The notes under the pieces were generated by a model, which worked only from the letters and a program-made list of their open reading frames with translations, made no database searches and was not told the DNA's origin. 64,000 nucleotides of DNA from positions 1,152,001-1,216,000 of the forward strand of contig CAVRVY010000003.1 of the NCBI GenBank assembly GCA_963724765.1, given 5' to 3'. Origin of the DNA: an uncultured delta proteobacterium. GTDB taxonomy: Bacteria > Desulfobacterota > Binatia > Binatales > Binataceae. Shown piece by piece: positions 1 through 64,000 of the stretch (positions are counted from its first letter, which is position 1; the number at the start of each line of letters is the position of its first letter). A program made the position numbers and the translations under genes.

Positions 1-940
1 CCGACTCTTCATTATGTATGCGCCGGATCGCTTCCGCTATAAGGCTCGCGACCGACAGCACCTTGAGCGAACCGAGTTCCGCCTGTGCCTTGGCGCGCAG
101 CGGGATGGTGTTGGTGGTGATCATTTCCTTGATGCAGGACTTGTTCAGGCGCTCGCAGGCCGGATCGGAGAGGATCGGATGGGTCGCGCAGGCCAGAACT
201 TCGGTCGCCCCGGCGTTCATTACCACTCTGGCCGCCTCGGTAATCGTGCCGGCGGTGTCGATCATGTCGTCGACCAGCAGCGCCGAGGAGTCACGCACTT
301 CGCCGACCAGTTGCATCTCGGCCACCTCGCTCGCGCGCGGGCGGCGTTTGTCGATGATCGCGAGGTTGGCGTTGAGCCGCCGCGCAAACGCGCGCGCGCG
401 CTCGACGCCGCCGGCATCGGGCGAGACCACCGAGACGCGGCGTCCCTCCAGGCGTTTGCGCAGGTACTGGATCAGCACCGGCATCGCATACAGGTTGTCA
501 ACCGGGATATTGAAGAAGCCCTGGATCTGGCCGGCATGGAGGTCGACCGTGAGCACGCGCAAGGCGCCGGCGGCGGTGATGACGTCGGCGACCAGCTTGG
601 CGCTGATCGGCACGCGTGGCGCCACCTTGCGGTCCTGGCGCGCGTAACCGAAGTAGGGAATCACGGCCGTGATACGCTTGGCCGAGGCGCGTCTCAGCGC
701 GTCCATCAGCAACAGCAGCTCCATCAGGTTGTCGTTGGGCGGCGTGCAGATAGACTGGAGCACAAAGCAATCGCCGCCGCGCACGTTCTCGCGGACTTCG
801 ACCACCACCTCGCCATCCGGGAAGCGACCGACCTCCGCCTCGCCCAGGCGCACGCCGAGATGCTCGCACACCTCGCGCGCCAACGCCGGGTTGGAGTTGC
901 CGGTGAAAATCTCCAGTTCGTCTTTCGCCCGCTCAGGCAT
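1..940 (-). CDS. prs: Ribose-phosphate pyrophosphokinase (3' end runs off the window)
   Basis: Manual translation from ATG 940: [21 protein letters not shown]...GRFPDGE...[11 protein letters not shown]...[11 protein letters not shown]...VSPDAGG...[11 protein letters not shown]. Absent from the ORF track because it is truncated. Confidence 0.97.
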
Positions 941-1038
941 CTCGGCCCCTCCGGCCAAGCCAAAATCGTAATTCTTCGCGCATTATTTCTCCCTGTCCGC
1001 GCCCGGCATTGCCGCACTCCGCGAGCGGCCACGAGTGA

Positions 1039-1114
1039 TGGCTGGGCGGGAAGGATTCGAACCTTCGAATGCCAGGTCCAAAGCCTGGTGCCTTACCAGC
1101 TTGGCGACCGCCCA
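1039..1114 (-). tRNA. tRNA-Gln(TTG)
   Basis: TGGGCGGTCGCCAAGCTGGTAAGGCA CCAGG-CTTTGGA-CCTGG CATTCGAAGGTTCGAATCCTTCCCGCCCAGCCA; the ispE-tRNA-Gln-prs order is common. Confidence 0.97.
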
Positions 1115-1471
1115 GCACGAGCCACGTCCCGATCATCCCGACCGTGCCGATCATAATGAAGGGCCATCGAGCATAGCACACGCCCACGGTATAGGCCGTT
1201 CGCACGGAGGCTCGGCGCGCCGCACGACCGCCCGCCGCCGCCCGGTCATCGGCCCGGTCATTGGATGGATCTGAGACGCGAAACTGTCGTTGCCAACGGA
1301 TCGGCCCAAACTTTATTGCCGCAGCGCGCGGCGCGCTGCGGCTTTGTGACAGGGATGTTAATGGATGGTGTTTTTAGGTGTCAATCGCGGCTTTCGACGA
1401 AGTTCCACAAGTCGGCTCCGGTATGACCTCTTTTGGCGCGGGAGAATCGGTCCGGGCTCTCAGGCGTGCGG

Positions 1472-2386
1472 CTAGGAAAGCGAATTTACGACGTAATATT
1501 GCGCCCGTGGAAGACTCTGGCGGAGCTTGGCGGCGGCTAGAGCAGCCGCCTCAGCATTGCCAAAGATTCCGAAGACCGCGCCGCCGCTGCCCGACATCGA
1601 CGCCCCCCTTGCTCCGGCCGCAAGCAGCGCGGAGCGGAGTTCCTCGATTTCCGGATACCGCGCCATCGCCACCGCCGCCAGGTCGTTTTGCAGCATCGCC
1701 TGCGCGATCTGACCTGAGGCGATCGCGCGCAGATGCTCCGCAGGCGCGGCGCCGCTCCATTGTTCCGGCAAAAGCGCGCGGAAGACCTCGGCGGTCGAGA
1801 CCTCGACCGGCGGCACCGCGATTACCATCCACAGAGCAGTTTGCCCGATTCGCGAGCGTTCGTTCGCCATTACAGCTTCAAGTGGTGCAATACGCTCGCC
1901 CACCCCACCGACGTGCGCGGCCCGCAGTCTCAGGAAAAACGGGACGTCGGCGCCGAGCGTGAGCGCAACTCGCGCAAGCCGCGACAGGTCATCGACACGG
2001 CACAGCGCCGCCATCATGCGGAGCACCGCGCCGGCGTCGCTCGAGCCGCCGCCGAGACCAGCGCCCGCGGGGATTCGTTTGCGCAAATCGATCGCGACCT
2101 GGCTAGGGCGATGAATCTCGGCGCCGAACTCACGCAGAAATGCGTCGGCGGCGCGCCACGCCAGATTTTTTTCGCCCGTCGGGAGGTCATCGCGATCGCA
2201 GCCCAGAGCGATCACCGTATCGGCGGCGCTTTGAGGTTCTACGCGGATTTCCACCCGGACCTGGTCGCATAGCGAGACCGGGACGAAGACCGAATCGACT
2301 TCGTGGTAGCCGTCGGCGCGCCGTCCGACGACGCGCAGGAAGAGGTTTATCTTGGCCGGCGCCGGCTCGGCGAGCAGCTTGACCAT
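1472..2386 (-). CDS. ispE: 4-diphosphocytidyl-2-C-methyl-D-erythritol kinase
   Basis: APAKINLFLRV...DGYHEV, KRIPAGAGLGGGSSDA, LGADVPFF, MSGSG; start trimmed to ATG 2386. Confidence 0.95.
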   Translation of the reverse strand: MVKLLAEPAPAKINLFLRVVGRRADGYHEVDSVFVPVSLCDQVRVEIRVEPQSAADTVIALGCDRDDLPTGEKNLAWRAADAFLREFGAEIHRPSQVAIDLRKRIPAGAGLGGGSSDAGAVLRMMAALCRVDDLSRLARVALTLGADVPFFLRLRAAHVGGVGERIAPLEAVMANERSRIGQTALWMVIAVPPVEVSTAEVFRALLPEQWSGAAPAEHLRAIASGQIAQAMLQNDLAAVAMARYPEIEELRSALLAAGARGASMSGSGGAVFGIFGNAEAAALAAAKLRQSLPRAQYYVVNSLS

Positions 2387-2460
2387 CTGTGCGTTCCTGG
2401 AACCATTGGGAGACGAGACTACGCGGCGAGGCGAAAGACGGTGCGTGTCCGCGCCGCTGG

Positions 2461-2874
2461 CTAGTGCGCGTGCGGAGGCGCGTTGCCGCCCAGGGTTGTC
2501 CGGATCCTTCGATGGACGTGGCGGTTGTCGCGCTGGATTATCACGATGAAGCCGATCAGCGTCAGGACCACGCCGGCCAGCACCAGCGCCTGCCCGGTGA
2601 GAAACGTCGCGTGATAGAAGTCCATCCGCGCGGTCGCGTAGGAGACCTGGCGCTGCGCATTGGTGAACGGCGCCAGCACCGCGCGGTCGGTGTGCGGGTC
2701 GAGTTCGTCGAAGCTGCGGTAGGCCTCGTCGGCCGCAACATCCGTATTGCCGACGACGATGCGGCTGTATTCCTGGGTGCGGGCGCGACCGATTTCCCAG
2801 TTGACGGCGCCGAGCACGATTAGCGCGAGGCCGGCCACGATTCTCCAATCGGTGTAGACGTCAGGCAGTTTCAT
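2461..2874 (-). CDS. Hypothetical membrane protein (2 TM), 137 aa
   Basis: MKLPDVYTDWRIVAGLALIVLGAVNW... and ...LVLAGVVLTLIGFIVII hydrophobic segments; host-like codon use. Confidence 0.7.
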   Translation of the reverse strand: MKLPDVYTDWRIVAGLALIVLGAVNWEIGRARTQEYSRIVVGNTDVAADEAYRSFDELDPHTDRAVLAPFTNAQRQVSYATARMDFYHATFLTGQALVLAGVVLTLIGFIVIIQRDNRHVHRRIRTTLGGNAPPHAH

Positions 2875-3043
2875 CAGTGTTTGGCTGAACAATATGCGCC
2901 TGCCAGTGACAAGACAACCAGACAGACAACAACACGAGCAGACTGCTCCACAGCACCGCGCGCGCTCCAACTGCCTTTGAATTGCGCCCGCGACGCTCCA
3001 GCAGTTATCATCAATAGACCAGAGAGGATGGCCTGCGATTCCG

Positions 3044-4051
3044 GTGGATAACACACGTCTTAACTCACTGCTAGAGCGCTTTGCGGCTCGCGATCGCCTG
3101 GCCCTGGCCCGGCTGATCACGCTGGTCGAGAATCGCGCAGCCGTGGTCAGCACTGTGATGGAGCGCGTCTATCCGCACGCTGGCCACGCCTACATTATCG
3201 GGGTGACCGGCGCGCCGGGGGCGGGCAAATCGACGCTGGTCAATCGGCTCATCGCCAGGTATCGCGCCCAGCGCAAGCAGGTCGGCGTGCTCGCGATCGA
3301 TCCCTCGAGCCCATTCTCCGGTGGCGCGGTGCTCGGCGACCGCGTGCGCATGACCGACCATTATCGCGACACCGGCGTTTATATCCGCAGCCTCTCTAGC
3401 CGCGGCAGCCACGGCGGACTGAGCCGCGCCGCGCGCGAGGTCGTAAAGCTGCTCGACGCCTTCGGCTTCGACATCATCATCATCGAGACCGTCGGCGTCG
3501 GCCAGACCCAGCTCGCCGTGATGGACCTTGCCGATACCACCGTGGTGGTGACGGTGCCCGAGGGCGGCGACGGGGTGCAGGTGATGAAGGCCGGGCTGAA
3601 TGAAATCGCCGACCTTTTCGTGGTCAACAAGGCCGACCGCGAGGGCGCCGATCGGATCAAGGCGGAACTCGAACTGAGCGTGCATCTAAGCCGTCAGGAC
3701 GCCGGATGGCTGCCGCCGGTGGTGCTGACGCAAGCGGCGGCCGACCAGGGCGTCGACGCACTGGTGGCGGCGATCGCGCGCCACGCCGAATATGTCGCGG
3801 CCCATCGCAGTCCCGAGCGCGAGCGCGAGCGGCGGACGCGTGAGTTCGTTGAAGTACTGACCGCCGAGATGGAAGAGCGTACCGCGCGCGCGGTTCGCAG
3901 CGGCGGCGGCGATGGAGTCGCTGGCGTCGTAGGCGAAGTTCGCGCTGGAAGTCTCAATCCATACACCGCCGCGCGCCGCGTGATCGAAGACCGCAAGGCG
4001 CTGAGTCAACTGCTCGCGCAAGGAGCGGCCGGCGCGGCCGGACGCGATTAG
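3044..4051 (+). CDS. meaB: MeaB/ArgK-family GTPase (methylmalonyl-CoA mutase chaperone)
   Basis: GVTGAPGAGKST, DPSSPFSGGAVLGDRVRM, ETVGVGQ, VVNKAD. Confidence 0.92.
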   Translation: MDNTRLNSLLERFAARDRLALARLITLVENRAAVVSTVMERVYPHAGHAYIIGVTGAPGAGKSTLVNRLIARYRAQRKQVGVLAIDPSSPFSGGAVLGDRVRMTDHYRDTGVYIRSLSSRGSHGGLSRAAREVVKLLDAFGFDIIIIETVGVGQTQLAVMDLADTTVVVTVPEGGDGVQVMKAGLNEIADLFVVNKADREGADRIKAELELSVHLSRQDAGWLPPVVLTQAAADQGVDALVAAIARHAEYVAAHRSPERERERRTREFVEVLTAEMEERTARAVRSGGGDGVAGVVGEVRAGSLNPYTAARRVIEDRKALSQLLAQGAAGAAGRD

Positions 4052-4084
4052 CCGCAAGCGGCATTGCAGGCAGCTTTATTTATA

Positions 4085-4816
4085 ATGACGACGCGCAGTA
4101 AATCACCTCAAGTTCCCGCAACCGGCCGCCTGTTCGCCATCGGCGACATCCATGGATGCCCCGACGAGCTGGAGGTGATGCTCAACGCAATCAAGCCCGT
4201 GCACGGCGACACGGTGGTGTTCGTCGGCGACTACGTCGATCGCGGACCGTCGGCGCACGGCGTGATCGAACTGCTGCTCGATCGCGAGCGCCAGGGCGGC
4301 GCCGAGTTCGTCTTCTTAAAGGGCAACCACGAGGACATGATGTGCGCGTATCTCGGCTTGCCCGGAAACTACGGCGAGTCGTTCCTGTTCAATGGCGGGG
4401 CCGCCACGCTCGAGAGCTATGGCGTGACCGAGCACAATCTGTCCGAGGCGCGCGGCCATATCCCCGACCCGCATCTCGATTTCGTCAAACGCCTGGCCAC
4501 CAGCTATCTGCGTCCGCCCTACCTGTTCGTCCACGCCGGCGTGGTGCCGGCGCTCGAGCTCGAGGAGCAACGCGTCGAGGACATGCTCTGGATTCGCCAG
4601 GAATTTATTTTCAGTCCCCATCGGCTGAGCTCGACCGTGGTCTTCGGACACACCCCGATGCGGGCCGTGATGGTCGATTTGCCGTACAAGCTGGGCATCG
4701 ACACCGGACTGGTTTACGGCGGCAAGCTGACCTGCATCGAGCTTACCGAGGGTGTGGTCTACCAGGTCAACCGCCGCAGCCGTCAGGCAAAAACCAGCGC
4801 CATCGCGCTGAGCTGA
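4085..4816 (+). CDS. Calcineurin-like metallophosphoesterase (Ser/Thr phosphatase family)
   Basis: GDIHG, GDYVDRG, GNHE, FVHAG, FGHTP, GIDTG motifs. Confidence 0.92.
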   Translation: MTTRSKSPQVPATGRLFAIGDIHGCPDELEVMLNAIKPVHGDTVVFVGDYVDRGPSAHGVIELLLDRERQGGAEFVFLKGNHEDMMCAYLGLPGNYGESFLFNGGAATLESYGVTEHNLSEARGHIPDPHLDFVKRLATSYLRPPYLFVHAGVVPALELEEQRVEDMLWIRQEFIFSPHRLSSTVVFGHTPMRAVMVDLPYKLGIDTGLVYGGKLTCIELTEGVVYQVNRRSRQAKTSAIALS

Positions 4817-4884
4817 AGCTCTTTTGAGATCGAGTTGAGGCTCTTTTAAGCCTGCGCCGCTCCGGCTAGTGTTGACGGTTCGGT

Positions 4885-4961
4885 GGCGACGTAGCTCAGT
4901 TGGTTAGAGCATGCGGCTCATATCCGCAGTGTCGTAGGTTCGACTCCTACCGTCGCCACCA
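4885..4961 (+). tRNA. tRNA with CAT anticodon, most likely elongator tRNA-Met
   Basis: GGCGACGTAGCTCAGTTGGTTAGAGCA TGCGG-CTCATAT-CCGCA GTGTCGTAGGTTCGACTCCTACCGTCGCCACCA; G1-C72 is paired, so not an initiator. Confidence 0.93.
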
Positions 4962-4975
4962 CATCGAAGGATTCT

Positions 4976-6103
4976 GTGCCATCAAAGACGCAATCGGTAA
5001 TCGATCCATCCAAGGCGCGCGCCGGCCATCCCTTCCACATGTTCGACGCGATTGCCGCGCAACCCGCGGCGATCGCCGAGGTCGTGGCGCGCGACCGCGA
5101 GGGTGTCGTGGCGCTGGCGCGCGCGCTCAAGCAGACGCCGTCGCTCACGCTGGCCGGGATGGGCACGTCGCTCAATGGTGCGATATACGGCGAGTACTGG
5201 CTGCGCACGATCGGCCGCATGGCTTCGGCCCGGGCGGTAAGCTCATTTGACGTGGTGAACTACGGACCCAAGCCGGCCGCGGGCGGTGCGCTGCTCGTGC
5301 TGTCGCATCGCGGATGGAAACAGTGCTCGGCGCGCGCGGTGGCTGAGGCCAAGACCGCCGGCGTCGTAACCGCTGCGATATGTGGCCAGGGGCCCAGCGA
5401 GGGCGCGCGCCAGGCGGACCATCTGCTGCTCACGACCGATCAGGAACAGTCGGCAGCGCATACCAAGAGTCTGACGACGGCGATGGCGCTGCTGTTCGAT
5501 CTCGCGCTCGAACTGCGCGCGCAAGCCGACACCGGCGACCTCGAAACCCAGCGGATGCGGGCCGAGTTCGAGGCAATTCCAGAGCTGATGCGCCGGCGCC
5601 TTGACGACGATTCGCTCGAGCGCGACGCGGCCGAGCAATTGCGCAACTACCGCCGTATCCTGGTAATCGGCGGCGGCCCCAACTATCCCACCGCGCGTGA
5701 GATCGGGCTGAAGCTCAAAGAGAGCAGCTTCACCTATGCCGAGGGGATGCAGGTCGAGGAATTTCTGCACGGCCCGTTGAGCTCGGCCGACCGCGACACC
5801 CTCGTCATCATCGCGAGCGGCGGCGGTGCGGCCGGCGCTCGCGCCGAGCAGGCGGCCAACGCGCTCGGTGAGATAGGCGCGGAGCGCCTGGGCATCTATA
5901 CCCGCGCGGGTTCGGCGCTGGCCGAGGCGGTCGAGGTTGGAATCCGGGTCGAGGGCGAGGACGAGGCGCTTAGCCCGTTCGCGTTGCTGCTCTCGCTGCA
6001 GCTTTTCACCTACTGGCTGGCGGTGAAGCGGGGATGCAATCCCGACCTGGCGCATCGCGACGATGTGCGCTACGTCAAAGCCGCCAGTCACTTTGAGATG
6101 TAG
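4976..6103 (+). CDS. Double-SIS-domain protein (GlmS C-terminal-like sugar-amine isomerase/deaminase, no glutaminase domain)
   Basis: GMGTS, AHTKS, EIGLKLKESS, EFLHGP, GCNPD. Confidence 0.85.
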   Translation: MPSKTQSVIDPSKARAGHPFHMFDAIAAQPAAIAEVVARDREGVVALARALKQTPSLTLAGMGTSLNGAIYGEYWLRTIGRMASARAVSSFDVVNYGPKPAAGGALLVLSHRGWKQCSARAVAEAKTAGVVTAAICGQGPSEGARQADHLLLTTDQEQSAAHTKSLTTAMALLFDLALELRAQADTGDLETQRMRAEFEAIPELMRRRLDDDSLERDAAEQLRNYRRILVIGGGPNYPTAREIGLKLKESSFTYAEGMQVEEFLHGPLSSADRDTLVIIASGGGAAGARAEQAANALGEIGAERLGIYTRAGSALAEAVEVGIRVEGEDEALSPFALLLSLQLFTYWLAVKRGCNPDLAHRDDVRYVKAASHFEM

Positions 6104-6193
6104 CGTCGTTTTTCACTGACCGCGCACGGCGAAGAAACTCGCCGCCAACGCGCGCGCGAATCTGAAAATATCAATGCTCGCGCGGTGAAAATG

Positions 6194-6230
6194 GATCGCG
6201 AGGCCGAAGCATCGCTTCGGCCTCGCGATC
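6194..6230. terminator. Perfect 17-bp stem hairpin between convergent genes
   Basis: GATCGCGAGGCCGAAGC-atc-GCTTCGGCCTCGCGATC. Confidence 0.7.
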
Positions 6231-6253
6231 ATCAAACTTTTGGAAACCCGCGC

Positions 6254-6535
6254 CTAGCGCGCGCCGAGCACGGCATCCTTGAGCGCCTTGGCAGGCGTGA
6301 AACGCAGGCGGGTGCGCGCCGGAATCTTGATCGCTTCGCCAGTGGCCGGGTTACGTCCCATCCGGGCCTTGGTCTTGCGCTTGCGGAAGATCCCCAGTCC
6401 CGCAAGCCGCAGCGAGCCTTCCTTCTTCAGTTCGCGCACCACGAGGCCGGTCAATTCCTCGAGCGCGACCTTGGCGTCTTTCTTGGAAATCTTAACTTTG
6501 TCGGCGAGATGCGCCGCGACCTGCGACTGCGTCAT
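6254..6535 (-). CDS. hup: HU family DNA-binding protein
   Basis: LAGLGIF..RKTKARMGRNPATGEAIKIPA; SD AAGGAGG upstream. Confidence 0.95.
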   Translation of the reverse strand: MTQSQVAAHLADKVKISKKDAKVALEELTGLVVRELKKEGSLRLAGLGIFRKRKTKARMGRNPATGEAIKIPARTRLRFTPAKALKDAVLGAR

Positions 6536-6723
6536 CATCATCCTCCTTGTGCGAGTGCGAGTTTCGCAGACAGAGGGTGAACCAGCGCCACGTCATTTGC
6601 AAGCTGCGAGGTGAGCAAAACCCACGTTTTTCTTAAGAACCGTGACGGTTTTTCAACAGCCCCGGCTTTGAGCCGTTGGGGCAGAGCCACTTTTTCGTCA
6701 CGCGATCGGCAACGCGCGGTCCA

Positions 6724-6778
6724 GCGCGCAATTCGCGCACGATTTGCGCGCAAATTATGCGCAATTTATGCGCAATCT
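6724..6778. repeat. Five degenerate 11-bp tandem repeats
   Basis: gcgcgcaattc gcgcacgattt gcgcgcaaatt atgcgcaattt atgcgcaatct. Confidence 0.75.
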
Positions 6779-6790
6779 ATGATCGTCAGG

Positions 6791-7552
6791 CTAGTAACGT
6801 ACCTCTACCAGGTACAGTCCGGCGGCCGGCGCGGGAGCCGGCGCGAGCGCGCGGTCGCGGCTGGCGAGCAGAGCGGCGATGGTATCGGCGGGCGGCCTGC
6901 CTGCGGATTTGCCGCGACCCACCTCGACCATCGCGGCCACCATCGTACGCACCATGTGGCGCAAAAACGCGCTCGCCTCGACCCGGTAAATGAAATGGCG
7001 CTCGTCTCCATCAGGCTCGTTTTCGCGCCGCCAGCAGCTTTGCTCGACGCGCCGCACGGTGGTCTTTTCGGCCGATCCCAGCGAGCGGAAAGCGGCGAAG
7101 TCGTGCTCGCCGACGAACGTCACCGCCGCCGCGTTGATCGCGGCGAGATCCAGCGGCTCGCGCACCAGCCACGCCGAGTTGCGCTCGAACGCCGAGCGCA
7201 GCAGCCGGTTGAGCACGCGGTATTCGTAGATTCGAAGCCGCGCGTCGCGGCGCGGATCGAAGTTGTCGCCGGCCTCCGACGCCTCGAGCACGACGATGTC
7301 GTCCGGCAGTATCGCGTTGAGCGCGCGCGCGAGTTCGGCGGGATCGAATGGCCGTGGCAGCCGCGCCGCAGCGACCTGTCCGCGCGCATGCACGCCGGCG
7401 TCGGTACGTCCCGCGCCGCGCACGCGTATCGGCGCGCCGAAGATTCGCGCCAGCGCCTCTTCCAGCCGCGCCTGGATCGAATCCTGGCCGCTTTGCATCT
7501 GCCAGCCCGAGTAGTTGGTGCCGTCGTACTCGAGCTTGAGCCGGACCTGCAT
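6791..7552 (-). CDS. truA: tRNA pseudouridine(38-40) synthase
   Basis: EYDGTNYSGWQ, GAGRTDAGVHARGQ, GEHDFAAF, FLRHMVR. Confidence 0.97.
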   Translation of the reverse strand: MQVRLKLEYDGTNYSGWQMQSGQDSIQARLEEALARIFGAPIRVRGAGRTDAGVHARGQVAAARLPRPFDPAELARALNAILPDDIVVLEASEAGDNFDPRRDARLRIYEYRVLNRLLRSAFERNSAWLVREPLDLAAINAAAVTFVGEHDFAAFRSLGSAEKTTVRRVEQSCWRRENEPDGDERHFIYRVEASAFLRHMVRTMVAAMVEVGRGKSAGRPPADTIAALLASRDRALAPAPAPAAGLYLVEVRY

Positions 7553-7567
7553 GTTTTTTGGGCGTAT

Positions 7568-8569
7568 CTATGCGGCGCCCGGGGCTGCAACGGCGGAGAA
7601 CTTTTCCGCCACCCACACGGCGTCGAGCGCGGCCAGTCGCGCGCTATCGAAGGCGCACCATACGGACGCACCGGCAGGCTGCGCGCCGAGCATCACCAGA
7701 ATCGCCTCATGGCCGACCGCGTCGATGACGCCGGCGCTGCCCTCCTCTTCGCCGGCGACCATCAGCAGGCCGGGCGCGGCGCGCAGGCGCGCAGCCAGAT
7801 TGGCCGGGTCGGCAGGGTCGGGAATCAGCACCGTCATCGCTGAGCCATGGAGCACGGCGACATGGACGACTTCGATCAGGAGCCGCGGCGTCGCGCCAAG
7901 CAACGCGGCGGTCTGCTCGGCCAGCGCTGCGGCAAGTCCCGATGCTGGATCCGCGGGGTAGGCGTTGAAGGCGCGCTGAGTCTCACCTTCCTCCAGACTG
8001 TGAGTGCCGCTCAGCAGCTCTCGCGCCTCGCGGACGACCTCTTCTACGCCGTGGCGTCCCGCGCTGCTCGCGCCGAGCATCACAGTTGCGCACACGACTC
8101 CAGTTTGTGCGCCGGCTGCGCTGATAATCGTCGCCAGCGCATGGGCGGCGGGATGAGCGATCGCGATAACCTTGTTGCTCGCGGCGAACTCAGCGATCCG
8201 CTCCGGCGGCGTGAAGCCGGGCGCGACCACGGGTATCGACGGGATTTCTGAGGGGGCGCGCAGGACGGCGCTCAAATCGACCAGCAGCGGACCCGGGCGC
8301 GCGCGAACGATATCGGCTGCCCAGCTCGGCGCGACCGCGAGGAATGCGAGGTCGAAACGGGAAAGTTCAGCCGGTTCGTGGAACTCGGCGACTATCAGCG
8401 CCTCACCCAGCGCCTCGACAGTCTGGGTGGCGCCGCGCTCGGTCGCGAACAGCACCAGCTCGGCGCAGGGTAGAGCGCGCGCGTCGATAAGTTCGACTAT
8501 CTGCTCGCCGACCGCGCCGGTGGCGCCGACCACGGCGATCCTGAGCTCGCGGCCTGGCGCCGCGGCCAT
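7568..8569 (-). CDS. Aspartate-semialdehyde-dehydrogenase-like (Usg-type) protein lacking the catalytic Cys
   Basis: VVGATGAVG Rossmann motif and RAFN; IAIAHPAA in place of IANPNC; sits between leuB and truA. Confidence 0.8.
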   Translation of the reverse strand: MAAAPGRELRIAVVGATGAVGEQIVELIDARALPCAELVLFATERGATQTVEALGEALIVAEFHEPAELSRFDLAFLAVAPSWAADIVRARPGPLLVDLSAVLRAPSEIPSIPVVAPGFTPPERIAEFAASNKVIAIAHPAAHALATIISAAGAQTGVVCATVMLGASSAGRHGVEEVVREARELLSGTHSLEEGETQRAFNAYPADPASGLAAALAEQTAALLGATPRLLIEVVHVAVLHGSAMTVLIPDPADPANLAARLRAAPGLLMVAGEEEGSAGVIDAVGHEAILVMLGAQPAGASVWCAFDSARLAALDAVWVAEKFSAVAAPGAA

Positions 8570-8570
8570 C

Positions 8571-9677
8571 TCAGGTTTCCGCGCCTTCGAGTTTTTCCCG
8601 CACCAGGCGGCCCATCGCTTTGCATCCGACCACCTTGGTGCCCGGACCCGCGCCGAGGTCGCGCGTGCGGTAGCCCTCGCGCAACACGCCCTCTACCGCC
8701 TGCCCGATTATCTCGGCCTCGGCGCGCAGCCCGAGCGAGTGCTCGAGCAGCATCGCGGCGGACAGGATGGCGGCGAGTGGATTGGCCTCGTCGCGGCCGG
8801 CGATATCGGGGGCGCTGCCGTGAATCGGCTCGAACAGCCCGACCCGGCATCCGGCGCTGTTGAGCTCGTCGCCGAGCGAGGCCGACGGCAGCAGCCCCAT
8901 CGAGCCCGCCAGTACTGAGGCCTCGTCGGTCAGGATGTCGCCGAACATGTTCTCGGTGACGATCACGTCGAAGTCGCGCGGGCGGCGGATGAGATGCATC
9001 GCCATCGAGTCGACGAGCTGGTTGTCGAAGGCGACGTCCTTATATTCGGTGGCCAGCTCGCCGGCGATCTCGCGCCACAGCCGCGAGGTGGCGAGGATGT
9101 TGGCCTTGTCGACCGAGGTCAGGTGTTTGCGGCGCTCGCGCGCAAGCTCGAATCCGTAGCGCAGCACGCGGACGATCTCCTCCTCGGAGTAGACGCAGGT
9201 ATCGATCGCGCCGCGCAGGTCGCCGTTGTTGCGCCGCTCGGAGGGCTTGCCGTAGTAGATACCGCCGGTGAGCTCGCGGATGACCACGAGGTCAACGCCG
9301 TTGATGATCTCCTGGCGCAGCGGCGACGTGGCCGTCAGTTCCTTGACCGCCTTGACCGGCCGCACGTTGGCGAACAGCCCCAGCTCCTTGCGCAACGCAA
9401 GCAGCGCCTGCTCGGGACGCTTGTCGGCCTTGGGATTGTCCCACTTGGGACCGCCCACCGCGCCAAACAGGATCGCATCGCTGTTCTTCGCCTGCTTGAG
9501 TACGTCGTCGGGCAGCGGCGTGCCAAACTGATCGATCGCATGGCCGCCGGCGGTGCCCTCCTTGAACTCGAGATCGAGCGCGGCATTGCGCGCCACGACC
9601 TTGAGCACCTGCAGTGCCTCGCCGACGACTTCGGGACCAATCCCGTCACCCTTGAGAACCAGAATCTTGTAGGTCAT
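8571..9677 (-). CDS. leuB: 3-isopropylmalate dehydrogenase
   Basis: GDGIGPEV, RELTGGIY, NMFGDILTDEAS, EPIHGSAPDIAG. Confidence 0.97.
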   Translation of the reverse strand: MTYKILVLKGDGIGPEVVGEALQVLKVVARNAALDLEFKEGTAGGHAIDQFGTPLPDDVLKQAKNSDAILFGAVGGPKWDNPKADKRPEQALLALRKELGLFANVRPVKAVKELTATSPLRQEIINGVDLVVIRELTGGIYYGKPSERRNNGDLRGAIDTCVYSEEEIVRVLRYGFELARERRKHLTSVDKANILATSRLWREIAGELATEYKDVAFDNQLVDSMAMHLIRRPRDFDVIVTENMFGDILTDEASVLAGSMGLLPSASLGDELNSAGCRVGLFEPIHGSAPDIAGRDEANPLAAILSAAMLLEHSLGLRAEAEIIGQAVEGVLREGYRTRDLGAGPGTKVVGCKAMGRLVREKLEGAET

Positions 9678-9871
9678 CTAACTTGCGGAGTCCCAGCAGC
9701 GGAAGTGGAGAGACCGATAGGTTTCGGGCAGATTCGCTTCAAACGTCGCGCGGTCGTGGCAGAGTAAAACAAATTCAAATCGTGCGGCGGCGCGATCTTC
9801 CCCTGTTCGACACCTTGCGCGGGCGGCGCGTCAAGCGCCCTTCACCCGACGCCAATAGCACTTAGCCCAAC

Positions 9872-9903
9872 GCGACTGCCGCGGCAAGTCCCGCGGCAGT
9901 CGC
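9872..9903. terminator. 13-bp stem hairpin downstream of leuA
   Basis: GCGACTGCCGCGG-caagtc-CCGCGGCAGTCGC. Confidence 0.55.
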
Positions 9904-9965
9904 CACGACAAAGCTCCATTACGACCTCCAAAGGATTCGGTCCCTCGCAAAGCGCCTGGCCCGCC

Positions 9966-11549
<1,584 letters not shown>

Positions 11550-11610
11550 CGGCGTCTCTCTCTCCTCCGTGCTCCCCGTGACGGATGGGCCGCCAGACCG
11601 CGCGGCGGGC

Positions 11611-11660
11611 AAAAAAGAAAACGCCCCGGGCGGCCTTTTGGCCCTCCGCCCGGGGCGTTT
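11611..11660 (-). terminator. Attenuator terminator of the leuA leader
   Basis: Minus strand AAACGCCCCGGGCGG...CCGCCCGGGGCGTTTTCTTTTTT. Confidence 0.9.
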
Positions 11661-11685
11661 TGGTTCAGGTTTAAAGTCGCTTTAC

Positions 11686-11775
11686 TTAAGCCTGCACCAC
11701 GACGCTCCCGGCGAGGGCCCTAATAAGGCCCAGGCTAAGCAGCAGTCCCAGCAGCAGGTTCAGGCAGGGCGACAT
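11686..11775 (-). CDS. Leu-rich leader peptide (LeuL-like), 29 aa
   Basis: MSPCLNLLLGLLLSLGLIRALAGSVVVQA*; 10 Leu codons; lies directly before the terminator. Confidence 0.85.
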   Translation of the reverse strand: MSPCLNLLLGLLLSLGLIRALAGSVVVQA

Positions 11776-11782
11776 CACGTCT

Positions 11783-11812
11783 ATTGTAGGCGGGGCTCTA
11801 AAGCACAGTCAA
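11783..11812 (-). promoter_or_regulatory. Sigma70-type promoter for the leu leader
   Basis: TTGACT-N18-TACAAT, 7 nt before the leader ATG. Confidence 0.7.
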
Positions 11813-11839
11813 GCGGCATCAGGTCGCACTCACCCGCAC

Positions 11840-12772
11840 TCAGTGGACCTGCGGGGGTGGCTGATGCTCCGATAAATCGCCGGTGGTGCGGGCGTTGGTG
11901 GCTGAACGAGCTTTGCGCGAATTAGCGGCGGGCGCGGCGTGACTGTTGGCTTCCGAGCCCAGAACCGGGGAGAGCGCCTGTGAGCGCTCGCCAGTCAGGA
12001 GCAGATACGGCCCCGAGGCGACGTAGGCGGTCGCCAGCATGAAGAACGTGAACTGCGGCATCGCGAACAGAAACGCCAGCGCGATCAGCATCACGGCCAC
12101 CAGTTCGACCGGCGCGCGCTGATGCAGGTTGATCGTCTTGAAGCTGGGGTAGGGCACGCGCGAGATCATCAGGCTCGCGAGCGCCACCGTCAGCGGCGCC
12201 ATCACGGTGGCCAACGCGTGCGGCGATTCGAACTCGAAGTAGCTGTAGGCGAGCACGCACCCAGCGATCATCGCGGCCGCACCGGGCACTGGCAGGCCCA
12301 CGAAACGGCGCTTGTCGGTGCTGGCGGTCTGCACATTAAAGCGCGCAAGCCGTAGCGCCGCGCAAATCACGAACATGCCGGCGATCACCACGCCCCACGC
12401 GCCGAGTAACCTCAGCGACCAGCAGTAGGCGATCCCAGCCGGCGCCACGCCGAAGGCGACTACGTCGGAGAGGCTGTCGAACTCGACTCCGAACTGGCTC
12501 GAAGTACGCGAGAGACGGGCCACGCGGCCGTCGAGCCCGTCGCATACGAACGCGATCAGGATCATCACGGCGGCAAGCTCGAAATGCGAATTGATCGCCG
12601 AGACCAGGCCAAAAAAGCCCGAGAGCAGGCCGAGCGACGTGATGGTGGCGGGTGCGAGGAATACTCCGCGGCGCAGCGGCGCAACCACTCGTCTCTGCTG
12701 TTCCATCAGGCGGCCCGAGATAAGCCGCATCCGCGCCTGAGCGCTGGGGCTAGGTTTTTTGGTCCGGTTCAT
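11840..12772 (-). CDS. pssA: CDP-diacylglycerol-serine O-phosphatidyltransferase
   Basis: DGLDGRVAR..SSQFGVEFDSLSDVVAFGVAP, LRLARFN, FVGLPVP. Confidence 0.93.
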   Translation of the reverse strand: MNRTKKPSPSAQARMRLISGRLMEQQRRVVAPLRRGVFLAPATITSLGLLSGFFGLVSAINSHFELAAVMILIAFVCDGLDGRVARLSRTSSQFGVEFDSLSDVVAFGVAPAGIAYCWSLRLLGAWGVVIAGMFVICAALRLARFNVQTASTDKRRFVGLPVPGAAAMIAGCVLAYSYFEFESPHALATVMAPLTVALASLMISRVPYPSFKTINLHQRAPVELVAVMLIALAFLFAMPQFTFFMLATAYVASGPYLLLTGERSQALSPVLGSEANSHAAPAANSRKARSATNARTTGDLSEHQPPPQVH

Positions 12773-13452
12773 TGGAGCAACTCTCCAATTATACTCTCTC
12801 CGGCGCGCACCCGCTGCCCGATCTTAACCACTATGCGGTAGTCGGGCGGAACGAAATGGTCGACCCGGCTGCCGAACATTATAAGGCCAATTCGCTCGCC
12901 ACAGCGCACCGTGTCATGAGGATGAAGATGGCAGACGATGCGCCGCGCCAGGTATCCCGCTATCTGTACCATCGCGTGCTGACGGCCGCGCGCGTCGCTC
13001 ATCACAATCAGGTTGCGCTCGTTGTGCTCGCTCGCGTAATCGCGAAAAGCCGCATGGAAGGAGCCGGGCGTATGGCGGACGCTCGTGATTTCCCCGCCAA
13101 CCGGGGCGCGGTTGACGTGCACGTTGAGCGGCGACATGAAGACCGACACGCGATGGTAGCGCTCGCCGGCGGCGCCGTCGGGCAGCGGCATCTCCGCCAC
13201 GTCGCTCACGGTGCCGTCGGCGCCCGAGAGCACCAGGCGTTCGGAGGAGGAGGCTGGTGCACGCTCAGGGTCACGGAAGAAAGCGGCAATCGCAAGGCCG
13301 CATAGGATTGCGATCAGCCCTATCCCATGCCAGCCAAGCGCGAGCACAATCGCTCCCAAGGCCAGCACCGCGGCCGCCATCGTGACGCCCTCAGCCGCGA
13401 TTCCGATAACGCCGCCCACGCGCCGGGCTAAATCACCGGCCCGCATTGCCAT
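12769..13452 (-). CDS. psd: Phosphatidylserine decarboxylase (short type)
   Basis: FFRDPER, VFMSPLNVHVNRAP, FGSRVD pyruvoyl site. Confidence 0.93.
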   Translation of the reverse strand: MAMRAGDLARRVGGVIGIAAEGVTMAAAVLALGAIVLALGWHGIGLIAILCGLAIAAFFRDPERAPASSSERLVLSGADGTVSDVAEMPLPDGAAGERYHRVSVFMSPLNVHVNRAPVGGEITSVRHTPGSFHAAFRDYASEHNERNLIVMSDARGRQHAMVQIAGYLARRIVCHLHPHDTVRCGERIGLIMFGSRVDHFVPPDYRIVVKIGQRVRAGESIIGELLQ

Positions 13453-13477
13453 AGCTATCCGTTAACTCCGGCTGCGT

Positions 13478-14494
13478 TCAATTCTTGGCTTTGTCGACCA
13501 GGCGGTCGCTGGCCAGCCACGGCATGAACGAGCGCAGCTTGCGCCCGACGTCTTCGAGCTGATGCTTTTCCGCTTCCTTGCGTAGCTCGCGGAAGTGCGG
13601 CAGTCCGGCGCGGTACTCGGCGATCCATTCGTTGGCGAATTTGCCCGACTGGATATCGGCAAGCAAATCTTTCATCGCCTGACGCGAGGCCGGTCCGACC
13701 ACGCGCTTGCCGCGCGTCATGTCGCCGTACTCGGCGGTGTTGCTGATCGAGTAACGCATGTTGGCGATTCCGCCCTCGTAGATGAGGTCGACGATGAGCT
13801 TGACCTCGTGGACGCACTCGAAATAGGCCATCTCGGGCGCGTAGCCGGCTGCGACCAGGGTCTCGAAGCCGTTGCGAATCAGCTCGGTCAGTCCGCCGCA
13901 CAGCACCGACTGTTCGCCGAACAGGTCGGTCTCGGTCTCTTCGCGAAAGCTGGTTTCGATAATCGCAGCGCGTCCGCCGCCGATCGCCGAACCATACGCG
14001 AGCCCGATCTGCTTGGTGTCGCCCGAGGGATCCTGTTCAACCGCGAGCAGGCAGGGAACGCCGCGTCCCTTGACGTATTCGGATCGCACGAGGTGGCCGG
14101 GGCCTTTGGGCGCGATCATGAAAACGTTGACGCTGGGGGCGGGCTTGATGAACTTGAAATGGATGTTGAAGCCGTGGCCGAAAGCCAGGTACTTGCCCGG
14201 CGTGAGCTGGGGAGCGACCTCGGCCTCGTAAATTTCGGAGCCCATCTCGTCCGGCACCAGCATCATTACGATGTCGGCGCGGCGCGCGGCCTCGGCGGTC
14301 TCGAAGACCGGCAGGCCCTGCTTGGCCGCCTTCTCCCACGAGGGACTGTCCTTGCGCAGACCCACGCATACGTCCATCCCGCTGTCGCGCAGGTTGAGCG
14401 CATGGGCATGGCCCTGGCTGCCGAAGCCTAGGATGGCGATCTTGTGAGTGCGCAGCCGGCTTAGGTCGGCATCGCGATCGTAGTGGACCTGCAT
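13478..14494 (-). CDS. ilvC: Ketol-acid reductoisomerase
   Basis: [42 protein letters not shown]. Confidence 0.98.
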
Positions 14495-14560
14495 GGCGGG
14501 ATTCTCCTGAATAAATTCGTCGGGATAAATTAGCTGGACAAGCTCGTCGGGATACCGCTG

Positions 14561-15088
14561 CTAGCCGGCCTCGCGCGTGCCGGCGGTGCGATGGTTGTTC
14601 TCATGCTGCACCGCGCGGACCATCGCGATCTTCCCCGAGCGTACGATCTCCTTGATGCCGAGCGGGCGCACCAGCTCGATGAACGCCTTGATCTTGTCGG
14701 CGTCGCCGGTCACCTCCACGGTGACCGCGCGCGGCCCGATATCGACCACGTGAGCGCGAAAGGCGGCGACGATCGAGTCGAGCTCGGCCCGCGTGCGCTC
14801 GTCCACCGCGACCTTCACCATCACCATCTCGCGGTCGATGGTACTGGTGTCCTTGAAGTCGGTGACCTTGATCACGCAGACCAGCTTGTTGAGCTGCTTG
14901 TTAATCTGTTCGAGGGTCTGGTCGTCGCCGGTCGCGACCAGCACGATGCGCGAGACCGAGGGCTCCAACGGATCCTCGTTGACGGTCAAGGACTCGATAT
15001 TGAAGCCGCGGCTGGAGAACAGGCCCGCCACACGCGCGAGCACGCCGAACTCGTTTTCGACCAGAACGGATATGGTATGGCTTGGCAT
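14561..15088 (-). CDS. ilvN: Acetolactate synthase small subunit
   Basis: HTISVLVENEFGVLARVAGLFSSRGFNIESL. Confidence 0.96.
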   Translation of the reverse strand: MPSHTISVLVENEFGVLARVAGLFSSRGFNIESLTVNEDPLEPSVSRIVLVATGDDQTLEQINKQLNKLVCVIKVTDFKDTSTIDREMVMVKVAVDERTRAELDSIVAAFRAHVVDIGPRAVTVEVTGDADKIKAFIELVRPLGIKEIVRSGKIAMVRAVQHENNHRTAGTREAG

Positions 15089-15130
15089 CAGTTGGGGTTA
15101 CGGCCCGGGCGCCTGGCGCGCGCCGCGAGC

Positions 15131-15361
15131 CTAGCGCGCGTCATGCTGATGGCGATGAAGGAGCGCCATGATGCGATCCTTCGAGGCCAGTTTCAGCTTC
15201 TGAATTCTCTTTTTTTCGATTTCCTCTTCGGCGGTCAGGTAGTGCTTGAGACGGAACGACTCGAGCTGGCGTTTGAGCTCCGCGTGCTCCTCATAGAGCG
15301 TCTTCAGTTCTTCGTCATTGGTCACGTACTGATGAATGAGTTCTTCTTCCTTCGGCTCCAT
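15131..15361 (-). CDS. DUF465/YdcH-like small coiled-coil protein
   Basis: LYEEHAEL...LTAEEEIEKKRIQKLKLASKDRI; SD GAGG. Confidence 0.8.
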   Translation of the reverse strand: MEPKEEELIHQYVTNDEELKTLYEEHAELKRQLESFRLKHYLTAEEEIEKKRIQKLKLASKDRIMALLHRHQHDAR

Positions 15362-16070
15362 TTACCCTCACTCCCGAGGTTAGAGGACCAATCTTGAAAA
15401 TCGCCTCCGCCGACCTCACATACAGCGGTTCCAGGACGAATGCGTTATCGGCCTCCCCCGCTACCACCCGAGCGGCGCCGAGCGCCGCCACGACTCGACC
15501 TCGCAGACCGAGCGCGCTTACTTCCAGGCACGTCGCCCGGCCTCCTGCGCGCACGGCCAAATAACAGGCCTCTTTGGCCTTTGCATCGCCGACCAACAAA
15601 ACGTCGGTACCAAGATGTGGAGCCAGGTTTTCGAGCGCGACCACGAGGTCATCTGATAACTTTTCTAGCCCATCGCCACTTGCCCGGTAAAGGGCAGCAT
15701 AGACCTCGCTCTTGCGAGCGTCTAGCACCGGGCAGATGAGCCCGGCGGGCATAGCGGAAACTTCAGCCAGCGCCGTCAGGGCGAGCGTGTCGAGGCTCGG
15801 TATCCCCAAAAGTGCGCATCCGGTCGCGAGCTTCACACCCTTGGCGTAGCTCAATCCCACCCGCAGGCCGGTAAATGATCCCGGGCCGATTCCCACTGCG
15901 ATAGCCCTGAGCTCCCGGGTCGAAAGTCCCGCCTGCGCGAGCAGTCCGGCGACCGCCGCGGGCAGCTCGGCGCCATGGGAAGCGACCGAGTGCGAGGCTT
16001 CGGCCAGCACTCGCCCACCGGCCACCACGGCGAGATCGGCTCGCGGCCCTCCGGTGTCGATTCCCAGCAC
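15315..16070 (-). CDS. tsaB: tRNA threonylcarbamoyladenosine biosynthesis protein
   Basis: LGIDT, GIGPGSFTGLRVG, LDARKSEVY, LEPLYVR; start uncertain. Confidence 0.92.
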   Translation of the reverse strand: MLGIDTGGPRADLAVVAGGRVLAEASHSVASHGAELPAAVAGLLAQAGLSTRELRAIAVGIGPGSFTGLRVGLSYAKGVKLATGCALLGIPSLDTLALTALAEVSAMPAGLICPVLDARKSEVYAALYRASGDGLEKLSDDLVVALENLAPHLGTDVLLVGDAKAKEACYLAVRAGGRATCLEVSALGLRGRVVAALGAARVVAGEADNAFVLEPLYVRSAEAIFKIGPLTSGVRVNGAEGRRTHSSVRDQ

Positions 16071-16104
16071 TGGTCCGGCTGCAGCGCCGGCCGCCAGTGC
16101 GGCT

Positions 16105-17460
16105 TCAACTGTGCATAATGTGCGAGATGTCATTAACAATGACGAAAGTCATCAGCGCCACCAGCAACAGCAGCCCGATTTGCATCGCAAATTCGCGATG
16201 CCGCAGTTGCAATGGCCTGCCGCGCAAGCCTTCGATCAGAAAAAAGAACAGGTGACCGCCGTCGAGCAACGGCACCGGCAGCAGGTTGATGATGCCCAGC
16301 TCCAGGCTCAGCATCACCGTGAACCCGGCCACGTCGGCGAAGCCCTGCTTAGCCTCTTTGCCTGCCATCTTGGCGATCATGATGGGTCCGCCCAGAGCCT
16401 GACGCGCCGGCGTCGTGCCGTTGATGATCAGTGCGATTCCCATCACCAGCCGGCCGGTAAGCTCGACGGTCGACACCATGCTTTCGCGGATTGCGCCCAA
16501 CGGTCCGTAGCGGCGCACGCCCTCGTCGCCGCGTGGCAGGACCCCGATAATCCAGACCGGGGCCTTGTTGCCGTAACCGGTATCTTCCTTTTCACGCCGG
16601 GGTGTCACGAGCAGCGACATCTGGCTCAACGGGGCGCTGTGCGCGGGGCGCGCGAAATCGATTTTGATCGGCGCGCCGTCGTCCGACTTGATTGCGTCGG
16701 AGAGGTCGGCCCAGTTCTCGACTTTCTTTCCGTTGACCGCGAGAATCTGGTCGCCCTTGCGCAGGCCCGCCGCGTAGGCCGGCATACCCTGTTTGATTTC
16801 GCCCAGTATCGGCTTCACGTAGGGCACGCCATACATGAAAACAATCGCCATCAGCACGGGCGCGAACAGGATGTTCGCCAGCGGCCCGGCCAGCACAATT
16901 TTGATCCGGGTACCGAGGCTCTGAGTCGGGAAGGCCTGTGCGCGATAGCGATTCAGGAGCACCGGCGGGCGGCTCTCGACCAGCGCTTTGATGGCCTGGT
17001 CGACCGAGCCACGGCGTTCGACCTCGGCCAGCAGCAACGCTTCGTCGGGCCGCAGCGCGCGGCCAAGTATCGCTTCGGCACTGTCGGCCGGCGGTGCGAG
17101 CCGATGCGCGAGGCTGAGCAGCATCTGTGCCCGCTCGGTGCCCAGTGAAGCGGCGGTACCGTGATGGCGCGCCGCTTCGAGCAGGTCGAGCTGCACTTCC
17201 TTCACGTAGCCCTCGAGCGTATCGGCCGTGGGTTCTTCGGCGACTTCATCGCCGAGCATTCGCACGTAGCCTCCCAGCGGCGTCGCGCCGAACGCATACT
17301 CGGTCTCGCCGCGGCGAACGCCGAAGAGCTTCGGTGGGTAGCCGACCGAGTAGCGAATCACACGCACACCCGAGCGCTTGGCCACCAGGAAATGGCCGGT
17401 CTCGTGCACGATGATCAGGACGGCGAAGATTATGACGGCTGAGATGATTGAGGTGATCAT
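16105..17460 (-). CDS. rseP: Site-2 (RIP) zinc metalloprotease, single PDZ domain, with an insertion
   Basis: HETGH, PLGGYVRM, AGPLAN, NLLPVPLLDGGH. Confidence 0.95.
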   Translation of the reverse strand: MITSIISAVIIFAVLIIVHETGHFLVAKRSGVRVIRYSVGYPPKLFGVRRGETEYAFGATPLGGYVRMLGDEVAEEPTADTLEGYVKEVQLDLLEAARHHGTAASLGTERAQMLLSLAHRLAPPADSAEAILGRALRPDEALLLAEVERRGSVDQAIKALVESRPPVLLNRYRAQAFPTQSLGTRIKIVLAGPLANILFAPVLMAIVFMYGVPYVKPILGEIKQGMPAYAAGLRKGDQILAVNGKKVENWADLSDAIKSDDGAPIKIDFARPAHSAPLSQMSLLVTPRREKEDTGYGNKAPVWIIGVLPRGDEGVRRYGPLGAIRESMVSTVELTGRLVMGIALIINGTTPARQALGGPIMIAKMAGKEAKQGFADVAGFTVMLSLELGIINLLPVPLLDGGHLFFFLIEGLRGRPLQLRHREFAMQIGLLLLVALMTFVIVNDISHIMHS

Positions 17461-17503
17461 AGTTTCCGATTGTTAAATAAGAAGTCAGGCTGATGCGTCA
17501 TAT

Positions 17504-18295
17504 TCATCGGCTCCAATAATAAGCCAAAACCGTGGCGAAAACCATGCTGCACGTGCGATCGAGCAGGCCGCCATGGCCGGGGAAAATCCAGCCCGAATCC
17601 TTCACCCCGGCGCTGCGCTTGAGCGCTGAGCTGGCCAAGTCGCCCAGTTGCGCCAATATTCCGATTGCCAGCGAAAGCGCTACGGTCCGGCCTACGTTCC
17701 ATCCTGACACCAGCGGTTGGTGCAGCAGCGATCCGGCCACCACGCATAGCGCGAGCCCGCCGATTGCCCCTTCCACGGTCTTTTTTGGGCTCACCCGCGG
17801 GGCCAGTTTCGTGCGGCCCAACCATGAACCGGTGAAGTACGCCCCAGTGTCGCTGGCGATTACGAGGAGCAGGATAAAAATTATCACCGCGATGCCGTTC
17901 GTCCGGTTGCGCAGGAGCGAAAAATAGGGAAACAGCGCCCCCACGTAGAATGCCCCAAGGACGGTCAGGCCCAGTCCGGGCGACGGAGCCGCCGGGCTCG
18001 ACGTGTTCCAACTCACCCGCACGATCAGCATCAGCATGGCCAGAATTGCGCCGAGCGGGATGAACCATAGATGCTTGGGCGCCCACGCCAGCAGTATCGC
18101 CGACCCACCGCCCGCCACAACTAATGCGCCGATCGCGCCAGCCGTATGCGCCCGGGTCATCGCGGCCACTTCGTAGAGCCCCCACGCGGTCAAAACGCCC
18201 ACGAACGCCGCAAACCACAGCGCGGGTGCGAACAGCACCACCGCCAGCAGCGCGGGTAGCGCGACCAGCGCGGTCCAGACCCTAGTTCGCAGCAC
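17504..18295 (-). CDS. cdsA: Phosphatidate cytidylyltransferase
   Basis: SDTGAYF, SPKKTVEG, GDLASSALKR..VKDSG..FPGHGGLLDR. Confidence 0.95.
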   Translation of the reverse strand: MLRTRVWTALVALPALLAVVLFAPALWFAAFVGVLTAWGLYEVAAMTRAHTAGAIGALVVAGGGSAILLAWAPKHLWFIPLGAILAMLMLIVRVSWNTSSPAAPSPGLGLTVLGAFYVGALFPYFSLLRNRTNGIAVIIFILLLVIASDTGAYFTGSWLGRTKLAPRVSPKKTVEGAIGGLALCVVAGSLLHQPLVSGWNVGRTVALSLAIGILAQLGDLASSALKRSAGVKDSGWIFPGHGGLLDRTCSMVFATVLAYYWSR

Positions 18296-19070
18296 GCAGT
18301 CGGTGGTTGGCGGAGCCGGCGTCGACCGCGCCGAAGCGGCGCTCGCGAAGCTGATAGGCCGCCAGCGCATGGAGAAATTCGCGCTCGCGGAAGTCGGGCC
18401 ATAGCGTGTTGGTGAAATAGAGCTCCGTGTAGGCGAGCTGGTACAGGAAAAAATTCGAGATCCGAAGTTCGCCCGAGGTCCGGATGAGCAAGTCGGGGTC
18501 GGGCAGGTCAGCGCTGGCGAGCCGGCTCGCGACCACCTGCTCGTCGACCTCGTCGGGGCGCAGGCGCCCCCCGGCAACTTCCTCGGCGATCCGGCGGGCG
18601 GCTGCAGTCACGTCTTGTCGGCCGCCATAGGAGAGCGCCAGCGCCACCGTCATCGATCGGTTCCCGGCGGTCGCGGCGATCATCGAGTCGAGCGCGCGCC
18701 TGACCGGCGGCGGCAGACGTTCGAGCTCGCCCAGTGCCACCACCTTGATGTCGCGTTTCATCAGGCGCTTGGTCTCGGTGCTGAGGTAGCGATGGAACAG
18801 CTCCATCAGGAAGCGCACCTCGGTGCCCGGCCGTTGCCAGTTCTCGTTGGAGAAGACGAACAGGGTGAGGTAGGGGATGCCAACCTCGCGTGCGGCCTCG
18901 ACCACGGCGCGCACCGAGTCCTTGCCGCGCCGATGGCCTTCCGGACGCGAAAGCCCGTGCTGGCGCGCCCATCGCCCATTGCCGTCCATCACGATCGCGA
19001 CATGGCGCGGCAACCGCTCCGCCTCGAGCGAAAGACCGGGAAATTCGTTCAGTGGGAGTATAGAAGCCAC
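18282..19070 (-). CDS. uppS: Isoprenyl transferase (undecaprenyl diphosphate synthase)
   Basis: HVAIVMDGNGRWA, FSNENW, DLLIRTSGELRISNF. Confidence 0.97.
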   Translation of the reverse strand: MASILPLNEFPGLSLEAERLPRHVAIVMDGNGRWARQHGLSRPEGHRRGKDSVRAVVEAAREVGIPYLTLFVFSNENWQRPGTEVRFLMELFHRYLSTETKRLMKRDIKVVALGELERLPPPVRRALDSMIAATAGNRSMTVALALSYGGRQDVTAAARRIAEEVAGGRLRPDEVDEQVVASRLASADLPDPDLLIRTSGELRISNFFLYQLAYTELYFTNTLWPDFREREFLHALAAYQLRERRFGAVDAGSANHRLRAAN

Positions 19071-19124
19071 GAACTGGGTAAGCCGCCGCGGGATCTCACT
19101 TGCGCGGGATGCCTTGCGGGCGAT

Positions 19125-19697
19125 TCAGACCTCCATTATCTCGGCTTCCTTGGCCGCCAGCACCTTGTCGATCTTCTCGATGTGCTCGGTGGTATGCTGC
19201 TGGACTTTGGCCTCGGCCGTGCGCAGCGTGTCGTCATCGAGCTTTTTGTCCTTGTGCATTTTTTTGAGCTTGTCGTTAGCGTCACGGCGATGGTTGCGTA
19301 CGGAGACCCGGAACTCCTCAGCGGTCTTGTGCACGTGGCGCACCAGTTCCTTGCGCCGCTGCTCGGTTAGCTCGGGGATCGGCACGCGGATGAGCTTGCC
19401 GTCGTTGATTGGAGTCAGGCCGAGGTCGGAGGTCTGGATAGCCTTTTCGATCTCGTGCAGTGAGCCCTTGTCATAAGGCGTGACCACCAGCAGGCGCGGC
19501 TCGGGAGCGGCCAGCCCGGCGAGCTGGCGCAGCGGCGTGCGTGCGCCATAATAATTGACGTGCAGGCCCTCGAGCAGCGCGGTCGAGGCGCGTCCGGTGC
19601 GTACGCGGCCGAGCTCATGGCGAAAGGCGCCGAGCGCCTCCTCCATCTCCATGCGCGCCATCTCGATCAGTTCTTCCGGCTTTTCCTCAGCGGCCAC
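19125..19697 (-). CDS. frr: Ribosome recycling factor
   Basis: [31 protein letters not shown]. Confidence 0.97.
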
Positions 19698-20436
19698 TTT
19701 CCACCCAGGTGCCGATCGGTTCGCCCATCACGGCCCTTCTTATATTACCCGTCTGGCGCAGATTGAAAACGATGATCGGCAGGTCGTTGTCCTTGCACAT
19801 CGAGATCGCGGTCGAGTCCATCACCTTGAGGTTGCGTTCGAGCACCTCGAGGTAGGTCAGGCGGTCAAAGCGTTTGGCTCCGGCTTCACGCAGCGGATCG
19901 CGGTCGTAAACGCCGTCGACATGATGGCTCGCCTTGAGGATGACTTCAGCGCCGATTTCCAACGCGCGCAGGCTCGCTGCGGTGTCAGTGGTGAAGTAGG
20001 GATTGCCGGTGCCGGCGGCAAAGATCACCACCCGTCCCTTTTCGAGGTGGCGCACCGCGCGCCGACGGATGTACGGCTCGCACACGGCCTGCATCGCGAT
20101 TGCCGAGAGCACCCTGGTGGTCACGCCGGCCCGCTCCAGGGCGTCCTGAAAGGCGAGGGCGTTGATCACGGTGCCCAGCATGCCCATCTGGTCCGCGCTC
20201 GAGCGGTCCATCCCACGCGCTTCGTATTCGCTGCCGCGCAGGATGTTGCCCGCCCCGATAACCATCGCGAGTTGCACGCCGAGGGCGGCTATATCTTTGA
20301 TTTCGCGGGCGAATGCGGCCAGCGTATCGAGATCGATGCCGGCTCCTTGGGCGGGCGCCAGCGCCTGCCCGGAGAGCTTGAGCATCACGCGGTGGAAGCG
20401 GGGCTTGTGCGCCGCGCCGCCTGCCGCCTCGCTCAT
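19687..20436 (-). CDS. pyrH: UMP kinase
   Basis: [25 protein letters not shown]. Confidence 0.97.
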
Positions 20437-20465
20437 CGCTCTCGCCTCCCCCCGTGCGCAGGTGA

Positions 20466-21083
20466 TTACGCGCTGGCGGCCGTGTTGCCGTCGCGCGATT
20501 CGCCGAGCTGGAAGCGGACGAAGCGGCGGATTTCGATCTTCTCGCCCAGCTTGGCTACGTATTCGCCCAGCAGGTCGGTGATAGTGCGGTTGGGATCGCG
20601 CACCCAGGCCTGCTCGTTGAGACAGATGTCACGGTAGAATTTTTCCAGCTTGCCGTCGACGATTTTCTTGACCACCGCTTCAGGCTTGTCCGCCGACTGC
20701 GTGGCGTAGATCTGGCGCTCCTGCTCGATGACCTCGGCGGGCACGTCCTCGCGGCTGACGCAGCGCGGATTGGCCGCCGCTATCTGCATCGCGATCTCCT
20801 TGACCAGGGTCTGAAACTCGGGCGTCTTGGCCACGAAGTCGCTTTCGCAATTAACCTCTACCAGCACGCCGAGCTTGCCGCCGGCATGAATGTAGGACCC
20901 GATCGACCCTTCCGAGGCGAGCTTGCCCGCGCGCTTGGCGGCCTGTGCGATACCGCGCTCGCGGAGCCACACGATGGCCTTGTCCAGGTCACCGCTGGCC
21001 TCCGCCAGCGCCTTCTTGCAGTCCATAACGCCGGCGCCGGTTTTTTCGCGCAGTTCCCTGACGATGTTTGCGTTGATGTCCAT
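20466..21083 (-). CDS. tsf: Elongation factor Ts (short form)
   Basis: [27 protein letters not shown]. Confidence 0.97.
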
Positions 21084-21180
21084 TCTTGGATTTTTTGTCT
21101 GTAGGTTCTCGTTCTTGCCCGCTCGGGTGAAACTTTGCCGGCCGGTTTATAAACGCGCCGGCGTGCCGCAACAAATCTTC

Positions 21181-21951
21181 CTAGACGCTCTGGCTTGGCG
21201 GCTCCGGAGCGCGCCCTTCGTCGGCATTGGCGCTTAAGTCCTGCTCGCCCTTTTGCCGTTCCTCGGCGATTCGTTTGCCCTCCAGCACCGCGTCGGCCAT
21301 CGCCGCGCTGAACAGCTTGATCGCGCGAATCGCGTCGTCGTTGCCCGGGATGCGGTAGGCGATAAGGTCGGGGTCGCAGTTGGTGTCGACCACGGCCACC
21401 ACCGGGATGCCGAGCCGTTTGGCCTCGGCTACCGCGATGTCTTCTTTCTTGGTGTCGATCACCCACAGCGCGTCGGGCAGCTTGCGCATGTTCTTGATCC
21501 CGGCCAGCGTGCCCATCAGCTTGTCGTGCTCGTGGGCATTCTCGCTCATCTCTTTCTTGGTGAGCGCCTGGATCATCTCGGGGTCGGCCATTATCTCTTC
21601 GAGTTTCTTGAGCCGTTCGATCGATTGCCGGATGGTCTGGAAGTTGGTCAGCATCCCGCCCAGCCAGCGGTTGTGCACGTAGTACATCCCGCAGCGATCG
21701 GCCTCTTCGCGCACGATGTCCTGGGCCTGCTTCTTGGTGCCGACGAAGAGCATCGTGCCGCCCTGGGCGGCGAGGTCGCGGACGAAGTCGTAAGCCTCGC
21801 GAAACATCCGCACGGTCTGCTGGAGGTCGATGATATAGATGCCGTTGCGGGCGCCAAAGATGTAAGGCTTCATCTTCGGATTCCAGCGGCTGGTCTGGTG
21901 GCCGAAGTGAACTCCGGCTTCCAGAAGCTGTTTCATGCTGATTTCGGTCAT
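21181..21951 (-). CDS. rpsB: 30S ribosomal protein S2
   Basis: [36 protein letters not shown]. Confidence 0.98.
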
Positions 21952-22042
21952 AAGTCCTCTTAAGCGTCCGCTCAGCCCTCCGGCCAGCGGACGACACTAT
22001 TAATTATCAAGCCGCGCGGGCAGTTCCTAGGGCGCGCATCCC

Positions 22043-23599
22043 CTAGCCGTTCATCGATTCGAGGAACTCTTCGTTGGTTTTAGAGCCCTGCATCTTATCC
22101 AGCAGAAACTCCATCGCCTCGACCGCGTTGAGCTGGGAGAGCAGTTTGCGCAGGATCCATACCCGGTTAAGCGTGCTGCGTGGCAGCAGCAGCTCCTCTT
22201 TGCGGGTCGAGGAGCGCTGGATATCGATGGTCGGGAAGATGCGCTTTTCCAACAGGCGCCGGTCAAGGCCAATTTGCTGATTGCCGGTGCCTTTGAACTC
22301 CTCGAAGATGACCTCGTCCATCCGGCTGCCGGTGTCGACCAAGGCGGTGGCAATGATGGTAAGCGAGCCGCCGTCCTCGGTGTTGCGCGCCGCGCCGAAG
22401 AATTTCTTGGGCTTGTGCAGCGCGTTGGAGTCGACGCCGCCCGAGAGAATTTTACCCGAAGGCGGCACCACCGTATTGTAGGCGCGCGCCAGCCGCGTGA
22501 TCGAGTCGAGCAGGATCACCACGTCGCGCCCATGCTCGACCAGCCGGCGCGCCTTCTCGATCACCATCTCGGCCACTTGCACGTGGCGCGTCGCGGGCTC
22601 GTCGAAGGTTGAGCTTACGACCTCGCCCTGCACCGAACGCAGCATGTCGGTGACTTCCTCGGGGCGCTCGTCGACCAGCAGGACGATCAGGACGATTTCC
22701 GGATGGTTATGCGCGATCGCTTTGGCGATCGCCTGCAGCATCATGGTCTTGCCGGTGAACGGCGCCGCGACGATAAGGCCGCGCTGGCCTTTGCCGATCG
22801 GCGCGATCAAATCGATGATGCGGGTGGTGTAGTCCTCGTGGTCGTACTCGAGCTTGATCCGCTCCTGCGGATAGAGCGGCGTAAGGTTGTCAAACAGGAT
22901 CTTGTCGCGGGCCTTCTCGGGCTCCTCGAAATTGATCGATTCGACCTTCAGCAGCGCGAAGTAACGCTCTCCTTCCTTGGGCGGGCGAATCAGCCCGGAA
23001 ACGATGTCGCCGGTGCGCAGGTTGAACTTACGGATCTGGCTGGGCGAGATGTAGATGTCGTCGGGTCCCGGCAGATAATTGTAGTCGGGCGCGCGCAGGA
23101 AGCCGAAGCCGTCGGGCAGAATCTCCAGCACGCCTTCGCCGAGGATCGAGCCGTTGCGCGAGGCCTGCGCCTGCAGGATGGAGAAAATCATCTCCTGCTT
23201 GCGCATGTTCGTCGCGCCATCGATGTTGTACTCGCGCGCGATCTGCGCCAGCTCGGTTATCTTGGCAGCCTTGAGCACCTTGAGGTTGAGTGCGCCGCCA
23301 TCGCTGACGATTCCGCCCACGTGGCGCTCGGAGGCGTTCAGGGCCTGCGAACTGCTGGCGCGGTAGCGATCGCCGCTGCCGCCCTCAGGCGCAATCGCGC
23401 CACCGCTTTCGCCGCCACGGGCCTCGTCGTGCTCGGCCGCGCCGTTGGTTTCGCCGGCTCCCGGCGCCGCCGCCGGTTGCATGTGACGGGTGTGCGAGAG
23501 GTTGGGGCCGTTGCGAATCTCGTCGCCCTGGCCCTGAGCCTCGCCCCTAACCCCCCTGCCCTTGCCCATATGCCTTGTCCGCAAAATTCTTGACTCCAA
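22043..23599 (-). CDS. rho: Transcription termination factor Rho with N-terminal extension (start uncertain)
   Basis: [32 protein letters not shown]. Confidence 0.97.
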
Positions 23600-23845
23600 T
23601 CCGGCTGAGAAGTGACAGAATTGATGCTGGCGATCCCTTAATGCAGCCCCGCCCGTGAGAGACCGTCGCGCGTATTACGACCCCGAACGAAACCTTGAAC
23701 CGGTTCTTCCCAGGCCGATCAAATGGATTGAGGCACTTGGTCGCGGTGGGGAGGCGACGCCCAATCTTCGGCGGGTCACTTGGCGGCTGCGGACGATCCG
23801 GAGTCTGGCCTGCCTCGGCTCGATACGCAGGCTCTTAGGTGGAAA

Positions 23846-25012
23846 CTATCTGAGCCTCTTTGGGCTGTCAACGGGCCTCCTTCTCATCCGCTCTCCGAGC
23901 GGCCGCGAGACAGATTCGACAAACTCGGCAAGTTCGATCTCGGTAAGTTCGATCCAGCGCTCGAGCTCCGTCTGCCCCGTTGCCACCCCCCGCGCCATGA
24001 GGAAGCCGGCAAAGTCGTCCGCGGGCGGCGCGATGAACTCGAGCGCCGCGGCGGTGCGCGGATGGCTCAACCGCAGCGCCATCGCGTGCAGCGCCTGGCG
24101 GTCGAACCCGGATGCCGCCTCGGAAAATGCCGCATCCTTGGATTTTTTGAGCGGCCGGCCGCCATAGAGCGGATCGCCGAGGCAGGGATGCCCGATCGAA
24201 GCCAGGTGTACGCGAATCTGATGCGTGCGGCCGGTCAGCGGCCGCACGCCGACGAGCGTCGCGCCGCGGCCCGCCGCCGGCATCCGCGCGAGCACGCAGA
24301 CCTCGCTGAAGGCCTCGCGGCCGTGGCGCGAATTCACCGACATCCGCTTGCGCTCGATCGGATGGCGGCCGACCGGGCGCGCGATCGAAAAGCGCTCGCG
24401 TCCAATCAGCCCGCGTACCACCGCCAGATAGACTTTGCTCACCGTGCGCTCCTTGAACTGGCGCGCCAACTCCATCCGGGCAAACGGTGTTCGCGCGACC
24501 ACCATCACGCCCGACGTGTCCTTATCGAGCCGATGAACGATTCCCGGGCGCACCACGCCGCCCGGCTCAGCCATCGCCGCCATCTCGGGAAAGCGCGCGA
24601 GCAACGCGTCCACCAGTGTGCCGCCGGGATGCCCGGGCGCGGGATGGACCGTCATCCCGGCTGGCTTGTTGACGACGATGATCTCGTCGTCGGCGTAGAG
24701 CACTTCGATTGCAGGCGCGTTCGCAGCCGCGTCTTCCGACGCTTTTGCCGCCGCGTTTATATGTCCATGCGACGCTGCCGCCCTCGGCATGGCGGCGGAA
24801 GTTTGGATTTCCGGACTTTGAATTTCGACCTTGTCGCCGGGGCGAACGGCGTCGGCGGCGCGCGCCGGAACGCCGTTGAGCCGCACCAGGCCGGCCCTGA
24901 TCATGCGCGCGGCCTGCGAGCGGGAAAATTCCGCGCCGAGCTCGGCGGCTACGAACACGTCGAGCCGCATCCGCCCGGGCGCCGAATCGACCGTCAGCGA
25001 GCGCGCAGTCAC
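23846..25012 (-). CDS. rluD: RluA/RluD-family pseudouridine synthase with S4 domain
   Basis: VNKPAGMTVHP, HRLDKDTSG, TGRTHQIRVH, GDPLYG. Confidence 0.9.
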   Translation of the reverse strand: MTARSLTVDSAPGRMRLDVFVAAELGAEFSRSQAARMIRAGLVRLNGVPARAADAVRPGDKVEIQSPEIQTSAAMPRAAASHGHINAAAKASEDAAANAPAIEVLYADDEIIVVNKPAGMTVHPAPGHPGGTLVDALLARFPEMAAMAEPGGVVRPGIVHRLDKDTSGVMVVARTPFARMELARQFKERTVSKVYLAVVRGLIGRERFSIARPVGRHPIERKRMSVNSRHGREAFSEVCVLARMPAAGRGATLVGVRPLTGRTHQIRVHLASIGHPCLGDPLYGGRPLKKSKDAAFSEAASGFDRQALHAMALRLSHPRTAAALEFIAPPADDFAGFLMARGVATGQTELERWIELTEIELAEFVESVSRPLGERMRRRPVDSPKRLR

Positions 25013-25060
25013 AACACGACTATATCAGCCGCGGCGACAAGGCCGTTACGCGCGTACAGT

Positions 25061-25651
25061 CTACAGCCGATAGGGCGCCGGATGGGTTTTCTCGTAGGCC
25101 GCGATCTCTTTGTCGTGCGTGAGCGTCAGCGCCACGTCGTCGAGCCCCTCGATAAAACATTTCTTGGGGAACGGATCGATATCGAAGTGTGCCGACCATC
25201 CGAACTTGTCCGAGACCGTCTGCGCGGGCAGGTCGACGCTCAGTTCGTAGCCGTCATGCCGCTTGATCGCCGCGAAAACGGCATCGACCTCTTCGGGCTT
25301 GAGAATTATTGGCAGGAAGCCGTTCTTGAGCGAATTATTGCGGAAAATGTCGGCGAAGGAGGATGCGATCGCGGCCTTGAAGCCGAAGTCAGTTAGTGCC
25401 CACACCGCGTGCTCGCGCGAGCTGCCGCATCCGAAGTTGGCCCGCGCCACCAGGATTGACGCGCCCTTGAAGCGCGGCTCGTCGAGCACGTAACCCTTGT
25501 CAGGCTGATTGCGCCAATCGAAGAAGAGCCCCTTACCCAGGCCGCTACGCACCACGGCCTTTAAGAACTGCTTGGGAATCACCTGGTCAGTATCGACGTT
25601 GGACCTATCCATCGGAGCGACCAGGCCGGTGAAATTCTTGAACGGTTGCAT
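25061..25651 (-). CDS. leuD: 3-isopropylmalate dehydratase small subunit
   Basis: NVDTDQVIPKQFLK, NFGCGSSREHAVWA, FADIFRNN. Confidence 0.97.
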   Translation of the reverse strand: MQPFKNFTGLVAPMDRSNVDTDQVIPKQFLKAVVRSGLGKGLFFDWRNQPDKGYVLDEPRFKGASILVARANFGCGSSREHAVWALTDFGFKAAIASSFADIFRNNSLKNGFLPIILKPEEVDAVFAAIKRHDGYELSVDLPAQTVSDKFGWSAHFDIDPFPKKCFIEGLDDVALTLTHDKEIAAYEKTHPAPYRL

Positions 25652-25926
25652 CGCGCGCTTACCCCCAGAGCAAAACTATCGGCAGACTAAAGCTTACCAG
25701 TGGAGAAAAACAACCGGCGTCGGCGCGCACGAATGCACCATTCACCGGAGCCGATTGAATAGCACAAAATCGGCAGCCGGCTAAATCAGTGCATACAGAA
25801 CGGCGCGAGCAGTCCACGCGCCTTGGCGCGCAACACTTCCCACATCGCGCGCCACGCGGGTATCCGCGTGACGCACGTTTACCGTTACCTATGTGCCCCG
25901 GACCCTCGAGGGCCCCGCGCCGGCGA

Positions 25927-26424
25927 TCAGTCGGCCGCAGGTTTTCCGTTGTGCCCGTTGTGGCCGTTGACCGCGCTTGCACCGTTGGCGTTAAACGCGC
26001 GCGACAGCTCGATGAAACGCCGTTGCAGCGCCTTGGCCGGCTCAAACGCCTTGATCAAATGTTGCAACTGATCCTGAAACGCGGTCGCCGGCTCCATCGC
26101 GGACGCCAATTGCACGAGCTGCTCGTGAAAGGCCGCAGCCACGCGCTCGAGCTGGCTTTGAAACGCCCGCATCGGTTCGAAGCGGTTGGCCAGGTTCTCG
26201 AGATGGCTGTGGAATCCCTTTATCGGCTCGAAGGCCGCGGCCACATCCGCCAATTCCTCCTGGAATGTTCTGATCGGCTCGAAGACGTCGGCCAACTGCG
26301 CCAACTGGCCCATCGGCTCCAGCACCTTGGCCAGCCGGGCGAGCGTGTCCTCGGCCGATTTCATCGGGTCGAACACCTTGGCTACTGCCTGATCGGGTTG
26401 AAGAGAAATGAATGATTCGTCCAA
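25927..26424 (-). CDS. Hypothetical helical-repeat protein (~17-aa FEP repeats), 165 aa
   Basis: TTG start 7 nt after SD AGGAGGAGG; repeated xxFEP(I/M)xxFxxxLxxLA units. Confidence 0.75.
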   Translation of the reverse strand: MDESFISLQPDQAVAKVFDPMKSAEDTLARLAKVLEPMGQLAQLADVFEPIRTFQEELADVAAAFEPIKGFHSHLENLANRFEPMRAFQSQLERVAAAFHEQLVQLASAMEPATAFQDQLQHLIKAFEPAKALQRRFIELSRAFNANGASAVNGHNGHNGKPAAD

Positions 26425-26919
26425 CTCTCTGCCTCCTCCTATTTGCAGTGCAAACGCCCACCGTCCAGCGAATCTTGAACCCAACAGGCGCACCCGGTTC
26501 GGCATGCGGCGCATCGAATTCCGGGAAGCCTGAAGCTCACTTTCCAATCAAGACGTCACGTTCCAATCAGAGCGTTGACGCCGGTCAAAACGCTGACGCC
26601 GGCATCTGCGGCGGGCGCTGAGTTTCGAGCGTCGTCCGGTCTGAATAGCAAAAGCTGATGTAAGCAATTTCAAGTGCGTGTCGATTAGAAAAGCATATTA
26701 AAGATGCGACCCTCAACTAACGCACTTGAATCGTCCGAGCAAGGATTTGCTGCTTCACGTATCCACTGCGAGGGTCCGTGCCGCTGTGCGTAACGTTGCG
26801 CGCCGTCGTGCTTGTGAGACCCGCGCGCCGGGTCTAGACTTCGCTTCGTGGCGCCGACGCATCGATTTTCTGAATCGCCGCACCTCGTCCCCGCTCCAGA
26901 CGTCGAAGGTGGTAAGGCC

Positions 26920-27462
26920 ATGAGCGGCACTCAGCCGCTCAACGGCAATCCCGAGGCAACTTCCGAGGCAAGTCCCCCCGAAACTCCCGAGACCAGTACG
27001 GACGCGACCATCGGTCGCTTCCGCGACGCGGTCGAGAGCATCAAAGAGGCATCGCCGCCGGCCGAAAGGCCGGCCGTTTCCACCGATCGCTCCGCAGCGC
27101 CGTACAAGCGCGTGATGGCTGAGCAATTCGTGCTGGTCGACGCACACGGCGCGCCTCGCGCCACGCTCTCGCTCGACGACGGCAGCCCTGCGCTGGCGCT
27201 CAGCGACGCGAACGGCCGTGCTCGCGCGGCGATTCGCCTGGGCGCGGACGGGGCGCCGTCGGTGGTGCTCTATGACGCGAGCGGCAGGCGGCGCCTTGAG
27301 GTCGCGCTCAAATCCGACGGCGCAACCGGCCTTGGATTGTACAACGAGACGGGCGAGGGGCGCGCGGAACTGGTGGTCTCGGGCAGCGGCGCGCCATCGC
27401 TTTCGCTTTACGGCTCCAACGGCAAACGGCTGGCCAAACTGCCTGCCAGCCGCGAGCGTTAG
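26920..27462 (+). CDS. Hypothetical protein with ~22-23-aa beta-hairpin repeats
   Basis: Repeated LxLxDxxGxxRxxL..DG.P units in the C-terminal half. Confidence 0.7.
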   Translation: MSGTQPLNGNPEATSEASPPETPETSTDATIGRFRDAVESIKEASPPAERPAVSTDRSAAPYKRVMAEQFVLVDAHGAPRATLSLDDGSPALALSDANGRARAAIRLGADGAPSVVLYDASGRRRLEVALKSDGATGLGLYNETGEGRAELVVSGSGAPSLSLYGSNGKRLAKLPASRER

Positions 27463-27515
27463 TTCCTTACTGATTTCTTACGTTTGCGCCGCCTGCGAAT
27501 CGCCAATCTGGCGCT

Positions 27516-28925
27516 CTAATGCGCTGGCCACTCGCGCACGTCGACGAAGTGTCCGCTCACCGCCGCCGCAGCAGCCATCGCGGGACTAACCAGATGCGTG
27601 CGTCCGCCCTTGCCCTGGCGTCCCTCGAAGTTACGATTCGAGGTGCTCGCGCAGCGTTCGCCGGGCTTCAGGATGTCCGGGTTCATCCCCAGGCACATGC
27701 TGCATCCCGATTCGCGCCACTCGAAGCCCGCGTCCAGGAAAACGCGATCGAGCCCGAGCTTTTCGGCTTCGGCTTTGACCTGCTGCGATCCCGGCACCAC
27801 CATCGCGTGCACGCTTTTGGCGACCTTGCGTCCGCGCACTATGTCGGCCGCTGCGCGCAGGTCGCCGATACGTGAGTTGGTGCACGAGCCGATAAAGACG
27901 CGGTCGACGCGGATGTCCTGGATCGCCGTGCCCGGCTGCAAGCCCATGTATTCTAGAGCGCGTTCGACCGCCTGGCGCTCCGCCGGGCTCTTGAGGTTAG
28001 CAGGGTCGGGCACCTTGCCGGTGATCTCGACCACCATCCCGGGATTTGTTCCCCAGGTAACTTGCGGTGCGAACGCCGCCGCGTCGAACGTGATGCTCTT
28101 GTCGAAACGCGCGTCGTCATCGGTGCGAAACTTGAGCCAGCGCTCGGCCGCCCGATCGAAGTCCGCGCCCGCCGCGACGAAGCGCCGCCCGCGCAGATAC
28201 TCGACGGTCTTGGCGTCCGCCGCGATCATCCCGGCGCGCGCGCCCGCCTCGATCGACATGTTGCTCACCGTCATCCGCTCTTCCACCGAGAGCGCCTCGA
28301 TCGCCTCGCCGCGATACTCGATGACATGTCCGGTGCCACCGTCGGTGGTGATGCGTCCGATGATGCCGAGGATCAAATCCTTCGCCGTCACGCCGGGCTT
28401 CAGGCGCCCGTCGACGCGAATCTCCAACGTCTTCGGCTTGGCCTGCCAGAGGCACTGTGTGGCGAGCACGTGCTCGACCTCGCTGGTGCCGACGCCGAAC
28501 GCCAGCGAGCCGAACGCGCCGTGGGTGGCGGTATGGCTGTCGCCGCACACGATGGTCATCCCGGGTTGTGTGAGGCCCAACTCGGGTCCGATGACGTGCA
28601 CGATGCCCTGTTCGGGCGCGCCGAGGTCGAACAGGCGCACACCGAACTCGCGGCAGTTGCGGCGCATCATTTCGATCTGCGCCGCCGAATCGGGATCGGC
28701 GATGGGCTTGGTGCGGTCGGTGGTCGGAACGTTGTGATCCTGAGTGCCGAAGGTGCGGTCGAGCGCGCGCACCTTACGTCCGCTGTTGCGCAGCGCCTCG
28801 AAGGCCTGCGGCGACGTTACCTCGTGCACCAGGTGCAGATCGATGTAGAGCAGTGCGGGTTCGCCGGTTTGCTCGCGGACCACGTGGCTCTGCCAGATTT
28901 TTTCGAAAAGCGTTTCAGCAGCCAT
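27516..28925 (-). CDS. leuC: 3-isopropylmalate dehydratase large subunit
   Basis: [48 protein letters not shown]. Confidence 0.98.
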
Positions 28926-29128
28926 GACGGAAACTAGCCTCTTATCCAGAGAAAAGCTGGAACCTAGCATTATGCCGCCGCGGCCCGCGCCGTCAAATAT
29001 GCGCGGCTTCGTCGAATGCGCCCCCGGCGCCTGATGCGTCATCGCCGCCACCGTGGCAAGATAGCCTCGGGGCATGATGAGTGGCGCCGTCACGCGCGGC
29101 GCCGGATCGGAAATCAAAGGGGGGAACG

Positions 29129-30766
29129 ATGCGATCGAGTTACGACGCGGTCGTTATCGGCAGCGGCTTCGGCGGCGCGGTCGCGGGATGCCGTCTGGCG
29201 CAAGCCGGACTCAAGGTTGCGATTCTGGAGCGCGGGCGGCGCTACGGGCGCAACGAATTCCCGCGCGATTGGAACGATCCAACCAATGGATGGCAGTGGG
29301 CGGTCGGCCAGGGCCTGTTCGACGTCCGGCCCTTCGGCGAGATGACGATTGTGCAGGGGGCCGGATGGGGCGGCGGCTCGCTCATCTACGCCAACGTTCA
29401 CCTGCGCGCGCCCGCCGATCTTTTCCAGAGCGGATGGCCGGCTGGCTACAGCCGCGCCGCGCTTGATCCCTACTACGACCTTGTCGCCTACATGCTCGAC
29501 ATCGCACCCATCACGGCCTCCAGCCATCTCGGCGTCCCGCCCAAGGCCGCGTGGATGAAACAGGTGGCCGGCCGCCTGGGGTGCGAGGCCCGGTTCTGTT
29601 ACCCGAATATCGCGGTCGATTTTTCCGCACCCGGCGTGGCGCATCGCAACAAGTTCGGCGTCGAGCAGAGCGGATGCACCTACTGCGGCGAGTGCGACAT
29701 CGGATGCAACGTGCTGGCCAAGAACACGCTCGATCTCAACTACCTGGCGATTGCCGAGCAGCGCGGCGCCGACGTCGCACCGCTCAGCGAAGTCGTTCGT
29801 ATCGAGCGCGACGGCGCAGGCTACAAGGTCAGGTTCAAAAATCACGCGGCGGGCGGCGCCGAGAGCGCGATTGACGCGCGCGCGGTCTTCCTGTGCGCGG
29901 GCGCAGTCAACTCGACCGAGCTTTTGCTCCGATGCCGCGACGAGTTCGGTACGCTGCCCGCGTTGAGCGCGCGCCTGGGCCAGGGCTATTCGGGCAACGG
30001 CGATTTTCTCGCGTTCGCCTTCGACACCGCGACGCCCTTCGTGCCTTCCAACGGCCCCACGATAACCACCGGCATCGTCTACGATCGCGGGGCCGGCGCC
30101 GACCGCATGTGGTTCATCTTCGAGGAGGGCGGCTACCCAAAAGAGATCGTCGGCCTGCTCCAGGTGCTCAACCCAAAGAGTGGATGGCTCAAGGACGCGA
30201 TCAGCCTTTCCAGCGAGATATTGACCGCAGAGATTAGCGCCGCTGCTCGGGGCCGTCTCGGTCTCGCCGCTCCGTCGCATGACGACACGGCCGTGTTTCT
30301 CGCGATGGGCCGCGACCGCGCCAACGGCGTGCTCGCGCTCGAGCCGCTCACCCGCACGCTCAAGGTGAGCTGGGACGTCGCCTCGAACGCGGCGCTCTAT
30401 GCCGCCGAACAGCAATTCAGCACCGACGTGGCCAACGCGATGGGTGGTGCGGTCGCGTTCAACCCGCTATGGCAGCGGCTCAATCATCCGGTCTCGGTGC
30501 ACAACCTCGGCGGCTGCGTGATGGCGGACGACGAAGCAAAAGGCGTCAGCGACGCGGGCGGCGAGGTTTTCGGCTACCCCGGACTCTACGTGCTCGACGG
30601 CGGCGCTCTGCCCGCGGCGACCGGCGTCAACCCCTCGCATACGATCGCCGCGGTGGCCGAGCGCGACGTCGAGGCCGCGATTCGCAAGCTCACCGGCAAT
30701 GCCGCCTGGCGTGCACCCGAGGCCGCGATTGCGCGGCCGGTTAAAGACCCGCTAACCGGGATTTGA
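29129..30766 (+). CDS. GMC-family FAD oxidoreductase (cholesterol-oxidase-like)
   Basis: [22 protein letters not shown], [11 protein letters not shown], [23 protein letters not shown]. Confidence 0.9.
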
Positions 30767-30787
30767 TTCCCGCAGCAGGAGGAAGTT

Positions 30788-31441
30788 ATGGCGCCGCAAA
30801 CCGCCGCCGTGGGACTGAGCTTCACCGAAACCATGAAGGGCTTTGTGCAAAAGGACGCCGCGCCCGCCTCTCAAGAAGACATCGCCGCCTACATCGCGGC
30901 CGAGCGCGCCGGCCAGCAGGCCAACACCTACATGGAGTTCACGCTGACGATCGCGATGCCGAACCTCGACCAGTTCCTGGCCGACCCCGCGCATCCGGGA
31001 ATCGCCAACGGCACCGTGCGCGTCGACGGCTTCACCGGCCCCGCCGGCGTGCCGACCAGCGATGGCCTTTTCAACCTTTTCGTCGATAGCAGCCGCCTGT
31101 ACGAGCGCCGGATGCTTTACGCGCTGCCGTTTGTTGGCGCGGACGGCCAGCCCTACCTGCTCGACGGCTTCAAGCAAGTGCGCGACGACGGCAGCTTCGA
31201 CGTCTGGAGCGCGACTTCGACGCTGTACACGGTGATCCGCGCCGGTCACGACCACACTGGTCCGGTGATGGCGTGCGGCATCCTGCACATCCTGGTCGCC
31301 GACTTCGTGCAACAGCTCGGGACCTTTACGGTCTCGGGCACCGATGATCCCGCGCGCAAGGCGGCGGCGCTCGCGCAGTTTGGGCGGATGTTCATGGGCA
31401 CGCTGTGGGACGTGTTCGTGCGGCCGCGGCTCTCGCTGTGA
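30788..31441 (+). CDS. Cholesterol-oxidase-associated domain protein
   Basis: GLSFTETMKG...RMLYALP...LDGFK..DVWSATSTLY; SD AGGAGG; in frame with the upstream GMC gene. Confidence 0.75.
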   Translation: MAPQTAAVGLSFTETMKGFVQKDAAPASQEDIAAYIAAERAGQQANTYMEFTLTIAMPNLDQFLADPAHPGIANGTVRVDGFTGPAGVPTSDGLFNLFVDSSRLYERRMLYALPFVGADGQPYLLDGFKQVRDDGSFDVWSATSTLYTVIRAGHDHTGPVMACGILHILVADFVQQLGTFTVSGTDDPARKAAALAQFGRMFMGTLWDVFVRPRLSL

Positions 31442-31500
31442 TGCCGATGACGCGCGCGCGAACCAATCGGCTGCGCAATGACGCATGGAGGTGAAGCGCG

Positions 31501-32547
31501 ATGGGTCTACCGGCAGTTGAAAATTATACCACCACGACGCCCGACGGCGTGGAGCTACGGCTCGCGCGCTACCGCGGCGGCATCAAGGGTCCGGTGATCA
31601 TCGTGCATGGCGCGGGCGTGTGGAGCGGGATGTTCCTGCTGCCGACGGTCGACGAGCATTTCATCCAGTACCTGATGAACAACGGCTACGACGCCTGGCT
31701 GCTGGATTGGCGCGCGAGCCTCCAGTTGCCGCTTCGCCAGTTCACGCTGGACCAGGCGGCGGAGAACGATTTTCCCGCCGCGATCGCCTTCATCCGCGAG
31801 CGCACGCGCGCGGATTCGGTGCAGGCGGTGGTGCATTGCGCGGGCGCGAGCGCGTTCTTCATGGCGCTGGCGGCAGGGTATCTTCCGGACGTGCGCTGCG
31901 TCTCGTGCTCGCAAATAGCGCTGCACTACGCGGCGCCGCCGGCCACCGAGATAAAGTGCATGCTCAACCTGGGCGACGTGTTCGCGGACCTTGGCGTGGA
32001 CTATCTCTCCGCCATCGAGGATCCGCGCCATCCGCTATTCCAGAAGATGTTCGGTGCGGTGGTCGACCTCACCAATCACGAATGCAACAGCACCGTATGC
32101 CATCGCATCACCTTCATGTACGGCCATCTCTACCGCCATCAGCGGCTCAACACCGCAACTCACGATCGGCTGAGCGAGCAATTCGGCGCGTGCAACATGA
32201 CCGCCTTTCGCCATCTCGCGCAGATCGTCAAGCGCGGCACGGCGGCGAAGTTCGACTACGGCGCCACGGAGAACCTGCGCCGCTACGGCGTCGCCGAGCC
32301 GCCGAGTTACGTGCGCCCCGAGCACCTGCGCATCCCGATCACGTTCGTCTCCGGTGAGCTCAATCAGTGCTACCTGCCGGTATCCACCGAGCGGACTTTC
32401 CAGTGGCTGCAAAGCGTCAACGACCCCAAGCTCTATCGCCGCCACGTCACACCGGGCTACGGCCATATCGACAACTTCATGGGCGTGACGGCCAATCGCG
32501 ATTGCTACGCGCTGTTCCTGGAGCAGCTCGAGGCTTGTCCCGCGTAG
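31501..32547 (+). CDS. Alpha/beta hydrolase with a Cys nucleophile elbow
   Basis: TPDGVELRL, VHGAG, WLLDWR, VVHCAG, GYGHID. Confidence 0.85.
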   Translation: MGLPAVENYTTTTPDGVELRLARYRGGIKGPVIIVHGAGVWSGMFLLPTVDEHFIQYLMNNGYDAWLLDWRASLQLPLRQFTLDQAAENDFPAAIAFIRERTRADSVQAVVHCAGASAFFMALAAGYLPDVRCVSCSQIALHYAAPPATEIKCMLNLGDVFADLGVDYLSAIEDPRHPLFQKMFGAVVDLTNHECNSTVCHRITFMYGHLYRHQRLNTATHDRLSEQFGACNMTAFRHLAQIVKRGTAAKFDYGATENLRRYGVAEPPSYVRPEHLRIPITFVSGELNQCYLPVSTERTFQWLQSVNDPKLYRRHVTPGYGHIDNFMGVTANRDCYALFLEQLEACPA

Positions 32548-32553
32548 CGCCAC

Positions 32554-33798
32554 TCATTTGATACGGCGCGTGGGCGCGGCGCGCTCCGCATGGGCGAGCC
32601 CGCGCGTGACCGCCTCTTCGCCGAAGCGCTCGGCAACCTTGTCGAGCGCGCGGTTGAGCCGGTCGCGGCGCGCGTCGTGCGCAGGGGCCGCGCCGAACAG
32701 TGCCAGTTGCGCTGCCGCGGCCTCGGCGTCGCGCACCAGGTTATGCACCTGCACGCCGGCCAGACGCACCGGCTCGCGTTCGCGCACGCGCCCGAGCAGC
32801 GCCCGCGCGACGCGCGATAGTTCAGCGCCGTCGTCGGTCGGGGCCTCGAGCGACTGGCTGCGCGTTATGATCGGATAGCGGCCCTGCCCAAGCGGCCGCG
32901 CGAGTTTGAGCTTGAGCGTCACCGTGCGCGCGCGCACGCGATCGGCGCGCAGGCGCCGCCCGAGCGCGTCGGAATGCGCGATCAACACGCGCGCGAGCTC
33001 CAGCGAGTCGAGCGCGAGATCATGCTCGAACGTGCTCTCTTCGCCGTAGGACTTGCGCTCGTAGTCGCCGACGACGGGGCGCGGGTCGCGCCCCAGCGCG
33101 AGTTCGTGCAGATGCGGCCCCATCGCGCCGAACATCGCGTGCAGGTGCGCGACGTCGGCGCGCGCGAGGTCGCCGACCGTCGCGATTCCCACCTGATGCA
33201 TCTGCGCGAGCGTCACTCGCCCGACGCCCCATAGCCGTTCGACCGGCAGCGGCGTGAGAAAATCCACCAGCCCGTCCGGCTCGATCATCCGCAGGCCATC
33301 GGGCTTGGAGAGGTCGCTTAAAATTTTCGCCGCCATCTTGGTCGGTGCGATTCCGACCGACACCACGAGGCCGGTCGCCTCGCGCACGCGACGCTTGAGC
33401 GCGCGCCCGGCCTCGATCGGCGAGGCGAACAGGCGATGCGTTCCGGTGAGATCGAGAAAGGCTTCATCGAGCGAGAGCGGCTCGACTATTGGGCTGAACT
33501 CGTCGAAGGCCGCGCGCACCGCGCGTGAGACTTCCACGTAACGCGCCATCCGCCCCGGCACGAAGATGCCCTCGGGACAAAGCTGATGCGCTTCGTGCGC
33601 GGGCATCGCCGAGCGCACGCCGAAGCGGCGCGCCTCGTAGGAGGCCGAGGTCACCACGCCCCGGCGGCTGCGTCCGCCGACGATCACCGGCAGGCCGCGC
33701 AGCGCAGGATTGTCGAGTTGCTCGACCGAGGCGTAAAAGGCGTCCATGTCCGCGTGCGCGACGACGCGCGGCCACGCAGTTGCGCCGTCGGGAGTCAT
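32554..33798 (-). CDS. dinB: DNA polymerase IV
   Basis: HADMDAFYASVE, SYEARRFGVRSAM, SLDEAFLD, KPDG. Confidence 0.96.
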   Translation of the reverse strand: MTPDGATAWPRVVAHADMDAFYASVEQLDNPALRGLPVIVGGRSRRGVVTSASYEARRFGVRSAMPAHEAHQLCPEGIFVPGRMARYVEVSRAVRAAFDEFSPIVEPLSLDEAFLDLTGTHRLFASPIEAGRALKRRVREATGLVVSVGIAPTKMAAKILSDLSKPDGLRMIEPDGLVDFLTPLPVERLWGVGRVTLAQMHQVGIATVGDLARADVAHLHAMFGAMGPHLHELALGRDPRPVVGDYERKSYGEESTFEHDLALDSLELARVLIAHSDALGRRLRADRVRARTVTLKLKLARPLGQGRYPIITRSQSLEAPTDDGAELSRVARALLGRVREREPVRLAGVQVHNLVRDAEAAAAQLALFGAAPAHDARRDRLNRALDKVAERFGEEAVTRGLAHAERAAPTRRIK

Positions 33799-35324
33799 CA
33801 CGATGCTCCGGGCGTCGCTGCGGGCGTCGCCGCGCGCGCCGCTCCCAGCTCGGCCCGAAGTTCGGAAAAGACCACCTCGGCCGCGCGCTCGCCGCCGAGC
33901 ACGCAGTCGGGAATTCCTACGCCGCGGAGCGCCGCGCCGGCAAGCTCGAGCGCCGGCAGCGCGGCCGCCGCGCGCTCGATTTCGGCCACGCGGCCATGAT
34001 GTCCCACCGCGTACTGCGGCATCGAATCGGGCCATCGGTTGACCTGCGACCATAGCGGTGCGGCCGCTGCGCCGAGCAGCCCACGGAACTCCTCGCGCAC
34101 GACTTCGATCATCGCGGCGTCGTCGAGCGCCATCAATTCGCGCTGCATCGCGCCACCGACGAACGCCCGCACCAGGATCGTTCCGGCTGGCGCACGGCCG
34201 GCGAACTTCAGGTTGGTGAAGCTGCCGGCGATAATCTTGCGCTGCTCGATCGCAGGCACCACGAAGCCGAAACTTCGCGGCGCGCGCGGAAAGTCGTCTT
34301 CGCGATACGCGAGATTGACCACCGCCGCCGACGCATAGCCGATTGTCCCGAGCGCGCGCGCAAGTGACGGCGAATGCGGATCGAACAGCGGCGCCGCGCG
34401 AAAAGCCGGCAACGCGCAAATCACCGCGTCGGCTTCCAGAGCGGAGCCGTCAGCCATCACGACGCGCCATCGTGGCTTGCGATCCGCGGCGTCGCCGCCG
34501 ACACGCTCGAGCGCCACCACCTCCGCGTTGCGGCGCACGGTCTCGCCGAGCTTTTGCGCTAGCGCGTCGACCATCGTGCCGATTCCGCCGCAGAGGCTCG
34601 CGAACAGGCTCCATCGCGCGCCGCTGGTGCCGCCTGATGTGCCGGACTTGTCGGGCTTACCGGATTTGCCGTCTTGCATGCGCGCTGCGGCCCGTAGTCC
34701 GCGAATCACGCTGCCATAGCGCGCCTCCATATCGGCAAAGCGCGGCAGCGCGGCGTGCAGGCTGAGCCGCTCGGGGTCGGCGGTGTAAATTCCGCCGGCG
34801 AGCGGTTGTGCGATGCGGTCGAGCATCTCGCGGCCGAACCGGCGGGTCACGAACGACGCCAGGCTTTCGTCACGAGGACCGCGGCGGCGCGGAATCAGCG
34901 GTTCGATCATCACGCGGAGCTTGCCGAGCGGAGAAAGCAACGGACTGCGCAGCATCGGCAGCATCCGCGTGGGTGCGAGCAGCGAGAAGCCCTCGGGAAT
35001 TTCGACCAGCGTTCCATTACGCACGACATAGGTCCGGCGGAACTCCGCGCGAGTGCCGATTAGCTCGCCTTCGAGGCCGAGACGGCGCACAAGATCTAGC
35101 GCCCAGGGCTTTTCGGTGAGGAACGAATCGGCGCCCGCCTCGGCGATGAATCCCTGCTCGCGAATCGTGCAGAGCGCTCCACCAAGGCGCGGGCCGCGCT
35201 CCAGCAGCGTCACTACGAGTGGAGTCTCATGCTTCGCCGACAGCTCCAGGAGCCGGAATGCGGCACTGAGCCCGCTGATTCCGCCGCCCAGAATTGCGAT
35301 TTGCGGTGCGCCGCTATCAGCCAT
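33798..35324 (-). CDS. hemY: HemY/CgoX copro-/protoporphyrinogen oxidase
   Basis: GGGISGLSAA, EAGADSFL, GIYTADP, MPQYAVGH, GVGIPDC. Confidence 0.93.
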   Translation of the reverse strand: MADSGAPQIAILGGGISGLSAAFRLLELSAKHETPLVVTLLERGPRLGGALCTIREQGFIAEAGADSFLTEKPWALDLVRRLGLEGELIGTRAEFRRTYVVRNGTLVEIPEGFSLLAPTRMLPMLRSPLLSPLGKLRVMIEPLIPRRRGPRDESLASFVTRRFGREMLDRIAQPLAGGIYTADPERLSLHAALPRFADMEARYGSVIRGLRAAARMQDGKSGKPDKSGTSGGTSGARWSLFASLCGGIGTMVDALAQKLGETVRRNAEVVALERVGGDAADRKPRWRVVMADGSALEADAVICALPAFRAAPLFDPHSPSLARALGTIGYASAAVVNLAYREDDFPRAPRSFGFVVPAIEQRKIIAGSFTNLKFAGRAPAGTILVRAFVGGAMQRELMALDDAAMIEVVREEFRGLLGAAAAPLWSQVNRWPDSMPQYAVGHHGRVAEIERAAAALPALELAGAALRGVGIPDCVLGGERAAEVVFSELRAELGAARAATPAATPGAS

Positions 35325-35350
35325 CGCGCCTGCTCGCGGCCATCTCCGGG

Positions 35351-36289
35351 TCAGGCGAGCAATCGCTCGCGCAATCCCTCCCGGATGAGCGTCGCGATCA
35401 TCTCGATGAACCGCGGATGCTCGCCGACGGTCGCCGCACGCACCATCGTCACGTCCGCCTCGCGTGCCACGCGCGCCGCCTCGACGTCGAGGTCGTAGAG
35501 CACCTCGACGTGGTCGCAGATAAAGCCGATTGGCGTTACCACTGCCGGCTGTCCGTTGAGGCCGCGCAGCACGTCGCAGACATCGGGCTCCAGCCACGGA
35601 TCGCGCGGACTGCCGCTGCGGCTCTGGAAAGCGAGCGTCCATTCGCGCCGTTTAAGGCGCTCACTAACGAGCCGCGCCGATTCGCGCAATTGCTCGACGT
35701 AGGGGCTCGCCGCCGCCATCGCGGCCGGGATGCTATGCGCGGTGAAGATGAGTTGCGCGCGATCGCGCGCGGCAGGCTCAAGACGCGCGAGCGCGTCGGC
35801 GACGCGACCCGCCGCGGCCTCGATGAACAGCGGATGCGCGTGCCATTCGCCGAGGTAGTCGACCGCGGGCGCGGCGTGACCAAGACGTTCGCGCGCCTCA
35901 TCGACGTTGCGCAGGTAACGGTCCCAACTCGCCTCGCATCGATGGGCCGCGAGCACGAAGGCCAACGCGCGGCGCACCCCGCGTCGCCCAAGCTCGCCGA
36001 GCGCGTCCTCGAGCCAGGGCGGCGTATTGCGCATCCCGAGCACTACTGGGATGTTCACGCCTTCACGCGCAAGGCGCTCGCGCAGCGCGGCGGCCTGACG
36101 CTCCGTGATCTCGTTGAATGGCGAGCGCCCGCCGATCGCTTCGTAATGATGAACGACCTCCTCGTAGCGCTCGCGCGGAATCGGCCGCCCGGCGGTCACG
36201 CGGTCGAGGAACGGACGAATCTCCGCGGCGCTGCGTGGGCCTCCGAACCCGATCAGGATGACCGCGCCGTATTTTACGTCCGCGCTCAT
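35351..36289 (-). CDS. hemH: Ferrochelatase
   Basis: FGGP, HYEAIGGRSP, FTAHSIP, FQSRSG..WLEPD, GFICDHVEVLYDLD. Confidence 0.95.
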   Translation of the reverse strand: MSADVKYGAVILIGFGGPRSAAEIRPFLDRVTAGRPIPRERYEEVVHHYEAIGGRSPFNEITERQAAALRERLAREGVNIPVVLGMRNTPPWLEDALGELGRRGVRRALAFVLAAHRCEASWDRYLRNVDEARERLGHAAPAVDYLGEWHAHPLFIEAAAGRVADALARLEPAARDRAQLIFTAHSIPAAMAAASPYVEQLRESARLVSERLKRREWTLAFQSRSGSPRDPWLEPDVCDVLRGLNGQPAVVTPIGFICDHVEVLYDLDVEAARVAREADVTMVRAATVGEHPRFIEMIATLIREGLRERLLA

Positions 36290-36338
36290 CTCATTCGATT
36301 TCCGTCGGCGCGCGTCGCCCGCGTTTTCATCTCCACGC

Positions 36339-37409
36339 TCATTTTTGGCTCATCTCGTGCACCGCATCGACCAGCGCGCGCACGTGGTCGACCGGTGTCT
36401 CGGGCAGGATGCCGTGGCCGAGGTTGAATATGTGGCCGGGGCGGCCGATGGCCTGATCGAGAATCGCGCGGACGCGCCGGCGAATTTCGGGGATTCCGGC
36501 GAAGAGTGCGACCGGATCGAGGTTTCCCTGCACGCCGACGCCGTAACCGAGGCGCGACCACGCCTTGCCAAGGTCGACGCGCCAGTCAAGTCCGATAACG
36601 TCGCCGCCCGCCTCGCGCATCAGTTCCAGCAGATTGCCAGTCGCGGTGCCGAAATGAATCATCGGCACGCGTGGGCTCAGCGCCGAGATCACGGCGGCGC
36701 TGTGCGGCAGGACGAAGCTGCGATAGTCGTCCGGCCCGAGGATACCGACCCAACTGTCGAAGAGCTGCACAAGGTCGGCGCCGGCCGCGATTTGCATGTT
36801 GAGATAATCCGCGGTCGCGCGCGCCAGCGTTTCCATCAGGCGATGCCACGTCGCGGGCTCGGTGTACATCATGGTCTTGGTCGCCTGGTACTGGCGCGAG
36901 CCGCCGCCTTCGATGAGATATGACGCGAGCGTAAAGGGCGCGCCGGCGAATCCGATGAGCGGAGTGCGACCGCCAAGCGCGCGGCGCGTCAACTTAATCG
37001 CGTCACCGACGAAGCCAAGCGCGCCGGCAGCGTCAATTGACGTAATGCGTTCGAGGTCGGCCGCCGCGCGTACCGGCCGCTCGATAATCGGACCGCCCTC
37101 CTTCTCGTAATGTAACCCGACTTCCATCGGGATGAGCGGCAGCAGAATGTCGGCGAAGATGATCGCAGCGTCGACGCCCAGGCGCTCGACCGCGGTGACC
37201 GTGACCTCGGCGGCGATTTCGGGCCGCGTGCACATCTCGAGAAAATCGTGCTGTGCGCGCACGCGGCGATACTCGGGCATGTAGCGCCCCGCCTGGCGCA
37301 TCAGCCACACCGGCGTATAGGGGGCGGGCTTAAGCCGGCACGCGAGCATCATCGGATGGTCGCGAAACGGGCTGGTGCCGCGAGCGTCGGATTCAGCTTG
37401 ACGGATCAT
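36339..37409 (-). CDS. hemE: Uroporphyrinogen decarboxylase
   Basis: WLMRQAGRYMPEY, GFAGAPFTLASY, QGNLDP, FNLGHGI. Confidence 0.97.
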   Translation of the reverse strand: MIRQAESDARGTSPFRDHPMMLACRLKPAPYTPVWLMRQAGRYMPEYRRVRAQHDFLEMCTRPEIAAEVTVTAVERLGVDAAIIFADILLPLIPMEVGLHYEKEGGPIIERPVRAAADLERITSIDAAGALGFVGDAIKLTRRALGGRTPLIGFAGAPFTLASYLIEGGGSRQYQATKTMMYTEPATWHRLMETLARATADYLNMQIAAGADLVQLFDSWVGILGPDDYRSFVLPHSAAVISALSPRVPMIHFGTATGNLLELMREAGGDVIGLDWRVDLGKAWSRLGYGVGVQGNLDPVALFAGIPEIRRRVRAILDQAIGRPGHIFNLGHGILPETPVDHVRALVDAVHEMSQK

Positions 37410-37447
37410 TACTTAGCGGTGATGCACGCTCGGCGAATCGCCACCCG

Positions 37448-37503
37448 TTATTTTGCAAGCATTATTTTGCACGCGATTATCTCGCACGCGATATCTTGGC
37501 GCG
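37448..37503. repeat. Degenerate ~15-bp tandem repeats in the hemE/ECH divergent region
   Basis: TTATTTTGCAAGCA TTATTTTGCACGCGA TTATCTCGCACGCGA TATCTTGGCGCG. Confidence 0.65.
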
Positions 37504-37630
37504 TCGCGCTCGGCCAAGTCCACGGGGGGCCCTGGGCCTCTCTCACATGGAGAATCGCGCTGGCCCTGCGCTCCGTTTTACGCCTCCCCGCGAGCTGTGT
37601 TAGCAGTGGCGTCAGAGGTATGGCGCTTCG

Positions 37631-38401
37631 ATGAACCAGCCATTGGTCGCGATCAGCAAGGAAAATGGAGTCGCAACGGTCACGCTCAACCGTCCCGAAA
37701 AGCTCAACGCGCTCAACCGCGAGATGCGCAGGCTCTTCTGCAGCGCGATGCAGGAGCTCGGCGCCGACCCCGCCGTCGCCGTGGTCATAATTACCGGCGC
37801 AGGGCGCGCATTTTCGGCCGGGCTCGACCTCAATGAGCTGGGCGCCGAGGGCCTCCGCGAGGCCGGTGGCGTGACCTTCATCTCGGTGGTCGAGCGGATG
37901 GAAGCGCCGGTCATCGCGGCGGTCAACGGCTTCGCGGTCACCGGCGGCTTCGAACTGGCGCTCGCCTGCGACATCATTATCGCGGCCGAGACCGCGCAGT
38001 TCGCCGACACGCACGCGCGGGTGGGCGTGATGCCGGGCGGCGGCATGTCGGCGCGGCTGCCGCGCGCCGTCGGCGTGCGCAAGGCCAAGGAACTTTCGCT
38101 GACCGGGAATTATTTGAATGCCCGGGATGCGGAACGGCTGGGGCTGGTCAACCGCGTGGTGCAGGCGGATCAACTGATGGCAGCGGCGGGCGAGCTGGCG
38201 CGCCAGATAGTGGGCGCCGACCAGCGCGTGGTGCGCCAGATGAAAAGGCTGATCAACCTGGCGACCGAGGCGCCGCTCGGCGACGGACTGCGCATCGAGC
38301 AGGACTTCTTCAACGCCTTCAACCAGAGCGGCAAGTTCAAGGCCGTGGACAAGCGTCGAGCGGCCGTGGTCGAGCGCGGACGCTCGCAGGCGCGCAGCTG
38401 A
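37631..38401 (+). CDS. Enoyl-CoA hydratase/isomerase family protein
   Basis: LNRPEKLNAL, AFSAGLDL, AVNGFAVTGGFELALACD. Confidence 0.93.
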   Translation: MNQPLVAISKENGVATVTLNRPEKLNALNREMRRLFCSAMQELGADPAVAVVIITGAGRAFSAGLDLNELGAEGLREAGGVTFISVVERMEAPVIAAVNGFAVTGGFELALACDIIIAAETAQFADTHARVGVMPGGGMSARLPRAVGVRKAKELSLTGNYLNARDAERLGLVNRVVQADQLMAAAGELARQIVGADQRVVRQMKRLINLATEAPLGDGLRIEQDFFNAFNQSGKFKAVDKRRAAVVERGRSQARS

Positions 38402-38422
38402 GAGACACGCAGAGGAGATACG

Positions 38423-39280
38423 ATGCACCGGCGGCTTTCAATTCTGGCGGTTATTTTCCCGGTCCTGATGGCGTTCGCAGCCTCGGGAGCTATCGCGGCG
38501 GGTGAGAGCGACGCGGCGGCCGAAGCCGGCGCGCCCTCGCAGGGCGAGATTCCCGCGGCGCAGATTCCCAAGGCGATCACGGACGCCATCAACTCGCCCG
38601 ACCGTCCGGCGGCTGACAAGCAACTGGACGCGGGGCGCCATCCCGATCAGATACTGGCGTTCTTCGGAATCGCGCCCGGGATGCACGTCGCGGATTTGTG
38701 GGCGGGCGGCGGTTATACGACCGAGTTGCTGGCGCGGACGGTGGGGCCGAGCGGCAAGGTCTACTCGCAAAACGGCCCGTTCCCGCCGGCGTTCAAGAAA
38801 GGCGAGGAGGCATGGAAGGCGCGCCTCAAAGAGCCCGGGATGAGCAACGTGGTCGAGCTGGAAAAGTCCTTCGACCATCCTGACGACATTCTGCCGGTTC
38901 CGCCCGAGTCGCTCGACGCGGTAATCATCGACATGAACTACCACGACATGGTCGGGCGCGGGTACGACCGCACCAGGGTCAACGCAGTCGTCTTCAAGGC
39001 GCTCAAGCCGGGCGGCGTTTACGGCGTGATCGACAACAGCGCCGCGCCCGGCTCGGGCGCGCGCGACGCCAAGACCCTGCATCGTATCGACGAGGCCTTC
39101 GAGATCAAGGAGATAAAGCAGGCCGGCTTCAAGCTGGCGGCGGTTTCCAGCGTGCTGCGCAATCCCAAGGACGATCGCACCTGGTTCGTCATGAAGCATC
39201 GCGGCGAACAGGACCGCTTCGTGCTGAAATTCGTCAAGCCGACGGGCGCCGGCGGCATAGGCGCGGGACTGTCGCACTGA
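38423..39280 (+). CDS. Exported class I SAM-dependent methyltransferase-like protein
   Basis: Signal peptide; RHP..L.FFGIAPGM.VAD..GGGY, YHD, LKPGG, LRNPKDD, DRFVLKF. Confidence 0.85.
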   Translation: MHRRLSILAVIFPVLMAFAASGAIAAGESDAAAEAGAPSQGEIPAAQIPKAITDAINSPDRPAADKQLDAGRHPDQILAFFGIAPGMHVADLWAGGGYTTELLARTVGPSGKVYSQNGPFPPAFKKGEEAWKARLKEPGMSNVVELEKSFDHPDDILPVPPESLDAVIIDMNYHDMVGRGYDRTRVNAVVFKALKPGGVYGVIDNSAAPGSGARDAKTLHRIDEAFEIKEIKQAGFKLAAVSSVLRNPKDDRTWFVMKHRGEQDRFVLKFVKPTGAGGIGAGLSH

Positions 39281-39335
39281 TCGCCGGGGGAGACTTATCC
39301 AGCGCAACGCGATATATGAAAGGTGAGGTCACATT

Positions 39336-40433
39336 ATGAGAACTGGCTACATGCTGCTGTTCCAGAATGCCCATGAGGGGATGTCGGACTCCGAGATGGT
39401 GCGCCACGAAATGCGGATCGCGGAACTGGCCGAGCCCTTGGGCTTCGACACCATCTGGAGCGCCGAGCATCACTTCGACGCCTACTCGATGCTGCCCGAC
39501 AACTTCCAGGTGCTCACCTACCTGGCCGGACGCACCAGCAAAATCCATCTTGGCACCGCCGCGGTGATCCTGCCGTGGAACAATCCCCTGCGGGTGGCCG
39601 AGAAGGTGGCCATGCTCGACGCGCTATCCGACGGACGGTTCATCCTGGGGCTGGGCCGCGGTCTGGCGCGGATGGAGTACCGGACCTTCGGCATCGACAT
39701 GAATGAGTCGCGCGACCGCTTCAACGAAGCGGCTAAAATGATCCTGGAGGCGTTGCGCACGGGCTACATGGAAGGCAACGGGCCTTACTACAAACAGGCG
39801 CGCGCCGAGATCAGGCCGCGTCCCGAGCGCTCCTTCAAGGACCGCCTGTATGGCGTCGCGATGTCGCCGGATACCGCGCCGGTGGTTGGCGAGCTGGGCG
39901 GCCGGATGATGTTTTTCATCCAGTTCTCGCTCGATCAGCATCTGCCCGGCGTGGAACTCTACCGCGAGAGCTTCCGCAAGCATCAGCACCGGGCTGCGCC
40001 GCCGCCGCTCGCGATCGACTTCACCTTCTGCGATCGCGACGCCGGCCGCGCCGAAGAGATGACGCTGCGCTACGCCGCGGGCTACTACCTCTCGGTGATC
40101 AAGCACTACGAGTTCAACGACGACTATCACGCCAAGCTCAAGGGCTACGAGAATTACGCCAACGCAGCTCAGGTCCTGCGCGAGACGGGTCTGGATAAGG
40201 CGGCAGAGACTTACGCCAGCCAGCAGGCGTTCGGCACGCCGCAGCAGATCCTGGACAAGCTCGAGCAGCGCCGGAGCAAGCTCGGCGATTTCGAATGGAA
40301 CATTTGCACCAGCTTTTCCGGGATGCCCTTCAAGGATGTCGAATCGAGCACGCGGCTGATTGCCATGGAGGTCCTGCCCGAGGTCAAAACCTGGGGCGAA
40401 GATAGCTTCGAGCCGCTTCGCGCGTCGGCGTAA
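39336..40433 (+). CDS. LLM-class flavin-dependent oxidoreductase
   Basis: GFDTIWSAEHHF, PLRVAE, GRFILGLGRG. Confidence 0.92.
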   Translation: MRTGYMLLFQNAHEGMSDSEMVRHEMRIAELAEPLGFDTIWSAEHHFDAYSMLPDNFQVLTYLAGRTSKIHLGTAAVILPWNNPLRVAEKVAMLDALSDGRFILGLGRGLARMEYRTFGIDMNESRDRFNEAAKMILEALRTGYMEGNGPYYKQARAEIRPRPERSFKDRLYGVAMSPDTAPVVGELGGRMMFFIQFSLDQHLPGVELYRESFRKHQHRAAPPPLAIDFTFCDRDAGRAEEMTLRYAAGYYLSVIKHYEFNDDYHAKLKGYENYANAAQVLRETGLDKAAETYASQQAFGTPQQILDKLEQRRSKLGDFEWNICTSFSGMPFKDVESSTRLIAMEVLPEVKTWGEDSFEPLRASA

Positions 40434-40473
40434 CGCGAGATCACACAAGCGAGATCACGCGAGATCGAGAATC

Positions 40474-40560
40474 GCGAAAGCCCGCGACAGCCCAAGCTGT
40501 CCGGGCTTTCGCTTTTTCAGTTTTCCGCCTCTTCGCTCACGATGACCGAAGAGGCGAAAA
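40474..40560. terminator. Back-to-back intrinsic terminators for convergent genes
   Basis: GCGAAAGCCCG...CGGGCTTTCGC-TTTTT (+) followed by TTTTCCGCCTCTTCG...CGAAGAGGCGAAAA. Confidence 0.7.
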
Positions 40561-40604
40561 CGCTAGTACCTCATCGCGACCGTCAGCCACTGGTCGCCGC
40601 CCGC

Positions 40605-41024
40605 TTAATCGAACGCCGCGGCCTTAAAGGACGGCGGAGAAAACACCGGCTTGACGTTGTTCGAGAACGCGTAGCCCTCCTTGGGTAGCCCGAGCCAGCT
40701 GCGGTCGAACTTGCCGTTGCTGTTCTCGTCGTGAAAGACCACCAATGCGTATTTGCCCGGCGCGATTCCGCCAAAGTCGCATACCGCGGTCTTGTCGTTG
40801 ATTGGCACGTTGTTTTGCCCGACGGCCTTGCTCGAGTCGGAGGGAAAAGCATCGGGCGAATTGAACAGCGTGCAAATCACTTGGCCGGTCGAATTGCGCA
40901 GGCTAACCACGCGCACATGCAAGGCCGCGGCGGCGGCGGGCGTGGCTTGCGCGATCAGCGCGGTCGCGGGGGGCACGGCCACCGTAACAAGTAGCATCAG
41001 GATGCTGGCCAAGGTTCTGACCAA
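40605..41024 (-). CDS. DUF2141 family exported protein
   Basis: PGKYALVVFHDENSNGKFD...PKEGYAFSNN. Confidence 0.85.
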   Translation of the reverse strand: MVRTLASILMLLVTVAVPPATALIAQATPAAAAALHVRVVSLRNSTGQVICTLFNSPDAFPSDSSKAVGQNNVPINDKTAVCDFGGIAPGKYALVVFHDENSNGKFDRSWLGLPKEGYAFSNNVKPVFSPPSFKAAAFD

Positions 41025-41028
41025 GGTG

Positions 41029-41952
41029 TCAGGCGGCGGCGAGGATCTCTTTGGCGCGTTTCAGATCCTCGGCGATCTGCGCGGCCAGCGCCTGGCCCGA
41101 TTCGAACTTGCGCTCGCTGCGAATCCGCTCGACGATCTCAAGCCGCACTTTCGCGCCGTAAATGTCGCGGTCGAAATCGAAGATATGCGCCTCGATCGTG
41201 CGGGCCGGCTCCGCGAATGTCGGACGCATCCCGATATTGGTTATCGAGGCGAACGCGCCGTCGGGCAGCACCATGCGGGTCGCGTAAACGCCGTCGGGCG
41301 GCAGACATTCGGTTAAGGAGTCGAGATTGGCGGTGGGAAAGCCAATCGCGCGCCCGCGCTCGCGTCCGTGGACGACCGTGCCGCTCAGAAAATGGTCGCG
41401 GCCGAGCAGCCGCGCGACCGCGCGCATCTCGCCCGCCGCGATCAGTTCGCGCATCCGCGTCGAGCTGACCACCGCGCCATCGACCGTCACCGGCCCTACC
41501 ACGATGGTCTCGAAACCCATCCGCCGCCCCAGTTCGGCCATCACCTCGGCGTTGCCGGCGCGCGCGTGACCGAAACTCACGCTATGGCCCACCACCACGC
41601 CGCGTGCGCCGATTCTGTCGAGCAGGTAGGTGCGCACGAATTCGGCGGGCGTGAGCTGGCTGAGCGCAGTGGTGAAGGCGATCACGATAACGCCGTCGAT
41701 TCCGGAGGCGCGCAGCAGCTCGAGTTTGTCCTCGGGCGCCAGGATGAGCCGCGGCGCACGCGCGGGTGCGAGCACCTTGGCCGGCAGCGGATCGAAAGTC
41801 AGGGCGAAGGCGGTGCCGGAGGCCGCACGCGCGCGATCGATGGCGGCCTTCAAGATCGCGCGATGGCCGAGGTGGACGCCGTCGAAGTTGCCGAGCGCCA
41901 CCACCGGGTGAGGATGCTGCGGAAGCTTGTCTATATCGCGAATTATTTCCAT
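41029..41952 (-). CDS. ribF: Bifunctional riboflavin kinase/FAD synthetase
   Basis: GNFDGVHLGH, SSTRMR, GFPTAN, NIGMRPTF, EAHIFDF. Confidence 0.96.
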   Translation of the reverse strand: MEIIRDIDKLPQHPHPVVALGNFDGVHLGHRAILKAAIDRARAASGTAFALTFDPLPAKVLAPARAPRLILAPEDKLELLRASGIDGVIVIAFTTALSQLTPAEFVRTYLLDRIGARGVVVGHSVSFGHARAGNAEVMAELGRRMGFETIVVGPVTVDGAVVSSTRMRELIAAGEMRAVARLLGRDHFLSGTVVHGRERGRAIGFPTANLDSLTECLPPDGVYATRMVLPDGAFASITNIGMRPTFAEPARTIEAHIFDFDRDIYGAKVRLEIVERIRSERKFESGQALAAQIAEDLKRAKEILAAA

Positions 41953-42051
41953 CACTCAACGCGCGTCGCGTATTTGCGGGCCGCGGCAAGGCGCGCCGTC
42001 ATCCTTCGGAAACGGATGAATGTGCGCCGCGCTGACGCGATCAGCTCGCGG

Positions 42052-43017
42052 CTAGTTGCTCGCCATGCTTTTCATCATCGCGTCGGCGGCTGACGCCTCG
42101 GGTGTCCCCGGATGATCGCGGACCAGCTTCTGCAGCGTGAGACGGGCATCGAGCGAATCGTTGGTGCGCAAAAACGCCTGCGCCTCGCGCAATTGCGAGC
42201 TGGCGGCGAAGCGGCCCCTGGGATAGCGCATCGCAAGGTCATTGAACTGCAGGATCGACTGGTTGTAGTTCGACGGATCGCGCGCGCCCAGCTCGAACAG
42301 CGCGTTGGCTGAGAAATACTCAGCCGGCTCGGCCAGCGGCGACTTGGGGTGGGCCCGCTGGAAGGCCTGGAACTTGGCGATCGCGTTGGGATACTTGCCG
42401 GCCTTCATATCGATCAGGCCGTCGCGATAGACGCGCGAGCCCGGCTCCGTACTGTTGCCCGCGGCCGCGAGTTCCTGGTCGAGCGCCGACTGCCATCCGC
42501 TCACCGCCGGCGCCGGCGCTGCCGCGGCTGGCGCTTCGCCCTCATTTTCACCCTCAGCCGGAGCTTCGCCCTCAGCCGGCGCCTCGCCTTCACTCGGAGG
42601 GATCGAGGCGCTCTGCGCCGCACCGGGAGCGACACCTGGCGCCGCACCCGGCGCACCGGGGACGCCTGGCATGCCGGGAGCGCCGGGGGCGCCGGGCGCG
42701 CCGGGGACCGGTGGCGTTCCGGCGGCGGTCGCGTTGACTTGCGACTCGAGCTTGGCGATGCGGGCCTTGAGCACCACGGTCTGCTTGGAGTCGCTGTCCG
42801 CGCCATTATGCTGCAGTTCGGTGATGCGGTCATTGAGCTGCGCAATCTGCTCGTGCATCGCGCTCATCTGCTGCTGATCGTTGGCGATCATCTCGCGCAT
42901 CGACTGCTCGTTCTGCGAGACCTGATCCACGTCCGAGCGCGCCGCGCATCCCGCGATGCCGAGCGTCATCGCGAGCAGCCCCAGGAGGCCCCATCCACGC
43001 ATGCGGCTATCGAGCAT
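42052..43017 (-). CDS. cpoB: CpoB/YbgF-like lipoprotein (coiled coil, Pro/Gly/Ala linker, TPR)
   Basis: IAGC lipobox, coiled coil, C-terminal TPR; directly downstream of pal. Confidence 0.85.
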   Translation of the reverse strand: MLDSRMRGWGLLGLLAMTLGIAGCAARSDVDQVSQNEQSMREMIANDQQQMSAMHEQIAQLNDRITELQHNGADSDSKQTVVLKARIAKLESQVNATAAGTPPVPGAPGAPGAPGMPGVPGAPGAAPGVAPGAAQSASIPPSEGEAPAEGEAPAEGENEGEAPAAAAPAPAVSGWQSALDQELAAAGNSTEPGSRVYRDGLIDMKAGKYPNAIAKFQAFQRAHPKSPLAEPAEYFSANALFELGARDPSNYNQSILQFNDLAMRYPRGRFAASSQLREAQAFLRTNDSLDARLTLQKLVRDHPGTPEASAADAMMKSMASN

Positions 43018-43034
43018 ACGCGCCGGCACCCGCG

Positions 43035-43580
43035 CTATTGCTGCACCACGAAGTGGTCGCGACGGTTTTGTGCCCAACATTCGTCAGTGTCCTCGTTACA
43101 AACCGGCAGTTCCTTGCCGTAGCTGATGGTTGACATCCGGTCGGCGGTGATGCCCAGGGTCTCGAGATAATCCTTGGCCGCCTGGGCACGCTTGGCGCCG
43201 AGCGCGATATTGTACTCCTCGGAGCCGCGATCATCGCAATGGCCCTCGATTTGCACGTGCGTGGCTGAATTTTTGCTCATCCAGTCGGCATTGGATTTCA
43301 GAATCTCGCCGTCCTGAGCGCGAACCGAATAGTCATTGTAGTCGAAATGGATATCGCCGAGCGGTCCCTGGCCATTCGCGCCCAGCGTACCCTTTTGAAA
43401 CTGATTGAGCGTGCTGGAGCCATTGGCGCCCAGCCCGTTCTCGCCAATCCCTCCCGGACCCGTATTACCCTGACCCGCGCCGGCGCCGCTTTGCTTCGAG
43501 GAACATCCCGCGACCATCGCCAGCATCATCGCCGCCGCGGCCATCGCGGTAAGTCGCCCGAGACGCCGTCCATTATTCAT
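43035..43580 (-). CDS. pal: Peptidoglycan-associated lipoprotein
   Basis: VAGC lipobox; IEGHCDDRGSEEYNIALG, SYGKE, NRR. Confidence 0.96.
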   Translation of the reverse strand: MNNGRRLGRLTAMAAAAMMLAMVAGCSSKQSGAGAGQGNTGPGGIGENGLGANGSSTLNQFQKGTLGANGQGPLGDIHFDYNDYSVRAQDGEILKSNADWMSKNSATHVQIEGHCDDRGSEEYNIALGAKRAQAAKDYLETLGITADRMSTISYGKELPVCNEDTDECWAQNRRDHFVVQQ

Positions 43581-44907
43581 CGAGCCACCACGACCACGTG
43601 GGAGAAGTGTCATTGCCCTCATCCTCCATCAAGGCAGAAATAACTTTGCCGGTTTGCGATTGTGTATTGACCTGCATCAGGTAGAGCCGTTCGTGACCGC
43701 CGCGGGTCGAGCTGAAAATCAGGTAGCGCCCGTCGGGTGACCAGCACGGCGATTGGTTCGAGCCCTCGTCCTGGGTCAGTTGCACGGGCTGGCCGCCGGC
43801 GACCGGGATAATGAAGATGTTAAACCCGCCCGAGCGGCTCTGGTAGGCAAGCCATTTGCCGTTGGGCGAGAACGACGGCGAGGTGTTGTAGTCGCCGTGG
43901 AAAGTGACGCGGTGCGCCGCGCCGCCGCCGAGGCTCATCACGTAGATCTGCGGGGTGCCCGAACGGTCCGAGGTAAAAGCGAGCTGTTGGCCGTCGGCCG
44001 AGAATGCCGGGTTGACGTTGATCGCGAGTCCCTGGGTGAGCTGGCGGATTTCCTCTCCGCTGCGCTCGAGCAGGAAAAGATTGGTATGGCCGCCGCTCTC
44101 GACCGCCGCGACGATCCGGCTGCCGTCGGGCGAAAGCGCGCCGCCGATCACATTGCCGTGCGCGCTGCTGATTCTGAGTTCGGTACGCCCAGCGACGTCG
44201 AACAGGTAAAGCGCGGGTTCGCCGGTCTTGTAGGAAAGATAGAGCACGCTCGCCGCGCTGTGGGCGAATTTCGGGAACAGGTTGATGGTCGGATTGTCGG
44301 TGACGCGGAAAAGGCCGCCGCCGTCAGGCGAGGCGAGGTAGATTTCCTTGAAACGGCCGCCGCGCATCGAGACGAACGCGATCCGCGTGTCGAACGGTCC
44401 CTGGATGCCGGTCACCGCCTTGAGCACCGAGTCGGCGAAGCGCCGCGCCATCTGCTCCACGTCGGCCGGTCCGCCGGAAAAGCGCGTGCCGAACATCCGG
44501 CGTTGCTGCGCGACGTCGAACATCAGTGCTTCGACCGAGACCTGACCGCCGCTCACCGTGACTGCGCCCTTGACCAGGAATTCGGCGTTGAGCGAACTCC
44601 AGTCCGCGAAATTGAACTTGCCCAGGTCGTAGCCCGAATTCTGCGGGTCTTCGATATACGACTTGGGCGAGATGATGGAAAAGAAGCCGCTCAGTTCGAG
44701 GTCATGGCGCAGGATTCGGACGAAGTCATGCGAGGCCGTGCCCTGGTCGTCGCCACCGAGGTTCTTGAATTCCGAGACGGCGATCGGCGCGGCGGTCGAA
44801 CCGGGGCCGCTGATCGTCATGTGGATTGGCTGCGCCTGCGCGACGCCGGCGCCAGCGAGCGCCGCCAGCGCAAAGGCCGCCACAGTGAAGATAAACCGCC
44901 TGATCAT
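43573..44907 (-). CDS. tolB: Tol-Pal beta-propeller protein
   Basis: TRIAFV, PD40 repeats (SPDG..., FTSDRSGTPQIY). Confidence 0.95.
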   Translation of the reverse strand: MIRRFIFTVAAFALAALAGAGVAQAQPIHMTISGPGSTAAPIAVSEFKNLGGDDQGTASHDFVRILRHDLELSGFFSIISPKSYIEDPQNSGYDLGKFNFADWSSLNAEFLVKGAVTVSGGQVSVEALMFDVAQQRRMFGTRFSGGPADVEQMARRFADSVLKAVTGIQGPFDTRIAFVSMRGGRFKEIYLASPDGGGLFRVTDNPTINLFPKFAHSAASVLYLSYKTGEPALYLFDVAGRTELRISSAHGNVIGGALSPDGSRIVAAVESGGHTNLFLLERSGEEIRQLTQGLAINVNPAFSADGQQLAFTSDRSGTPQIYVMSLGGGAAHRVTFHGDYNTSPSFSPNGKWLAYQSRSGGFNIFIIPVAGGQPVQLTQDEGSNQSPCWSPDGRYLIFSSTRGGHERLYLMQVNTQSQTGKVISALMEDEGNDTSPTWSWWLDE

Positions 44908-44989
44908 TTTATTCCGTCAAGGCCTCCGGGTCTGCCGCGCGCGTCGCGCGCGCCCGCCCGTGCGCCGCCTCTCCATCCCCCCTACGATT

Positions 44990-46093
44990 TCAACTAGCCT
45001 TCAACTCGCCCAGCTTGAACTCCGCGTCGACACCCTCGCCGAACTCGGGGCGATATTTTTCCGGCGGCGGCGGAAACGGCGCGGCGCGCCGGATTGCGCG
45101 AATCACCGAATCGTCGAACGCCGGATCCCGGGAACTCTGCGTCAGCTTGACGCCGGTCAGACTGCCGTCAGGGCCGATCGCGAAAGTCACGCTGGTGGTC
45201 AGATCTCCGCTCCCGCCCACGTAATTCCACGCCTTCTTTATCCGATCCTGTACCGTCTGATAGTAGAGCAGAAATTGCGGGTCCTGTTGAATCCCCATGC
45301 TGCCCTTTCCGGCACCCACGCCGTAGCCCCCGCCTTCATGAGGCACGTTGGCGACCACCGGTCCGCCTCCCGAAGGCCCGCTGGAACGTGCCTTTTCCGC
45401 CGCGGCTCTCTCGGCCAGATGCTCCTTGAGCAGGCTTGCGCGCAAAGCGGCGAGCTGCTCCTTGACGCTGGGCGTCGCCTCGGCGCGCGCGATCACGACT
45501 TCATGGTTCGGGTTGGGCCGGGGATGTGCGCTGCGCCTGGGCGCGGGAGTCGGCGTCGGCAGCGGCCGGCGATGGCGCGGCGCGGGGGTCGGCTTATGTG
45601 TCGGCCGGGGCCGCGGAGTCGGCTTCGGCGTCGGCGCGCGAGTCGGTTTCGGCGTGGGCTCCGGTGTGGGCTCGACGGTGGGCTCGGGCGTCGGCTCTGG
45701 AGTGGGCACCGGAGTCGGCTCCGGAGTGGGCGTCGGCGTCGGGGTATAGCCCGTATTGAGCGCGATTACGGTCTTGTCGTTGTCGGGCGAAAGCGGCGGC
45801 GGTGGCGTTTTGTGCTGCTCAACGGCCGGCTTGGGCGGCTCGCTGCGATGCTCGGGATGCGGCTGCTCCTGAGTCAGACGCGGCAGATGCGTGCCGAGGT
45901 CACCGGCCGGGATGTTGTCGACGATCTTCACGGTGTAGCCGGGCGGCGTCGTGTCGGGCCGATGAAAGTAGGCCGGCAGGATGACCAGGACCAGGGCGAA
46001 GAACATCGCATGGCCCACCGCCGACAGGATGATCGCCCCGGCGTAGCCCAGACGCGAGGAGCGGTCGCGGCCGTCAAGGTTTGGCGCTGCCAC
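44990..46093 (-). CDS. tolA: TolA/TonB-like protein with Pro/Thr-rich linker
   Basis: N-terminal TM with His, (PT/EPT)n linker, C-terminal [25 protein letters not shown]. Confidence 0.88.
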
Positions 46094-46532
46094 CGAGCGA
46101 ACCGCCCGCCGCCGGCTCCGCGCCCGCCTGCGGCATCTCGGTCACCATACCGACGGTTTCGATTCCCGCCGCTTTGATTGCGGCCATCGTCTTGATCACC
46201 ACGCCGTAGGGCACTTCCTCGTCGGCGCGCACGAAGACCTCGCGGTCGGGCCGCGCGACGGCGATTGCCTGGAGCTTTTCAGTCAACTGGTCGAGGCCGA
46301 GCTTGGTGTCATTGAGGTAAACTTCCTGGTTGCGGGTGATCGAGACCACGAACTGCTCTTCCTTGCCGGGCAGGGCCGAGGCCTTGACCCGCGGCACGCT
46401 GACCTCAACGCCCTGCTGAATCATCGGCGCGGTGACCATGAAGATGACCAGCAGCACCAGCATCACGTCGACCAGCGGCGTGACGTTGATTTGCGAGGCG
46501 AACTGCCCGCGCTGTCCCGGTTCGAAAGCCAT
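46074..46532 (-). CDS. tolR: TolR
   Basis: [32 protein letters not shown]. Confidence 0.95.
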
Positions 46533-46559
46533 CCGCTGTGCGCTTTGGGGCCGGCGTCC

Positions 46560-47273
46560 TTACGACAGGAAATGACGCTCGGCGATATTGAGAAATTCGG
46601 AGGTGAAATTTTCCATTTCGATCGCGAGCTCGCGCACCCGGGCGGTGAAGTAGTTGTAAAGCATCTGCGCCGGAATCGCGGCGACCAGGCCTATGGCGGT
46701 GGTGATGAGCGCCTCGGCAATGCCGGGGGCGACCGCCTGGATGTTCGAGGAATGAGCCGCCGAGAGTCCGATGAAGGCCGTCATGATTCCCCATACCGTG
46801 CCGAAAAGCCCGATGAACGGGCAGGTCGAGCCGGTGGTGGCGAGGAACGTGATGCCCTTCTCCAGTTTGGTGGTTTCGACGTTGGCCTGCCGGCGCATCG
46901 CGCGTGTCACGTTCTCGACCCCGCCCAAGTCGGTCGAAAAACCGCTCTCGGCGCCCACCGCCTGACGCTTGGCGCGCGTGAGCTGGAGCAATTCCTGGTA
47001 GCCGGCGCGGAAAACCTGGGCGACGGGGCTGCGGATCAGGCTGACGCTGCCGCTATGAATCGCGGCGAGGTTTTTGGACTCCCAGAACAGCGCGATGAAG
47101 CGGTCGGACTCGCGCCGGGCATGTGAAATCTGGTTGAGCTTGTAGATGATGATGCCCCAGCTCACGACCGAGAAGAGGACCAACGTCCACAGCACCACCT
47201 GCACCACCGGGCCTGTTCCCAGCAGCAGGTCAGCCACCCCCATCGTGCCGGGGCCGCCTAACTCATGGGGCAT
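46560..47273 (-). CDS. tolQ: TolQ
   Basis: FLATTGSTCPFIGLFGTVWGIM, VAPGIAEALITTAIGL. Confidence 0.95.
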   Translation of the reverse strand: MPHELGGPGTMGVADLLLGTGPVVQVVLWTLVLFSVVSWGIIIYKLNQISHARRESDRFIALFWESKNLAAIHSGSVSLIRSPVAQVFRAGYQELLQLTRAKRQAVGAESGFSTDLGGVENVTRAMRRQANVETTKLEKGITFLATTGSTCPFIGLFGTVWGIMTAFIGLSAAHSSNIQAVAPGIAEALITTAIGLVAAIPAQMLYNYFTARVRELAIEMENFTSEFLNIAERHFLS

Positions 47274-47635
47274 ACCGCATCAGCTCCACCCGCTTATTAG
47301 AACGTAACCAGACGGATTTCGTTGCAATCAATTTACGTGGTGGCTCGGGCGGGAGCAAATCGCTTTCGCTCGCGCGATGCTTTGGCCGGGCCCTTTGAGC
47401 CACGTGAAGTCGTGCGCGCAGATGCGCGGGCGATTCGGAGTGCGTGAAGGCATTATGCCGCCGCCCCATGCGTCGTTTCATGCCACTGTGCATGGATCGC
47501 GAATCGTTGACACGCTACCCGCTGGTGGAAATTGTGATAGCCTTATTTCGAAATTAAACTCGCCTGCTGGGGTGCCAGCGGTTTCATCAAGAGGGCTCAT
47601 CTCGGGGGAGACTTAATCCTAGGGAGGATTGCGCT

Positions 47636-48640
47636 GTGGCGATCAGGATCGGGATCAACGGGTTCGGTCGAATCGGGCGGATGGCTTTTCGCGCGATGCT
47701 GGGCAAGAAAGAGGTCGAAGTCGTCGCGGTCAACGACATCACCGACGCCAAGACGCTTGCCCATCTGCTCAAGCATGACTCGGTGCACGGCTCGCTCAAG
47801 CATCAGGTCAAGGCCGAGGGCAATCAGATCATGCTCGACGGCCACGCGTTGCGCGTGGTCGCGGAGCGCGATCCGGCCAAGCTGCCGTGGAAAGAACTCA
47901 AGGTCGACGTCGTAATCGAATCCACCGGACTGTTCACCGCGCGCGACAAGGCAGCGCTGCATCTGAGCGCCGGCGCTCGCAAGGTCGTGATCAGCGCGCC
48001 GGCCGACGGGGTCGACGTGACCCTGTGCATGGGCGTCAACCAGGAAGCCTACGACCCGGGCAAGCATCACGTCATTTCCAACGCCTCGTGCACGACCAAC
48101 TGCCTCGCGCCAGTGGCCAAGGTGCTGCACGAGAACTTCGGTATCGTGCACGGCTTGATGACCACGATCCACTCGTACACCTCCGACCAGATGCTTCAGG
48201 ACGGGCCGCATAAGGATTTGCGCCGGGCCCGGGCGGCGGCGCTCTCGATGGTGCCGACGTCGACTGGCGCAGCCAAGGCGATCGGACTGGTGCTGCCGAT
48301 GCTCAACGGCAAGCTCGACGGCATCGCCATTCGCGTGCCGACGCCCAACGTCTCGGTGGTCGACCTCACGGCCACGGTCGAGCGCGACGCGGACGAGAAC
48401 TCCGTCAATGCCGCGATGAAGAAGGCGGCTGAGGGCGAATTGCGCGGCATCCTGGCCTACAGCGAGGAGCCGCTGGTCTCGGTCGATTTCAACGGCAATC
48501 CCCATTCGTCGATCTTCGACGCGCCGCTCACCAAGGTGCTGGGCAAGCGCCTGGTAAAGATTTTTTCGTGGTACGACAACGAATGGGGTTACTCGAACCG
48601 GCTGGCCGACGTGACCGCCTTCGTCGCAAGCAAGATCTGA
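47636..48640 (+). CDS. gap: Glyceraldehyde-3-phosphate dehydrogenase
   Basis: INGFGRIGR, SNASCTTNCL, WYDNEWGY. Confidence 0.98.
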   Translation: MAIRIGINGFGRIGRMAFRAMLGKKEVEVVAVNDITDAKTLAHLLKHDSVHGSLKHQVKAEGNQIMLDGHALRVVAERDPAKLPWKELKVDVVIESTGLFTARDKAALHLSAGARKVVISAPADGVDVTLCMGVNQEAYDPGKHHVISNASCTTNCLAPVAKVLHENFGIVHGLMTTIHSYTSDQMLQDGPHKDLRRARAAALSMVPTSTGAAKAIGLVLPMLNGKLDGIAIRVPTPNVSVVDLTATVERDADENSVNAAMKKAAEGELRGILAYSEEPLVSVDFNGNPHSSIFDAPLTKVLGKRLVKIFSWYDNEWGYSNRLADVTAFVASKI

Positions 48641-48657
48641 ACGGACGCAGCGCCGCG

Positions 48658-49836
48658 ATGTCCGTGCTCGAGGTCACGCAGCTTGAACTTGACGGTCGCA
48701 AGGCGCTGGTGCGATGCGACTTTAACGTGCCGCTGCACGAGGGCCGCATCGCCGACCCCGCGCGCATCGACGCGAGCCTCGACACCATCCGCTACATCCT
48801 CGAGCACGGCGGCGCGGTGGTGCTCTGCTCGCACCTCGGACGTCCCAAGGAGCGCACGCCCGAGCTCAGCCTGAAGCCGGTCGCGGAGCACCTGAGCGCG
48901 GCGCTCGGCCGCAAGGTCGCGCTCGCGCCCGACAGCATCGGCGAAGTCACGCTGGGACTGGTCGCGGCGCTTAAGCCGGGCGGTGCGCTGCTGCTCGAGA
49001 ACCTGCGCTTCCATCCTGAGGAAGAGGCCAACGATCGCGATTTTTCCCACGAGCTGGCGCGCGGCAAAGACCTCTACGTCAATGACGCCTTCGGCTCGGC
49101 GCATCGCGCCCACGCCTCGACCGTCGGGGTGACGCGCTTTCTTACCGAACGCGCCGCGGGCTTTCTGATGATGCGCGAACTCAAGGCGCTGAGCGCGCTG
49201 ACCCACGACCCGGCGCGGCCGTACATCGCGATTCTGGGCGGCGCCAAGGTCTCCGACAAAATCCGAGTCATCCGCAATCTGATGACCAAGGTCGACGCGA
49301 TTTTGATCGGCGGTGCGATGGCTTACACGTTCCTGCGCGCGCGCGGGATCGAAGTCGGCCGCTCGCGGGTCGAGGACGACAAGCTTCAGCTCGCGGGCGA
49401 ACTAATGGCCGAAGCCGCACGCCGCGGCGTGGCCCTGATGCTGCCGGTCGACCACGTGGTCGCGGCATCGCCCGAGGCCGGCACGGCCGAGACGGTGGAG
49501 ACGATCCCGTATGACCGTATGGGCCTCGATATCGGGCCGCGCACGGCCGAACAGTACATCGCGAAATTTCAGGGCGCGAAGACCGTGGTATGGAACGGGC
49601 CGCTGGGCTATTTTGAGCTGGAGGCATTTGCCCGGGGGACGCTCAAGGTCGGCGAGGCGCTGGCCAACCTGGCGGGCGTCTTCAGCGTGATCGGCGGCGG
49701 AGATACCGCCGCGGCGCTCGCCAACCAGCCGTGGTCCGCCCGCTTCAGCCACATCTCGACCGGCGGCGGCGCGACGCTGGAGTACCTCGAGGGCATCGAG
49801 TTGCCGGGCGTCAAGGCGCTCGAAAGCCGGGGCTAA
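48658..49836 (+). CDS. pgk: Phosphoglycerate kinase
   Basis: [38 protein letters not shown]. Confidence 0.98.
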
Positions 49837-49902
49837 GCCAAACGGCTGCGCAGCGTTGAAGTCGTAATCGGGGAAATCATTTTAACTGGCGGAGAGGGCG
49901 CG

Positions 49903-50676
<774 letters not shown>

Positions 50677-50723
50677 GACTTACGAGGCTGTAATACCCCG
50701 GTTATAAGCAGGTTATAAGGTTG

Positions 50724-51194
50724 ATGGTTACGATCGTTGTCGCGATTCATGTCGTGATCTGCCTCGCGCTGGTCATTGTGATCCTGCTCCAGCAGGGCAA
50801 GGGCGCGGAGATCGGCGCGGTGTTCGGCGGCTCGAGCCAGACCGTGTTCGGCGCGACTGGTGCCGGCAACGTGTTGACCAAGACCACGTGGGCGATGGCC
50901 GCGATATTTTTCGCGACTTCGATTTTTCTCGCCTATGCCTCGACGCGGCGTTTCACGGGCAGTATCTTCGGGTCTGGCGGCGGGGTGAGCCACAGGGTGG
51001 TCGTTCCGGCTAAGCCGGGCGTGCCGTCGGCGCCTGCAGCGCCGGTCGGACCGGCGGGAAGCGCTCCCGCAGGACAGGCCCACGAGGGACAGGCTCACGA
51101 GGCTCCGGGAGCCCCAGTACCCATGTCCGCACCGGCGGCCCCGGCCGCACCTGCGAACCAGTCCAGGCCAATTGCGCCGAAGCCCAGGCCATAG
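50724..51194 (+). CDS. secG: Preprotein translocase SecG with Pro/Ala-rich tail
   Basis: ILLQQGKGAEIGAVFGGSSQTVFGA. Confidence 0.93.
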   Translation: MVTIVVAIHVVICLALVIVILLQQGKGAEIGAVFGGSSQTVFGATGAGNVLTKTTWAMAAIFFATSIFLAYASTRRFTGSIFGSGGGVSHRVVVPAKPGVPSAPAAPVGPAGSAPAGQAHEGQAHEAPGAPVPMSAPAAPAAPANQSRPIAPKPRP

Positions 51195-51336
51195 GCGATA
51201 TGAAGATGCGGCGGACTAATTCGTGATCTTTTGTGACTTACAGAGCCGCGCGTGATCGCGGCCATGAATAGTGAGCCGCGCGTTGAGCGCGACCAAAAGG
51301 GTGACCGAAGCCGCGCTCAGATCGCGGCCAATGAGT

Positions 51337-51422
51337 GCGCGGGTGGTGGAATGGCAGACACGCGAGTTTGAGGGGCTCGTGGTAGAAATACCGTGCGGGT
51401 TCAAGTCCCGCTCCGCGCACCA
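51337..51422 (+). tRNA. tRNA-Leu(GAG)
   Basis: GCGCGGGTGGTGGAATGGCAGACACG CGAGT-TTGAGGG-GCTCG, long variable arm, GGTTCAAGTCC, ...GCGCACCA. Confidence 0.96.
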
Positions 51423-51427
51423 CTAAA

Positions 51428-52174
51428 TCAGCCGATCAGCGACGCCGCCGGGTCTGGCTCACAGGCGTTGCTCGGCATCTGGTCCCATGTGCGCCCTCCG
51501 AGAAGACGACCTCCGGATTTTGGCGTGCGTCCTCCCCACTGCTTAAAGAAAAATGGCACCCCGGCGGCCACACATTGGTTTCTTATGCGTGATACCCATT
51601 GCGGCTCCATGGGGCGAGCGTGCGGTCCGCTCTCTCCGCCAACGATAACCCAGTGAATCCCTTGTAGAGCCAACTTCGGAATTGGTCCGAGCAGCGGCTC
51701 TATAGATAGAAATCTGACAGCTGCCGGCACCGTTCGAAGGTACTTTATTCTATCTACATACTCTGCATCTTCGACGGAGACGCCCTGCCATACGTTACGT
51801 GGCCATTCCAGCCGAGGAGCCAGTTCGGCGAGACGCGTTGCCCGCTTGGTAAGCACCTGGAAGGTATGCCAGTGAGCCCGCGCCATCACCGAGAACACTT
51901 GACGGATAAAGTCTTCCGGTATCGTCTCGTGAAACAGGTCGCTCATACTGTTCACGAAAATGCGCCGGGGCTGTTTCCACTTAAGTGGCAGAATGAGTTG
52001 ATCGGGATGCAGGACTAGTTCAAACCCGTTGCGGTATCGGGGGTTGCCCATCGCCTTGAGGCGAGCGGCCAATCTTTCTGCGTAGCAATGTTTGCATCCG
52101 GGGCTAAGTTTGGTGCAGCCCGTTACCGGATTCCAAGTGGCATCGGTCCACTCTATAGCCGATTTATCCCCCAT
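51428..52174 (-). CDS. Phage Gp37/Gp68-like (DUF5131) Cys-motif protein
   Basis: [50 protein letters not shown]; lower GC than its flanks. Confidence 0.9.
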
Positions 52175-52315
52175 GGCGCTTCCCCTAATCCCTATCCTTC
52201 GAATGGGCGAGTATTCAAGCGCTACACTTTCAACGGCGGCTATGGCGCAACATCGTGGTGTCGGCATTTCCTCCGTTTGGCGTCGTGCGGGCCGCGCGCC
52301 GGGGCGGCGGCGCGG

Positions 52316-53313
52316 TTAGCGGACGCCGAGCGAGAGCTGCGTGCCCGGCGCAATCGCGGGCGCGCCGGCGCGGGCCGGCGCGCGCCGATCGCGATGATCA
52401 ACCATGAAGCCGTACTTCGCGCGCATCCGATCGAAAATTGCGCCGAGCCGCTCGTCATAGCCGCGGGGCGCATAGACCGCGCGAGCATAAAACTCGTCGA
52501 TACGTCCCGCCACCTCGGGGAAGTGCTCCTTGATGAACGGGATGAAGCGGCGGGCCGCCGAGGGCTTGAGGAAAAGCGAGCGCCACCATACCGCGCGGGC
52601 ACCGGCGCGCCGCGCCGCGCGCACTACGCTCTCGATCGCCGCCGGCGCGTCGGTCAGCCCGGGAATCACCGGCATCATCAGCAGGTTACAGCGGATACCC
52701 GCGCGGCTTAGCTCGGCGAGCGCGCGCAGGCGCAATTCCGGGCGCGGCGCCCGCGGCTCGAGCGTGCGCTGGAGGGGCGGTTGAGCGTCATCAGCGAGAA
52801 GTTGACGCTTATCTTCGAGCGCGAGTGGATCGCGCTTAGCAGGTCGAGGTCGCGCACGACCAGCGCCGACTTGGTGGTGATCGAAAGGTCGAGCCCGCCC
52901 AGTTGCGCGAACACCTCGAGCATCGAGCGCGTAAGCCCGTACTTGCGCTCGGCCGGCTGGTAGGGGTCGGTTGCCGTGCCGATAGCGATCGGGTCCGAGC
53001 CGAGCGGCGTGCGCGACAGCGTATGCGAGAGTACCTGCGCGGCCATCCTTTTCACGAAGATGCGCCGTTCGAAATCCATCGGATCGCGCAATTCCAGGAA
53101 CTCATGCGTATAACGGGCGTAGCAATAGACGCATCCGAACTCGCATCCGCGATACGGGTTGATCGTCCATCGAAACGGCATCCGCGGGTTCTCGCAGCGG
53201 TTGAGTATGGTGCGGGCGGGCATCTCGATGAACTCGACGTCGCGCAGCGGCCCGAGCGGAACGGCGGTATCGTTAATGGATTCGTCGAACAGAGCGATGG
53301 ATGCGAGCTTCAT
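52316..53313 (-). pseudogene. SplB-like radical SAM protein, split by a 1-nt frameshift near 52775
   Basis: NPYRGCEFGCVYCYAR, GTATDPYQPAE, ITTKS in one frame; LQRTLEPRAPRPELRL...MPVIPGLTD continues in another frame. Confidence 0.85.
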
Positions 53314-53341
53314 CGCATCAGTTTCGTCTTTGTTCCGCTAT

Positions 53342-53349
53342 TCGTCAAG
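53342..53349 (+). repeat. Left copy of 8-bp target-site duplication TCGTCAAG
   Basis: Identical to 56166-56173. Confidence 0.92.
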
Positions 53350-53412
53350 GGCAATTATGTTGCAGTTGACACGGAAGGACGATAAAATGGCGAATGACGT
53401 GACAGGTCGGCT

Positions 53413-53715
53413 TTAGGAATTTGCTCTAATCAGATGATCTCGAAATGGCTTCAAGAACCAGGCGGTCGTTGCGAATCCACCCGATCCAAAGAAATATGCA
53501 CCTAAAACTTTCCAAGACATAGCAGGCAGGCGCCCGTTTGCCTTAAAAACGACCATAACTGTTAATATGATTGCCCAAACTAGTAGAAGGGTCACAAATC
53601 CAGTTAGCACAAAATACATCACCGTCATAAAGGTAGCTGCGCGCTCAGCCCTTATGACGGTGATTTCCCCGATCCGCTCCTGTTGACCGGAAGTAAGCGG
53701 AAGTTTAACCGCCAC
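53413..53715 (-). CDS. IS cargo: 100-aa protein with 2 TM segments
   Basis: Hydrophobic segments FMTVMYFVLTGFVTLLLVWAIILTVMVVF and VLGAYFFGSGGFATTAWFL; GTG start abuts the upstream TAA. Confidence 0.7.
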   Translation of the reverse strand: MAVKLPLTSGQQERIGEITVIRAERAATFMTVMYFVLTGFVTLLLVWAIILTVMVVFKANGRLPAMSWKVLGAYFFGSGGFATTAWFLKPFRDHLIRANS

Positions 53716-54015
53716 TTAGGCGGCCTTTTTAAAATACTTCCGCGCTTCGTCTATTTTGTTTAAATCAAAAATCGGAGCCAGCGCATTAATGTTGTCATGC
53801 TCCGTTAACTCCTTCCACACCGGAGATTTCGCCCAAATTTTTTCTGGCACGGATGCAACTAGATTGCGGTCTAGTTGTTCATGAATAAGCCATTCGTACG
53901 TTCGTGTGGCGTCCTGGATCAACTCGCCCAAGCCTTTTACAACTCCGGTGATCGCTGCCAACTGCTCCATTGCGGCCAGTGTTTCCGCCGATAGTTCAAG
54001 CGTTATCATTGCCAT
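53716..54015 (-). CDS. IS cargo: ribbon-helix-helix-like protein, 99 aa
   Basis: SD AAGGAG; ITLELSAETLAAMEQLAAITG...ELIQDATRTYEWL fits a beta-alpha-alpha pattern. Confidence 0.65.
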   Translation of the reverse strand: MAMITLELSAETLAAMEQLAAITGVVKGLGELIQDATRTYEWLIHEQLDRNLVASVPEKIWAKSPVWKELTEHDNINALAPIFDLNKIDEARKYFKKAA

Positions 54016-54034
54016 TTTTGGGAATCTCCTTACG

Positions 54035-54166
54035 CTACCAGGCATGCTTTGTGCCACTCATTGGATCGATCTTCGTATCGAATGGCGGCGGTTTCGGATT
54101 GGGCCATTGCTCTGGCCATTTTTCCGGACGTGGCCTTCTTCTGGGGTCTATCACCACGACGGGCAT
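54035..54166 (-). CDS. IS cargo: putative 43-aa Pro/Arg/Trp-rich peptide
   Basis: MPVVVIDPRRRPRPEKWPEQWPNPKPPPFDTKIDPMSGTKHAW*; fills the gap between a promoter and the RHH-like gene's SD. Confidence 0.45.
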   Translation of the reverse strand: MPVVVIDPRRRPRPEKWPEQWPNPKPPPFDTKIDPMSGTKHAW

Positions 54167-54182
54167 GCAATCTCACACGTAA

Positions 54183-54211
54183 AATCTAAGCTTGTGCAGG
54201 GATGGGTTCAA
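54183..54211 (-). promoter_or_regulatory. Sigma70-like promoter for the minus-strand cargo operon
   Basis: TTGAAC-N17-TAGATT. Confidence 0.5.
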
Positions 54212-54311
54212 CTGAAGGGCCGCGTATTATAGCGGGACCAAAGACGCGTAACAAGTGCGAACAAAATGCCGTCAATTGTTGATTGGCGTGACTGGACTGG
54301 GACCATGTTAC

Positions 54312-54341
54312 TTGACGGGTATTCCCCGTTAACGTTATTGT
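54312..54341 (+). promoter_or_regulatory. Sigma70-like promoter for the winged-helix cargo gene (probably leaderless)
   Basis: TTGACG-N18-TATTGT, 9 nt before ATG 54351, no SD. Confidence 0.5.
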
Positions 54342-54350
54342 GGAAGTCCC

Positions 54351-54821
54351 ATGGAAAAAGACATTCGCCCGTTGCTGGAATCTCTTCGACGAGAACTAGC
54401 GGCACATCAGCGAGCCCTTGAAGAAGGGCAGGCTGTTGTCGAGCGGGAACAAAAATATTGCGAGCATTTGAGGGGTCTCATCGAGTTGGAGACCATACAG
54501 ACCGCGCCGCCAAGAACCCACCATCAAAACAACGGCGCATCTAACAATCCTAATCCTGCAGCTTCGCCAGCATCAGTCCTTGTCGTTAAGAGACAGCCCG
54601 GATATGCAGCAGTAAGCGTTACACAAGCCGCTCGCCAAATCCTTGGCACCACGGACAAGCTGCATGCCGACGAATTAGTTAGGCGAATCTTCGTGATTGA
54701 TTCACCTAAGAAATTTCAGCGTGCAAAGAATGGATTGGTTAGCGAACTGGTGAGGGGAACAAAGGCAGGACACTTTGTGAGAACAGGTCCGAATGAATTT
54801 GCCCTGCCGAATTCCCATTAA
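54351..54821 (+). CDS. IS cargo: N-terminal coiled coil plus C-terminal winged-helix-like domain
   Basis: Heptad N-terminus, Asn/Pro linker, then SVTQAARQIL..KLHADELVRRIF...LVSEL...HFVRTGPNEFAL. Confidence 0.7.
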   Translation: MEKDIRPLLESLRRELAAHQRALEEGQAVVEREQKYCEHLRGLIELETIQTAPPRTHHQNNGASNNPNPAASPASVLVVKRQPGYAAVSVTQAARQILGTTDKLHADELVRRIFVIDSPKKFQRAKNGLVSELVRGTKAGHFVRTGPNEFALPNSH

Positions 54822-54828
54822 AAGAATT

Positions 54829-55018
54829 GCGCCGGTCGTGTTGGCAGCACGAACCGGCGCGGTCGGGAAATAACGCCTCTCGGTCCTCCGACCGAGCACC
54901 CGCTTAAGAACGGGGCCGAGAGGCTGGCACGCACCGCCTAGAGGTGTGGAAGGAGAACAGCGCGTATGCGTCACGATACGTCATAGAGATCGGCCCCCGC
55001 AAGGGGGGCCTACTTTTT
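54829..55018 (+). ncRNA. Candidate structured RNA inside the IS (strand uncertain)
   Basis: Consecutive stems GCGCCGGT/ACCGGCGC, GCCTCTCGG/CCGAGAGGC, CCCG/CGGG, CGCACC/GGTGTG, CGTAT/ATACG, then terminator GGCCCCC-GCAAG-GGGGGCC-TACTTTTT. Confidence 0.45.
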
Positions 55019-55144
55019 CCGCAATTTCTTAGCTTCTTGCTTAGTTTTTCTCTTCGGCTTCGATTTGGTCGGCGCTGTTATCAACGCCTTCATAAAGTGG
55101 TCGAAATCGAGACCGCCGCTCGTCATTTCGAGTGACTTGGGCAT
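55010..55144 (-). CDS. IS cargo: 44-aa Lys-rich small protein downstream of the transposase
   Basis: MPKSLEMTSGGLDFDHFMKALITAPTKSKPKRKTKQEAKKLRKK*. Confidence 0.55.
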   Translation of the reverse strand: MPKSLEMTSGGLDFDHFMKALITAPTKSKPKRKTKQEAKKLRKK

Positions 55145-55187
55145 GCGCCCATATTACTCGCCTCGCTTCGGTTTCTTCAACAGTCTG

Positions 55188-56114
55188 CTACACGCGTGAA
55201 ATAAGCGCCTGAAAAATGTCAGGGTCTTCACGATGGTTGTGCCGGAACGCGAATTCGTTCACGTACAGCGGCAGATATTCTTTGCCGACCTGATGGAACG
55301 TTCCGACGATCCCGCGCTTCAGTAGCGACCAAAACCCTTCAATCGTGTTCGTGTGAACGTTTCCGCGCACGTATTCATGCTTCGCGTGTGTCACGGTTTC
55401 GTGTGGCAATCCCGCCTTTGTCAGATGCCGGTAGGCCGGATTCTCATCCGTTGCGATGAGCGACACCTTGTCCGACACGGCCTCGCGCACAAAGTTGTCC
55501 AGCGTCCGAAAGCCCGCTTCCTCGATCACTTGGCAAACGGCATTGCCTTTGCGCGAGATCGCACCGATTACCATCGTCTTTTTGCTTGTGTACGGGCCTT
55601 GGCCATGGCTCCGTTTGTTCCAGTGTCGATTCTTGTCCTTGCCGCCAACCCAGGTCTCGTCAGCTTCAACCTCGCCCATCAGCTTACTAAACTCCGTGTT
55701 CTTCATTGCCGCGCGGATGCGATGGCACATGAACCAAGCAGTCCGATAGTCGCCGCTGCCGATCTGCCGATGAATCTGTAACGCGCTGATACCTTTCTTG
55801 CTCTGGCACATCAAGTAGCCGACTTGAAACCAAACGCGCAGCGGATATTTTGTGTTCTCGAAAACCGTGCCGGTTGTGACGGAGAATCGATAGCCGTCCT
55901 TCGCGCATTTCCGACATTGCCAGTGCCACGGACGTTTCTTGACCTCTGCGACCTTGGGATTGCCGCACCTTGGGCACTGGACGCCCGCAGGCCAGCGCGA
56001 ATCGCGGACAAAGGCTTTGCAGTCATCTTCGGTCGCAAATCGCGCCTGAAGCTGCGCAAAGGTCATGCTCGGTTGCGTGGTGAGCGGCTTGCCTGCTTTG
56101 ACTTTCGCGTCCAT
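55188..56114 (-). CDS. IS1595-family DDE transposase
   Basis: Zinc ribbon CPRCG...WQCRKC, GISALQI HTH, VEADETWVGG, ATDENPAY, HTNTIEGFWSLLKR, EFAFRHN. Confidence 0.95.
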   Translation of the reverse strand: MDAKVKAGKPLTTQPSMTFAQLQARFATEDDCKAFVRDSRWPAGVQCPRCGNPKVAEVKKRPWHWQCRKCAKDGYRFSVTTGTVFENTKYPLRVWFQVGYLMCQSKKGISALQIHRQIGSGDYRTAWFMCHRIRAAMKNTEFSKLMGEVEADETWVGGKDKNRHWNKRSHGQGPYTSKKTMVIGAISRKGNAVCQVIEEAGFRTLDNFVREAVSDKVSLIATDENPAYRHLTKAGLPHETVTHAKHEYVRGNVHTNTIEGFWSLLKRGIVGTFHQVGKEYLPLYVNEFAFRHNHREDPDIFQALISRV

Positions 56115-56120
56115 GCAGAC

Positions 56121-56149
56121 AAATTACCATTTGCTCGACTCCGTGTCAA
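56121..56149 (-). promoter_or_regulatory. Transposase promoter, -35 inside the TIR, leaderless
   Basis: TTGACA-N17-TAATTT with a TG extension, 6 nt before ATG 56114. Confidence 0.7.
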
Positions 56150-56165
56150 CTCAGACATAATTGCC

Positions 56166-56173
56166 TCGTCAAG
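56166..56173 (+). repeat. Right copy of 8-bp target-site duplication TCGTCAAG
   Basis: Identical to 53342-53349. Confidence 0.92.
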
Positions 56174-56215
56174 TGTGTTTGCACTGAGGCCGAAAGGACC
56201 GTCACACAAATCAGC

Positions 56216-56563
56216 ATGCGATCCAATTTACCTGCGAATAGCAGCATCTTTCCTACGGTGAAGGCATATCGAAATCCATTACCCGCAGGCGATCGCGGGA
56301 TCGAATTTACCACTGCTGTAATGCCCACTCCTGGTAAGGGAAGTCCAAGGGAAGCCCGATGGTACCCCCAAACGCCCGGTGTTAGGGTGATTGTACGGAG
56401 TGGCATTGATTTTGTGATTTCAGCAACGGTGACGAAGAACACGCAGGTGCGATGTCACCCGATGCTCTTTCGTGGCAAAGAGCGGACAATCCAGAATTGT
56501 AATTATCGTTTACGCTCGTTCAAAGGCGCCGGCTATTTCTACGGCAAGGTGACCAGGTCGTAG
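56216..56563 (+). other. Lower-GC orphan ORF or gene remnant
   Basis: VKAYRNPLPAGDRGIEFTT...EARWYP..PGV...TKNTQ looks protein-like, but there is no clear start and it overlaps the next gene's end. Confidence 0.35.
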
Positions 56564-57561
56564 GCCGGGGGCAATCGCTCGCCGACCACTGTGGCAGTCT
56601 CGGCCATCTCGCGCGTGCGAATCACCGAGCCGTCGGTCGTGACGGCGAAGAAATCGCCTTCGCTCTGGGGGTCGGCCCTAAAGCGCATTACCATCCCGCG
56701 CTCGGGCAGCGTGTCGTCGCCGAGCGCCTCGAAGCTCTGGCCCGCGTCGAGGCTGCGGAACATCACCGCGTCGGCGCCCGCCAGCCCCGCCGACCAGAAC
56801 GGTGGCGGACCGGCTGCCGCGGCGGTAAAGACCCGACTCGGCTCTCCCGCCGCGACAAACAGAGGCACCGTGTAGCTGCGGCACAGCCCGCGCTTGATCT
56901 TGCTCCACGAGCTGCCGCGGTTATCGGAGACGTAAAAGCCGGCGCCGGTGGTCGCGTAGAGGCGTTTGTGATTTTGCGGATCGACCGCGATGCAGTGGAC
57001 GTCTTCGTAGAGCCCGCTGTTGAGCAACTCGAAGCTCTCGCCGTGGTCGCGCGAGCAGGCGACGCCGCCCTCCTCGACGCCCACGTAAAAGGTCGCGGAG
57101 TCATGCGGGTCGAATACGATCGAGCGGACGTGCGGGATGTGCGGCGGCGGCGGAAAACTCCAGCGGTCGCGTCCCGGCAGTTTGAGGAACCCCACACACT
57201 CGCGAAACGTACGGCCGTGATCGAGGCTGTGCAACAGTCGCGCGTGCGAGGTGCCGATAAAGACCTCGCCGGGCGCCTGCGGCGGCGCCGCGATTGCCCA
57301 TACGTCCTCGTTGCGCGCGATGCCGGGCGTGATATCGGCCCAGGTGCGGCCGCTGTCGGTCGAGCGCGCCAGCGTCACTCGGCCCCTCGCGCTGCCCATG
57401 TGGGCGTGGTCGACCGAGCCGGCGTAAATCGTTCCCGGGTCGCGGCAGTCCTGCGCCATGCACCACACCGACGGCGGATCTGCGAGCACCATCAGCGGCT
57501 TGCCCTTGCGCTCGGCGTCGAGGACAACGATCCCCTTCGACGTACCTACGCAGAGTTTCAT
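56539..57561 (-). CDS. BNR/Asp-box repeat beta-propeller protein
   Basis: Repeated SxDxGxTW/F Asp-boxes (RSTDSGRTW, SLDHGRTF, SRDHGESF, SDNRGSSW, SLDAGQSF). Confidence 0.88.
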   Translation of the reverse strand: MKLCVGTSKGIVVLDAERKGKPLMVLADPPSVWCMAQDCRDPGTIYAGSVDHAHMGSARGRVTLARSTDSGRTWADITPGIARNEDVWAIAAPPQAPGEVFIGTSHARLLHSLDHGRTFRECVGFLKLPGRDRWSFPPPPHIPHVRSIVFDPHDSATFYVGVEEGGVACSRDHGESFELLNSGLYEDVHCIAVDPQNHKRLYATTGAGFYVSDNRGSSWSKIKRGLCRSYTVPLFVAAGEPSRVFTAAAAGPPPFWSAGLAGADAVMFRSLDAGQSFEALGDDTLPERGMVMRFRADPQSEGDFFAVTTDGSVIRTREMAETATVVGERLPPAYDLVTLP

Positions 57562-57750
57562 CCTCGCCCCCTCCCCCCTTGTGAGCCTCGATCTTCCGCA
57601 AGAGCGCGAGCGCTCCCTCCGCACTTCGGCGGAGCCCCTCCATTGAATCAACCGCGCGCGGTTGCGCTCTCCAATCCTATGGCGCGGCCGTTACGAAAGC
57701 ATCAGCGGTTAACCTGGCTTTTGCCGCCGTTTGTCCATCTTCTGCTTTAG

Positions 57751-58671
57751 TTACGTGAGAAGTATCGAAGTGTGCAGGCGGCCGCCCGCAGAGAGTTCGT
57801 GCGGCGCGACCTTTTTGGGGCTCGAATCGAAACGCACCCGCCGCACCAGCATCGTGGCGCCCGTGAGCGCCACCCGCATCCCGGCCGTGTCAATCGACAC
57901 GACGGTGCCAGCCGGGCTCCGGCTTTGCCGGTTCTCCAGGATTGGTTCGTATAGCCGCAGCCGCTCACCATTGGCCTGCGCATATGCGCCCGGCTGCGGA
58001 TCGCATCCGCGCACCAGGTTGAAGACTTCGCGCGCGCTGCGCGCGAAATCGACTTTGGCGTGCTCGTCGCGGCATGGCGGCTCGTAGGTCGCGAGGCCCT
58101 CGTCCTGCGCGATCGCTGGCGCGGCTCCCGCCTTGATGATTTCGATCGCCTCGACCATGGTCTCGATGCCCAGCGGGAAGAGCCGGTTGAAGTAGAGCGA
58201 GCCGACAGTGTCCTCGTCGCGGATGGGCTCGCTGCGTTGCAGCAGGATCGGTCCGGTGTCGATGCCCTTGTCGGGCCAGAACCAGGTCACGCCGGCGCTC
58301 GCGTCGCCCATGATTAGGGTCCAGTTGATTGCGCTGGCCCCGCGATGGCGCGGCAGGAGCGAGGGATGAAAGCAAATCGATTTGTGCCGCGGCGCATAGA
58401 GGATGCGCTCGGGCACGATCAGCGTCACGAATGCCATCACCAGCAACTCCGCTTCCAGCGCGCGGAACTGATCGAAGGCGGCGTCACTCTTGAAGGTCGC
58501 CGGCTGGCTGAGCGGCACGCCCAGCCCGAGTGCCTTGGCCTTTAGCGGGTCGGGGCGGCCGCCGGGCGGGTCGGGCGGCGCGAACACGCGGACGATCTCC
58601 TCCCCGCGCGAGTGGAGTACCTCCAGGGCGCGCTCGGCAAACGCCGCCTGTCCGATGAGAGCGATGCGCAC
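57751..58671 (-). CDS. Formyltransferase-family protein (ALDH1L1 N-terminal hydrolase-like)
   Basis: IALIGQ, FHPSLLPRHRGASAINW, DKGIDTGPI, RGCDPQPGA. Confidence 0.88.
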   Translation of the reverse strand: MRIALIGQAAFAERALEVLHSRGEEIVRVFAPPDPPGGRPDPLKAKALGLGVPLSQPATFKSDAAFDQFRALEAELLVMAFVTLIVPERILYAPRHKSICFHPSLLPRHRGASAINWTLIMGDASAGVTWFWPDKGIDTGPILLQRSEPIRDEDTVGSLYFNRLFPLGIETMVEAIEIIKAGAAPAIAQDEGLATYEPPCRDEHAKVDFARSAREVFNLVRGCDPQPGAYAQANGERLRLYEPILENRQSRSPAGTVVSIDTAGMRVALTGATMLVRRVRFDSSPKKVAPHELSAGGRLHTSILLT

Positions 58672-58710
58672 CGTCTCTAAACCTCCGCCGCGATGTTCAT
58701 TAGGGACTCA

Positions 58711-58755
58711 CCCTACCAAACCACACGCTACCAAATCGAACGTTACCAAATCGAT
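58711..58755. repeat. Three 15-bp direct repeats with invariant TACCAAA
   Basis: CCCTACCAAACCACA CGCTACCAAATCGAA CGTTACCAAATCGAT. Confidence 0.75.
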
Positions 58756-58878
58756 CATGGGCTGGCACGCGCCGGGACCATCGCGCGCCGCGCTTTCGTC
58801 CACAGCGTCTGTGGGTTGGCGTGCACGGACGCTCCCGTTGTATAGATGGGGCCAAACCACACGGCGGGAGGAACCGCG

Positions 58879-59775
58879 ATGCGTAAGGACATCGAGATCA
58901 ACGCGGAAGGCACGATTTTGCGCGGCTGGTTCTACACGCCCGACCGGCCAAGCGGCAAGGCGCCGGCGATCGTGATGGCGCATGGCTTCTCGGCGGTCAA
59001 GGAGATGTACCTCGACCGCTTCGCCGAGCACTTTTGCGCGGCTGGATTGGCGGTGGTGGTATTCGACAACCGCAACTTCGGCGCCAGCGACGGGCAGCCG
59101 CGCCAGGAAATCGATCCGTGGGCGCAGGTGCGCGATTATCGCCACGCGATCACGTGGACGCGGATGCAGCGCGAGGTCGACGCCGAGCGCATCGGCGTAT
59201 GGGGCTCGAGTTACTCCGGCGGCCATGCGCTGGTCGTCGGCGCGATCGATCGGCGGGTCAAGTGTGTGGTCTCGCAGGTGCCGCTGATCAGCGGCTACCG
59301 TAACATCCAGCGCCTGGTGCGGCCCGACTTTCTCGGACCGCTGCGCGCCCAAATCGACGCTGACCGCGAAGCGCGCTTCCGCGGCGAAGCGCCCGCGATG
59401 GTCCCGGTGGTAGCTCCCGATCCGCAGGCGCCCTCGGCGCTGCCGACGCCCGACTCCTATCAGTGGTTCACCGAGACCGGGCGCGAGCGCGCGAAATCCT
59501 GGCGCAACGAGGTCACGTTGCGCACGCTCGAGATGCTGATGGAGTACGAGCCCGGCAGCTACATCGCCAGGATAAGTCCTACGCCGCTGATGCTGATCGT
59601 CGCCGTAAACGACACTTTGGCGGTCGCCGACCTGGCGATAGCGGCCTTCAACGACGCGCTGGAGCCCAAGAAGATCGTGTTACTCGAGGGCGGCCACTTC
59701 GACGCCTACGTCAGCGATTTCGAGCGGGCGGCGAATCCGGCTCGCGACTGGTTCGTGACGCACCTGATGCGTTGA
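58879..59775 (+). CDS. Alpha/beta hydrolase (peptidase S15/CocE-like)
   Basis: MAHGFSAVKE, FDNRNFGASDG, WGSSYSGGH, GGHFDAY. Confidence 0.9.
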   Translation: MRKDIEINAEGTILRGWFYTPDRPSGKAPAIVMAHGFSAVKEMYLDRFAEHFCAAGLAVVVFDNRNFGASDGQPRQEIDPWAQVRDYRHAITWTRMQREVDAERIGVWGSSYSGGHALVVGAIDRRVKCVVSQVPLISGYRNIQRLVRPDFLGPLRAQIDADREARFRGEAPAMVPVVAPDPQAPSALPTPDSYQWFTETGRERAKSWRNEVTLRTLEMLMEYEPGSYIARISPTPLMLIVAVNDTLAVADLAIAAFNDALEPKKIVLLEGGHFDAYVSDFERAANPARDWFVTHLMR

Positions 59776-59850
59776 ACGCGCGGAAAGGAGCGGCACAAGA
59801 TGGTTGCTTACCGTACGCCGCGAACGGTTTCGCATGCCTCGTCGAGGGAA

Positions 59851-60276
59851 TCACAAAACTTGACTGCCACATACGAGAGTGTGAATCAGAAACCCGCCTA
59901 GTCCAAAAAGCGCAAGCGCGAGGGTGATGGCGACCGCGATCTTTCCGCACTTTTTACCACGCTCAATGTCGCGTTTCCCCTCGCACCACAAGTCATAGTG
60001 ACTTGCTACGGCGAAAGGGTAGCCCATCGACAAAATCAGCGAGAACAAGAACGCCGCCGCAGGCCAAACAGCAGCACGCGTAAATAATGGAAAAACGAAC
60101 ACGGCCATGCTCGCCACCATGGCTGCCATGTTCATACGATCGGCCCAAGGTAGCCAGTTGATGTCCTTCGACTCCTCGGCCACATGAATTTCGCGTCCGA
60201 TCCGCCACGTGAAGGCGCCGATCTGTAACGCCAGAAACGCGGCGGCGGCTACCCAAATCTCGGACACTCGAAGCAT
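59851..60276 (-). CDS. Hypothetical 4-TM membrane protein
   Basis: Four hydrophobic segments; FTWRIGRE...WLPWAD...YPFAVASHYDL. Confidence 0.65.
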   Translation of the reverse strand: MLRVSEIWVAAAAFLALQIGAFTWRIGREIHVAEESKDINWLPWADRMNMAAMVASMAVFVFPLFTRAAVWPAAAFLFSLILSMGYPFAVASHYDLWCEGKRDIERGKKCGKIAVAITLALALFGLGGFLIHTLVCGSQVL

Positions 60277-60305
60277 CTTTTTCCGTCCCCGATCTCCCCG
60301 GCTCT

Positions 60306-60622
60306 TTAATCTCCCTTGAGGCGCGGATCGTCGGAGGCGATGCACTGGGCGAGCATCATTGGGGTATCATAGTTATCAGGGCGGCGGGGCCTTTGCGCAA
60401 GTCCTCTCGCATTTCGGCAGAGCCTCTCTGTGCATCCTCTGCCGCCATTGGCGCCTTGAACGCTTCACAATTGCGTGCACTATCGAAGCTTCGCACCAGG
60501 GTCCAGTTTCTCAACGGTGCGTTGCGCAATATGCGTGCACTGCCCTGCCCATCGACTGGCATCGGCGGCGCCATCAGGTACCAGCCGACCAATGCGAGCG
60601 CTGCGGCGTGGCGTAATTTCAT
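60306..60622 (-). pseudogene. Secreted MKLRHAAALALVGWYLM-family protein, frameshifted
   Basis: Frame 1 ends at ...MIPQ*; the family-like C-terminus AQCIASDDPRLKGD* lies in the shifted frame ending at 60306. Confidence 0.65.
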
Positions 60623-60837
60623 TGAATACCCTCCGGGAACCACGGTAAGCCCCGCCGCTGGTCCTCGGCGCGCATTTCCGCTGGTGTCAGCATTGTCGCC
60701 CGTTCTTCAATGTTGCGGAATTGGAAGCGGCGGCTGTGAGCGCGTTGCCAGCCGCAGACGTACGGCTTTTTCGCAGGCGGCGGGGACTCCGGCTCCGGGC
60801 CGAACAGCCATTTCAACAGCGCGACAATTGTCATCAT
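60619..60837 (-). CDS. Small hypothetical protein, 72 aa
   Basis: MMTIVALLKWLFGPEP...; ATGA overlap with the next gene. Confidence 0.5.
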   Translation of the reverse strand: MMTIVALLKWLFGPEPESPPPAKKPYVCGWQRAHSRRFQFRNIEERATMLTPAEMRAEDQRRGLPWFPEGIQ

Positions 60838-60854
60838 GGCGTTCTTATTTTTGT

Positions 60855-61121
60855 TCAGACGGCACCGGACTCGTCCAAAGCTGCGGGTTCGTCCGGTACG
60901 GGATTGCAGGCCGAGCATAAGAAAGGGTCTGGGTGCTCTGCACAATGATGATGTCCGGGTATGACTTCCGCGTTACAGCCCTCCCCGGTACAGAGGAGAT
61001 CGCGGTCGACCAGCCCGCGTATTCTATCGCCTTCATGAAAGCCCTCCCAGTATCCATACCAGCGGCCATACAAGCAGCCGAGTACGAAGCCTAGGACCAA
61101 TAAGATCAATGGCGACCACAT
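60855..61121 (-). CDS. Small membrane-anchored Cys/His-rich protein
   Basis: N-terminal TM, then CTGEGC...HHHCAEH...CSAC. Confidence 0.55.
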   Translation of the reverse strand: MWSPLILLVLGFVLGCLYGRWYGYWEGFHEGDRIRGLVDRDLLCTGEGCNAEVIPGHHHCAEHPDPFLCSACNPVPDEPAALDESGAV

Positions 61122-61361
61122 CGGAGCCGGTCCTTCAATTTGAGATTGCTATCGTCCTCGCCTTGGCCGACGGCGCGGCGTACCGACTGAGCGTCCCTTT
61201 TCCACTTTTGGTGACCTCGGCAACAAACCCCTCGCACGAGCGTTCTCAATCATCTTTTGGGTCGGGGGCTTCGGGTCAACGGTCCAAATCTAGACCGCAT
61301 TGAGGACATTGTCTGTCATCGGGATCGAACTCGTGACCGCACCGCTTACACTCAATGCGAT

Positions 61362-61616
61362 TCATGGCTTCGGGGGCGGATCGTCCGTAGCGGCGATGTG
61401 CACGTTGACGTTATCTGGTGCAAAGCGCTGGCAGTCCGGGGCTCCCGCCTCGACGCATTTCCGGTAGTCGGCAAGCAGGGCGGCCTTCTCGCTATCTGCG
61501 TTTCCGTGTTCGTAGAGTGCGTAAGCACCGCTGGCCTTTACCGCCAGACAACCGGATGTTGTGAGTAGCACGCAGGCCAGCAGTAGCCCAACAGACGCTA
61601 CCATTAAACGCTTCAT
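61362..61616 (-). CDS. Small putative lipoprotein
   Basis: MKRLMVASVGLLLACVLLTTSGC signal/lipobox; SD GAGGGG. Confidence 0.65.
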   Translation of the reverse strand: MKRLMVASVGLLLACVLLTTSGCLAVKASGAYALYEHGNADSEKAALLADYRKCVEAGAPDCQRFAPDNVNVHIAATDDPPPKP

Positions 61617-61841
61617 GACATATTCCCCCTCGCGTTGACGCGCAGAACCGCTTTATCTTGACCCGCTCGACGATACTGGGCAAGCCTCCCTCCTTTTCTG
61701 GGGGGTTAGCCCGGAGCCCCGAGCCGGGGAGACCGTCCCATTTCTGGCGTTTTCTGGCATTCCCGATCGGATACCGCAGGAAAAACGAGGATGTGGGAGC
61801 CGCCGAAGGCTGAAAAAGCCGCTATTTTCCTAGCGGTTCCA

Positions 61842-63176
61842 TTAAAAAGACCCGCGCCGCAGGAAGTAGTCCTTCCACGCCGGGTACTTGTGGGCCATCG
61901 CCTGCGGATCGAGCCGGCGCATCGCCTCGATCGCGTTGAGAAACGCGATCGCATTGGCCGACGGTATCCGTCGCGCCGCGACCGGCGCGGTCGCGGCGAA
62001 CACCGGAGGCGGCGGCGGTGGCGGCGAGGGCGCCGCGCCCGGCCGCGGCGCGGCAAGCGTCAATGCCTCCGCTGCGCTGTGAAGCGGCGTGCGCGCCGCG
62101 ACGTCGGCGGAATACTCCGTCCCCGGCGTGTACTTGTCGGCGAGCATCCGCAGAATCGAAGTATGGTCGAGCGGCTGGCTGAAGCATGATCCGGCGTCAA
62201 CGAAAGGCGAAACGATAATCGCCGGCACGCGCACGCCGGTGGTGGTGAACAGCGTGTAGCTCTCGCCGTGGTTTTGAGGAGTTACGAGCGACAGTGGCTC
62301 GACGTGATCGAAAAGGCCGCCGTGCTCGTCATAAGTGATGATCAGCGCCGACTTGCTCCAGAGTTGCGGATTGCCGGTGACGGCGGCGTACACGCGGCGC
62401 ATCAGGTCCTGGCCGCGGGTTATCGGAGTGACCGGATGGTCGTCGTCGGCCTTGTCGGGCTCGGCGCCGTCGGTAAATTGCGGCTCGATGAAAATCACCT
62501 TGGGCAGCGTGTCGGCGGAGCGGCAGTCGGTGTCGAGCGCGACCAGGCCGCGGAAAAGATTGTCCCAAACGTCGGCGACGATACGTCGTTGGATCTTCGG
62601 CATCAGCGCGAAGAACGGAAAGCCTTCCGAATAAACCCGCCAGCTCACGCCGTGCGCGTCGAGCCAGTCGTAGACCACATTCTGGTCGTCGAATAACTGG
62701 CTGGTCGTGTGATCGCGCATCGTATAGCCGCTCGCCGCCATCAGGCGGTTGGGCTGCGTGCTGGCCGGCAGACAGGCGAACCAGTGATCGCAGACGCAGA
62801 ACTGGCGGGCGAGGAAATCCATCATCGGCACCTGCGCTGCGGCATAGTACTGGCCGGCCGGATACGGATCGGCGGGGCTGACCGTGGCGTAGTCGGCGAC
62901 GAACCCGGTCATCATCTTATCGGCCGGGTTGAATCGCATCTGGCTGCGGATGTCTTCGCGCTCGTGCAGCGGATCGACCGGCATGGCCGGGTCGGTGCGC
63001 GGGACCGGCGCGTAGGGCGTCGCGTTGAGCAGGTTCGCGTAGCCCGCCGCCGCAGCGTTCGCGATGCCCATGATTTTCGGATTGGCCGCGTCGAGATAGC
63101 CGAGCATGTGATCGAACGAGCGGTTCTCCATCATCAGGATGAAGATGTGTTCGATCTGATCGAGTGCCGATGCCAT
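61842..63176 (-). CDS. Phospholipase C/phosphoesterase family protein
   Basis: IEHIFILMMENRSFDHMLG, CDHWF, TQPNR, DDHP, TYDEHGGLFDHV, GVRVP, DHTSIL. Confidence 0.92.
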   Translation of the reverse strand: MASALDQIEHIFILMMENRSFDHMLGYLDAANPKIMGIANAAAAGYANLLNATPYAPVPRTDPAMPVDPLHEREDIRSQMRFNPADKMMTGFVADYATVSPADPYPAGQYYAAAQVPMMDFLARQFCVCDHWFACLPASTQPNRLMAASGYTMRDHTTSQLFDDQNVVYDWLDAHGVSWRVYSEGFPFFALMPKIQRRIVADVWDNLFRGLVALDTDCRSADTLPKVIFIEPQFTDGAEPDKADDDHPVTPITRGQDLMRRVYAAVTGNPQLWSKSALIITYDEHGGLFDHVEPLSLVTPQNHGESYTLFTTTGVRVPAIIVSPFVDAGSCFSQPLDHTSILRMLADKYTPGTEYSADVAARTPLHSAAEALTLAAPRPGAAPSPPPPPPPVFAATAPVAARRIPSANAIAFLNAIEAMRRLDPQAMAHKYPAWKDYFLRRGSF

Positions 63177-63270
63177 CGCGGTACTTCTCCCTTTTGCGAT
63201 CGAAGCCGCCTCCAGCATCTCCCCGAGCGGATTGACAGCGGCGGCTGCGGCCAGTTTAGTGGGCGCTGCG

Positions 63271-64000
63271 ATGAAGTCCACCTTGTTCGCGGGCGCACGC
63301 CGTCCCGCGCCGCTGGCGACGCTCCTTTTACTCGGGTGCGCGCTCGCCCTGTCCCTGGGGCTCGTGATCGCGCCGTCCCATCTGGCGCGCGCGGATCCGC
63401 CGCGCCGTCCCGCCCGGATTTTCGTATTGATGGTATGGGACGGGCTGCGCCCCGATTTCGTGACCGCCGAGCGGACGCCCAGTTTATTCGCGATGGAGAA
63501 TGAGGGGGTGCGCTTCGCGCGCCATCATTCGGTCTTTCCGACGATCACGATGGTCAACGCGGCGAGCCTCGCAACCGGCGCGTCTCCCGGCAGCACGACG
63601 ATCCTCGGCGACGAGGTGTCCCTGGTGCCGCGGCTGAGCGCGCACAAACTCACGGTTGCGCCAAACGATTCATGGGCGAATCGGCCGGTCAATCTCGAGA
63701 ACTCGGTCACGCTCGCCGCGCTCAACGGGCCGAAGTTTTTCAACGGCGCACTGCTCGGCTCCGAAGCACTGGGACAGCAGGTCCGCCGCGCGGGCGGCTA
63801 TCTCGCGATTATCGGCAAGAAGGGTCCGACCTTCACCTTCGACGATAGCGTGACCGGCGACCCGGCGATGGGCGCGCCGATCGCCGCGAGCAACTTCATC
63901 TTCGTCAGCGACGATCTCGTCGCGCCGGCCTCGCTCAAGAGTGAACTCGCATCGGCGCCGTCCAGGCCGGCGCGCGAGAACGTCATATATGGGACGCGCG
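63271..64000 (+). CDS. Exported alkaline-phosphatase-superfamily protein (NPP/phosphodiesterase type), runs off the window
   Basis: Signal peptide, then FVLMVWDGLRPD, GVRF..HHSVFPTITMVNAASLATG. Confidence 0.88.
   Translation, partial: MKSTLFAGARRPAPLATLLLLGCALALSLGLVIAPSHLARADPPRRPARIFVLMVWDGLRPDFVTAERTPSLFAMENEGVRFARHHSVFPTITMVNAASLATGASPGSTTILGDEVSLVPRLSAHKLTVAPNDSWANRPVNLENSVTLAALNGPKFFNGALLGSEALGQQVRRAGGYLAIIGKKGPTFTFDDSVTGDPAMGAPIAASNFIFVSDDLVAPASLKSELASAPSRPARENVIYGTR

Follow-up and report, generated by a model that had tools for sequence, protein, structure and literature searches.

An IS1595-family transporter IS in the promoter of a radical-SAM gene and its clade of cargo-carrying relatives

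According to PMC8101967, insertion sequences of the IS1595 family are characterised by a DDE catalytic domain, a zinc ribbon, an 8-bp target duplication, short ends starting with GG and, in some members, passenger genes; for the concept of the transporter IS (tIS) we draw on PMC11891212. The element described here lies in a window of 64 kb, by which we mean the whole stretch of DNA that was analysed, and its closest known counterparts are IS1595-family elements, probably those of the ISNwi1-type group, in their tIS form. IS1595 elements with passenger genes (tIS) were reportedly described by Siguier, Gagnevin and Chandler in 2009. To our knowledge, the N-terminal zinc ribbon is found in all IS1595 groups but IS1016, and the ISNwi1 group displays a DDEK plus ER4 signature. 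Regarding target choice, IS30 targets resemble its own ends, and some other IS target REP sequences or hairpins.

Our element shares with tIS the DDE_Tnp_IS1595 domain and zinc ribbon, the 8-bp duplication, the GG ends, a single transposase gene and passengers located between the ends. It differs from known IS1595 elements and tIS in a recurrent gene for a predicted coiled-coil HARE-HTH protein, a small basic ORF and, in this clade, a TTGAC (-35) target, none of which we found for IS1595 in the literature searched, ISfinder and the 2009 tIS paper lying outside that search.

The carrier and its boundaries

The 2,816 bp from 53350 to 56165 hold an intact IS1595-family transposase and inverted ends (TIRs) and are a complete, apparently intact tIS of the IS1595 family (Table 1). 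This agrees with the earlier note, which had claimed a complete element with exact boundaries, passenger DNA and an intact transposase. The two TIRs agree at 23 of 26 positions, with the three mismatches grouped at positions 12-14, and a search with the TIR pattern found these two places only in the window (expected 0, 100 shuffles), revealing one copy of the element. Both TIRs are directly adjoined by the same 8-bp word, forming an exact duplication (TSD). Because this 8-mer occurs five times in the window, what speaks for a TSD is that the word abuts the two ends alike (chance about 4^-8), and not the word as such.

The transposase matches PF12762 DDE_Tnp_IS1595 (E 5.7e-40), PF12760 Zn_ribbon_IS1595 (E 2.3e-10) and NCBIfam NF033547 (E 1.8e-61; 207.7 bits, cut-off 75). 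It has kept C47, C50, C67, C70, D152, D223, E259, K266, E287 and R291, that is, every position conserved in at least 93% of 74 intact relatives, the zinc-ribbon cysteines C47, C50, C67 and C70 being invariant across all 74. Family domain, zinc ribbon, TIRs and 8-bp TSD, the features by which the IS1595 family is recognised, are thus all present. The spacings E259-x6-K266 and E287-x3-R291 are found as well, and the ends start with GGCAATTAT, which we take to fit the ISNwi1-group consensus ggnnatTAT; the length of 2.8 kb presumably falls within the passenger-carrying size range of this group. The closest transposase detected shares 74% identity, and plasmid-borne copies share at most 40%. At the right end, 17 nt separate TTGACA of the TIR from TAATTT, and another 6 nt lead to the transposase ATG. 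This TTGACA-17-TAATTT arrangement may be the transposase promoter; its -10 matches the consensus at 3 of 6 positions and was not called by the promoter scan.

From the left end to the transposase stop, 1,812 bp show a GC content of 0.45-0.57, compared with 0.60-0.71 in the flanks, which bears out the claim of about 1.8 kb of lower-GC cargo. The up to five small ORFs proposed there came down to four supported ones (ORF100, ORF99, ORF156 and orf44), and one of them has 99 aa, not 113: the start of ORF113 (GTG, 54057) was rejected for ORF99, since the homologues are 99 aa long and AAGGAG, a strong SD, stands 8 nt ahead of the ATG at 54015. The carrier is of a type already known (tIS), in which the passenger ORFs are presumably dispensable for transposition.

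Table 1. Coordinates of the element, its genes and neighbouring sites (positions of the window)
Feature	Position	Strand	Description
Operator-like direct repeat, AGCGAA-N5-AGCGAAA type	53322..53338	-	host flank; spacer/-10 region of the radical-SAM promoter
TSD, left copy	53342..53349	.	TCGTCAAG, directly adjoining TIR
Left TIR	53350..53375	+	GGCAATTATGTTGCAGTTGACACGGA, 26 nt
ORF100	53413..53715	-	small membrane protein (predicted); GTG start directly after ORF99 stop
ORF99	53716..54015	-	99 aa, small soluble helical protein (predicted)
Promoter-like site TTGTTA-17-TATAAT	54226..54254	-	10/12 matches, consensus only; faces ORF99-ORF100 operon
Promoter-like site TTGACG-18-TATTGT	54312..54341	+	9/12 matches, consensus only; ends 10 nt before ORF156 ATG
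ORF156	54351..54821	+	N-terminal 50-residue helix (coiled coil), disordered linker, C-terminal HARE-HTH-type winged helix (predicted)
Structured non-coding block	54822..55009	+	188 nt, between convergent ORF156 and orf44
Hairpins in block	54829-54860 and 54875-54924	+	fold prediction
Terminator hairpin	54992-55010	+	T run follows
orf44	55010..55144	-	small basic ORF, 44 nt past transposase stop
IS1595-family DDE transposase	55188..56114	-	308 aa, N-terminal zinc ribbon, intact
Right TIR	56140..56165	-	26 nt
TSD, right copy	56166..56173	.	TCGTCAAG, directly adjoining TIR

Relatives at the same promoter

For comparison, 80 related loci were used, an element being regarded as bounded with a TIR agreement of at least 14/18 and a TSD of at least 7/8. 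Clean ends were found at 49 of them, and L030, whose ends were set by alignment, was added, giving 50 elements; the hosts of this clade are mostly Binataceae-like MAGs. Among more distant clade members, insertions in hairpin loops were observed.

The element of the window lies within the promoter that serves a radical-SAM gene of the PA0069 family (gene start 53313). On the minus strand its TSD reads CTTGACGA and represents the -35 hexamer (TTGACG) of this promoter, which is left whole by the duplication. PA0069 is an SOS gene in P. aeruginosa. The AGCGAA-type repeat of the promoter, which is conserved in five syntenic loci and also precedes an ImuA/ImuB-like pair in L001, may be an operator. 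Four related genomes (L030, L003, L008 and L019) show flank synteny with the window and harbour, at this very site, different members of the clade, inserted in either orientation. Where the earlier note had envisaged relatives that retain the cargo at this locus and lack the transposase, the outcome was the opposite, with the clade transposase kept in all four and the cargo being different. Among 51 elements, TTGAC lies inside the TSD in seven (background 0.006) and within ±5 nt of it in 14 (background 0.021), though five of the seven cases inside the TSD are the radical-SAM promoter locus and the distinct sites are only three.

The transposase may prefer TTGAC-like targets, which resemble the TTGACA box of its own ends. 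In its non-random targets and in this resemblance, the clade would be similar to IS30 and to the IS targeting REP sequences or hairpins; unlike in those, its target appears to be the -35 hexamer of a promoter, regenerated by the duplication. The five occupied promoters could alternatively descend from one ancestral insertion, inherited vertically by all five genomes, later inverted via its inverted ends and given other cargo by recombination with other copies. Such a history would explain why a clade element stands at the same intergenic site in each genome, and it is in line with several features of the transposases: that of the window is sister to that of L030 (SH-aLRT 97), which is also the closest host (flanks 88-91% identical at the nucleotide level), the order of the five copies in an unrooted, restricted transposase tree is compatible with host similarity, and their identity of 55-72% falls within the 50-90% span shown by the adjacent BNR protein. 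However, CGGTCAAG flanks the element of L003 on either side and the duplication of L008 is shifted by one base, so that, after a single ancestral event, both TSD copies would have to have changed in the same way. Copies from other loci (L001, L025, L028 and L033) nest among the same-site copies, and the window shows a perfect TSD and an intact transposase while L030 reveals seven in-frame stops and a duplication of 6/8, which makes an old resident unlikely in our view. The preferred reading, insertion on the -35 TTGACG by a transposase with a TTGAC preference, offers a directly testable target rule, to which the repeated use of a single promoter's -35 box across five genomes points; if it is true, foreign cassettes would be placed beside damage-inducible promoters without destroying them.

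Accessory genes and the block between them

The two genes beside the transposase, orf44 and ORF156, are found again in relatives, each with unchanged position and strand. Counterparts of orf44, with the conserved N-terminus MPKSLEMSSGGLDFDxFMKAL, were found at six loci, +36 to +83 nt from the transposase, and by eye in L003 too. A member of the ORF156 family is present in 9/81 loci, in all nine on the strand opposite to the transposase and in eight of them with a start 323-553 nt after it. These genes look like accessory or backbone genes of the element, a better reading than cargo, and their fixed positions do not support the earlier view of the cargo as one self-contained module.

A word-index search with ORF156 returned itself only, and relatives surfaced only via a profile made from cargo ORFs of related loci; with the family profile, 1,286 representatives came up (E<=1e-3), most of them 140-180 aa long. 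PF05066 HARE-HTH was detected in 15 of 31 family members scanned, ORF156 itself giving no direct Pfam match, PF05066 included. Aligned to nine HARE-HTH-positive relatives, it reached an hhalign probability of 98.9% (E 1.8e-17), and its AF2 model (pLDDT 89) displays a long helix and a winged helix, the latter similar to Zalpha and AspA-type domains (target TM-score 0.7-0.8). The C-terminus is predicted to be of the HARE-HTH type and DNA-binding. In contrast to HARE-HTH (PF05066) proteins, ORF156 is free-standing, with 156 aa, a 50-residue N-terminal helix and a fixed place in IS1595 elements. Transcribed from the promoter-like site ahead of it, its mRNA would be leaderless or near-leaderless.

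The structured block between ORF156 and orf44, which had been taken for an RNA belonging to the module, reads best as the terminators and 3' hairpins of convergent transcription units and not as a separate RNA partner. Were it a functional RNA that acts alongside the cargo, such as an antitoxin RNA or one regulating transposition, this would account for a folding far better than that of shuffled sequences (z -4.8; 0/200 equally good), for a length exceeding the need of two terminators and for the first hairpin (GCGCCGG..CCGGCGC), which L008 has as well, with another loop, behind its ORF156 homologue (4/8 loci compared). Yet the block has no match in Rfam at E<=1 and is thereby rejected as an Rfam-type RNA; the sole match at this level in 53000-56500 is a chance one inside ORF156 (22.6 bits, gathering threshold 80). 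ARAGORN found no tRNA or tmRNA, the block sequence has no match in the 80 related loci beyond the transposase end, the scan gave no promoter-like site inside it, and it stands exactly between two convergent stop codons with a canonical terminator at its end. We consider a functional RNA very improbable.

Variable cargo and what it may do

The bounded elements have lengths of 1,815-4,243 bp, none being cargo-free, and carry 0.8-3.2 kb of passenger DNA, which is almost never repeated: blastp clustering of the 159 cargo ORFs gives 140 clusters, of which only 13 have more than one member. That no bounded relative is cargo-free suggests that the cargo matters for persistence. A Pfam family could be assigned to 25/97 cargo ORFs of at least 95 aa, including PemK, Gp49 + HTH_3, SocA_Panacea and Fic as well as three N6_N4_Mtase + Mrr_cat fusions, one N6_Mtase and four DUF3800, and PADLOC matched nine of the 97, from 7/50 elements. 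The named cargo consists mostly of toxin-antitoxin (TA), restriction-modification or candidate defence genes, which makes it reasonable to guess at a TA-like or anti-phage role of the window's cargo. The interval in which cargo may be exchanged would be bounded by the conserved transposase end on one side and the final ~60 bp of the far end on the other. Capture via a surrogate far end was rejected, the far ends of relatives matching the near ends at up to 18/18 positions.

By their arrangement, ORF99 and ORF100 are a putative translationally coupled pair and the element's truly variable cargo. By eye, ORF100 has two hydrophobic segments (~27-57 and ~69-87). The N-terminus of ORF99 shows a strand-helix-helix pattern reminiscent of RHH, which we treat as a lead; among the ESM Atlas clusters closest to it is one of RHH_1 (rank 10, score 0.90), and Pfam gave no RHH match. 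An AF2 model from three sequences (pLDDT 45) places helices at 10-23 and 29-47 at low confidence, a two-copy complex prediction scored 0.35 (mark 0.42; controls 0.00-0.01), and, searched against PDB sequences, both the ORF99 profile and the N-terminal 50 residues gave chance matches only (LRR proteins, CydC). For ORF100, the best ESM Atlas score was 0.85, with no family.

Like type II TA and abortive-infection pairs, the two are small, coupled genes with their own promoter-like site on a mobile element, ORF99 being soluble with a possible DNA-binding N-terminus, and relatives carry PemK/MazF-, HigB/HigA-, Panacea- and Fic-type genes. Unlike in type II TA, ORF100 is a membrane protein of no known toxin family, and ORF99 has no recognised antitoxin domain. 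We tentatively suggest a pair of the addiction or abortive-infection type, in which ORF99 would act as a small DNA-binding repressor or antidote and ORF100, coupled to it, as a two-pass membrane effector, the pair stabilising the element or protecting the host; it is possible that this is an undescribed system. It is about as likely that both genes are hitch-hiking DNA that serves neither addiction nor defence, a neutral or decaying fragment of another mobile element or of a host operon made up of a regulator and a small membrane protein. Searches of Pfam, NCBIfam, PADLOC and PHROGs assigned neither protein to a toxin, antitoxin or defence family (in PADLOC-DB 2.0, 0/5 of the element's proteins at E<=1), cargo DNA and ORF99 gave no match among plasmids and phages, and most cargo of the clade is likewise unclassified (72/97 ORFs with no Pfam family). 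Only two homologues of each were found among 5.8 billion clusters, and since one of those of ORF100, P0007, loses similarity past residue ~55, as if frameshifted, selection on ORF100 is not evident. Hitch-hiking DNA accords less well with the 73-87% identity of both proteins to the two other sequences (81% and 73% for ORF100), where changes are mostly conservative, with the coupling, strong SD and promoter-like site, and with the lack of a cargo-free bounded relative.

Taken together, we think it probable that the locus is a tIS of an IS1595 clade with orf44 and ORF156 as accessory genes, inserted on the -35 TTGACG by a TTGAC target preference, exchanging its cargo and at present carrying what may be an addiction or abortive-infection pair, with the block as terminators. 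A bolder version, which we would hold as unlikely, sees the clade as a promoter-seeking cassette shuttle that inserts on the -35 TTGAC of damage-inducible (SOS-type) promoters, perhaps helped by the HARE-HTH protein, the TSD restoring the promoter, and whose copies swap hypervariable addiction or defence cassettes, ORF99/ORF100 being one such undescribed, membrane-acting pair. The carrier is ordinary; it is the surrounding picture of variable cargo and a repeated target that is worth keeping. New here are the almost never-repeated cargo across the clade, the recurrent orf44 and ORF156, the ORF99/ORF100 pair, the -35 hexamer target in five genomes and the reading of the block as terminators. 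Because each bounded copy has a different small gene set, with about three quarters of the genes belonging to no family and the named ones mostly assigned to TA, restriction-modification or candidate defence, the clade is a compact place to look for small, novel modules of defence or addiction.

Boundaries, transposase and relatives of the element

The complete IS1595-family element with exact boundaries and a lower-GC interior that the earlier note had described was borne out on both counts. Its two inverted arms are identical at 23 of 26 positions, with the three mismatches adjacent to one another, and both are directly flanked by TCGTCAAG; the end pattern occurs at just these two sites in the 64-kb window and in none of 100 shuffles. 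As TCGTCAAG is found five times in the 64 kb, its evidential weight lies in its position beside the arms, not in rarity. The end consensus and size range of the ISNwi1 group may fit the window element. GC content is 0.45-0.57 in the interior and 0.60-0.71 outside. The transposase matches PF12762 and PF12760 as well as NCBIfam NF033547, the last above its cut-off, and in a comparison with 74 relatives showing uninterrupted matches it retains the four zinc-ribbon cysteines, D152, D223, E259, K266, and the YxxE-x3-R-x3-R tail. The -10 of its putative promoter has three of six matches, and the promoter scan made no call there.

Features of the element and its surroundings (window positions)
Feature	Position (strand)	Description	Basis
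Gene downstream of the radical-SAM gene	51428-52267 (-)	TIGR04471-like	sub-threshold match
Radical-SAM gene	52316-53313	left neighbour	protein searches
Promoter region with AGCGAA direct repeat	53314-53349	AGCGAA-N5-AGCGAA(A)	
Element	53350..56165	2,816 bp, 8-bp duplication each side	
Element arms	53350-53375 / 56140-56165	26 nt	
ORF100	53413..53715 (-)	GTG start	
ORF99	53716..54015 (-)	ATG at 54015, preceded by AAGGAG	
Promoter-like site, ORF99		TTGTTA-17-TATAAT, divergent, facing ORF99	promoter scan
Promoter-like site, ORF156		ends 10 nt before ORF156 ATG	promoter scan
ORF156	54351..54821 (+)		
Structured block	54822..55009	188 nt	
orf44	55010..55144 (-)		
Transposase	55188..56114 (-)	308 aa	
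Putative transposase promoter		TTGACA (in right arm), 17 nt, TAATTT, 6 nt, ATG	inferred
Low-GC stretch	56231-56506	within ORF 56216-56563 (+)	

Searching genome contigs with the transposase yielded 80 related loci (numbered L001 onwards; top identity 74%), the window's own genome being absent among them. Most belong to Binataceae or "uncultured delta proteobacterium" MAGs, the rest to Alphaproteobacteria, Chloroflexota, and further phyla. Ends were called by script from an inverted repeat across the transposase (at least 14/18) plus a flanking 8-bp repeat (at least 7/8), and were obtained in this way at 49 of the 80 loci; L030, with a duplication of 6/8, was included through alignment to the window. 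The 51 elements, window and L030 included, range from 1,815 to 4,243 bp, and none is a bare insertion sequence. Thirty remaining loci have no callable ends, some being truncated by contig ends.

The cargo of these relatives is diverse: 159 ORFs from a greedy ORF call form 140 blastp clusters, only 13 of them with several members. Without the window, 97 cargo ORFs reach 95 aa; 25 of these belong to a Pfam family at E<=1e-3 and 72 do not. PADLOC models (E<=1e-5) are matched by nine of the 97, drawn from 7 of 50 elements. Cargo with a named family includes PemK (L041), Gp49 with HTH_3 (L074), SocA_Panacea (L067), Fic with Bro-N (L008), N6_N4_Mtase-Mrr_cat fusions (L039, L042, L061), and an N6_Mtase protein of 821 aa (L054). 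DUF3800 proteins of 263-305 aa are carried by four otherwise dissimilar elements (L019, L030, L065, L066), and that of L030 occupies the same site as the window element. Nested transposases of rve/IS3 and DDE_3 type were seen within the cargo of L019 (7246-8148) and L031 (7500-8594).

Recurrent and unclassified cargo genes

The small gene orf44 begins 44 nt past the transposase stop and encodes the N-terminus MPKSLEMSSGGLDFDxFMKAL, followed by a lysine-rich tail. The window, L030, L001, L025, L008, and L002 all carry this N-terminus on the transposase strand, 36-83 nt past the stop of that gene, and a counterpart in L003 was recognised by eye; amino acids are conserved among the copies although the DNA diverges.

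A word-index search returned no homologues of ORF156. ORFs of the same build stand at its position in L008, L040, L070, and L001, and a profile of seven sequences retrieved 1,286 representatives with E<=1e-3, of which 63 had E<=1e-10; most are 140-180 aa long and match over their full length. PF05066 HARE-HTH is present in 15 of 31 scanned family members, and ORF156 aligns with nine PF05066-positive members at 98.9% alignment probability. In its AF2 model (81 sequences, pLDDT 89), a helix spans residues 2-51 and a linker of low confidence leads to a winged helix (90-151); the model resembles Zalpha/ZBP1 and AspA-type domains with a target TM-score of 0.7-0.8 at an E of only 0.03-0.3. Among 4,598 ORFs of at least 60 aa in 81 loci, the family HMM gave nine matches at E<1e-4, all opposite to the transposase strand and eight of them starting 323-553 nt past the transposase. 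Because the family is so rare among proteins, this association with the transposase is strong, and we read ORF156 as an accessory gene in part of the clade, which may act in regulation or in the choice of target. The non-coding gap between transposase and HARE-HTH gene in L070 (~6868-7377) was seen, by eye in fold output, to hold a tRNA-like stretch with a long variable arm.

A self-contained cargo module with an RNA partner had been proposed for the element. Passenger ORFs are indeed present, but the recurrence of orf44 and ORF156 at fixed places in relatives speaks against self-containment. The structured block after orf44, toward which ORF156 is transcribed in convergent orientation, does fold (z -4.8), but no match was found in Rfam, by tRNA search, or in related loci, and an RNA-partner role is improbable. 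The block sits between convergent stop codons, a GC hairpin with a T run forms its + strand end, and its first hairpin reappears after the ORF156 homologue of L008 (4 of 8 loci examined); we interpret the block as terminators plus 3' hairpins.

ORF100 starts immediately after the ORF99 stop codon. Among 5.8 billion clusters, each has two homologues (ORF99, 87% and 73% identity; ORF100, 81% and 73%), one pair of which lies on a single 6,410-bp contig. Substitutions are largely conservative, and the weaker ORF100 homologue diverges past residue ~55. By eye, two stretches of ORF100 are hydrophobic; a helical structure is predicted for ORF99 with low confidence, and neither protein has a family match in Pfam, NCBIfam, PADLOC, or PHROGs. 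An RHH assignment of ORF99, suggested by a pattern recognised by eye and by a neighbour in the ESM Atlas, failed direct tests in PDB sequence searches. The cargo of the window element is unclassified; given the relatives' cargo, the tight coupling of the two genes, and their dedicated promoter, we would tentatively prefer an addiction or abortive-infection pair, doubtful as that reading is.

A shared insertion site and a possible target preference

The window flanks are 88-91% identical to those of L030 (46508-53376, 56539-58867) and more weakly similar to those of L003, L008, and L019. Protein searches found both neighbours again at these 4 of 80 loci: a PA0069/Rv2578c-family radical-SAM gene flanks one side, a BNR-repeat gene the other. 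In five genomes (window, L030, L003, L008, L019) a clade element lies at the identical point, ~28 nt before the radical-SAM gene begins. On the strand of this gene, the site reads TTGAC(G/C), a 17-nt spacer with AGCGAA-N5-AGCGAA, GAAA(C/A)T, and ATG, the last gap being 6 nt (window, L030, L003) or 14 nt (L008, L019). The 8-mer that was duplicated thus corresponds to the -35 hexamer, and the promoter stays intact through the copy nearer to the gene.

Vertical descent at this site may account for the five copies, whose order, taken alone, matches host similarity; their duplications and the wider transposase tree argue against it. CGGTCAAG flanks L003 on both sides, the duplication of L008 is displaced by one base, and the flanking repeats of L030 are GCGTCAAG and ACATCAAG, patterns that a single ancestral insertion does not readily explain. 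The tree joins window and L030 (97), then L001 and L003 (99), then L008 and L025, with L019 grouping with L028 and L033 (97), so that copies from elsewhere nest among same-site copies. The transposase is distal to the radical-SAM gene in the window and L019 and proximal in L030, L003, and L008, and the cargo is dissimilar across all five elements. Those of window and L030 share 85% identity over 1,083 nt, from the end through the transposase to the first half of orf44, and similarity returns only within the final ~60 nt.

The radical-SAM gene of the window is broken into frames of 201 aa and 139 aa; compared with the intact 347-aa ORF of L030, a base is missing from a G/C run around position 52776, whether through a genuine frameshift or through an assembly error. 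The gene downstream has a sub-threshold match to "radical SAM mobile pair protein A" (E 5e-20), and the radical-SAM gene itself weakly matches pair protein B. GC falls to 0.55 across 51500-52250. Just outside the right end, a 366-bp low-GC (0.51) stretch, for which no family match was found, is 78-83% identical to the cargo interior of L033 (7096-7149, 7446-7668), from the same MAG as L030, and is possibly the remnant of a previous insertion here.

TTGAC falls within the duplication in 7 of 51 elements (background 0.006, p 2e-8) and at most 5 nt from it in 14 (background 0.021, p 2e-12), though independent evidence is thinner than these p-values suggest, since five of the seven cases are one shared locus. 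L001 is inserted at a TTGACA before a RecA/ImuA-like and Y-polymerase-like pair (weak matches, below cut-off), and L002 at the TTGACA of a TTGACA/TATAAT promoter. The AGCGAA repeat, present between -35 and -10 at all five radical-SAM loci, also precedes the ImuA/ImuB-like pair of L001 (9478-9510), and PA0069 is listed among the 15 P. aeruginosa SOS genes in a text passage that refers to Cirz et al. 2006. We infer a candidate SOS-type operator of the lineage. In six others of the 51 elements (background 0.007), the duplication lies in a hairpin loop with perfect stems of at least 5 bp on both sides; such insertions occur in more distant clade members (L045, L046, L063, L064, L058, L068, L074) and suggest terminator or REP-like hairpins as a putative second target class.

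Relation to known IS1595-family elements

In papers on IS1595 passenger genes and groups, on HARE-HTH proteins, and on defence or toxin-antitoxin systems, we found no description of such accessory genes, of this spectrum of cargo, or of a -35 target; what we see across the clade should be taken as leads and not as results. The part of PMC8101967 that cites Siguier et al. 2009 gives an 8-bp duplication, a zinc finger, and a DDE domain as family traits, and a passage of PMC11891212 citing the same work uses the term transporter IS, an insertion sequence carrying passenger genes. The carrier belongs to this known kind of IS1595-family element.
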